In this document: in pieces, positions 1 through 5,019 of the stretch
How positions within the stretch are numbered: the first letter of the stretch is position 1
Layout of the letters: each line of letters begins with the position of its first letter
IMG/VR virus record: IMGVR_UViG_2534682234_000013
DNA length: 5,019 nt
Source of the DNA: a virus
Lineage: Duplodnaviria > Heunggongvirae > Uroviricota > Caudoviricetes
Direction: 5' to 3' (one strand)
The notes under the pieces: model-generated
The model's input: only the letters and a program-made list of their open reading frames with translations
What the model was told of the DNA's origin: nothing
Databases searched by the model: none
Program-made: the position numbers and the translations under genes

Positions 1-87
1 CTTACCTTTCACGCGAACGCTGCCAGTTAATACTGACCCAGCTGGTTATGGCGGGTCTGGCAGACTATCAGTTTGGTTGTTACAGAC

Positions 88-114
88 GCCTTCAGTCCTG
101 AAGGCTTTTTATTT
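88..114 (+). terminator. Rho-independent terminator-like hairpin with T-tract (possible tR'-like or upstream-gene terminator)
   Basis: Inverted repeat GCCTTCAG (88-95) / CTGAAGGC (98-105) gives a 7-8 bp stem with a very short loop, followed directly by TTTTTATTT (106-114). It lies between the end of an upstream reading frame and the methyltransferase start. Assignment as a lambdoid tR' is inference; the late promoter is not visible in the window. Confidence 0.45.
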
Positions 115-199
115 GTGGTAAATGGGCGGCTGGTGGGTGTAAGGGGCACCCACCAGCCATCTGCTCATGCGTTGGGTTCACAAGCAAACCTCAGGCCCA

Positions 200-218
200 C
201 TGCTTTGCGCAAAAGCAG
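200..218. promoter_or_regulatory. 19-bp near-perfect palindrome CTGCTTTGCGCAAAAGCAG in the methyltransferase 5' leader
   Basis: Arms CTGCTTT (200-206) and AAAGCAG (212-218) are exact reverse complements around a GCGCA core. No T-tract follows, so it is not a typical intrinsic terminator. It sits ~33 bp upstream of the ATG at 251, suggesting an operator or leader RNA hairpin. Confidence 0.25.
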
Positions 219-250
219 AATGAGCCTATCAGAGACAGGCTTAATGATCC

Positions 251-1309
251 ATGCTTAATACTGTAAAAATATCCAGTTGTGAGTTAATCAACGCCGACTG
301 CCTGGAATTTATGCGGTCGTTACCCGAAAATTCTGTTGACCTGATAGTCACGGACCCGCCGTACTTCAAAGTGAAACCCGAGGGCTGGGATAACCAGTGG
401 GCGGGTGATGAAGATTACCTGAAGTGGCTGGACCAGTGTCTTGCGCAGTTCTGGCGGGTGCTGAAACCTGCCGGAAGTCTTTACCTGTTCTGTGGCCATC
501 GTCTGGCATCTGACACCGAAATCATGATGCGTGAGCGGTTTAACGTGCTGAACCATATCATCTGGGCAAAGCCGTCCGGACGCTGGAACGGGTGCAACAA
601 GGAAAGCCTGCGGGCGTATTTCCCCGCCACAGAGCGCATTCTGTTCGCAGAGCATTATCAGGGGCCGTATCGTCCGAAAGATGCCGGGTATGAGGCGAAG
701 GGTAGGACACTGAAACAGCATGTGATGGCCCCGCTGATTGCTTACTTTCGTGATGCGCGCGCTGTCCTGGGGATAACGGCAAAACAGATTGCAGATGCCA
801 CAGGAAAGAAAAACATGGTGTCGCACTGGTTCAGTGCCGGTCAGTGGCAGCTGCCGAACGAAAGCGATTATCTGAAATTACAGGCACTGTTTGCCCGGGT
901 GGCAGAAGAGAAGCATCAGCGGGGTGAACTGGAAAAGCCCCACCACCAGCTGGTGGATACGTATGCCTCTCTGAACCGACAGTATGCGGAGCTGCAGAGT
1001 GAATATAAGCATCTGCGGCGGTATTTCGGTGTGACGGTGCAGGTGCCGTACACCGATGTGTGGACGTATAAACCGGTGCAGTACTATCCAGGGAAACATC
1101 CGTGCGAAAAACCGGCAGAAATGTTGCAGCAGATAATCAGCGCAAGCAGTCGTCCGGGAGACCTGGTTGCAGATTTCTTCATGGGGTCGGGGTCGACAGT
1201 GAAAGCAGCGATGGCGCTGGGACGTCGTGCAACTGGCGTTGAACTGGAGACTGAACGTTTTGAGCAGACGGTGCGGGAAGTACAGGATTTAATCATTCGT
1301 AACGGATGA
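251..1309 (+). CDS. Phage orphan DNA methyltransferase, beta-class N6-adenine/N4-cytosine family (PF01555-like); target site unknown
   Basis: 352-aa ORF. N-terminal motif IV 'DLIVTDPPYF' (aa ~31-40) preceded by a conserved 'ADCLEFMRSLPENSVDL' region; C-terminal AdoMet-binding motif I 'FFMGSGST' preceded by 'HPCEKP'. The order IV -> target-recognition region -> I defines the beta group of amino-MTases. No adjacent restriction endonuclease ORF. Start at 251 chosen because the conserved N-terminal region begins immediately after it; the Shine-Dalgarno is weak. Confidence 0.9.
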   Translation: MLNTVKISSCELINADCLEFMRSLPENSVDLIVTDPPYFKVKPEGWDNQWAGDEDYLKWLDQCLAQFWRVLKPAGSLYLFCGHRLASDTEIMMRERFNVLNHIIWAKPSGRWNGCNKESLRAYFPATERILFAEHYQGPYRPKDAGYEAKGRTLKQHVMAPLIAYFRDARAVLGITAKQIADATGKKNMVSHWFSAGQWQLPNESDYLKLQALFARVAEEKHQRGELEKPHHQLVDTYASLNRQYAELQSEYKHLRRYFGVTVQVPYTDVWTYKPVQYYPGKHPCEKPAEMLQQIISASSRPGDLVADFFMGSGSTVKAAMALGRRATGVELETERFEQTVREVQDLIIRNG

Positions 1310-1349
1310 GATTGCGGAGTTAATCATGCGTCGTTATTATTCAGCAATC

Positions 1350-1425
1350 GGCCCTTTAGCTCAGCGGTGAGAGCGAGCGACTCATAATCGCCAGGTCGCT
1401 GGTTCAAATCCAGCAAGGGCCACCA
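1350..1425 (+). tRNA. ileZ: tRNA-Ile (anticodon CAU, lysidine-type; reads AUA), phage-borne ileX-like copy
   Basis: Manual cloverleaf: acceptor GGCCCTT (1350-1356) pairs with AAGGGCC (1415-1421); D-arm GCTC/GAGC; anticodon stem AGCGA/TCGCC with loop CTCATAA (anticodon CAT at 1383-1385); T-arm GCTGG-TTCAAAT-CCAGC; discriminator A plus encoded CCA (1423-1425). Very similar to my recollection of E. coli ileX. The name ileZ follows the usage I recall for Stx-phage tRNA clusters and is not verified. Confidence 0.85.
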
Positions 1426-1426
1426 A

Positions 1427-1492
1427 CCGCCACTAGCTCATCAGGAAAGAACGTCACCCTGTGCGAGATTCGGAGTCCCCGGTGGCGGTCCA
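1427..1492 (+). pseudogene. Truncated/degenerate tRNA-like element (tRNA remnant at the position where a tRNA-Arg 'argN' sits in Stx-phage clusters)
   Basis: 7-bp acceptor-like complementarity CCGCCAC (1427-1433) / GTGGCGG (1482-1488), then T + CCA (1489-1492). 'TAGCTCA' (1434-1440) matches the U8-A9-D-stem start of both flanking tRNAs. The element is only ~63 nt before CCA, and I could not fold a canonical anticodon arm or T-arm; the T-loop-like TTCGGAG lacks complementary stems. Likely non-functional or highly atypical. Confidence 0.35.
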
Positions 1493-1505
1493 TTATCGGT
1501 ATTCT

Positions 1506-1582
1506 GCGTTGTTAGCTCAGCCGGACAGAGCAATTGCCTTCTAAGCAATCGGTCACTGGTTCGAATCCAGTACAACGCACCA
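1506..1582 (+). tRNA. argO: tRNA-Arg (anticodon UCU; reads AGA, possibly AGG)
   Basis: Manual cloverleaf: acceptor GCGTTGT (1506-1512) / ACAACGC (1572-1578); D-arm GCTC-AGCCGGACA-GAGC; anticodon stem ATTGC/GCAAT with loop CTTCTAA (anticodon TCT at 1540-1542); variable loop CGGTC; T-arm ACTGG-TTCGAAT-CCAGT; discriminator A plus CCA (1580-1582). The name argO follows recalled Stx-phage nomenclature and is not verified. Confidence 0.85.
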
Positions 1583-1869
1583 CACCACACTTATCTGCCC
1601 TGACTCTCTTTTGCGGGCTTTTTATTACAGGAAAGACACCGGACAGTGAAATGTTAAATGCCTCACAATTCAGGCAGTTGACTGTTGCCTGACATGCTGA
1701 GCGTTTGTTAAAAAAATCCTGCATGATGAATCCCCCTGAGCGGCGGGGCATAATGACAGATGTTTGGTTGCGTATTGTATAGGCAAGTTGCGGATTCTGT
1801 CTGGTCATTGCAGAATTCACCGGGAGGCACCCGGCATCATGCTGTATACAGAGATTAGGCATATATCTA

Positions 1870-1894
1870 GGCTTCTCATCGCAGGAGCCTTTTT
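1870..1894 (+). terminator. Intrinsic terminator-like hairpin with T5 tract (+ strand)
   Basis: GGCTTC (1870-1875) pairs with GGAGCC (1884-1889) as a 6-bp stem including one G-U pair, with loop TCATCGCA, followed by TTTTT (1890-1894). Confidence 0.4.
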
Positions 1895-1900
1895 ACATGC

Positions 1901-1926
1901 AAAAAAAAGCCCGAGTGGGTTCGGGC
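1901..1926 (-). terminator. Intrinsic terminator oriented for the minus strand (hairpin GCCCGA/TCGGGC followed on the minus strand by U8)
   Basis: On the + strand: AAAAAAAA (1901-1908) then GCCCGA (1909-1914), loop GTGGGT, TCGGGC (1921-1926). Read on the minus strand this is a GC-rich 6-bp hairpin followed by TTTTTTTT, a canonical rho-independent terminator. Nothing T-rich follows it on the + strand. Confidence 0.45.
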
Positions 1927-1986
1927 AACAGCATGAGATACTTGCATTGTCATTTTTATCGTGTGGATTTTAACCAGGGTTTATAA

Positions 1987-2018
1987 GGCTGCGCAACTGC
2001 GCGGCCTTTTTCGTTTTG
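1987..2018 (+). terminator. Strong rho-independent terminator upstream of the esterase gene
   Basis: GGCTGCGC (1987-1994) / GCGCGGCC (1999-2006) form an 8-bp GC-rich stem (one G-U) with tetraloop AACT, followed by TTTTTCGTTTTG (2007-2018). It lies ~90 bp upstream of the ATG at 2106. Confidence 0.6.
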
Positions 2019-2105
2019 CGGGCTGCGGTTCTCCTCTTTTGATTCTCCTTGTGGCCGGACCGTGGCCCGCAACTGTTGAGGAAAATCCCGGAAAGGGGAG
2101 GAATA

Positions 2106-4043
2106 ATGACATTTAAACATTATGATGTTGTCAGGGCGGCGTCGCCGTCAGATCTTGCGGAAAAGCTGACACACAAACTGAAAGAGGGCTGGCAGCCGTT
2201 TGGTAGTCCTGTGGCCATAACCCCTTATACCCTGATGCAGGCGATTGCCGCGGAGGGGGATGTGACCACGCCAGTGGTTGTGCCCGGCACGGGGGATGGT
2301 GGCTATCCGGGAGTGGTCACCACGGAGCCAGATTATTACTACGTTATTCCACTGGCCGGGCAGTCGAACGGCATGGCTTACGGTGAGGGGCTTCCTCTGC
2401 CGCAGACATATGACCGTCCTGACCCGCGTATAAAGCAACTGGCTCGTCGCAGCACAGTGACGCCGGATGGCGCTCCCTGTAAATATAACGACATTATTCC
2501 GGCAGACCACTGTCTGCATGATGTACAGGACATGAGCCGTCTTAACCATCCGAAAGCTGACCTGTCGAAAGGTCAGTACGGAACCGTGGGGCAGGGGCTG
2601 CATATTGCCAAAAAGCTGCTGCCGTTTATACCGGCGAATGCGGGTATTCTTCTGGTTCCGTGCTGCCGTGGTGGTTCAGCTTTCACCACCGGGGCAGATG
2701 GAACATACAGTGACGTGACCGGTGCCTCAGAGAGTTCTACCCGCTGGGGTGTGGGCAGGCCGCTGTATAAGGATCTCATCGGTCGTACAAAAGCCGCGCT
2801 GGCAAAGAACCCGAAAAATGTGCTGCTTGCCGTGGTGTGGATGCAGGGGGAATTTGACTTTGACGGAACGCCAGCAAATCACACAGCCCGTTTTACAGAA
2901 GTAGTGGAACAATATCGTACGGACCTTGCAGATATGGTGGGACAGTGCGCTGGTGGTTCTGCTGACGGTGTTCCCTGGATATGTGGAGACACAACTTATT
3001 TCTGGAAGCAGAAGAGCGAATCCACTTACCAGACGGTGTACGGCAGTTACAAAAACAAAACGGAAAAGAATATTCACTTTGTGCCGTTCATGACCGATGA
3101 GAACGGAGCAAATGTCCCGACGAACAAACCGGAAGAAGACCCGGATATTCCGGCATCAGGATATTACGGTGCGGCCTCCCGGACGTCGGCAAACTGGACG
3201 TCAGCAGACCGTGCGAGCCATTTCAGCTCATGGGCACGCAGGGGGATTATTTCTGACCGTCTTGCCTCAGCGATTCTTCTCCATGCAGGACGGACGGCTG
3301 AACTGGTGGGTGGGGAACAGGTTGTGATGCCGCCGGATGAGAAGCCGTCACCGGACACACCATCAACACCGTCAACGGACGGGAAATCAGTGACAACGCT
3401 GCTTTATTACCGTGCAACAGAGTCAGGTGGTTTACTGAATCCGCAGGGATGGGGAGCTGAAGGAGGGCGTGCATTGGTAGTTGATGATGCAGGTGCTGCA
3501 GGAGGTAAGGCGCTGAGGTGGACCAAACAGACAGGAAGTTCCTCGTGGTTTATGCAGCATGATGCCGGTAATGGCGCAGACCTGCTGGAGAAGGGCGGGC
3601 TTATCAGTTGTCGTTTTAAAGTTGATGGCACACTGACAGCTAATCAGTACGCACTGGCGCTGTACTGGCCGGTTTCTTCACTGCCTCAGGGCGTCACACT
3701 GGAAGGTAATGCCGGTCATAACCTGCTGGCGTCGTTTTACGTACAGAGCGATGCCACAGACCTTAATGTGATGTACCACAAGGGAAATGCTGGTCAGAAC
3801 ACGAAGCTGGGGTCATTCGGCGCATTTGATAACGAATGGCATACGCTGGGCTTCCGTTTTGCCGGTAACAACAGTATTGAGGTGACGCCGGTCATTGATG
3901 GTAAGGACGGGACGCCGTTCATGCTGTCACAGTCACCGGTCGGCACGTTTACGGCAGACAAATTGCGCGTGACCGATATCACTAGCGGTGCGACATATCC
4001 GGTGCTGATTGAAAGTATAACAGTGGAAGTGAATAACCCGTAA
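2106..4043 (+). CDS. nanS-p: Prophage-encoded sialate (9-O-acetyl-Neu5Ac) O-acetylesterase, NanS-p type: N-terminal DUF1737-like region, SGNH/SASA esterase domain, C-terminal domain of unknown function
   Basis: 645-aa CDS. Start ATG 2106 preceded by strong SD GGGGAGG (2095-2101); the six-frame ORF extends upstream to a TTG at 2049 with no RBS. 'PLAGQSNGMAYGEG' contains the GQSN block of SGNH-type sialate O-acetylesterases with the presumptive nucleophile Ser. The N-terminus 'MTFKHYDVVRAASPSDLAEKL...' matches my recollection of the NanS-p paralogs encoded downstream of stx in Stx phages and in stx-negative lambdoid prophages of EHEC. A Pro/Ser/Thr linker 'PPDEKPSPDTPSTPSTDGKS' separates a ~220-aa C-terminal domain. 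Function is inferred from motif and synteny. Confidence 0.8.
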   Translation: MTFKHYDVVRAASPSDLAEKLTHKLKEGWQPFGSPVAITPYTLMQAIAAEGDVTTPVVVPGTGDGGYPGVVTTEPDYYYVIPLAGQSNGMAYGEGLPLPQTYDRPDPRIKQLARRSTVTPDGAPCKYNDIIPADHCLHDVQDMSRLNHPKADLSKGQYGTVGQGLHIAKKLLPFIPANAGILLVPCCRGGSAFTTGADGTYSDVTGASESSTRWGVGRPLYKDLIGRTKAALAKNPKNVLLAVVWMQGEFDFDGTPANHTARFTEVVEQYRTDLADMVGQCAGGSADGVPWICGDTTYFWKQKSESTYQTVYGSYKNKTEKNIHFVPFMTDENGANVPTNKPEEDPDIPASGYYGAASRTSANWTSADRASHFSSWARRGIISDRLASAILLHAGRTAELVGGEQVVMPPDEKPSPDTPSTPSTDGKSVTTLLYYRATESGGLLNPQGWGAEGGRALVVDDAGAAGGKALRWTKQTGSSSWFMQHDAGNGADLLEKGGLISCRFKVDGTLTANQYALALYWPVSSLPQGVTLEGNAGHNLLASFYVQSDATDLNVMYHKGNAGQNTKLGSFGAFDNEWHTLGFRFAGNNSIEVTPVIDGKDGTPFMLSQSPVGTFTADKLRVTDITSGATYPVLIESITVEVNNP

Positions 4044-4048
4044 GCAGG

Positions 4049-4096
4049 AAAAAAAGGCCGCCGGGGCAGGGAAAACAAGGAGCCAGAACCGGCGGC
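4049..4096 (-). terminator. Hairpin with adjacent A7 tract on + strand (minus-strand-oriented terminator-like structure), just 3' of the esterase stop
   Basis: AAAAAAA (4049-4055), GCCGCCGG (4057-4064) ... CCGGCGGC (4089-4096); 8-bp GC stem around a ~24-nt loop with possible inner GGC/GCC pairing. On the minus strand the hairpin is followed by a U-run. No T-tract follows on the + strand, so it is unlikely to terminate the + strand late transcript. Confidence 0.3.
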
Positions 4097-4126
4097 AAAT
4101 GTCGTTATATCCAAAGCAAAACATGC

Positions 4127-4155
4127 AGGACACTTTTTTAACCAACAGGTATTAA
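4127..4155 (+). promoter_or_regulatory. Candidate sigma70-like promoter upstream of the small-ORF/holin block
   Basis: AGGACA (4127-4132; matches the GACA of TTGACA), 17-bp spacer, TATTAA (4150-4155; 5/6 to TATAAT), ~35 bp upstream of the ATG at 4191. Weak -35, hand-scanned only. Confidence 0.25.
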
Positions 4156-4190
4156 CGATGTCAACACCATATCAATAACCGGGAGGGATA

Positions 4191-4373
4191 ATGAGATTTG
4201 TACAGCTTATTTTATTGTATTTCTGCACGGTGGTGTGCACGTTATATCTGGTAAGTGGCGGGTATAAGGTTATCCGGAACTATATACGCAAAAAGATTGA
4301 TGCCGCGGCGGCGGAAAAAATCAGCGCCAGCCAGTCAGCCGGAACAAAACCCGAAGAGCCTCTCATTTCGTAG
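4191..4373 (+). CDS. Small (60 aa) single-pass membrane protein, unknown function
   Basis: ATG 4191 preceded by strong SD GGGAGGG (4181-4187, 3-nt spacing to ATG). N-terminal hydrophobic segment 'FVQLILLYFCTVVCTLYLV' followed by a basic juxtamembrane stretch 'YKVIRNYIRKKIDAAAAEK' and a polar tail. No family recognised. Confidence 0.55.
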   Translation: MRFVQLILLYFCTVVCTLYLVSGGYKVIRNYIRKKIDAAAAEKISASQSAGTKPEEPLIS

Positions 4374-4410
4374 CAACTTTCTTAACAACACCTTTCAACG
4401 AGAAAATCCC

Positions 4411-4680
4411 ATGTCAGAAATAAAATCTCTGGTCACTGCTGAAGCAGTGAAGGACGTCCTGCGCTCTGAAGAAGTCAGAAGCGCACTGAAACAGCAACTC
4501 CGCCAGAATCTTGAGGCGCGTCTTGATGCTGAAGTGGATGCCATTCTGGATGAGCTGCTGGGGGGACCGGCTGCTCCTGAGCCTGAAGACGGCGCGGGTG
4601 ACAGTGCTGTTTCAGATGGCGTTGTGTCTCAGCCTGACGGTAGCAGTGAGCCTCAGCCTGGCGGCGAAATGATGATGTAA
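4411..4680 (+). CDS. Small (89 aa) highly acidic protein, predicted N-terminal helix plus disordered Pro/Asp/Glu/Ser-rich tail; unknown function
   Basis: ATG at 4411 with weak purine-rich SD (GAGAAAA). By my count 19 Asp/Glu versus 7 Lys/Arg. The six-frame ORF extends upstream to 4255, but that extension overlaps the 4191-4373 ORF in another frame, so the internal ATG is preferred. Coding status not certain. Confidence 0.5.
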   Translation: MSEIKSLVTAEAVKDVLRSEEVRSALKQQLRQNLEARLDAEVDAILDELLGGPAAPEPEDGAGDSAVSDGVVSQPDGSSEPQPGGEMMM

Positions 4681-4755
4681 CCATACGCAGGGGCTGTCGG
4701 TGTGAGCTGATGCCCCTCCTGTTGTTGTGAGCTTCCGGATTGCGGGAGACGGGGT

Positions 4756-4971
4756 ATGTACCAGATGGAAAAAATCACAACGGGTGTGTCATACACCACG
4801 TCAGCGGTGGGGACGGGATACTGGTTACTGCAGCTGCTGGACAAAGTCTCTCCGTCCCAGTGGGTGGCGATAGGTGTGCTGGGGAGTCTGCTGTTTGGCC
4901 TGCTGACGTATCTGACTAACCTGTATTTCAAAATCAGAGAGGACCGTCGTAAGGCGGCGCGGGGAGAGTAA
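4756..4971 (+). CDS. S: Class II holin, phage 21 S (S21/pinholin)-like, with dual-start motif (Met1, Met4)
   Basis: 71 aa '[10 protein letters not shown]...[36 protein letters not shown]'. The C-terminal half closely matches my recollection of the phage 21 S holin. Two hydrophobic segments and a charged C-terminus; SD GGAG (4745-4748) 7 nt upstream of ATG 4756; second in-frame Met at codon 4 (4765). Followed 4 nt later by the next ORF (translationally coupled). Confidence 0.88.
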
Positions 4972-4975
4972 AGCG

Positions 4976-5019
4976 ATGAAGAAAAAATACGAACTGGTTG
5001 TTAAAGGGATAAATAATTA
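4976..5019 (+). CDS. 5' end of next late gene (partial, 14 codons 'MKKKYELVVKGINN'); by position after the holin possibly the endolysin or another lysis-cassette gene
   Basis: ATG 4976 preceded by SD GGGGAGAG (4961-4968) lying within the holin 3' end; the ORF runs off the window end. Product cannot be determined from 14 residues. Confidence 0.45.
   Translation, partial: MKKKYELVVKGINN

Follow-up and report, generated by a model that had tools for sequence, protein, structure and literature searches.

The DNA methyltransferase gene at 251–1309 of the window (the whole 5,019-nucleotide stretch of phage DNA analysed here) is preceded by a leader of about 140 nt that, from its comparative signature, is a candidate RNA family, well conserved across Enterobacterales and absent from Rfam. 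Within it, the inverted repeat at 200–218 is, on the evidence of pairing among relatives, helix P4 of the conserved mRNA leader and not an operator. The enzyme is not new: judged by its identity it is an orthologue of M.EcoGII, which has already been characterised. The explanation as a whole, in which an M.EcoGII orthologue would be transcribed late in a Q-dependent fashion and 200–218 would form P4 of a translation-limiting leader, is one that we consider fairly probable. The features discussed below are the following.

3–101, plus strand: last 32 codons and stop codon of the gene for a 65-aa winged-helix protein (annotated CDS WP_000917750.1)
88–114, plus strand: hairpin P0 (88–105) and U-tract TTTTTATTT (106–114), from terminator scan and inverted-repeat search
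110–259, plus strand: predicted structured leader RNA of the methyltransferase mRNA, comprising P1–P5 and a pseudoknot and reaching into the first codons (covariance model R1)
123–199, plus strand: long-range helix P1, UGGGC (123–127) with GCCCA (195–199), closing a three-way junction with P2 and P3
128–158, plus strand: 12-bp hairpin P2, GGCTGGTGGGTG with CACCCACCAGCC, a perfect repeat with 12-bp arms
160–188, plus strand: hairpin P3, 160–168 with 180–188, from compensatory changes
200–218, plus strand: helix P4, CTGCTTT GCGCA AAAGCAG, an inverted repeat with 7-bp arms and a 5-nt spacer
220–244, plus strand: hairpin P5 just 5′ of the start region, AGCCT (223–227) with AGGCT (237–241), from covariation
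246–250, plus strand: GATCC immediately 5′ of the ATG, proposed to form a pseudoknot with the P3 loop (175–179), from comparative pairing
251–1309, plus strand: M.EcoGII-family beta-class N6-adenine DNA methyltransferase, 352 aa, ATG start
353–364, plus strand: catalytic motif IV DPPY (residues 35–38), read from the sequence and its translation and identical in M.EcoGII
1178–1192, plus strand: AdoMet-binding motif I F-M-G-S-G (residues 310–314), likewise read from the sequence and its translation and identical in M.EcoGII

The product of 251–1309 matches Pfam PF01555 (N6_N4_Mtase) over residues 29–340 in a profile search, scoring 149.1 bits where the cut-off is 26.7. The enzyme has the beta-class arrangement, with motif IV ahead of motif I, and its nearest solved relatives are beta-class enzymes, M.RsrI, CcrM and M.MboIIA among them. 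A motif IV with an aspartate (D), as here, is typical of N6-adenine enzymes. The first-pass annotation had recognised an intact methyltransferase of this class from its DPPY and FxGxG motifs, and the profile match and the order of the motifs bear this out; closer alignment reveals no substitution in either motif when compared with M.EcoGII. It had also described the gene as an orphan, and the 29 kb around it indeed hold no annotated or detectable restriction endonuclease; in a search for defence systems (PADLOC) methyltransferase models were the sole matches, with no endonuclease among them.

Over its full length the enzyme is identical to M.EcoGII at 325 of 350 positions (93%), with 2 gaps; the reference sequence was machine-read from the supplement of PMC11551740, and the true identity is therefore probably slightly above 93%. 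Both proteins share the order DPPY, TRD, FxGxG, the lack of extra domains and a prophage-borne gene. They differ in length (352 aa here, 349 aa in M.EcoGII) and by about 25 substitutions, some of which are machine-reading errors in the reference copy. M.EcoGII and M.EcoGI are non-specific beta-class adenine methyltransferases from E. coli O104:H4 prophages (Murray et al. 2018, PMC5778455), whereas the copy at 251–1309 resides in an stx-negative O157:H7 prophage. The enzyme of phage 1720a-02, which is 94.3% identical to the 251–1309 product, has been named as very similar to M.EcoGII (PMC5778455). The enzyme encoded here may share the lack of sequence specificity, a property extrapolated from the 93% identical M.EcoGII.

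How such an enzyme is kept in check is of some practical interest. According to published work, M.EcoGII is harmful if constitutively expressed and is silent in the lysogen. It is also a commercial and widely used tool for chromatin accessibility mapping, MadID and engineered RNA methylation, while so far there have been only guesses as to the natural control of so dangerous an enzyme by the phage. The M.EcoGII paper (PMC5778455) describes neither the leader nor the upstream small gene, and a literature search found no described leader or partner of M.EcoGII. The locus offers a testable control in three layers, namely Q-dependent terminators, a leader that apparently hides the start of the gene, and a widely linked winged-helix partner.

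The host element of 251–1309 is a lambdoid prophage of E. coli O157:H7, negative for stx, and the gene lies in its late operon, just past the Q antiterminator. The order of genes is Q, a terminator-like hairpin that lies upstream of the window, the 65-aa ORF, the methyltransferase and the lysis genes; the neighbours within 29 kb comprise Q, the 65-aa ORF, two tRNAs, an esterase and lysis genes. The winged-helix ORF, leader, methyltransferase and tRNAs form a small module that is placed between Q with the first terminator on one side and the lysis genes on the other, and synteny reveals an equivalent order in phages 1720a-02, phiP27, SfV, cdtI, mEp460 and Flotzy despite their differing Q types. 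A consensus scan for the late promoter pR′ gave no site, and it is gene order alone that suggests a dependence of methyltransferase transcription on Q. The gene would be transcribed only when Q lets the polymerase read through terminators, the one at 88–114 included, and such Q-dependent read-through would explain the silence of these enzymes in lysogens. In lytic growth the enzyme would then methylate progeny DNA broadly and blunt host restriction; protection of phage DNA against restriction by the host is a plausible role. Uninduced lysogens are predicted to lack a prophage-dependent methylation motif, and such an absence would not imply a dead gene.

The hairpin at 88–114, noted at first pass as terminator-like, was recovered both by a terminator scan and by an inverted-repeat search. 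Its stem of 7–8 bp is rich in G+C and is followed at once by the U-tract, which conforms to the pattern of an intrinsic (Rho-independent) terminator, and the hairpin overlaps the stop codon of the 65-aa ORF. P0 is retained in most Enterobacteriaceae relatives and is missing from Proteus and Providencia; a strong U-tract (at least 6 U in 9) occurs in 5 of 47 leaders only.

The 65-aa ORF is conserved and the window starts inside it (it ends at 101), which the first-pass annotation missed; the full gene occupies 11904–12101 of the locus L001 and starts 96 nt ahead of the window. The protein matches phrog_331 with E=1.9e-37, and in Pfam it has weak TrmB, MarR and winged helix-turn-helix (wHTH) matches only. 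An AlphaFold model (pLDDT 89) has a fold of three helices and a beta-hairpin, for which Foldseek returned wHTH domains of the IclR and MarR types, N-terminal winged helices of O-methyltransferases and the RNA-binding winged-helix domains of SelB. Only two cysteines are conserved, and these are invariant. Of 76 species-representative loci, 59 have the gene directly 5′ of the methyltransferase. Among these representatives, 27 carry both P4 and the small gene, 13 carry P4 only and 32 the small gene only, so that the presence of one is not correlated with that of the other.

The leader itself is detected by covariance model R1 at 110–259 with 130.7 bits (E ~1e-32). Genomes and phages yield 47 strong matches, a count that rises to 96 with the inclusion of IMG/VR contigs. 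The leader ranges from Escherichia to Proteus and Morganella and is kept also at loci without the 65-aa ORF. Among IMG/VR contigs, 76 of 81 matches to the leader pattern are followed by this methyltransferase, whose start lies 130–136 nt after the start of P1 in full-length copies. In pairs with less than 70% amino-acid identity, nucleotide identity is 0.69 in the leader, 0.61 in the gene and 0.39 at third codon positions; the leader thus exceeds the gene in conservation, and third codon positions by a wide margin, which argues that it is under selection. The sequence of 80–260 folds with a z-score of -4.67, and the minimum-free-energy fold of the window sequence pairs 170–180 with 243–255, AUG included. 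Rfam 15 was searched with 7 kb and then with 60–280 at E up to 10 and gave no credible match to the leader; the best match in 60–280 was P26, which lies on the opposite strand and reached 24 bits, short of its gathering score of 36, and the others had E of at least 0.1. Scans of the leader for promoters found no sigma-70-like site, and 115–250 is also free of an internal terminator. That 110–250 constitutes a single conserved element had been missed at first pass. In Xenorhabdus and Photorhabdus the leader is shorter and lacks P3 and P4, so that the gene can do without these two helices.

The structure was set by hand and then refined by covariance modelling and realignment. Across its helices 89% of cells are paired, compared with 31–44% when the partners are slid, and double changes occur at 16 pairs against 3–7 in the slid controls, values that were reached in 0 of 500 shuffles; the alignment behind these counts was fitted to the model, and its sequences are related and not independent of each other. 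More than 180 cells hold G.U pairs; read from the opposite strand these would be A.C mismatches, and the structure is accordingly assigned to the sense strand. In P1 all cells (100%) are paired, with one double change, from G-C to A-U, in Mixta mediterraneensis. P2 is paired in 97–98% of cells, with compensatory changes at 7 of its 12 pairs. P3 has compensatory changes at 4–5 of 9 pairs (for example C-G / U-A / A-U at one and U-A / C-G at another), although three of its pairs are non-standard in this window; its loop, GGTTCAC (175–181) here, reads GGAUCAC or AGGUCAC in relatives. P5 is paired in 85–87% of cells, with double changes at two pairs, and is retained in Morganellaceae with its register shifted by one base and with a different sequence (GAGCUU/AGGUUC). 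RNAalifold on a plain MAFFT alignment recovered P1, parts of P2 and only fragments of the other helices, a poor consensus that is due to one-base indels, which misalign P2, P4 and P5 in their 3′ arms; an all-against-all screen of column pairs was left unused because it was swamped by the two-clade phylogeny.

The first-pass annotation had described 200–218 as a 19-bp palindrome. The inverted repeat is real but not a perfect palindrome, since its arms CTGCTTT and AAAGCAG are separated by a 5-nt spacer. It is important to point out that the repeat alone is weak evidence: for a single repeat of this arm length (7 bp) within 250 nt, P is ~0.08 (2000 mononucleotide shuffles), while at least three repeats at this arm length occur in 0.5% of shuffles, and the repeat with 12-bp arms at 128–158, which had been overlooked, never does. 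The core of P4, GCUUU/AAAGC, is nearly invariant, so that covariation neither supports nor refutes it. The pair U201-A217, just outside the core, appears as U-A (35), U.G (5) and C-G (16) and is unpaired in 11; the outermost pair of the window, C200-G218, lies outside the covariance model.

The near-invariance of these arms might also reflect a DNA operator, at which a dimeric regulator such as the winged-helix protein would switch transcription of the methyltransferase in the way that C proteins act at C-boxes. The winged-helix fold is frequent in DNA-binding regulators and its gene lies directly 5′. The P4 centre is palindromic in every variant (GCGC, TGCA, TCGA), staying symmetric through the changes GCGC, AGCGCT, TGTGCACA and, in Morganella psychrotolerans, GTCGAC, as would be expected of a symmetric protein site; a perfect 16-bp palindrome, GCTTTAGCGCTAAAGC, is present in 17 of 43 relatives, and the palindromic centre is not explained by a simple hairpin loop. 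Small gene and palindrome do adjoin the methyltransferase gene, as a helix-turn-helix-type gene and its boxes do in C-protein systems, but there the boxes are in tandem and 5′ of the controller gene, while here a single palindrome lies 3′ of the small gene, with no other copy in the 29-kb prophage stretch. Consensus scans found no promoter-like site near 200–218, the small protein, with its weak TrmB, MarR and winged-helix Pfam matches and no Xre-type helix-turn-helix, is not a C protein, and there is no endonuclease to control. The loci that carry P4 without the small gene, and those with the reverse, are likewise at odds with a regulator and its site. One-base bulges in one arm (E. coli, Buttiauxella B2, Proteus) upset the spacing of half-sites but are tolerated by an RNA stem, and U.G as an intermediate state of the outer pair can be understood only for RNA. 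The C-box-like operator proposed at first pass is thus not supported by its context, nor by its place within a larger element, the remaining helices of which covary as sense-strand RNA. The palindrome varies as a component of an RNA fold would, and we regard an operator function as unlikely.

As helix P4 of an mRNA leader, the repeat belongs to a structure that closes in on the start codon. No canonical Shine-Dalgarno sequence precedes the methyltransferase AUG, and in the comparative model P5 and the pseudoknot span -1 to -11 of the AUG with mostly invariant pairing. The pseudoknot between 175–179 and 246–250 is paired in 93.7% of cells in 67 distinct leaders, and its terminal pair appears as A-U (23), G.U (16) or G-C (15); most of its positions are invariant, so that covariation neither supports nor refutes them, and one of its five pairs is a U.U mismatch in this window. 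The 3′ end of E. coli 16S rRNA reads ...GGAUCACCUCCUUA. The bases at 246–250 appear complementary to GGAUC(A) of this rRNA, and GAUCC or GAUCU ahead of the AUG could accordingly pair either with GGAUCA of 16S rRNA or with the P3 loop, whose sequence is nearly identical, while the six bases in front of GAUCC or GAUCU would serve as the 3′ arm of P5. Together, the lack of a Shine-Dalgarno sequence, the dual pairing of GAUCC and the P5 arm lead to the proposal that the leader holds the ribosome-binding region closed. This suggests translational control, in which the closed fold would restrict the translation of a harmful enzyme or set its timing, and the leader probably limits production of the toxic methyltransferase. 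If true, the locus would exemplify a ribosome-binding site that relies on GAUC within the anti-Shine-Dalgarno region.

Leaders that mimic the anti-Shine-Dalgarno sequence are known from translational riboswitches and RNA thermometers, and the present one resembles them in that its GGAUCAC segment can pair with the bases before the AUG and in its conserved alternative pairings; it differs from them in belonging to no Rfam family and in a Shine-Dalgarno-like element that is GAUC rather than GGAGG. AUGGGC can alternatively pair with GCUCAU, a pairing that excludes P1 and P3 and is excluded by them; it is present in 98.3% of cells, compared with 100% for P1, which hints at a two-state switch. A tentative extension of the proposal, possible but on balance doubtful, is that the leader is a translational switch with two states, of a kind not described before and specific to adenine methyltransferases that lack sequence specificity, in which a loop resembling the 16S 3′ end would mask a GAUC-type ribosome-binding site; the mask would be released by a small molecule, or by the 65-aa winged-helix protein acting on the RNA as Com does for mom, and alternatively or in addition the same protein could modulate the methyltransferase as one of its subunits. 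The winged-helix protein is a candidate trigger that cannot be obligatory.

In phage Mu, Com binds the mRNA and activates translation of the toxic DNA-modification gene mom (PMC6483171). The likeness extends to a late, toxic and anti-restriction DNA-modification enzyme, to a gene for a protein of ~62–65 aa immediately 5′ in one operon, and to an mRNA folded around the start of the modification gene, which here is predicted by the comparative model. Com, however, is a zinc finger, whereas the protein here is a winged helix with two conserved cysteines. The product of Mom is carbamoylmethyl-adenine, while that of the present enzyme would be m6A. The leader is also larger, with ~140 nt and five helices as opposed to the single stem-loop of com-mom, and it is retained where the small gene is missing, in 13 species-representative loci. 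A precedent for a partner that alters the choice of substrate comes from an Stx phage, in which the methyltransferase M.EcoPA8orf6770P is retargeted to 16S rRNA by PNB-2, a small partner encoded upstream (PMC10810198). There, too, a small protein with a nucleic-acid-binding fold is encoded directly 5′, but the enzyme belongs to the unrelated MT-A70 family, has a DPPW motif and lies near the left genome end and not in the late operon; it can be ruled out as the same enzyme and serves as an analogy only.

The two mutually exclusive pairings of UGGGC, both conserved, would also be expected of a riboswitch that senses a ligand such as SAM or SAH and sets translation according to the supply of the cofactor, with a P1+P3 fold opposed to an extended-P2 fold. 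Several helices with highly conserved unpaired stretches (GUGAAAAUGGGCG and AACCAAGGCCCAC), a predicted pseudoknot that sequesters the ribosome-binding region, and the exclusive tie of the leader to one SAM-using enzyme fit such a sensor. Set against these are the absence of an Rfam riboswitch match at E up to 10, SAM and SAH classes included, a ligand that cannot be inferred from the sequence, and a late phage gene without obvious need for SAM sensing; the alternative helix, moreover, shows one-sided changes only and may merely reflect the likeness of GCCCA and GCUCA. A ligand-sensing leader is, on this evidence, very unlikely. Of similarly low probability is an action of the leader on the transcript, be it as a processing or stability element, a put-like read-through RNA or the source of a stable small RNA, since its position just 3′ of the terminator-like hairpin and 5′ of tRNAs that need excision from the late transcript, in a prophage region known to be dense in small RNAs (StxS, AgvB, AsxR), and its very stable fold are outweighed by a fixed P1-to-start spacing and conservation up to the start codon that tie it to one gene, by SfV, cdtI, mEp460 and Flotzy, which keep the leader with no tRNA genes after it, and by the antitermination that Q already supplies.

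Two further properties of the translation-limiting leader proposed here concern short sequences within it. The mini-ORF 122–142 would encode MGGWWV* with tandem Trp, and a leader peptide was rejected, as Proteus and Providencia have unrelated 18-aa peptides without the Trp pair. In this window each arm of P2 contains a Chi octamer; Proteus and Providencia variants retain the hairpin without Chi, which discounts Chi as the cause of P2 conservation.

The roughly 140 nt directly upstream of the methyltransferase ATG (window 110-250) are a real, conserved RNA element that is apparently undescribed; an Rfam search found no family for it. Among 80 loci fetched with one genome per species, 76 hold at least 350 nt upstream of the methyltransferase, and in 40 of these the leader aligns almost gap-free, spanning Escherichia, Klebsiella, Enterobacter, Citrobacter, Kosakonia, Buttiauxella, Erwinia and Mixta through Providencia, Proteus and Morganella. 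For pairs of loci with proteins below 70% identity, identity is 0.69 in the leader, 0.61 in the gene nucleotides and 0.39 at third codon positions; the leader is thus under stronger conservation than the coding sequence. It also stands in front of the methyltransferase at 13 species-representative loci without the small ORF (a 65-codon gene 5′ of the leader). The P1-P2 pattern of the leader was matched 81 times in IMG/VR virus contigs, and in 76 cases the methyltransferase follows, at 130-136 nt in full-length copies; the others are one contig ending right after the match, one deletion variant and three matches of odd length, taken to be chance.

The structure was set by hand on the alignment and turned into a covariance model, with which 47 and then 96 leaders (67 distinct) were realigned.

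Helices of the leader RNA (window coordinates)
123-127 with 195-199: P1, paired in 100% of cells, a single clean double change from G-C to A-U
128-139 with 147-158: P2, compensatory changes in 7 of 12 pairs, 97-98% paired
160-168 with 180-188: P3, compensatory changes in 4-5 of 9 pairs
200-206 with 212-218: P4, invariant core, adjoining pair 201-217 varies
about 221-227 with 237-243: P5, double changes in two pairs
175-179 with 246-250: pseudoknot, 93.7% of cells paired

Over the whole structure, standard pairs occupy 89% of cells versus 31-44% with partners slid by 1-3 columns, both-sided changes fall at 16 pairs versus 3-7 in the slid controls, and none of 500 shuffles reached the observed values, all on an alignment fitted to the model and sequences related to one another. 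In P2, E. coli has CUGGUGGGUG/CACCCACCAG, one Proteus CUGUAAAAGUG/CACCUUUACAG and a second Proteus CAGUGAGGAUG/CAUCCCCGCUG. P5 of the Morganellaceae stands in a shifted register, rebuilt with different sequence. G.U pairs fill more than 180 cells and would read as A.C mismatches on the opposite strand, which assigns the structure to the sense strand. Within the window itself, RNA 80-260 folds much better than its own shuffles (z = -4.67), and the repeat with 12-bp arms at 128-158 is matched in 0 of 2000 shuffles.

Shorter and decayed versions of the leader also occur. In the Xenorhabdus and Photorhabdus loci (L038-L069) the small gene is retained and the leader measures about 95 nt, with GGUGAA/UUCACC on either side of a P2-like hairpin and with a P5-like one, GGCUUUCCAGAGAGCC; P3 and P4 are absent, and the covariance model detects these leaders weakly, at 19-23 bits. 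Two loci, phage PhiR5_1 (L087) and the IMG/VR contig L157, are decay variants in which the small ORF and the leader's 5′ portion remain and the methyltransferase is missing, and in a further IMG/VR contig (L108) an internal deletion fuses the P5 loop directly to methyltransferase codon ~283.

The first-pass annotation had described a 19-bp palindrome at 200-218 and proposed it as a C-box-like DNA operator for the methyltransferase. The inverted repeat is present, with 7-bp arms and a 5-nt spacer instead of a full 19 bp; a lone repeat with 7-bp arms has P ~0.08 in shuffles and is weak evidence by itself, and at least three hits at that arm length occur in only 0.5% of shuffles. This palindrome is P4 of the leader. 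Since its core, GCUUU/AAAGC, is almost constant, covariation is silent on that part. Just outside it, the 201-217 pair is U-A (35), U.G (5), C-G (16) or unpaired (11), all three paired states occurring inside the E. coli clade, a series that reads as the usual path of an RNA pair. The repeat centre remains palindromic through GCGC, TGCA and TCGA, which favours a pure DNA site and is unexplained by a plain hairpin loop. P4 has one-base bulges in E. coli, Buttiauxella B2 and Proteus, which a stem tolerates and a symmetric protein site does not. Consensus scans found no promoter near 200-218, no second box was found in L001 (the 29-kb annotated prophage stretch that holds the window), a domain search of the small neighbour protein revealed no C-type protein, and the annotation of L001 contains no endonuclease. 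Nor is P4 correlated with the winged-helix small gene (both occur at 27 loci, P4 alone at 13, the gene alone at 32 and neither at 4), and Xenorhabdus and Photorhabdus combine that gene with P2-like and P5-like hairpins in the absence of P3 and P4. The operator reading is thus not supported.

The leader precedes a 352-residue protein (251-1309) with a Pfam N6_N4_Mtase match well above the cut-off, DPPY (residues 35-38) and FMGSG (residues 310-314); the order, motif IV ahead of motif I, is that of the beta class. The annotation of L001 (29 kb) lists no restriction endonuclease and methyltransferase models are the sole PADLOC matches, so the earlier call of an orphan beta-class enzyme with DPPY and FxGxG and no partner endonuclease holds. 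Against M.EcoGII, as printed in the supplement of PMC11551740, the protein is 93% identical over its full length, part of the difference being machine-reading noise in that reference copy. It is 94% identical to the enzyme of phage 1720a-02, a very similar relative named in the M.EcoGII paper (PMC5778455). Judged by sequence, it is a new copy of an already known enzyme family. M.EcoGII methylates adenine in any context and also accepts RNA and DNA:RNA hybrids, its constitutive clones grow poorly, and neither it nor M.EcoGI is expressed in the lysogen (PMC5778455). By extrapolation from M.EcoGII, the window enzyme would likewise be non-specific.

The methyltransferase AUG has no canonical Shine-Dalgarno sequence; in the alignment it is preceded by ...CUGAUCUAUG in most relatives and ...AUGAUCCAUG in the window. 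The E. coli 16S rRNA ends in ...GGAUCACCUCCUUA, and the GGAUCA within it is complementary to GAUC(C/U), whose distance from the AUG fits this part of the anti-Shine-Dalgarno region. The P3 loop, (A/G)G(A/G)UCAC, has almost the same sequence as this 16S segment and can therefore pair with the same five pre-AUG bases, forming the pseudoknot, with A-U, G.U and G-C at its end. The six bases 5′ of these five are the 3′ arm of P5, so that -1 to -11 would be paired in the folded leader; the minimum-energy fold of the window likewise pairs 170-180 with 243-255. We infer that the leader may restrain or time translation of a harmful enzyme: folded, it would pair the start region at -1 to -11, the same five bases being otherwise available to 16S rRNA. 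A further pairing, AUGGGC with GCUCAU, is incompatible with P1 and P3 and is kept in 98.3% of cells versus 27-50% in slid controls, with one-sided changes only; its conservation could reflect a two-state switch or be a by-product of the likeness between GCCCA and GCUCA. A Dam site, GATC, lies at 246-249 (+), covering -5 to -2 relative to the ATG; nearly all relatives share it, which the pseudoknot and the 16S complementarity would explain.

The 5,019 bases of the window match, at 99.8% identity, a chromosomal prophage of E. coli O157:H7 strain F3113 (L001 12001-17019). Early and replication genes in L001 are followed by a Q-type antiterminator (DUF1133 / Phage_antitermQ), the 65-aa ORF, the methyltransferase, tRNA-Ile (CAT) and tRNA-Arg (TCT), a small-RNA gene pair, a sialate-esterase-like gene, DUF1378, DUF826, holin S, and lysis and head genes. 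The region is the late part of a Stx-phage-type lambdoid prophage and is common to ~290 phage records, mostly Stx2 phages; stx genes are absent from this copy. Synteny with phages 1720a-02, phiP27, SfV, cdtI, mEp460 and Flotzy gives a common order of Q, a short stretch with a terminator-like hairpin (annotated as a terminator in SfV), in most the small ORF (a different one in Flotzy), the methyltransferase, optional tRNAs and stx, and holin/lysis genes. As the Q proteins differ from phage to phage, the combination of small ORF, leader and methyltransferase behaves like a portable module, placed at what Tree et al. describe as the "moron" site, 3′ of pR′.

From this gene order we infer that the methyltransferase is a Q-dependent late gene, the consensus promoter scan having failed to place pR′. 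The short region between the Q stop and the small ORF (L001 11663-11790, upstream of the window), in which the scan found no consensus promoter, ends in a strong hairpin and T-run, GCCACCGGAAGGTGGTTTTTTTG, at about 11759-11782, probably the terminator tR′, which would end a short StxS-like transcript from pR′. A terminator scan also picks up the hairpin at 88-105 with its T-run, in agreement with the terminator-like hairpin first noted at 88-114. These two putative terminators, the first lying outside the window on its 5′ side and the second at 88-114, would silence the methyltransferase in the lysogen.

The 65-aa protein belongs to phrog_331, which has no assigned function; its NCBI name, "TrmB family transcriptional regulator", comes from weak domain evidence. 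AlphaFold models it confidently as a winged helix (pLDDT 89), and the solved structures closest in fold are IclR/MarR DNA-binding domains, O-methyltransferase N-terminal domains and RNA-hairpin-binding SelB domains, so that the fold leaves DNA versus RNA binding undecided. That its gene is linked to the methyltransferase in 59 of 76 species is an argument for a common function. Mu com-mom (PMC6483171) and PNB-2, the partner of a different Stx-phage methyltransferase (PMC10810198), are useful analogies, although a family match is absent. Where the winged-helix ORF is missing (L012, L018, L014, L019), other small ORFs precede the same leader, one encoding an acidic protein of 75-81 aa and another a 79-aa protein with cysteine pairs (CxxC and CxxxC in translation).

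Downstream lie two phage tRNA genes, at 1350-1425 (+) and 1506-1582 (+); the CAT-anticodon tRNA is Met per ARAGORN and Ile per RefSeq (ileZ-like), and the second is tRNA-Arg (TCT, argO-like). Related Stx2 phages carry ileZ, argN and argO, so argN is missing here. The stxAB slot holds two convergent small-RNA genes, 1692-1900 (+) and 1902-1961 (-), one a full-length STnc100 match (173 bits versus a gathering score of 47) and the other an AgvB/AsxR-type anti-sRNA (56.6 bits versus 56), in agreement with the convergent pairs at the moron site per Tree et al. Just 3′ of the stx position, 2106-4043 (+) encodes a 645-aa protein with DUF1737, a SASA sialate O-acetylesterase domain and DUF6645.

A mini-ORF at 122-142 (+), ATG GGC GGC TGG TGG GTG TAA (MGGWWV*), carries tandem Trp codons and overlaps P1 and P2. 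Its product is MGGWWVL* in most Enterobacteriaceae, and the alignment shows unrelated 18-codon ORFs in Proteus and Providencia, which makes a conserved leader peptide unlikely. Chi octamers, GCTGGTGG, lie at 129-136 (+), 150-157 (-), 943-950 (-), 949-956 (+) and 2949-2956 (+). They are clustered, with 8 in the 29 kb of L001 versus 1.5 expected from shuffles and five within 1.2 kb around leader and methyltransferase. Both P2 arms contain Chi, that of the 5′ arm being kept in 53 of 67 distinct leaders, and a back-to-back pair in the methyltransferase ORF, CCACCAGCTGGTGG, which encodes HHQLV, is kept in 16 of 47 homologues.

Follow-up and report, generated by a model that had tools for sequence, protein, structure and literature searches.

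Among described loci, the closest in position to the element analysed here is argN, the middle one of the three tRNA genes annotated in the Stx2a phages PA21 and Stx2_EH2246 (Ile or Met(CAT), Arg(TCG) and Arg(TCT)), which lies upstream of stx2 in 933W-type phages. The names ileZ, argN and argO follow the 933W literature; no paper using them was found in the literature searched. argN is 77 nt long, is called by ARAGORN, is annotated as tRNA-Arg and follows its upstream neighbour after a 9-nt spacer. A second comparator is the tRNA-Lys(UUU) gene that lambdoid prophages of E. coli carry in clusters of the order Ile2-Lys(UUU)-Thr(UGU)-Gly(UCC) (strain N64; L009 428-504; the major allele in IMG/VR, n = 47), also 77 nt long, called by both ARAGORN and PGAP, scoring 45 bits in Rfam and followed by the Thr and Gly tRNA genes. 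The third is a 76-nt allele of Ile2-X-argO clusters (E. coli 2015C-4944; L005 428-503), which is unannotated by PGAP and has no Rfam tRNA match; its anticodon arm is intact, so that ARAGORN still calls it as Lys.

tRNA-cleaving defences act on tRNAs of two of these types. [quoted passage not shown] On a broader proposal, phage tRNAs serve to counteract anticodon nucleases (PMC10264068).

The window (the whole 5,019-nt stretch of DNA that was analysed, taken from IMG/VR virus record IMGVR_UViG_2534682234_000013) is the late region of a lambdoid prophage, in which an N6/N4 DNA methylase gene (251-1309) is followed by a tRNA cluster, the sRNA STnc100 (1692-1900; 173 bits, Rfam), AgvB on the other strand (1902-1961; 56.6 bits) and a gene for a DUF1737-SASA-DUF6645 esterase (2049-4043); genes for a DUF826 protein and a P21-type holin are also present. 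There are no stx genes in the window, and STnc100 and AgvB take the position that stx2AB has in Stx phages. A prophage in the chromosome of E. coli E2863 matches positions 1-2264 at 99.3% identity, and there PGAP marks a tRNA-Ile and a tRNA-Arg with nothing in between. It is between these two genes that the element of interest, here called the remnant, is found. Numbering the three gene positions of the cluster as slots 1 to 3, the features are as follows:

1350-1425, + strand: intact tRNA with anticodon CAT, ileZ-type, slot 1 (ARAGORN; RF00005, 70.9 bits; E2863 annotation).
1426, + strand: single-base spacer 'A' that separates slot 1 from the remnant (alignments and spacer table).
1427-1492, + strand: the remnant, very probably a slot-2 tRNA pseudogene and, by its sequence, Lys(UUU)-derived (identity 63/65 vs 55/65; no ARAGORN or Rfam call).
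1427-1433, + strand: 5' strand of the acceptor stem, CCGCCAC, intact (sequence; the same in Lys-type alleles).
1449-1452, + strand: 3' strand of the D-stem, GAAC, with A1451 in place of G (pairwise and family alignment).
1453-1463, + strand: surviving bases from anticodon arm and variable loop, G TCA-CCC TGTG (pairwise and family alignment).
1464-1481, + strand: damaged T-arm, CGAGA-TTCGGAGT-CCCCG (alignment of 30 distinct slot-2 alleles).
1482-1492, + strand: 3' strand of the acceptor stem GTGGCGG, discriminator and CCA, intact in the window (sequence; haplotype counts).
1493-1505, + strand: 13-nt spacer TTATCGGTATTCT, of the type found 3' of argN in Arg(TCG)-argO clusters and the same as that after the argN of SaT040.
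1506-1582, + strand: intact tRNA-Arg(TCT), argO-type, slot 3 (ARAGORN; RF00005, 71.4 bits; E2863 annotation).

The tRNA at 1350-1425 is named tRNA-Ile by PGAP (Ile2, read through lysidine) and Met by ARAGORN.

A sequence-only reading of this DNA had described an element about 10 nt too short for a tRNA that keeps a 7-bp acceptor complementarity, the motif TAGCTCA and a 3' TCCA between two intact tRNAs, and the sequence and the ARAGORN calls bear out each of these observations. CCGCCAC at 1427-1433 is the exact reverse complement of GTGGCGG at 1482-1488 (7 bp); TAGCTCA spans 1434-1440, with T1434 and A1435 corresponding to U8 and A9; TCCA consists of the discriminator T1489 and CCA at 1490-1492; and the whole measures 66 nt, against 76-77 nt in the neighbouring tRNAs. 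Of the D-stem GCTC (1436-1439)/GAAC, three of four pairs form and the fourth is a C.A mismatch at A1451, which is shared by an allele that ARAGORN calls (IMG/VR contig L130). The remnant has no functional anticodon arm: 12 nt are gone, including positions 34-36 and the entire 3' stem strand. In the T-arm, A1468 stands in place of G53 and the loop (TTCGGAGT) has 8 nt rather than 7. The same reading had seen neither a foldable anticodon arm nor a T-arm; the former is indeed deleted, whereas the latter is recognisable by homology and is damaged, not absent.

ARAGORN run on the window called only the tRNA(CAT) at 1350-1425 and the tRNA-Arg(TCT) at 1506-1582 and left the remnant uncalled. A search with the Rfam tRNA model RF00005, for which the threshold for tRNA detection is 29 bits, gave no match to 1427-1492 at E ≤ 10, whether the whole window was searched or positions 1415-1505 alone with the laxest filters; this Infernal check had been proposed in the sequence-only reading. 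The sole Rfam match over the remnant, at 12.5 bits to a eukaryotic lncRNA model, was dismissed as chance. PGAP, which is understood to rely on tRNAscan-SE, leaves the remnant unannotated in the E. coli records examined. Single-sequence folding predicted a 3-bp hairpin stacked on the 7-bp acceptor stem, with no extra stability relative to shuffled sequence (-20.5 kcal/mol, z = -0.89); the fold being indistinguishable from shuffled, single-sequence folding yields no structural argument. No open reading frame of at least 50 codons lies over the remnant in the window, and neither promoter-like nor terminator-like sites were detected in 1150-1688. No published description of the remnant was found in the literature searched, and it appears to be an unannotated example of a familiar object, the tRNA pseudogene.

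The window aligns throughout with the PA21/EH2246 cluster. Against the middle gene of these Stx2a phages the alignment has a 12-column gap exactly over the anticodon arm, together with a 1-nt T-loop insertion and many substitutions, which sustains the idea that the remnant is a decayed third tRNA of a Stx-phage-type cluster. The remnant and argN occupy the same slot between the same flanking genes and have homologous acceptor stems, D-arms and T-arms, the same discriminator T, an encoded CCA, and the same type of downstream spacer and argO gene. On these grounds the remnant might be read as a decayed copy of argN, the gene for tRNA-Arg(UCG) in 933W-type Stx2 phages; that TTATCGGTATTCT and argO follow it, as in argN clusters such as SaT040, adds to that case. 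The identities to argN are 55/65 (PA21) and 58/64 (SaT040), and the Lys(TTT) alleles are clearly nearer: 63 of 65 aligned positions are identical to the intact tRNA-Lys(TTT) gene that N64 carries in the same slot, and 61 of 64 to the 76-nt allele of 2015C-4944. Since the intact tRNA gene that related prophages carry there matches the remnant at 63/65 positions, the likeness to a tRNA is not due to chance.

Individual characters point the same way. The remnant and the Lys alleles share the C7-G66 acceptor pair, for which argN of PA21 and SaT040 has T-A; they also have in common a 1-nt upstream spacer, the anticodon stem GTCA.CC, the variable loop TGTG and the T-stem CGAG, and the D-loop of the remnant equals that of the prophage Lys(UUU) gene. 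Neither the UCG arm of argN (CCAGC-CTTCGAA-GCTGG) nor its T7-A66 pair is found in the remnant, and the anticodon-stem bases that survive there are TCA.C, as in the Lys-type TCAAC, not CCAGC. Upstream spacers in the sampled 933W-type argN clusters measure 7-9 nt, and the 1-nt spacer is that of Lys-type clusters. L089, one sampled Arg(TCG) locus, also shows a 1-nt upstream spacer. From these sequence comparisons we conclude that the remnant derives from a tRNA-Lys(UUU)-type allele and not from argN; the anticodon itself being deleted, the assignment to Lys concerns the gene body only. Descent from argN, which the sequence-only reading had implied by proposing an alignment to that gene, is in our view very unlikely: the alignment did locate the gap over the anticodon arm, but the closer relative proved to be the Lys(UUU) allele.

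The damage was catalogued against the Lys allele seen most often in the IMG/VR sample (CCGCCACTAGCTCATCAGGAAAGAGCGTCAACCCTTTAAGTTGAGTGTGCGAGGTTCGAGTCCCCGGTGGCGGTCCA, 47 copies), and alignment to it reveals five lesions: (i) G->A at 1451, which creates the D-stem C.A mismatch; (ii) one A missing between 1456 and 1457; (iii) the loss of 11 nt (TTTAAGTTGAG) between 1459 and 1460, which takes the anticodon, the 3' half of its loop, the full 3' stem strand and the first base of the variable loop; (iv) G->A at 1468, tRNA position 53, which breaks the G53-C61 pair; and (v) an additional G at 1472 or 1473, which brings the T-loop to 8 nt. On our own reading of the alignment, a single 12-nt deletion would not yield the remnant without additional substitutions. 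The pair disrupted by A1468 is G-C in 15 of 15 full-length slot-2 alleles, and A at position 53, an 8-nt T-loop and an absent anticodon arm are confined, among 30 distinct alleles, to the two remnant haplotypes. One further slot-2 allele that is not called, WCHEC, has a different T-loop defect.

The five lesions lie within the approximately 77 nt of slot 2, whereas the flanking tRNAs depart from the corresponding Stx2a-phage genes at just 1 and 2 positions; at the level of sequence, this contrast marks a relaxation of constraint confined to the middle gene. All five fall outside the acceptor stem, discriminator and CCA. The probability that five lesions spare those parts by chance is approximately 0.26 ((59/77)^5), and their internal placement is for this reason weak evidence either way. 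A full-length, callable Lys gene on IMG/VR contig L130 carries lesion (i) only and is consistent with stepwise decay. The search of IMG/VR for other intermediates returned no allele with G53->A alone, none with the T-loop insertion alone and none that combines the deletion with an intact D-stem. For the deletion, slippage across the hairpin-forming anticodon arm, with a 1-nt T microhomology at the junction, would be the simpler explanation. The alternative idea that the deletion mirrors in DNA the 'anticodon arm amputation' of P2-OLD (PMC12445682) was rejected: a CNG motif is lacking in the Lys-type stem TCAAC/GTTGA, that stem is not cleanly excised, and there is no path from a cleaved RNA to DNA.

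Slot 2 is highly variable among E. coli prophages. Across 15 full-length alleles, 95.9% of the cells of the cloverleaf are paired in the true register; shifting the register leaves 54% or fewer paired, and compensatory changes occur at 4 pairs. To judge from this covariation, slot-2 genes are, or were, real tRNA genes. Intact alleles score approximately 45 bits in RF00005, and the flanking tRNAs 62-74 bits. The alleles share an acceptor stem and T-arm and vary in the anticodon arm, which may be of the Lys(UUU), Arg(UCG) or Arg(UCU) type; others carry arms with non-canonical loops of 5, 6 or 11 nt. The discriminator of these alleles, U73, is unusual. Slot 2 is thus best described, from the alleles compared, as a fast-changing position with a shared acceptor stem but different anticodon arms.

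A scan of IMG/VR with a pattern that joins the 3' end of ileZ to the first 11 nt of the remnant recovered classes that differ in gene order. Ile2-Lys-Thr(TGT)-Gly(TCC) clusters account for every one of approximately 60 intact 77-nt Lys(TTT) genes, Ile2-remnant-Arg(TCT) clusters for each of the 31 remnants (29 and 2 copies of two haplotypes), and Ile2-X-Arg(TCT) clusters for most of the 16 copies of the 76-nt allele. The 76-nt allele resembles the remnant in being Lys(UUU)-derived and in sharing the same chimeric cluster and spacers. Its damage is independent: the D-stem has lost T12, and the acceptor stem contains a G.U pair. By this comparison slot 2 has been damaged independently at least twice, once in each allele. 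A query constructed from the intact Lys allele, the argO-type spacer and argO found no lesion-free match in 5,426 complete E. coli genomes; the best match was the 76-nt allele (98.6%). The 95-99% identity band that holds this allele comprised 709 E. coli records, against 391 genomes with the remnant.

Clusters that contain the remnant are chimeric, in that the upstream spacer and gene body are of the Lys type and the downstream spacer TTATCGGTATTCT and argO are of the argN-cluster type; Lys77 alleles are instead followed by GT and then the tRNA-Thr gene. This arrangement points to homologous exchange at or beside the slot-2 gene's 3' end. Exchange between cluster types seems, from the sequences compared, to use the conserved ends of the slot-2 genes, a trait of the family at large and not one peculiar to the remnant.

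An identical 66-nt remnant is present in 391 of the 5,426 complete E. coli genomes (approximately 7%), including O157:H7 strains, such as TW14359, and O111:H8 strains, in a total of 411 copies that are all chromosomal, and its identity is at least 99% in 390 of 392 matching genomes. It is unannotated in every E. coli record listed or examined. In a phage collection it occurs in 15 records, all of them Stx2c-converting phages, and is unannotated in those examined. Low variability is built into the remnant loci that were selected by regular expression, since these were selected by the remnant itself. The 31 copies from IMG/VR are an unbiased sample in this respect, as the search pattern fixed only the first 11 nt of the remnant, and they show just two haplotypes, with 2 of the 31 carrying G1482A, which breaks the C7-G66 pair. 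The remnant sits within at least 15 different flanking haplotypes, and variation in the adjacent spacer and argO comes as recombination blocks, not as point mutations. We read this near-invariance as indicating that the remnant arose once, fairly recently, and then spread by recombination among lambdoid prophages; purifying selection may be an alternative source of it, a reading weakened by these recombination blocks, by the acceptor-stem break in the one variant seen and by the chance probability of about 0.26 for the internal placement of the lesions. As a counterpoint to the view that the remnant is a pseudogene, prolonged free drift would be expected to give more variants than are seen.

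Two further explanations were weighed against decay. The remnant could be a functional, anticodon-less tRNA-like RNA, acting either as a substrate of RNase P or the CCA enzyme that aids maturation of its neighbours or as a stable small RNA or decoy, and the untouched acceptor stem, discriminator and CCA, with every lesion internal, would suit such a molecule; the distribution of the lesions, however, fits chance (p about 0.26), the acceptor stem is broken in two IMG/VR copies, and damage affects two features that tRNA-binding enzymes recognise, G53 and the geometry of the T-loop. A hairpin is predicted to stack on the acceptor stem, but the fold gains no stability over shuffled sequence (z = -0.89). 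The near-invariance across 391 genomes despite mosaic flanks would likewise be expected of a functional RNA and is equally well accounted for by a recent origin, and related clusters, in which slot 2 is filled quite differently, mature their tRNAs as well. Nothing found requires or supports a role as a dedicated processing signal. We consider a functional RNA of this kind extremely unlikely.

Integration commonly takes place in tRNA genes, and the scars that it leaves duplicate part of an intact copy, lack one gene end and lie at element boundaries beside an integrase gene. The remnant might be a tRNA fragment left by, or a target of, site-specific integration or recombination, as the sequence-only reading had also suggested, but it keeps both gene ends around an internal deletion and lies in the late region, with a methylase gene on one side and esterase and holin genes on the other, and ARAGORN found no second copy within the window. 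Satellite elements can leave damaged tRNA fragments (PMC10111431); the damage described there begins in the acceptor stem, which is intact in the remnant (PMC10111431). The flanks of the cluster are highly mosaic among prophages and the remnant clusters are chimeric, as an integration history might produce, but full-length alleles are chimeric too, which makes chimerism common to the slot-2 family at large instead of special to the remnant. An origin in integration, whether as scar or as target, is scarcely credible on this evidence.

The remnant is thus very probably a tRNA pseudogene, the disabled slot-2 gene of a lambdoid late-region three-gene cluster. It lies in the same slot between ileZ-type and argO-type genes, is homologous to intact genes of the family, and bears disabling lesions at positions that are conserved in functional slot-2 members. 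In the history that we propose, a Lys(UUU)-type slot-2 allele became joined to an argO-type downstream gene, and at least five lesions would have gathered in it after that junction formed. With the D-stem, anticodon arm, G53-C61 pair and T-loop damaged, the remnant is unable to decode anything. Having no promoter or terminator of its own, it would be transcribed within an ileZ-remnant-argO precursor and set free as spacer RNA when both flanking tRNAs mature, a process in which RNase P acts on their 5' ends and RNase E, together with 3' exonucleases, on their 3' ends. E. coli quality control removes defective tRNAs and would be expected to degrade the released RNA. The remnant would persist because it lies between two useful genes and its deletion brings no benefit. 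Judged by its sequence, it most likely does nothing.

As a dead gene, the remnant itself would have little biological import. Its unannotated presence in all 15 matching Stx2c phage records implies that the tRNA region beside stx2c supplies two tRNAs, versus three in Stx2a phages. What the slot as a whole may have done is suggested by its intact members: the relatives of the remnant pair Lys(UUU) with an adjacent Thr(UGU), the two anticodons targeted by PARIS and P2-OLD. Unlike the replacement tRNAs that defeat these systems, the remnant, which lacks an anticodon arm, could not substitute for a cleaved tRNA, and the likeness of the prophage Lys genes to those tRNAs is one of anticodons only. 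This pairing suggests by analogy a possible role for the ancestor of the remnant, and a possible reason for its having become dispensable. We offer, tentatively and as a rather improbable reading, that slot 2 could be a fast-turnover counter-defence cassette in which anticodon arms are swapped by recombination, with the remnant as the fossil of a Lys(UUU) counter-defence gene; as a variant, the anticodon-less RNA may itself be stable and active. If the cassette reading were true, slot-2 tRNAs would be nuclease-resistant replacements or decoys against PARIS, PrrC, P2-OLD or colicin D, the remnant would have been disabled once it was needless or costly, and repeated loss would be expected under fluctuating selection. 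The pattern in slot 2 would in that case offer a testable lead on why temperate coliphages carry, and then lose, these tRNAs.

The alleles found at slot 2, the middle position of the lambdoid late-region tRNA cluster, share an acceptor stem (CCGCCA[CT]/[AG]TGGCGG) and a T-arm, and differ in the anticodon arm. This variety was seen at the following comparison loci from related prophages, in each of which the allele lies directly 3' of the ileZ-type gene:

L008, 434-514
L027, L029, L040, L021, L061, L091, L049 and L065

Anticodons for Lys(TTT), Arg(TCG) and Arg(TCT) were observed, besides alleles with non-canonical loops (ACAAC-ATAAT-GTTGT, ATGAT, GTGAT, CACGGT, CATAGT and an 11-nt loop, ACGATAACAGG). 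The identities assigned to these odd-loop alleles by ARAGORN were implausible or undetermined, and the allele with the 11-nt loop, carried by a Stx2e prophage, is labeled "tRNA-OTHER" by PGAP. The slot-2 genes counted as "intact" are themselves atypical as tRNAs. Their Rfam scores reach only ~45 bits, compared with 62-74 bits for the neighboring tRNAs; the T-stem (CGAGG/CCCCG) of every Lys allele contains an A.C mismatch (columns 52/64 of A3, the alignment of slot-2 alleles); and the discriminator (column 74, compared across all slot-2 alleles) is T in most. The discriminator of E. coli tRNA-Lys and tRNA-Arg is A or G.

A second damaged Lys-derived allele of slot 2 is 76 nt in length. It has lost T12 of the D-stem, and its acceptor stem usually contains a G.U pair:

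L005 (E. coli 2015C-4944), 428-503: 76-nt damaged slot-2 allele
16 IMG/VR loci, e.g. L013, L017 and L045: the same allele

ARAGORN called this allele as Lys(ttt), PGAP annotation was absent, and an Rfam search of it returned no tRNA match at E ≤ 10. In E. coli, 709 records fall within the 95-99% identity band to which the allele belongs.

On the 5' side of the remnant, the tRNA with a CAT anticodon (window 1350-1425) was called Met by ARAGORN and is annotated as tRNA-Ile by PGAP in every E. coli record seen, an Ile2 tRNA whose decoding presumably relies on lysidine; phage records for the same sequence are split between Met and Ile. On the 3' side, the discriminator of argO, the slot-3 tRNA-Arg gene (window 1579), is polymorphic among remnant-carrying loci (A in 21, G in 9). 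Variation in the 13-nt spacer (window 1493-1505) and in argO (1521-1570) comes in linked blocks of 5-7 remnant-carrying loci, a pattern that indicates breakpoints of recombination directly 3' of the remnant.

On the strand opposite to the tRNA genes, Rfam also returned matches of 36-40 bits, below the family threshold of 65.7 bits:

1350-1423, minus strand: Plastid-ycf2 5UTR RNA, sub-threshold (same tRNAs matched in L005-L009)

These matches are probably artefactual, caused by an antisense tRNA within that model.

Downstream of the cluster, the position held by stx2AB in Stx phages carries two sRNAs in the window instead, as identified using Rfam:

1692-1900, plus strand: STnc100, 173 bits, full length
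1902-1961, minus strand: anti-GcvB sRNA AgvB, directly after STnc100, 56.6 bits (just above the threshold of 56 bits)

The two are convergent, with a terminator-like hairpin at the end of each, and AgvB also matches AsxR at 46.8 bits, which is below the AsxR family threshold.

The intact relatives of the remnant occur in four-gene clusters:

L009 (E. coli strain N64), 351-660: Ile2(CAT)-Lys(TTT)-Thr(TGT)-Gly(TCC)
L130, 103-413: the same cluster
~55 other IMG/VR loci: the same cluster

Lys(UUU) is the tRNA cleaved by PARIS AriB, and a phage copy rescues infection (PMC11464382); Thr(UGU) is the tRNA preferred by P2-OLD, where a phage copy likewise rescues infection (PMC12445682). The Ile2-Lys-Thr-Gly tRNA set of temperate coliphages may serve in counter-defence.

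Follow-up and report, generated by a model that had tools for sequence, protein, structure and literature searches.

The closest described counterparts of this locus are the "dyads of Hfq-binding sRNAs" that lie between the late promoter and the lysis genes in at least eight prophages of strain Sakai (Tree et al. 2014, PMC4104026). The dyad arrangement was described in that study (Mol Cell 55:199), in which Hfq was crosslinked to RNA in Sakai, and again by Sy & Tree (2021). For two anti-sRNAs from such dyads, AgvB and AsxR, trans targets have been demonstrated along with a fitness phenotype: AgvB sponges GcvB by occluding its R1 seed, and AsxR destabilizes FnrS by invading its terminator (Tree et al. 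2014, PMC4104026). These anti-sRNAs retune host sRNA networks, with AgvB aiding growth in bovine rectal mucus and AsxR derepressing heme oxygenase. The anti-sRNA EcOnc03 of prophage Sp9 was recovered in five of five CRAC experiments and detected by Northern analysis at 56, ∼54, and 51 nt, is destabilized in an hfq mutant, and has heterogeneous triphosphate 5′ ends (PMC4104026). From the plus strand of Sp9, the same work lists EcOnc28, a moderate Hfq CRAC peak seen in three of five experiments and reported without a Northern (Tree et al. 2014, PMC4104026, Table S2).

The Sp5 homolog of this plus-strand RNA, EcOnc27 (also called sRNA103), gives Northern bands of ∼235/247 nt, and the literature that we searched holds no mapped ends for it beyond these sizes. 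Overexpression of the Sp5 homolog, which belongs to the STnc100 family, raises fimZ and espA transcripts. In EDL933, RNA-seq reads fall on all 11 of the 11 Rfam-annotated STnc100 copies, one of which is Northern-positive. A recent preprint relates STnc100 to PasD and reports that STnc100, AgvB, and AsxR recur near Pas sRNAs (Zhu, Shabalina & Storz 2026). SNPs in the STnc100 homolog of Stx2 phages were recently flagged as predictors of HUS.

We analyzed a 5,019-nt stretch of viral DNA (IMGVR_UViG_2534682234_000013; hereafter, the window) in which 523 bp (positions 1583–2105, 48% GC) separate the 3′ end of tRNA-Arg(TCT) at 1582 from the ATG of a nanS-p/SASA-esterase gene at 2106. This gap looks empty because RefSeq annotates no feature, and no ncRNA, under it. 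We put the probability at about 0.88 that the apparently empty spacer is a convergent Hfq-binding sRNA module of lambdoid prophages that has already been published, in which case a seemingly vacant spacer is accounted for by known biology. Its contents are real and functional but ordinary, and they are published apart from a few fine details: both RNAs, the dyad arrangement, where this lies with respect to the moron site, and how the seed varies have all been described. The exact 39-bp cargo junction, the overlap of a third terminator with the −35 element of the anti-sRNA, and the census of three seeds were not found in the literature. The features of the gap and its left flank are as follows, in window coordinates.

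1350..1425, plus strand: tRNA with anticodon CAT (Met according to ARAGORN; ileZ, tRNA-Ile, in RefSeq and in the Sakai annotation of the identical gene)
1429..1499, plus strand: degenerate argN remnant, which aligns to the intact tRNA-Arg(TCG) of Sp4 and Sp5
1506..1582, plus strand: tRNA-Arg(TCT) of the argO type, the left border of the gap
1583..1623, plus strand: argO trailer, with a weak hairpin (GCCC 1597–1600 / GGGC 1615–1618) and a T5 run (1619–1623)
1624..1662, no strand: cargo (moron) junction, 39 bp, empty here, with the slot mapped by blastn
1670..1692, plus strand: 7-bp inverted repeat TCAGGCA/TGCCTGA with TTGACT in the loop, directly 5′ of the Rfam STnc100 match
1692..1900, plus strand: STnc100-family sRNA, a full-length match to Rfam RF02076
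1869..1895, plus strand: predicted intrinsic terminator of the STnc100-type RNA (hairpin 1869–1890, 8-bp stem, T5)
1902..1961, minus strand: anti-sRNA EcOnc03 of the AgvB/AsxR family, from Rfam and the exact published sequence
1926–1909 (hairpin), minus strand: predicted EcOnc03 terminator, followed by a T-run
1967..1996, minus strand: probable sigma-70 promoter of EcOnc03 (−10 TAAAAT at 1972–1967, 5/6 matches; 18-nt spacer; −35 TTGCGC at 1996–1991, 3/6 matches)
1985..2018, plus strand: third, rightward predicted intrinsic terminator (hairpin 1985–2008, 10-bp stem, T5-CG-T4)
2019..2105, plus strand: nanS-p 5′ leader (SD GGGGAGG at 2095–2101, ATG at 2106)

The order of genes around the gap (methylase, tRNA-Ile(CAT), tRNA-Arg, gap, nanS-p, holin) agrees with annotated genomes and bears out the stx-proximal synteny that an earlier note, made from the sequence by itself, had recognized. 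The argN remnant is missing ∼11 nt of the anticodon/variable region and receives no call from ARAGORN or Rfam. A prophage of E. coli O157:H7 strain F3113 contains the gap at 100% identity, and the gap was matched in 909 of 5426 complete E. coli genomes, at a median of three places per genome. The view that it contains no credible ORF was upheld by a Pfam search and by comparison of paralogs. The five longest ORFs of the gap have no Pfam match, and seven paralogous copies have no ORF in common: starts, ends, and lengths differ, and an SD is absent. The sole peptide stretch common to the paralogous copies is the translation of an invariant RNA core. The left edge of the gap is variable among these seven copies.

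On the plus strand, the Rfam STnc100 model (RF02076) matches positions 1692–1900 with a score of 173.4 bits against a gathering threshold (GA) of 47, covering model positions 1–206 of 206 (E value of 1.8e-40). RNAalifold analysis of the STnc100 segments of the seven paralogs yielded 38 consensus pairs, of which 6 exhibit compensatory double changes, and the window copy itself carries a GC-to-AU change in the long-range closing helix. The minimum free energy fold of 1692–1900 alone is no better than those of shuffled sequences (z −0.53). Structural support for the RNA is therefore provided by the covariance model and by covariation, because the folding energy of the single sequence is unexceptional. 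Two cores are kept across the seven copies, 1723–1742 (0.89 identity) and 1823–1842 (0.96 identity), and the middle (∼1743–1800) is variable. The score, the full-length match, the covarying fold, and the synteny all agree, and on these sequence grounds the predicted plus-strand RNA is a member of the STnc100 family. The window copy shares its full-length covariance model match, its fold, and its prophage site beside an esterase gene with STnc100 (RF02076) of Salmonella and E. coli prophages and with PasD; unlike in those, its central segment is copy-specific, and the fimZ and espA effects seen on overexpression belong to the Sp5 homolog only, not to the window copy.

Only weak promoter-like sites were found for this RNA. 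One of these, CGGACA(1640)-18-CACAAT(1664–1669), would place the start near 1676 and would yield an RNA of ∼220 nt with a predicted 5′ end, a length similar to the ∼222 nt reported from Northern analysis of the Sp4 and Sp11 homologs. Because the published Sakai coordinates are offset by ∼134–137 bp from the current RefSeq record, the mapping was re-anchored on the EcOnc03 sequence, and with this anchor the EcOnc28 peak maps to ∼1796–1844, inside the STnc100 match. We identify the predicted RNA at 1692–1900 as the Sp9 RNA that carries the EcOnc28 peak; its counterpart in the Stx2 phage is the homologous EcOnc27/sRNA103.

The 7-bp inverted repeat at 1670–1692, with TTGACT in its loop, is present just as the earlier note had described it. 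What is conserved of it is a CAG/CTG core alone, found in 5 of 7 copies; with this partial retention and no compensatory double change, the repeat was rejected as a conserved structure. The TTGACT hexamer was also rejected as a −35 element, since no −10 element with A2/T6 and at least 4/6 matches occurs at a spacing of 16–19 bp, and the loop offers no convincing promoter element. The repeat would belong to the RNA only if transcription started upstream of ∼1670.

On the minus strand, positions 1902–1961 match the Rfam AgvB model (RF02702) marginally, with 56.6 bits against a GA of 56 (E value of 4.5e-9), and the AsxR model (RF02703) below threshold, with 46.8 against a GA of 63. With E values of this size, the two above-threshold matches in the gap lie well outside chance expectation. 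The 51-nt EcOnc03 sequence (Tree 2014, Fig. S4) matches this strand exactly from 1955 to 1905. EcOnc03 consists of a variable 5′ "seed" (∼1960–1943), a body, a terminator stem (1926–1909), and a U-run (1908–1901); its longest, 56-nt form starts at ∼1960, and it folds into a small hairpin plus the terminator. In the seven-copy alignment the body and terminator (1903–1942) are conserved and the 5′ region (∼1943–1957) is variable. EcOnc03 exhibits the architecture of the anti-sRNAs, namely a conserved ∼42-nt 3′ region with a terminator and a variable 14–18-nt 5′ region within a total of 51–60 nt, and it also shares their genomic setting: a longer sRNA converges on it, and it lies downstream of PR′, between the moron site and nanS-p. 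A relaxed promoter scan predicts a start at ∼1960, in agreement with the longest mapped 5′ end, and the −10 element TAAAAT is kept in 5 of the 5 copies that carry an anti-sRNA. Judged by sequence, the putative minus-strand RNA is a member of the anti-sRNA family of Tree 2014, and specifically EcOnc03. The suggestion that the gap might be a locus for small RNAs was therefore well founded, in that Rfam finds both STnc100 and an AgvB/AsxR-family RNA there.

Two other labels for the minus-strand RNA were considered and rejected. The AgvB label does not suit it, since its 5′ region, CGAUAAAAAUGACAAUGCA, lacks the defining CACAACA mimic of GcvB R1, although the score just reaches the threshold. The AsxR label was set aside with a score below the gathering threshold and no adjacent stx2.

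We compared the 5′ 21 nt of EcOnc03 with 16 core sRNAs by RNAduplex, a screen whose negatives are soft, and no pairing was better than those of shuffled seeds. The best was with GcvB (−11.5 kcal/mol, z 0.07); the AgvB–GcvB control in the same screen gave −16.9 kcal/mol, with 3 of 200 shuffles as good. A match to MicA noticed by eye failed its control (−9.7 kcal/mol, 26 of 200 shuffles as good) and was discarded, and no published target for EcOnc03 was found in the literature. Among the matches listed, drawn from an IMG/VR pattern scan and other loci, all of at least 126 copies carry one of the three published seeds, and EcOnc03 is the second most common of these seed types. No new seed variants were present among at least 120 IMG/VR loci listed plus further known loci, with the qualification that the anchored scan pattern demanded an exact −10 element and body and that divergent members would escape it.

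A consensus scan of the gap found 3 terminator sites, against 0.9 ± 0.9 in dinucleotide shuffles, and so substantiates the three terminator-like hairpins in alternating orientation that had been reported from the sequence; the transcript ends suggested at the same time (1894, 1901, and 2018) each fall in one of the three T/U runs. The stem of the 1869–1895 terminator displays compensatory changes across copies. The STnc100-type and EcOnc03 genes end back to back: 18 nt lie between the two terminator hairpins (1890 to 1909) and 5 nt between the T-runs (1895 to 1901). Each hairpin consequently has an A-tract at one edge and a T-tract at the opposite edge. The third terminator has a folding energy of −19.1 kcal/mol for the 46 nt from 1975 to 2020 (z −3.3), its hairpin is kept in 6 of 7 copies, and the −35 element of the leftward EcOnc03 promoter sits within its stem (1985–2008). 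We infer that this terminator serves as a backstop that keeps nonantiterminated transcription out of nanS-p and the lysis genes.

The nearest relative of the gap is the spacer between argO3 and ECs_1781 in Sakai Sp9, which has the same 523 bp, is identical at 522 of 523 positions, and contains the exact EcOnc03 sequence. The flanks correspond as well, with the methylase, ileZ, the argN remnant, and argO on the left and nanS-p on the right. The two loci differ at position 1868 (T versus C), just outside the STnc100 terminator stem, and in the prophage mosaic around the gap, which is ∼90% identical over 1–3277 and carries other genes between nanS-p and the holin. All transcript evidence for the window is carried over from Sakai and EDL933. 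The AsxR/EcOnc27 (sRNA103) dyad of Sp5/933W consists of the same two RNA families, convergent and back to back between cargo and nanS-p, and has the same third terminator and anti-sRNA −10 element. However, stx2AB occupies the Sp5 junction, and the seed of the Sp5 anti-sRNA (CGAUUAUUAAAACG...) targets the terminator loop of FnrS. With AgvB (EcOnc01) of Sp10/Sp17, the window RNA has in common the 3′ body, the terminator, the promoter −10 element, and the position. In contrast to AgvB, it lacks the CACAACA mimic of GcvB R1, its pairing with GcvB is no better than that of shuffled seeds, and it scores 56.6 (GA 56) where true AgvB of Sp10 scores 96.5 with the AgvB model. Moreover, AgvB dyads among the matches listed usually follow a tciA moron, unlike the window copy. 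Both RNA families are also found in Sp10, and Sp4 and Sp11 have only the STnc100 member. In Stx phages, Rfam places STnc100 together with AsxR (Sp5 type) or with an EcOnc03-like RNA (Stx1 phage, 7888) at the homologous position.

Aligned to Stx phage genomes, as the earlier note had suggested, the flanks match stx-proximal sequence, with breakpoints at 1623 and 1663. By blastn against VT2-Sakai, window positions 1199–1623 align to the tRNA region and stop 55 bp short of stx2A, and positions 1663–2207 align from 46 bp after stx2B. These limits indicate that the 1341-bp stx2AB cassette replaces just 39 bp (1624–1662). Homology to Sp5 on the left, upstream of the stx2A promoter region, stops exactly at 1623, the end of the T5 run. 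A homolog of window positions ∼1649/1663–2105 lies downstream of stxB in VT2-Sakai/Sp5, in Stx1a phages, and in Shigella phage 7888, and the part that corresponds to ∼1649/1663–2025 is placed between the stxB stop codon and nanS-p. Because this ∼440-bp homolog persists beside the toxin genes, stx does not replace the module. The gap had been described as ∼520 bp at the position of stxAB, which does not hold, since its homolog sits downstream of stxB and is retained with the toxin. Nor is it an Stx toxin locus, there being no stxA or stxB within 1583–2105 though both flanks match stx-proximal sequence. The 3′ end of stx1AB in Stx1 phages lies just upstream of the junction, and 25 of the 39 junction bases are those of the post-stx1B trailer; the junction position in Sp10 and Sp11 is taken by a tciA/TerB-like moron, and the Sp4 junction is empty and shorter still. 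The toxin slot proper is the ∼39 bp right after the tRNA-Arg trailer and is unoccupied in this prophage.

We also took a census of the slot in the IMG/VR contigs among the matches listed and in further known loci, scoring four markers within 1.5 kb. Immediately upstream of EcOnc03-type dyads lies argO in at least 33 cases and stx1B in at least 8 (33 of 41 classifiable loci empty, among the matches listed). The AsxR-type dyads have stx2B immediately upstream in 17 of 17 cases among the matches listed. For AgvB-type dyads, again among the matches listed, the upstream marker is tciA in 41 cases and argO in 11, and none of the four markers lies within 1.5 kb in 9.

The idea of a vacant cargo site survives for these 39 bp and fails for the rest of the gap, which Stx phages keep. 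An account that treats the full 520 bp as a functionless, unfilled landing site for stxAB can appeal to the genuine synteny with Stx phages and to a cargo junction inside the gap where paralogs hold stx2AB, stx1AB, or tciA and this prophage holds no cargo. We regard it as the least probable of the explanations weighed, because junction behavior is limited to ∼39 bp (1624–1662), and the other ∼440 bp are kept downstream of stxB in Stx phages, match two RNA families, and correspond to experimentally detected Hfq-bound RNAs. A deletion scar, left as a remnant spacer when an ancestral Stx phage lost stxAB, is highly improbable. The EcOnc03-type dyad does follow stx1B in Stx1 phages (at least 8 copies, among the matches listed), and 1624–1662 is identical to the post-stx1B trailer at 25 of 39 positions, which together make a shared ancestry of the flank plausible. 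Nevertheless, when the gap was compared with the Sp5 cassette by sensitive blastn, no stx-derived sequence emerged, only chance 8–13-mers inside stx2AB, and the homology of the left flank breaks off sharply at the T-run (1623). An empty slot is moreover the majority state for EcOnc03-type dyads (33 of 41 classifiable, among the matches listed) and recurs with a different junction in Sp4, and the direction of gain versus loss is not readable from these data. The proposal of a deletion scar in the earlier note is accordingly not sustained, there being no stx remnants and the empty junction being the commonest state for this dyad type among the matches listed. That note had also set against its own proposals the case of a conserved, ordinary intergenic region with no transcripts beginning or ending inside it. 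The first part of this description applies, in that many lambdoid phages share the spacer as a conserved intergenic module, but the second does not, as published transcripts start and end within it (Tree et al. 2014).

An explanation of the gap chiefly as a cis-acting transcription barrier, with the RNAs as by-products that have no trans function, is unlikely but deserves more weight than the two preceding accounts. Three rightward terminator-like elements occur within 440 bp at a site between the late promoter and the lysis genes, the third (1985–2008) is kept in 6 of 7 copies and even without an anti-sRNA in Sp4, and the review by Sy & Tree (2021) calls the reason for the dyad arrangement unclear. 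Conservation nonetheless reaches beyond the terminators to an internal multihelix fold with compensatory changes, and the anti-sRNA has its own conserved −10 element. Demonstrated trans targets and a fitness phenotype of the siblings AgvB and AsxR, and the altered fimZ/espA levels on overexpression of the Sp5 STnc100 homolog, also argue against mere by-products. A barrier is in any case compatible with the sRNA dyad as an added role rather than an alternative. It is very doubtful, even more so than the deletion scar, that the gap encodes one or more small proteins in a dual-function RNA. EDL933 RIBO-seq coverage values exceed 1 for several STnc100 copies, and in most copies the invariant core can be read without a stop in a frame that includes NSPGGTRHHA. 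The type and position of the start codon, both termini, and length (29–54 codons) vary between copies, however, and the Stx1 copy lacks a start in the NSPGGTRHHA frame, with no SD upstream. There are no Pfam matches, and the shared peptide is a translated invariant RNA helix.

With the convergent sRNA module as the preferred reading, the dyad would sit, in EHEC/EPEC lambdoid prophages, between the cargo site of the Q-dependent late promoter and the nanS-p/lysis genes. The plus strand would produce a ∼210–220-nt STnc100-family RNA with a multihelix fold and its own intrinsic terminator. From the minus strand, EcOnc03 (51–56 nt) would be transcribed from its own promoter ∼60 bp away, converging on the STnc100-type RNA. 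Next would come the third rightward terminator, with the EcOnc03 −35 element inside its stem, and then the nanS-p leader. The distinct 5′ 14–18 nt of EcOnc03 may pair with and antagonize a host core sRNA, by analogy with AgvB and AsxR; the mechanism is drawn from analogy because CACAACA is absent and no partner in the screen was better than shuffles. In the lysogen, the three rightward terminators would keep transcription of the tRNAs, the sRNA, and any moron out of the lysis cassette, and after induction Q-modified polymerase would read through them. Such insulation of nanS-p and the lysis genes is probable from general lambdoid biology.

The location of the −35 element inside the 1985–2008 stem implies that Q-antiterminated late transcription and anti-sRNA synthesis could exclude each other. 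A joint reading, which we offer tentatively and consider possible rather than probable, is that EcOnc03 has a host target of its own (a core sRNA or mRNA other than GcvB or FnrS) and that the dyad constitutes a switch coupled to lysogeny and lysis. If this is true, then the dyad is more than two neighboring genes. The nanS-p leader that follows the third terminator is itself a mosaic, with three alternative versions that are differently combined among paralogs.

The stretch between the 3′ end of tRNA-Arg(TCT) and the nanS-p start codon (window 1583-2105) has an empty look because RefSeq/PGAP ncRNA annotation is missing there. Among the top 25 genomes listed, none carries such an annotation under this interval (L002 6001-6523); the Rfam models STnc100 and AgvB both score above threshold within it.

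By aligning the paralogous copies of this gap, we found that the nanS-p 5′ leader (window 2023-2105; alignment columns ~545-640) occurs in three alternative versions, with combinations that differ between copies. These versions are distributed as follows, where Sp4, Sp5 and Sp10 are prophages of E. coli O157:H7 Sakai and Sp5 is its Stx2 phage.

Leader version common to the window and phage 7888
Leader version common to Sp5 and Sp4
Leader version common to the Stx1 phage and Sp10

The different combinations of the three versions imply a putative recombination breakpoint at ~2020, immediately 3′ of the third terminator, the rightward hairpin that precedes the leader. The STnc100-type RNA is retained both in Sp4 and in another Sakai prophage, Sp11, and neither of them yields an AgvB/AsxR-family match at E ≤ 0.001 (region L008 ~2937-3060 in Sp4, L009 ~3074-3210 in Sp11). 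In place of the RNA of that family, Sp4 has a distinct GC hairpin, GCCCGCGCAGGGAGACGCGGGC; the third terminator is preserved in this prophage. The position may be occupied by some other convergent partner RNA.

Comparison of window 1-5019 with the Sakai prophage Sp9 (L005) likewise revealed a mosaic, wherein identity reaches 99.8% in the gap but is just ~90% overall across window 1-3277. Homology stops inside the 3′ part of nanS-p, and the window carries DUF1378 and DUF826 ORFs (4191-4373 and 4411-4680) ahead of the holin gene, whereas Sp9 lacks them.

Downstream of nanS-p, window 4097-4131 exactly matches the published Northern probe for EcOnc33, a terminator-associated RNA of ~71 nt from the − strand of Sakai Sp6. 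The − strand of window ~4048-4131 is predicted to form a hairpin and, 3′ to it, a strong terminator composed of GCCGCCGG...CCGGCGGC and U7 (z −3.5); it has no Rfam family. This segment seems to represent a further known Hfq-bound sRNA, in antisense orientation and directly downstream of nanS-p.

To the left of the gap, a degenerate argN tRNA-Arg(TCG) copy (1429-1499, +) lies between tRNA-Ile(CAT) and tRNA-Arg(TCT). It is missing ~11 nt near the anticodon/variable region and is called by neither ARAGORN nor Rfam; the gene is intact in Sp4 and Sp5, and the Sp10 copy is also degenerate, but in a different way. ARAGORN assigns the CAT-anticodon tRNA at 1350-1425 to Met, and the identical gene is annotated in Sakai and RefSeq as ileZ, a tRNA-Ile whose decoding follows lysidine modification. 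A sub-threshold antisense Rfam match to "Plastid-ycf2" on this tRNA is spurious.

Upstream of the methylase gene, at 127-191 (−) and 92-120 (+), are a weak, sub-threshold Rfam match to Pseudomonas P26 (24.3 bits, E 0.07), a long GC inverted repeat (GGCTGGTGGGTG...CACCCACCAGCC) and, at ~92-115 (+), a terminator-like hairpin with a T-run.

Follow-up and report, generated by a model that had tools for sequence, protein, structure and literature searches.

Why should two transcription terminators stand back to back, a few nucleotides apart, where the minus strand carries no protein gene? The question is raised by the window (the whole stretch of 5,019 nucleotides analysed here, from the Caudoviricetes record IMGVR_UViG_2534682234_000013), for which the first-pass annotation, made from the letters of the sequence, reported a plus-strand terminator at 1870-1894, a minus-strand terminator at 1901-1926 lying "7 bp later" and no minus-strand gene to terminate. 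These coordinates proved correct to within 1 nt and both hairpins were confirmed. As for the missing minus-strand gene, the statement holds for protein genes only: the window harbours at least one minus-strand gene for a small RNA (sRNA), and probably two.

Using a combination of approaches (folding and shuffle statistics, Rfam searches, comparison with published RNAs, and surveys of IMG/VR and of complete E. coli genomes), we conclude with high confidence that the hairpin pair comprises the Rho-independent terminators of two convergent sRNA genes, located in the moron site of an Sp9-type lambdoid prophage. This convergent arrangement was published in 2014, and the present copy is essentially that of prophage Sp9 of E. 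coli O157:H7 Sakai. None of the data contradicts the identification.

Genomic setting of the hairpin pair

The window corresponds to the "moron" site in the late region of a lambdoid prophage (Table 1). This site is flanked by the late promoter/tRNA region on one side and by the nanS-p esterase and lysis genes on the other. The gene order methylase, ileZ, argO, sRNA dyad, esterase and holin is identical in Sakai Sp9.

Table 1. Features of the window. Positions are counted from the first nucleotide of the window, and arrows indicate features read on the minus strand; cells are empty where no value is given.
Feature	Position	Strand	Details
DNA methyltransferase	251-1309		
tRNA-Ile2	1350-1425		anticodon CAT
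tRNA-Arg	1506-1582		anticodon TCT
Non-coding stretch	between tRNA-Arg and esterase		520 bp
Candidate sigma-70 promoter of the plus-strand sRNA	1689-1717	+	CTGACA-17-AAAAAT; consensus scan, 9/12 matches
STnc100-family sRNA gene, EcOnc28 homologue (Sakai Sp9)	1692-1900	+	Rfam RF02076
EcOnc03 sRNA, 56-nt form	1960->1905	-	GAUAAAAAUGACAAUGCAAGUAUCUCAUGCUGUUGCCCGAACCCACUCGGGCUUUU; shorter forms start at ~1958 and 1955
Putative EcOnc03 promoter	-35 1996->1991; -10 1972->1967	-	TTGCGC, 18-nt spacer, TAAAAT; read from the sequence
Third hairpin, terminator-like	1985-2018	+	AAGGCTGCGCAACTGCGCGGCCTT (1985-2008) then TTTCGTTTTG; top-ranked site in the terminator scan
SASA-family sialate esterase, nanS-p type	2106-4043		
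Second sRNA candidate, terminator	hairpin 4096->4057; U7 4055->4049	-	GCCGCCGG...CCGGCGGC
Second sRNA candidate, body	~4130 to 4053	-	
Second sRNA candidate, promoter	-35 4164->4159; -10 4141->4136	-	perfect TTGACA, 17 nt, TTAAAA
Small ORFs and holin	beyond esterase		

Several other traits of the region were observed. The two tRNA genes are 80 nt apart, and the interval contains, at 1427-1493 on the plus strand, a decayed phage argN tRNA that has 55 of 77 bases in common with argN2 of Sp5 and has lost 11 nt of the anticodon arm; this remnant was called by neither ARAGORN nor Rfam. Sp5 possesses three tRNAs (ileZ, argN and argO), as compared with two and a pseudogene in the prophage of the window. 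Further upstream, a terminator-like plus-strand hairpin (88-115; GCCTTCAGTCCTGAAGGC then TTTTTATTTG) overlaps the stop of a small hypothetical ORF that follows the Q-like antiterminator gene and precedes the methyltransferase gene, and could be either tR', the terminator of the late operon, or a terminator marking the end of a gene. On the other side, the esterase gene measures 1938 nt in the window and in strain F3113, versus 1854 nt as annotated in Sakai Sp9, and the window carries DUF1378 and DUF826 ORFs, which are missing from the Sakai Sp9 annotation in the interval from esterase to holin. These differences in esterase length and downstream genes suggest that mosaic recombination took place either inside the esterase gene or beyond it.

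Both hairpins have the features of Rho-independent terminators

As read from the sequence, the plus-strand hairpin pairs AGGCTTCT (1869-1876) with AGGAGCCT (1883-1890) around a 6-nt loop, and is directly closed by a T5 run at 1890-1894. The minus-strand hairpin pairs GCCCGA (1926-1921) with TCGGGC (1914-1909) around a loop of 6 nt, and runs into a U8 tract at 1908-1901 (A8 on the plus strand at 1901-1908). The T run and the A run are separated by the 6-nt spacer ACATGC (1895-1900). Both structures thus consist of a G+C-rich stem-loop directly followed by a U run, the arrangement expected of a Rho-independent terminator.

The folding energies are −11.3 kcal/mol for the plus-strand hairpin (z = −3.7; equally good in 2 of 200 dinucleotide shuffles) and −15.3 kcal/mol for the minus-strand hairpin (z = −3.9; equally good in 0 of 200). 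Both are among the 13 terminator-like sites detected by a scan of the window, as against 4.5 ± 2.0 in shuffled sequences. These shuffle statistics, together with the conservation of the hairpins described below, rule out that they result from chance or artefact.

The minus-strand gene encodes EcOnc03

The published 51-nt form of EcOnc03 (Tree 2014, Fig S4, PMC4104026) is an exact substring of the minus strand of the window, at 1955->1905. In Sakai Sp9, EcOnc03 is encoded by the minus strand, appears in northern blots as species of 56, ~54 and 51 nt, is destabilised in the delta-hfq mutant and yields an Hfq-CRAC peak (Tree 2014, Table S2, PMC4104026); its 5' ends bear triphosphates, as determined by RLM-RACE (Tree 2014, PMC4104026). 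Furthermore, an RNase E-CLASH read opening with GATAAAAATGACAATGC... positions a 5' end at window 1960, and another one, ...CTCGGGCTTTT (…GGGCUUUU), ligated to mntH, indicates that the 3' end lies within the U tract, at position 1905 (Waters et al. 2017, PMC5286369). The RNA consists of a variable 5' seed (~1960-1941) and a conserved body (1940-1905).

The first-pass annotation had envisaged a small RNA initiating between 1927 and ~2100, and this part of its reading was borne out, the 5' ends of EcOnc03 being at 1960-1955 and its 3' end in the U tract at 1905. Likewise, the minus-strand 3' end at ~1901 and the start within 1927-2150 that it anticipated are already in print for the Sakai locus, which is different by one base. 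Sequence identity, family, 5' and 3' ends, and the binding of both Hfq and RNase E are established either in the present work or at this near-identical Sakai locus. By extension from the Sakai RNA of identical sequence, the EcOnc03 of the window is expected to bind Hfq and to depend on it for stability.

The assignment of the putative promoter of EcOnc03 (Table 1) relies on conservation and on the spacing from the mapped 5' end, the TAAAAT box lying 7 nt upstream of it. The promoter block is kept upstream of AgvB-, AsxR- and EcOnc03-type genes alike (118 loci listed), as well as between Sp9 and Sp5. A consensus promoter scan called no promoter for the minus-strand sRNA, because the −35 box matches the consensus at 3 of 6 positions only.

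These data bear on the proposal that the pair is a bidirectional insulator only, acting without stable RNAs to protect the late operon against antisense read-in, and the upstream tRNAs against read-out. Back-to-back terminators do block transcription from both sides, and the third terminator-like hairpin of plus orientation follows them. We nevertheless regard this proposal as almost certainly wrong, for two reasons. First, both flanks match curated sRNA families of Rfam over their full length. Second, the near-identical Sakai locus has published Hfq-CRAC peaks, CLASH reads and stable RNAs of defined size, and a purely insulating role is refuted there by northern blotting and RACE. The insulator lacking an RNA product, which had been suggested as an option for the window, is thus contradicted by the published Hfq-CRAC peak, northern bands, triphosphate 5' ends and CLASH reads.

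EcOnc03 is a member of the AgvB/AsxR family, distinct from both AgvB and AsxR

Rfam aligns two models over their full length to the minus-strand RNA. The AgvB model (RF02702; 1961-1902, minus strand) scores 56.6 bits, marginally above its gathering score of 56, and the AsxR model (RF02703) scores 46.8 bits at the same site, below its gathering score of 63. The RNA also displays the characters that define this family of anti-sRNAs. First, its 3' body, of the ~42-nt kind that ends in a Rho-independent terminator, is GUAUCUCAUGCUGUUGCCCGAACCCACUCGGGCUUUU at 1940->1905. Second, its variable 5' region (14-18 nt in the family) contains the seed GAUAAAAAUGACAAUGCAA, and its length of 56 nt falls within the family range of 51-60 nt. 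Third, it lies in a moron site downstream of pR', between the moron/tRNA genes and the conserved ORF preceding the lysis genes, and it faces a convergent partner, the STnc100 RNA, which ends 6 nt from its U tract. Judged by its sequence, the minus-strand gene is EcOnc03, itself identified by identity of the published 51-mer, and it is placed in the AgvB/AsxR family by its body, length, position, promoter and convergent partner.

Could this RNA be AgvB itself, i.e., a sponge acting on the R1 seed of GcvB to relieve the repression of amino-acid and peptide transporters? [quoted passage not shown] We consider it highly improbable on the following grounds. The GcvB R1 target consensus CACAACA is absent from 1960-1905, as is apparent from the comparison of the 5' regions (GAUAAAAAUGACAAUGCAAG in the window, CGAUAACAACACAACAAUAUCA in AgvB), so that the RNA is not AgvB proper despite its marginal Rfam match. 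The value of −13.5 kcal/mol is equalled by 55% of shuffled seeds, and the AgvB-GcvB duplex reaches −20.9 kcal/mol. Finally, EcOnc03 is handled as a separate member by Tree 2014 (PMC4104026). Identity with AsxR was also rejected, the Rfam score being under threshold and the seed differing from CGAUUAUUAAAACGA, which is complementary to the terminator loop of FnrS. It is worth noting that an Rfam-based annotation would mislabel EcOnc03 as "AgvB", the gathering score of which it passes by 0.6 bits, though it is devoid of the functional motif of AgvB.

The plus-strand hairpin terminates an STnc100-family sRNA gene

On the plus strand, the whole STnc100 model of Rfam (positions 1-206 of 206) matches the window at 173.4 bits, as compared with a gathering score of 47 (E = 1.8e-40), i.e., the gene belongs to the family by full-length sequence and structure. 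The hairpin at 1869-1894 is part of the STnc100 consensus structure. Hence, the plus-strand hairpin terminates a second sRNA gene (STnc100 family, EcOnc28) and no coding or tRNA transcript, a point that had been overlooked by the first-pass annotation. The homologue of this gene in Sakai Sp5, EcOnc27/sRNA103, scores 207.7 bits with the same model.

Published data on EcOnc28 map to the window: a CLASH read falls at 1758-1818 on the plus strand (Waters et al. 2017, PMC5286369) and the Hfq-CRAC peak, at 1774391-1774436 in the old Sakai coordinates, falls at ~1799-1844 (Tree 2014, PMC4104026). The 3' end of the RNA is predicted to lie within the T run at 1890-1894. The candidate sigma-70 promoter (Table 1), which aligns with CTGTCA-17-AAAAAT in Sp5, would yield an RNA of ~170 nt if it is indeed the promoter of this gene. 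The homologues show northern sizes of ~177 nt (EcOnc06) and 235/247 nt (EcOnc27) (Tree 2014, PMC4104026), versus the ~170 nt predicted, which makes any assignment of the 5' end tentative.

The convergent arrangement is conserved and widespread

A scan of IMG/VR with the conserved core GTATCTCATGCNNTTGCCCGA retrieved at least 120 stretches, of which 118 had enough flanking sequence for analysis. Only three classes of seeds occur among these 118 listed copies: AgvB-type (59 copies), EcOnc03-type (42 copies, the second most common class) and AsxR-type (17 copies). All 118 have a convergent G+C-rich hairpin with a T run, 6-9 nt past the U tract of the anti-sRNA.

The plus-strand terminator stem, AGGCTTCT/AGGAGCCT in the window, is AGGCTCCT/AGGAGCCT in other copies (a U.G pair becoming C-G), and in the Sp5-type stem AGGCCTCT/AGGGGCCT a U-A pair is turned into C-G by a change on both sides, i.e., a compensatory change. 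The partners of AgvB-type genes have a hairpin unrelated to the plus-strand terminator of the window. The minus-strand stem is invariant among the copies listed and therefore provides no covariation evidence either way.

The intergenic region was matched in 909 of 5426 complete E. coli genomes, with an identity of at least 99% in 355 matching records, and the 30 RefSeq records listed are all devoid of annotated features at the matching site. The practical value of the present assignment is that the locus is left unannotated by RefSeq in hundreds of E. coli genomes. Coverage of the intergenic region reaches 80% or more in just three records of sequenced phages, with ~82% identity; the exact variant is found in bacterial chromosomes.

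Targets and mode of action of EcOnc03

As a search for partners of the EcOnc03 seed, an RNAduplex screen was run against 18 core sRNAs, in which the seed performed no better than shuffled seeds; its best duplex was that with GcvB mentioned above. The method is too weak for this screen to count as more than a lead. Regarding the controls, the AgvB-GcvB pair was recovered (4.5% of shuffles being as good), and the AsxR-FnrS pair ranked first without being significant. MicC, which drew attention by its 7- and 8-nt complementarities seen by eye and by the first rank of ompC among the CLASH partners, was rejected as a target, its duplex of −10.5 kcal/mol being third-ranked and unremarkable.

The CLASH data offer other leads. 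The best-supported partner of EcOnc03 is the coding region of ompC, with seven unique hybrids found in both replicates and in both orientations (PMC5286369). The interaction involves a perfect 10-bp pairing between GCUGUUGCCC and GGGCAACAGC, which includes the two bases setting EcOnc03 apart from AgvB and AsxR. Another partner, ECs4425, is one that EcOnc03 shares with AgvB1 and AsxR through the conserved GUAUCUCAUGC (PMC5286369). The GO analysis of the EcOnc03 partners by the authors singled out bfr, fieF and mntH (Waters et al. 2017, PMC5286369), and this enrichment of the partner list for mRNAs of iron and manganese homeostasis is a lead from the literature. By analogy with AgvB and AsxR, EcOnc03 probably exerts its effect in trans, through base pairing. 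The mRNAs published as its CLASH partners pair with the conserved body and not with the seed, for which reason the "anti-sRNA" mode of EcOnc03 is an extrapolation from AgvB and AsxR.

The CLASH partners also help in judging whether EcOnc03 regulates in cis, through antisense pairing, the late transcript that it overlaps or the nanS-p leader, the latter having been put forward in the first reading of the sequence. EcOnc03 is fully complementary to any pR'-derived late transcript crossing 1905-1960, and convergent transcription could interfere with read-through. Four lines of evidence make a role in cis very unlikely. First, EcOnc03 ends at least 145 nt upstream of the nanS-p start codon (2106) and leaves the ribosome-binding site uncovered. 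Second, AgvB and AsxR, to which it is related, target core sRNAs in trans (Tree 2014, PMC4104026). Third, the published CLASH partners are distant, unlinked mRNAs (e.g., ompC, ECs4425 and mntH) and not the nanS-p leader. Fourth, the same module precedes differing downstream sequences in different prophages. The antisense part of that reading is accordingly left without support.

A possible role for the three-hairpin module

The reason for the dyad arrangement was called unclear in a 2021 review (PMC7873438). The third hairpin (Table 1) has a folding energy of −19.1 kcal/mol (z = −3.3), is located 95 nt past the first plus-strand terminator and overlaps the −35 box of EcOnc03. It is kept in Sp5 and upstream of all three classes of anti-sRNAs (118 copies listed), and it may be a back-up terminator guarding the lysis genes in lysogens.

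We propose the following scheme. The plus-strand gene would produce an Hfq-binding sRNA of the STnc100 family (EcOnc28) ending at the T5 run, and the minus-strand gene, from its putative TTGCGC-18-TAAAAT promoter, would be transcribed from ~1960 to ~1905 to give the 51-56 nt EcOnc03. Each terminator would stop its own transcript a few bases short of the opposite gene, so that the two RNAs would not be antisense to one another, and would at the same time provide that transcript with a 3' stem-loop and a U tail, as is usual for an Hfq-binding sRNA. The plus-strand terminators, including the third hairpin, would prevent the sRNA transcription of lysogens from running into the esterase and lysis genes, and Q-modified polymerase coming from pR' would read through them. 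In lysogens, the module may act as an insulator, both between the two sRNAs and towards the lysis cassette; once induction has taken place, read-through by Q-modified polymerase may silence the promoter of the anti-sRNA by transcriptional interference. Two bolder ideas, that EcOnc03 is a direct regulator of mRNAs and no sponge of core sRNAs and, separately, that the three-hairpin module is a lysogeny-specific switch, are offered as speculation that we think rather unlikely to be correct. The first of them takes up the ompC pairing and the metal-homeostasis mRNAs on the partner list.

A probable second minus-strand sRNA gene near the holin

Just downstream of the esterase stop codon, the region 4049-4164 probably contains a second minus-strand sRNA gene, with a promoter, a body and a terminator of its own (Table 1). 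The published CLASH fragments of EcOnc33, an RNA of Sakai Sp6 (~71 nt, with a predicted Rho-independent terminator), match this candidate exactly at 4129->4109, 4099->4083 and 4070->4053. No Rfam family matches the candidate. Its location between the esterase and the holin is that given to PasA in the Pas preprint, to which it is likened by position only.

Comparison with known sRNA dyads

Hfq crosslinking, northern blotting and 5' RACE have led to the description of convergent sRNAs, with the moron CDS on one side and the conserved ORF on the other, in the Sakai prophages Sp3, 4, 5, 9, 10, 11, 15 and 17 (Tree 2014, PMC4104026). The four most abundant ones, EcOnc01a/b (AgvB), EcOnc02 (AsxR) and EcOnc03, measure 51-60 nt and share a ~42-nt 3' region preceded by variable 5' regions of 14-18 nt; AgvB is a sponge of GcvB and AsxR destabilises FnrS, both of them acting in trans with Hfq on core sRNAs (Tree 2014, PMC4104026).

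The dyad of Sakai Sp9, with EcOnc03 on the minus strand and EcOnc28 on the plus strand (Tree 2014, Table S2, PMC4104026), is the same locus as that of the window: 525 of 526 bases are identical (window 1585-2110) and the flanking genes are the same. The only difference is a substitution just 5' of the plus-strand terminator stem, the window having T at 1868 where Sakai has C. Strain O157:H7 F3113 is 100% identical to the window over 1600-2105, with the same pairing of an STnc100 RNA and an AgvB/AsxR-type RNA.

The AsxR (EcOnc02)/EcOnc27 (sRNA103) dyad of Sakai Sp5, located downstream of stx2B, has the same plus-strand STnc100 sRNA, a spacer of a few nucleotides and a convergent anti-sRNA of 51-60 nt, and shares the promoter block and the third hairpin with the window. 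It differs in that its minus-strand gene is AsxR (88 bits in Rfam), the seed of which, CGAUUAUUAAAACGA, pairs with the terminator loop of FnrS, unlike the seed of the window; moreover, the window has no stx genes upstream. The AgvB (EcOnc01a/b)/EcOnc06 dyads of Sp10 and Sp17 have the same body (GUAUCUCAUGC..UUGCCCGA...UCGGGC and U tract), promoter and convergent orientation of the partner. Here, the differences are that AgvB has the GcvB-target mimic CACAACA, which the RNA of the window lacks, and that the partner of AgvB has a different terminator hairpin, CCCCTCTCCGGAGGGG.

Lastly, the plus-strand gene can be likened, by position and Rfam family only, to the PasD sRNAs of EPEC prophages (Pearl Mizrahi 2021; Zhu, Shabalina & Storz 2026 preprint). 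Matches to STnc100 occur near the PasA, PasC and PasD genes (Zhu, Shabalina & Storz 2026 preprint), and the plus-strand gene of the window is upstream of a sialate esterase gene, which is the position that the preprint gives for PasD2.

Follow-up and report, generated by a model that had tools for sequence, protein, structure and literature searches.

What do the two small genes do that lie between a sialate O-acetylesterase gene and a holin gene in this phage? The window, the whole stretch of 5,019 nucleotides that was analysed, encodes at this place a 60-residue protein (ORF60) and an 89-residue protein (ORF89). Both were found where an earlier, sequence-only reading had located them (Table 1). 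That reading recognised neither protein and proposed an undescribed accessory module for superinfection exclusion, lysis timing or anti-defence. The module is undescribed insofar as no function is given for it in the searchable literature; the proteins themselves are catalogued in Pfam, PHROG and RefSeq as full-length members of the DUF1378 and DUF826 families. The outcome is a sharper map of the context of a catalogued DUF pair rather than a novel type of system. Both the burst of Stx phages and the release of their toxin are dependent on lysis timing and the late operon. The two conserved genes are placed directly between the toxin or esterase genes and the pinholin gene, and they are present in about one-sixth of the complete E. 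coli genomes, often in several copies. The confinement of the families, the order of the cassette, its occurrence in Mu-like prophages, the DUF1378 genes linked to Rz/Rz1, the distant DUF826 members downstream of Rz and an overcalled reading frame of the L0106 type are new here.

Table 1. Features of the window around the DUF1378 and DUF826 genes.
Feature	Position	Strand	Basis or remark
NanS-p type sialate O-acetylesterase (DUF1737 + SASA + DUF6645)	2106..4043	+	Pfam; upstream neighbour, cassette partner
Shine-Dalgarno sequence GGGAGGG of the DUF1378 gene	4181..4187	+	Read from sequence; 3 bases 5′ of ATG
DUF1378 family gene, 60 aa (ORF60)	4191..4373	+	Pfam, phrog_494, RefSeq, dN/dS 0.26
DUF1378 predicted transmembrane segment, residues 3–24, ending in conserved SGGY	4197..4262	+	Hydropathy
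Not a feature: in-frame upstream extension of ORF89 giving a 141-aa ORF	4255..4410	+	Omega; stops in L005
Spacer, 37 nt, with weak Shine-Dalgarno sequence (GAGA) before the DUF826 ATG	4374..4410	+	Conserved
DUF826 family gene, 89 aa, soluble acidic protein (ORF89)	4411..4680	+	Pfam, phrog_311, RefSeq, dN/dS 0.34
DUF826 conserved helical core, residues 1–51	4411..4563	+	dN/dS 0.18; AlphaFold2
DUF826 hypervariable acidic Pro-rich disordered tail, ending MMM/MML/TML	4564..4677	+	pLDDT; dN/dS 0.47
GC-rich hairpin between DUF826 stop and holin start	4689..4717	+	RNA fold
P21-type class II holin (pinholin), Met1/Met4 dual start	4756..4971	+	Pfam PF04971, E 1e-32; downstream neighbour

Families and anatomy of the two genes

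ORF60 matched Pfam PF07125 (DUF1378) over the whole profile (residues 1–59 on positions 1–59 of 59; 135.7 bits, E 5.8e-40), and ORF89 matched PF05696 (DUF826) with residues 1–73 on positions 1–73 of 75 (118.7 bits, E 1.2e-34); the Pfam gathering score is 25 bits for both families. The proteins belong to the PHROG families phrog_494 and phrog_311, respectively, and identical proteins are present in RefSeq as WP_001213059.1 (annotated 'DUF1378 family protein') and WP_001289717.1 ('DUF826 domain-containing protein'). All of these matches lead to uncharacterised families and not to well-characterised proteins. Literature searches by locus tag, Pfam accession and WP accession returned nothing relevant to the pair, and a single paper was found to name these DUFs in such a setting, where it simply records their existence (PMC10462455). 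The two families are very small, with 132 and 105 clusters among 5.8 billion and 53 representatives among 1.84 billion, and their members come from Enterobacterales phages and prophages alone. The region is present in 917 of 5426 complete E. coli genomes, is 100% identical in 319 of them, and occurs at up to 6 places per genome. The pair is made up of genuine late genes that are conserved among E. coli O157-type prophages.

Both are genuine protein-coding genes under purifying selection, with a pooled dN/dS of 0.26 for ORF60 (37 distinct alleles) and 0.34 for ORF89 (42 distinct alleles). The reading frames are kept, and poor conservation was not seen. A longer ORF of 141 residues (4255–4680), which corresponds to L0106 of 933W, phrog_8301 and P0121, was considered and rejected; where its upstream extension overlaps ORF60, omega was 0.23 in the frame of ORF60 but 1.43 in the other two frames. 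Moreover, stop codons interrupt the frame of this extension in the Mu-like allele L005. The 141/148-residue ORF of the L0106 type is an overcall.

The strong ribosome binding site, the single transmembrane helix and the basic juxtamembrane segment that had been described for ORF60 were all recovered. Its start codon is ATG, and the Shine-Dalgarno sequence is weaker but located at the same place in other DUF1378 alleles. The protein has one hydrophobic stretch (Kyte-Doolittle 19-residue mean up to 2.28), which is followed by the basic segment KVIRNYIRKK, and its pI is 9.3. The transmembrane region is under the strongest constraint in the gene (dN/dS 0.18, codons 1–25), and the invariant columns of the family are L9, F11, C12, T13, V15, L18, L20, S22, G24 and Y25. 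AlphaFold2 modeled one helix over residues 2–49. The N-terminal flank carries no charge in 26 of 28 variants, the exceptions being MR- in the window and MK- in the 933W entry, and the C-terminal flank has a net charge of +4; therefore, an N-out/C-in topology is predicted by the positive-inside rule. DUF1378 is probably a small bitopic inner-membrane protein, which would expose two residues only to the periplasm, cross the membrane once with a strongly hydrophobic segment, and hold about 35 residues in the cytoplasm, the first of them basic.

ORF89 contains exactly the 19 Asp/Glu and 7 Lys/Arg residues that had been counted before, and its pI is 4.06. The helical N-terminus and the disordered Pro-rich acidic tail suggested for it agree with the AlphaFold2 model, in which helices span residues 10–17 and 20–50 and the block-mean pLDDT exceeds 90 for residues 21–50. 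The distant DUF826 members P0246, P0255 and P0258 have this core (residues 1–51) alone in common. In the tail (residues 51–89), the pLDDT is below 50 at residues 57–59 and 61–85, with block means of 39–58; it contains 6 Pro and 8 of the 19 acidic residues, and its net charge is −8. The family forms 12 allele groups, and the whole protein varies in length from 81 to 101 residues. DUF826 is therefore likely to be a cytoplasmic protein that combines a conserved helical core of 50 residues with a disordered, acidic and fast-evolving tail. Hydrophobic residues recur at every fourth position of helix 20–50, but its helical hydrophobic moment at 100 degrees was no better than that of shuffled sequences, and an amphipathic or coiled-coil assignment was rejected.

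A spacer of 37 nt separates the two genes in 116 of 151 loci, and the 20-mer upstream of DUF826 is nearly invariant. The remaining spacings deviate by 3 or 12 nt, which may plausibly reflect a shift of the DUF1378 stop. The hairpin beyond the DUF826 stop lies in a region that, as a whole, folded no better than shuffled sequences (z −0.89), and a comparable hairpin is located 3′ of DUF826 in the Mu-like context (L160, 6616–6635). It is possibly the 3′ end of the cassette or a part of the holin leader.

Gene neighbourhoods and expression

Stx-type prophages show a near-universal gene order of NanS-p, DUF1378, DUF826, pinholin S and SAR endolysin (synteny over 154 loci), and in more than 140 Stx-type loci the pair comes directly 5′ of the genes for a P21-type pinholin and a SAR endolysin. 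The context that had been read from the window, with an esterase upstream, a pinholin-type holin downstream and the pair in a late operon, was confirmed, and the two genes are conserved and co-occur. The holin protein starts with MYQMEK, and from its dual start we take it that the holin's own antiholin is already encoded, as in the S21 system. The neighbouring endolysin is of the SAR type and has two basic residues in its cytoplasmic N-terminus (MNAKIRY).

The trio of NanS-p, DUF1378 and DUF826 is also found in Mu-like prophages, where it is located between the tail-fibre genes and com/mom. At least 27 Mu-like prophage loci carry the pair without an adjoining holin or endolysin gene. The lysis genes of phage Mu lie near 10–12 kb, and in Mu-like prophages the pair and the lysis genes occupy opposite ends of the genome. 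In 24 BUCT709-like loci, which have a pinholin and a SAR endolysin, DUF1378 without DUF826 comes directly behind Rz/Rz1 and its start overlaps the Rz stop, and the same overlap is present in three Rosenbergiella prophages with Phage_holin_8, Phage_holin_3_7 and a GH19 endolysin. A 92-residue ORF that follows DUF1378 in Rosenbergiella was considered as a cryptic DUF826 and rejected, as it is a DUF2560 protein. Distant DUF826 genes are located downstream of Rz in L239 (a cassette of the holin_8/holin_3_7 type), in the Salmonella remnants L240–242 and, as a remnant, in Fels-1. The DUF1378 genes of Cedecea and Erwinia are located between tail-fibre genes and dam.

The link to the holin that had been drawn from the window stands as to position, upstream of a pinholin, but the pair is not holin-specific, as is evident from the com/mom loci and from Stx1_499-type phages. 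The latter lack the pair, yet their holin is identical to the shorter, Met4-start form. In the phage collection, a holin of the S21 type is present in 436 records and the pair in only about 308. The alleles of the pair are very diverse (about 68% amino-acid identity), whereas the adjoining holin is nearly invariant, and no sign of allele co-variation between the pair and this supposed partner was found. This comparison cannot serve as a test of interaction, since the holin alleles fall into no more than two groups at 95% identity.

A weak promoter at 4127–4155 had been suggested for the pair. A sigma-70 scan gave no site in 3900–5019, and the same scan in front of DUF1378 was likewise negative in the relatives; this suggestion was abandoned. 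No promoter-like or terminator-like site was found between the pair and the esterase or holin genes. Therefore, the pair is presumably transcribed as a part of the Q-antiterminated late transcript.

A possible accessory role in lysis

Of the possible roles, assistance in phage-induced cell lysis is the one most indicated by the gene neighbourhoods, and a role of the pair in lysis timing is a live hypothesis. We tentatively favour the reading that DUF1378 and DUF826 assist, as dispensable accessory factors, in the membrane step of lysis; together with the mechanism outlined below, it is possible, though clearly short of an even chance. Each family is tied to lysis genes independently and in unrelated cassettes, and the dN/dS values of 0.18–0.35, the frame test and the matches in Pfam and PHROG indicate that the genes are real and conserved. 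DUF1378 would act within the membrane or at its inner face, on the triggering of the pinholin, on SAR-endolysin release, or on both. Its mode of action may resemble, by analogy, that of the similarly built Lcc6 of LambdaSo and of the 'releasin' gp25 of Mu. In the E. coli lineage, DUF826 would be an added acidic partner in the cytoplasm. It could bind to the basic juxtamembrane helix of DUF1378, to the basic cytoplasmic ends of the holin, or to the N-terminus of the endolysin, and such binding might tune the timing of lysis and, in Stx phages, the release of toxin.

No homology of the pair to any protein of known function was found. An hmmsearch with the pair against the PDB sequences gave nothing below E 0.3. 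A Foldseek search with the DUF826 model, which had been recommended as a check, gave no match below E 2 in the PDB or BFVD; a long helix accompanied by disorder is uninformative for a fold search. ORF60 matched no holin family in Pfam or PHROGs, whereas the neighbouring gene did. The comparisons below are of architecture and placement.

Lcc6 (SO_4795), from the Shewanella prophage LambdaSo, has 65 residues, with a transmembrane domain at residues 5–22 and 43 cytoplasmic residues; it is required for pinholin function and is encoded far from the lysis cassette (bioRxiv 10.1101/2024.01.23.576932). Lcc6 and DUF1378 resemble each other in architecture only, with about 60–65 residues, an N-terminal transmembrane domain and a cytoplasmic tail of about 40 residues (36 in DUF1378), the topology being predicted. 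LambdaSo, a lambdoid prophage, uses a pinholin and a SAR endolysin for lysis, and a P21-type holin and a SAR endolysin likewise neighbour the pair. The paper on Lcc6 makes no mention of DUF1378 (bioRxiv 10.1101/2024.01.23.576932). Lcc6 is essential for lysis, whereas some phages have the same holin but no pair, which argues indirectly against a strict essentiality of DUF1378.

The Mu releasin gp25 (DUF2730, PF10805) is an N-out/C-in membrane tether, and two basic residues in the cytoplasmic N-terminus make the Mu endolysin gp22 dependent on it (PMC9239132). DUF1378 is predicted to share with gp25 the N-out/C-in topology, a GG-containing N-terminal transmembrane domain and a helical cytoplasmic part, and it accompanies a SAR endolysin with a basic cytoplasmic N-terminus. 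However, gp25 has 99 residues with a cytoplasmic domain of 73 residues, compared with about 35 cytoplasmic residues in DUF1378. A releasin-like placement, a few genes 3′ of the endolysin, is taken by DUF1378 only in the BUCT709-like and Rosenbergiella relatives; unlike the releasin genes, the DUF1378 gene of the window is located upstream of the holin. Homology to gp25 was rejected, because hhalign of the DUF1378 and DUF826 profiles with gp25 gave a probability of 0.2% and Pfam returned no PF10805 match at E ≤ 1.

T4 RIII, P1 LydB and the dual-start antiholin S21-71 are small late proteins and adjust the triggering of holins from the cytoplasmic side. DUF826 resembles them in being small and presumably cytoplasmic; it is helical and encoded beside the holin. 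A Pfam scan, which was not specific to these three, returned no antiholin family for either protein.

Several observations count against a lysis role. The Mu-like loci and those of Cedecea and Erwinia place the pair or DUF1378 away from the lysis genes, and Stx1_499-type phages make do with this holin in the absence of the pair. In lambdoid and Mu genomes, morons are classically inserted before S, after Rz and after the tail fibres; therefore, the adjacency to lysis genes may be incidental. A bolder form of the lysis reading would make DUF1378 the founding enterobacterial member of a group of very small N-out/C-in lysis co-factors at the holin level, working like Lcc6 or the releasin, and, in E. 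coli, DUF826 its detachable acidic subunit in the cytoplasm, a 'split releasin' that would time pinholin/SAR-endolysin lysis and, in Stx phages, the release of Shiga toxin. We regard this form as unlikely. If the pair does tune pinholin triggering or SAR-endolysin release, it would join Lcc6 and the Mu releasin, and holin, endolysin and spanin would not make up the complete lysis toolkit; the pair would then be a determinant of the kinetics of toxin release.

Alternative functions

The pair may instead be a moron unrelated to lysis, which we consider somewhat unlikely. In such a case, DUF1378 would serve at the membrane, alone or together with DUF826, in superinfection exclusion, anti-defence or host modulation; late operons would carry it at their ends, and it would diversify in conflict with the systems of the host or with other phages. 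All of the observed positions (the gap between Q/stx and S, after Rz/Rz1, after the tail-fibre/tfa genes, and beside dam or com-mom) are known hot spots for the insertion of accessory genes. The very narrow distribution of both families, the high allele diversity with a hypervariable DUF826 tail, the multiple places per genome, and the occurrence of each gene without the other and without lysis genes nearby are consistent with a moron. However, no promoter for expression in lysogens was found, and the overlap of DUF1378 with the Rz stop in 27 loci implies co-translation with late lysis genes. The dN/dS of the tail indicates relaxed constraint and not positive selection.

The idea of a DNA mimic or an anti-defence protein had been based on composition alone. 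Ocr and ArdA are, like ORF89, small and strongly acidic, but much of the negative charge of ORF89 resides in the disordered, hypervariable tail and not on a rigid, folded DNA-mimic surface, and the genes of the pair are late rather than early. Comparison with known DNA mimics gave no match in Pfam, the PDB sequences or Foldseek, and Pfam gave no match to exclusion or anti-restriction families. PADLOC, whose scope is defence systems and not anti-defence proteins, returned no match for ORF89 and only a chance-level match for ORF60 (E 0.039). The anti-defence idea was not sustained by these comparisons. If the genes are exclusion or anti-defence morons after all, they would bear on how the many lambdoid prophages of a single O157 cell compete.

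It is quite unlikely that the pair serves the esterase. In this explanation, the three genes would form one cassette, and DUF1378 and DUF826 would control the folding, membrane association, inhibition or release of NanS-p, which has no signal peptide. The long-tailed DUF826 of the E. coli type is found only downstream of a SASA + DUF6645 esterase and DUF1378, in lambdoid and Mu-like prophages alike, and the hairpin 3′ of DUF826 is present in both contexts. Linkage was seen among the alleles of DUF1378, DUF826 and the 3′ end of the esterase gene (AMI 0.49–0.78), and the holin stands apart as a nearly invariant block, although the linkage drops with distance as plain physical linkage predicts. 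More than 29 loci carry DUF1378 without any esterase, distant DUF826 members also occur without one, and NanS-p variants without the pair exist. No esterase system is known to have such partners.

Finally, it is very improbable that one or both ORFs are non-functional, as chance ORFs or decaying remnants: both are short and lack an assigned function, the Shine-Dalgarno sequence of DUF826 is weak, databases hold truncated and frameshifted copies, and Fels-1 carries a remnant of DUF826, but the conserved parts of both genes have a dN/dS of 0.18, the result of the frame test is frame-specific, ORF60 and ORF89 are intact in every distinct allele recovered, and synteny is kept in two unrelated phage types.

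Gene content and reading frames

The window covers the Q-to-S part of an E. coli O157:H7 lambdoid prophage and matches strain F3113 over its full length at 99.8% identity. All of the window genes listed below lie on the + strand, and stx genes are absent from the window. In the stretch occupied by stx in Stx phages, matches to two sRNA families were observed back to back.

Two small genes, ORF60 and ORF89, lie between the NanS-p sialate O-acetylesterase and the holin S. Both exist as the sequence-only reading described them and are already catalogued. Neither was recognised there; however, RefSeq/PGAP names the identical proteins 'DUF1378 family protein' (WP_001213059.1) and 'DUF826 domain-containing protein' (WP_001289717.1), and both give full-length Pfam matches (ORF60 to DUF1378, E 6e-40; ORF89 to DUF826, E 1e-34). 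No function of either family is described in the searchable literature. In that literature, a single paper (PMC10462455) names both DUFs in this context, and it does no more than record that Stx2a phages have them between nanS-p and S; queries with locus tags and accessions gave no results. The existence of the two genes will not surprise a specialist; here the gene model is corrected, evidence is given for purifying selection, five recurrent contexts are mapped and a concrete, testable analogy is drawn to two small lysis factors, Lcc6 and the releasin.

Features of the window and of related loci
Sequence	Feature	Position	Strand	Remark
Window	N6/N4 DNA methyltransferase	251-1309	+	
Window	tRNA, anticodon CAT	1350-1425	+	Met per ARAGORN; downstream of methyltransferase
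Window	tRNA-Arg(TCT)	1506-1582	+	downstream of methyltransferase
Window	STnc100 sRNA family	1692-1900	+	Rfam, 173 bits, above gathering score
Window	AgvB (anti-GcvB sRNA) family	1902-1961	-	Rfam, 56.6 bits vs threshold 56
Window	NanS-p type sialate O-acetylesterase	2106-4043	+	DUF1737 + SASA + DUF6645
Window	ORF60, DUF1378 family	4191-4373	+	
Window	ORF89, DUF826 family	4411-4680	+	last three codons 4669-4677
Window	P21-type class II holin	4756-4971	+	
Window	DUF1327/YdfR-family gene	from 4976	+	start only
L160, Mu-like	esterase/DUF1378/DUF826 block	3666-6609		
L161, Mu-like	esterase/DUF1378/DUF826 block	3862-6461		
L005, Mu-like	esterase/DUF1378/DUF826 block	1312-3964		
L189-L215, Mu-like	esterase/DUF1378/DUF826 blocks			27 IMG/VR loci
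L001, O157:H7 TR01	second prophage, identical pair	5414-6944		
L002, 933W	L0106, long DUF826 form	3931-4377		148 aa
L003, BUCT709	pinholin to DUF1378	2721-4153		OM816835
L157, Rosenbergiella	N6/N4 methyltransferase homolog	3091-4161		
L244, Fels-1	39-aa ORF, unannotated	3869-3988		
L244, Fels-1	DUF826-like remnant	4001-4084		no intact ORF

An in-frame GTG at 4255 opens a 141-aa ORF (4255-4680) that overlaps ORF60. This longer form is annotated as L0106 of 933W, in phrog_8301, and in protein clusters 109-138 aa long, P0121 among them. In the overlap region, omega is 0.23 in the ORF60 frame versus 1.43 in the other two frames (35 distinct haplotypes), and the Mu-like allele has stop codons within the upstream extension. 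Therefore, the 89-aa ORF starting at ATG 4411 is correct, and the long DUF826 form (109-148 aa) was rejected as an annotation artefact. The overcall is widespread; L0106, phrog_8301 and numerous database proteins 109-141 aa long all fuse a non-coding upstream extension to DUF826 and mask the DUF1378 gene.

Predicted architecture of the two proteins

The features of ORF60 noted from the sequence were borne out. A strong Shine-Dalgarno sequence (GGGAGGG) is followed three bases on by the ATG start, a single strongly hydrophobic segment spans residues 3-24, and the basic segment KVIRNYIRKK comes after it. The weak promoter proposed at 4127-4155 was not recovered, a consensus scan giving zero sigma-70-like sites in 3900-5019. 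AlphaFold2 predicts DUF1378 as one unbroken helix (residues 2-49). The two residues preceding the transmembrane segment are uncharged in 26 of 28 variants, with several positive charges among the ten that follow it; by the positive-inside rule, this pattern suggests that the C-terminus is located in the cytoplasm. With this topology, DUF1378 would be membrane-tethered with essentially no periplasmic part, and its action would be confined to the bilayer or its inner face.

ORF89 is as acidic as had been estimated, with exactly 19 D/E, 7 K/R and a pI of 4.06. The AlphaFold2 model, computed from an 11-sequence alignment, agrees with the anticipated helical N-terminus (helices 10-17 and 20-50; block-mean pLDDT above 90 for residues 21-50) and disordered Pro/acidic tail (residues 51-89, with 6 prolines and a net charge of -8). 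The idea of a DNA mimic had composition as its sole basis; neither the structure prediction nor any search backs it. Because DUF826 has no hydrophobic segment, it should be cytoplasmic. E. coli-type DUF826 tails almost always end in MMM, MML, TML or TMM, and this hydrophobic tripeptide at the end of a hypervariable tail resembles a conserved docking motif at the C-terminus. It is absent from the distant members, which have short tails.

Distribution and neighbourhoods

A 100% identical copy of the 661-bp region occurs in 319 complete E. coli genomes, and megablast-level matches occur in 917 of 5426, at a median of two and a maximum of six places per genome. Each family is very small. At 90% identity, DUF1378 and DUF826 form 132 and 105 clusters, respectively, among 5.8 billion proteins, and every cluster with a source name comes from Escherichia or Shigella. 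An exhaustive HMM search for DUF826 yielded only 53 representatives among 1.84 billion. Across GTDB, sampled at one genome per species, DUF1378 was confined to five loci, those of Cedecea, Candidatus Erwinia dacicola and three Rosenbergiella species. The GenBank phage collection has 309 records with DUF1378 and 307 with DUF826.

In Stx-type lambdoid phages, the order is NanS-p, DUF1378, DUF826, holin S, SAR endolysin. Essentially all of the 154 loci fetched have it; the exceptions examined were at contig ends or the non-lambdoid loci L003 and L005. In Mu-like E. coli prophages (two assemblies and 27 IMG/VR loci), the order is baseplate J, gp48, tail fibre, tfa, SASA+DUF6645 esterase, DUF1378, DUF826, com and mom, with no holin nearby. 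The NanS-p-like esterase that moves with the pair into these prophages has a different N-terminus; its place is after the tail-fibre assembly gene and ahead of com/mom.

DUF1378 also occurs without DUF826 or the esterase. In BUCT709 and 24 IMG/VR relatives, it follows pinholin, SAR endolysin and Rz/Rz1 and precedes the tailspike, its start overlapping the Rz stop. The cassette of this 'Stenotrophomonas phage vB_SmeS_BUCT709' is of enterobacterial type, with a P21-type pinholin, and the 24 IMG/VR contigs are near-identical to it; the host assignment may be worth re-examining. In three Rosenbergiella prophages, DUF1378 likewise overlaps the end of Rz/Rz1, but the cassette differs (Phage_holin_8, Phage_holin_3_7 and GH19 endolysin). 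The close homolog of the window methyltransferase at L157 lies directly upstream of the lysis cassette in these prophages; therefore, different genera share this late-region layout. In Cedecea and Erwinia prophages, DUF1378 has tail-fibre genes on one side and a dam methylase on the other.

The distant short-tailed DUF826 members occur without DUF1378 and the esterase. In one prophage (L239), a holin_8/holin_3_7/lysozyme/Rz cassette is followed by five more ORFs, DUF826 and the terminase genes, and in Salmonella remnants DUF826 comes directly after an Rz remnant. Fels-1 retains a degraded DUF826 trace approximately 120 nt past Rz, preceded by a small ORF with a hydrophobic core that overlaps the Rz stop.

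Possible roles of the pair

As the best supported of the explanations weighed here, we tentatively suggest, by analogy of architecture and neighbourhood only, that DUF1378 may be non-essential and modulate pinholin triggering, release of the SAR endolysin, or both, and that DUF826 would be a cytoplasmic partner gained in the E. coli lineage. Each family recurs on its own at the borders of differing lysis cassettes, and the start of DUF1378 lies over the spanin stop in 27 loci, implying co-translation. The nearest precedents in function are two small, recently described proteins of DUF1378-like architecture. Lcc6 of the Shewanella prophage LambdaSo (65 aa, TMD 5-22, 43 cytoplasmic residues) is needed for pinholin-level function, and its gene is far from the lysis cassette (bioRxiv 10.1101/2024.01.23.576932). 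The Mu gp25 releasin, which is N-out/C-in, aids the membrane exit of SAR endolysins with basic cytoplasmic N-termini (PMC9239132). The endolysin of the window's prophage type is a SAR endolysin with the N-terminus MNAKIRY. Neither DUF1378 nor DUF826 has detectable homology to Mu gp25. Additional lysis factors in Stx-type phages, if they exist, would be moderately interesting, since toxin release is governed by the timing of lysis.

Neither of the neighbouring genes depends on the pair. Stx1_499-type phages carry a divergent NanS-p, then only non-coding sequence, and then a holin whose sequence is that of the window holin's shorter, Met4-start form; the collection counts are 436 records for the S21-type holin, 342 for the NanS-p C-domain and about 308 for the pair. 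A moron unrelated to lysis, serving exclusion, anti-defence or host modulation, would fit the moron-type positions, narrow distribution, allele diversity and Mu-like contexts. However, no promoter or family match was found for such a role, which has zero positive evidence and which we consider rather unlikely.

That the pair are accessory genes of NanS-p is less probable still. They form a three-gene cassette with linked alleles: adjusted mutual information among the esterase 3' end, DUF1378 and DUF826 is 0.49-0.78, declining with distance. However, each gene is found without the esterase, and esterases are found without the pair. Among 65 haplotypes, these three segments are diverse (5-12 groups each) and the holin is almost invariant (two groups at 95% identity); a sharp mosaic boundary separates the pair from the holin. 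At L001, the esterase survives only as a pseudogene, joined to a truncated rusA; therefore, the pair persists intact beside a dead NanS-p.

Distinct nucleotide alleles from 150-odd related loci gave pooled dN/dS values (Nei-Gojobori) of 0.26 for ORF60 (37 alleles; 0.18 for codons 1-25, including the TM segment) and 0.34 for ORF89 (42 alleles; 0.18 for residues 1-51 and 0.47 for the tail). This selection analysis effectively excludes the scarcely credible alternative that the two ORFs are non-functional.
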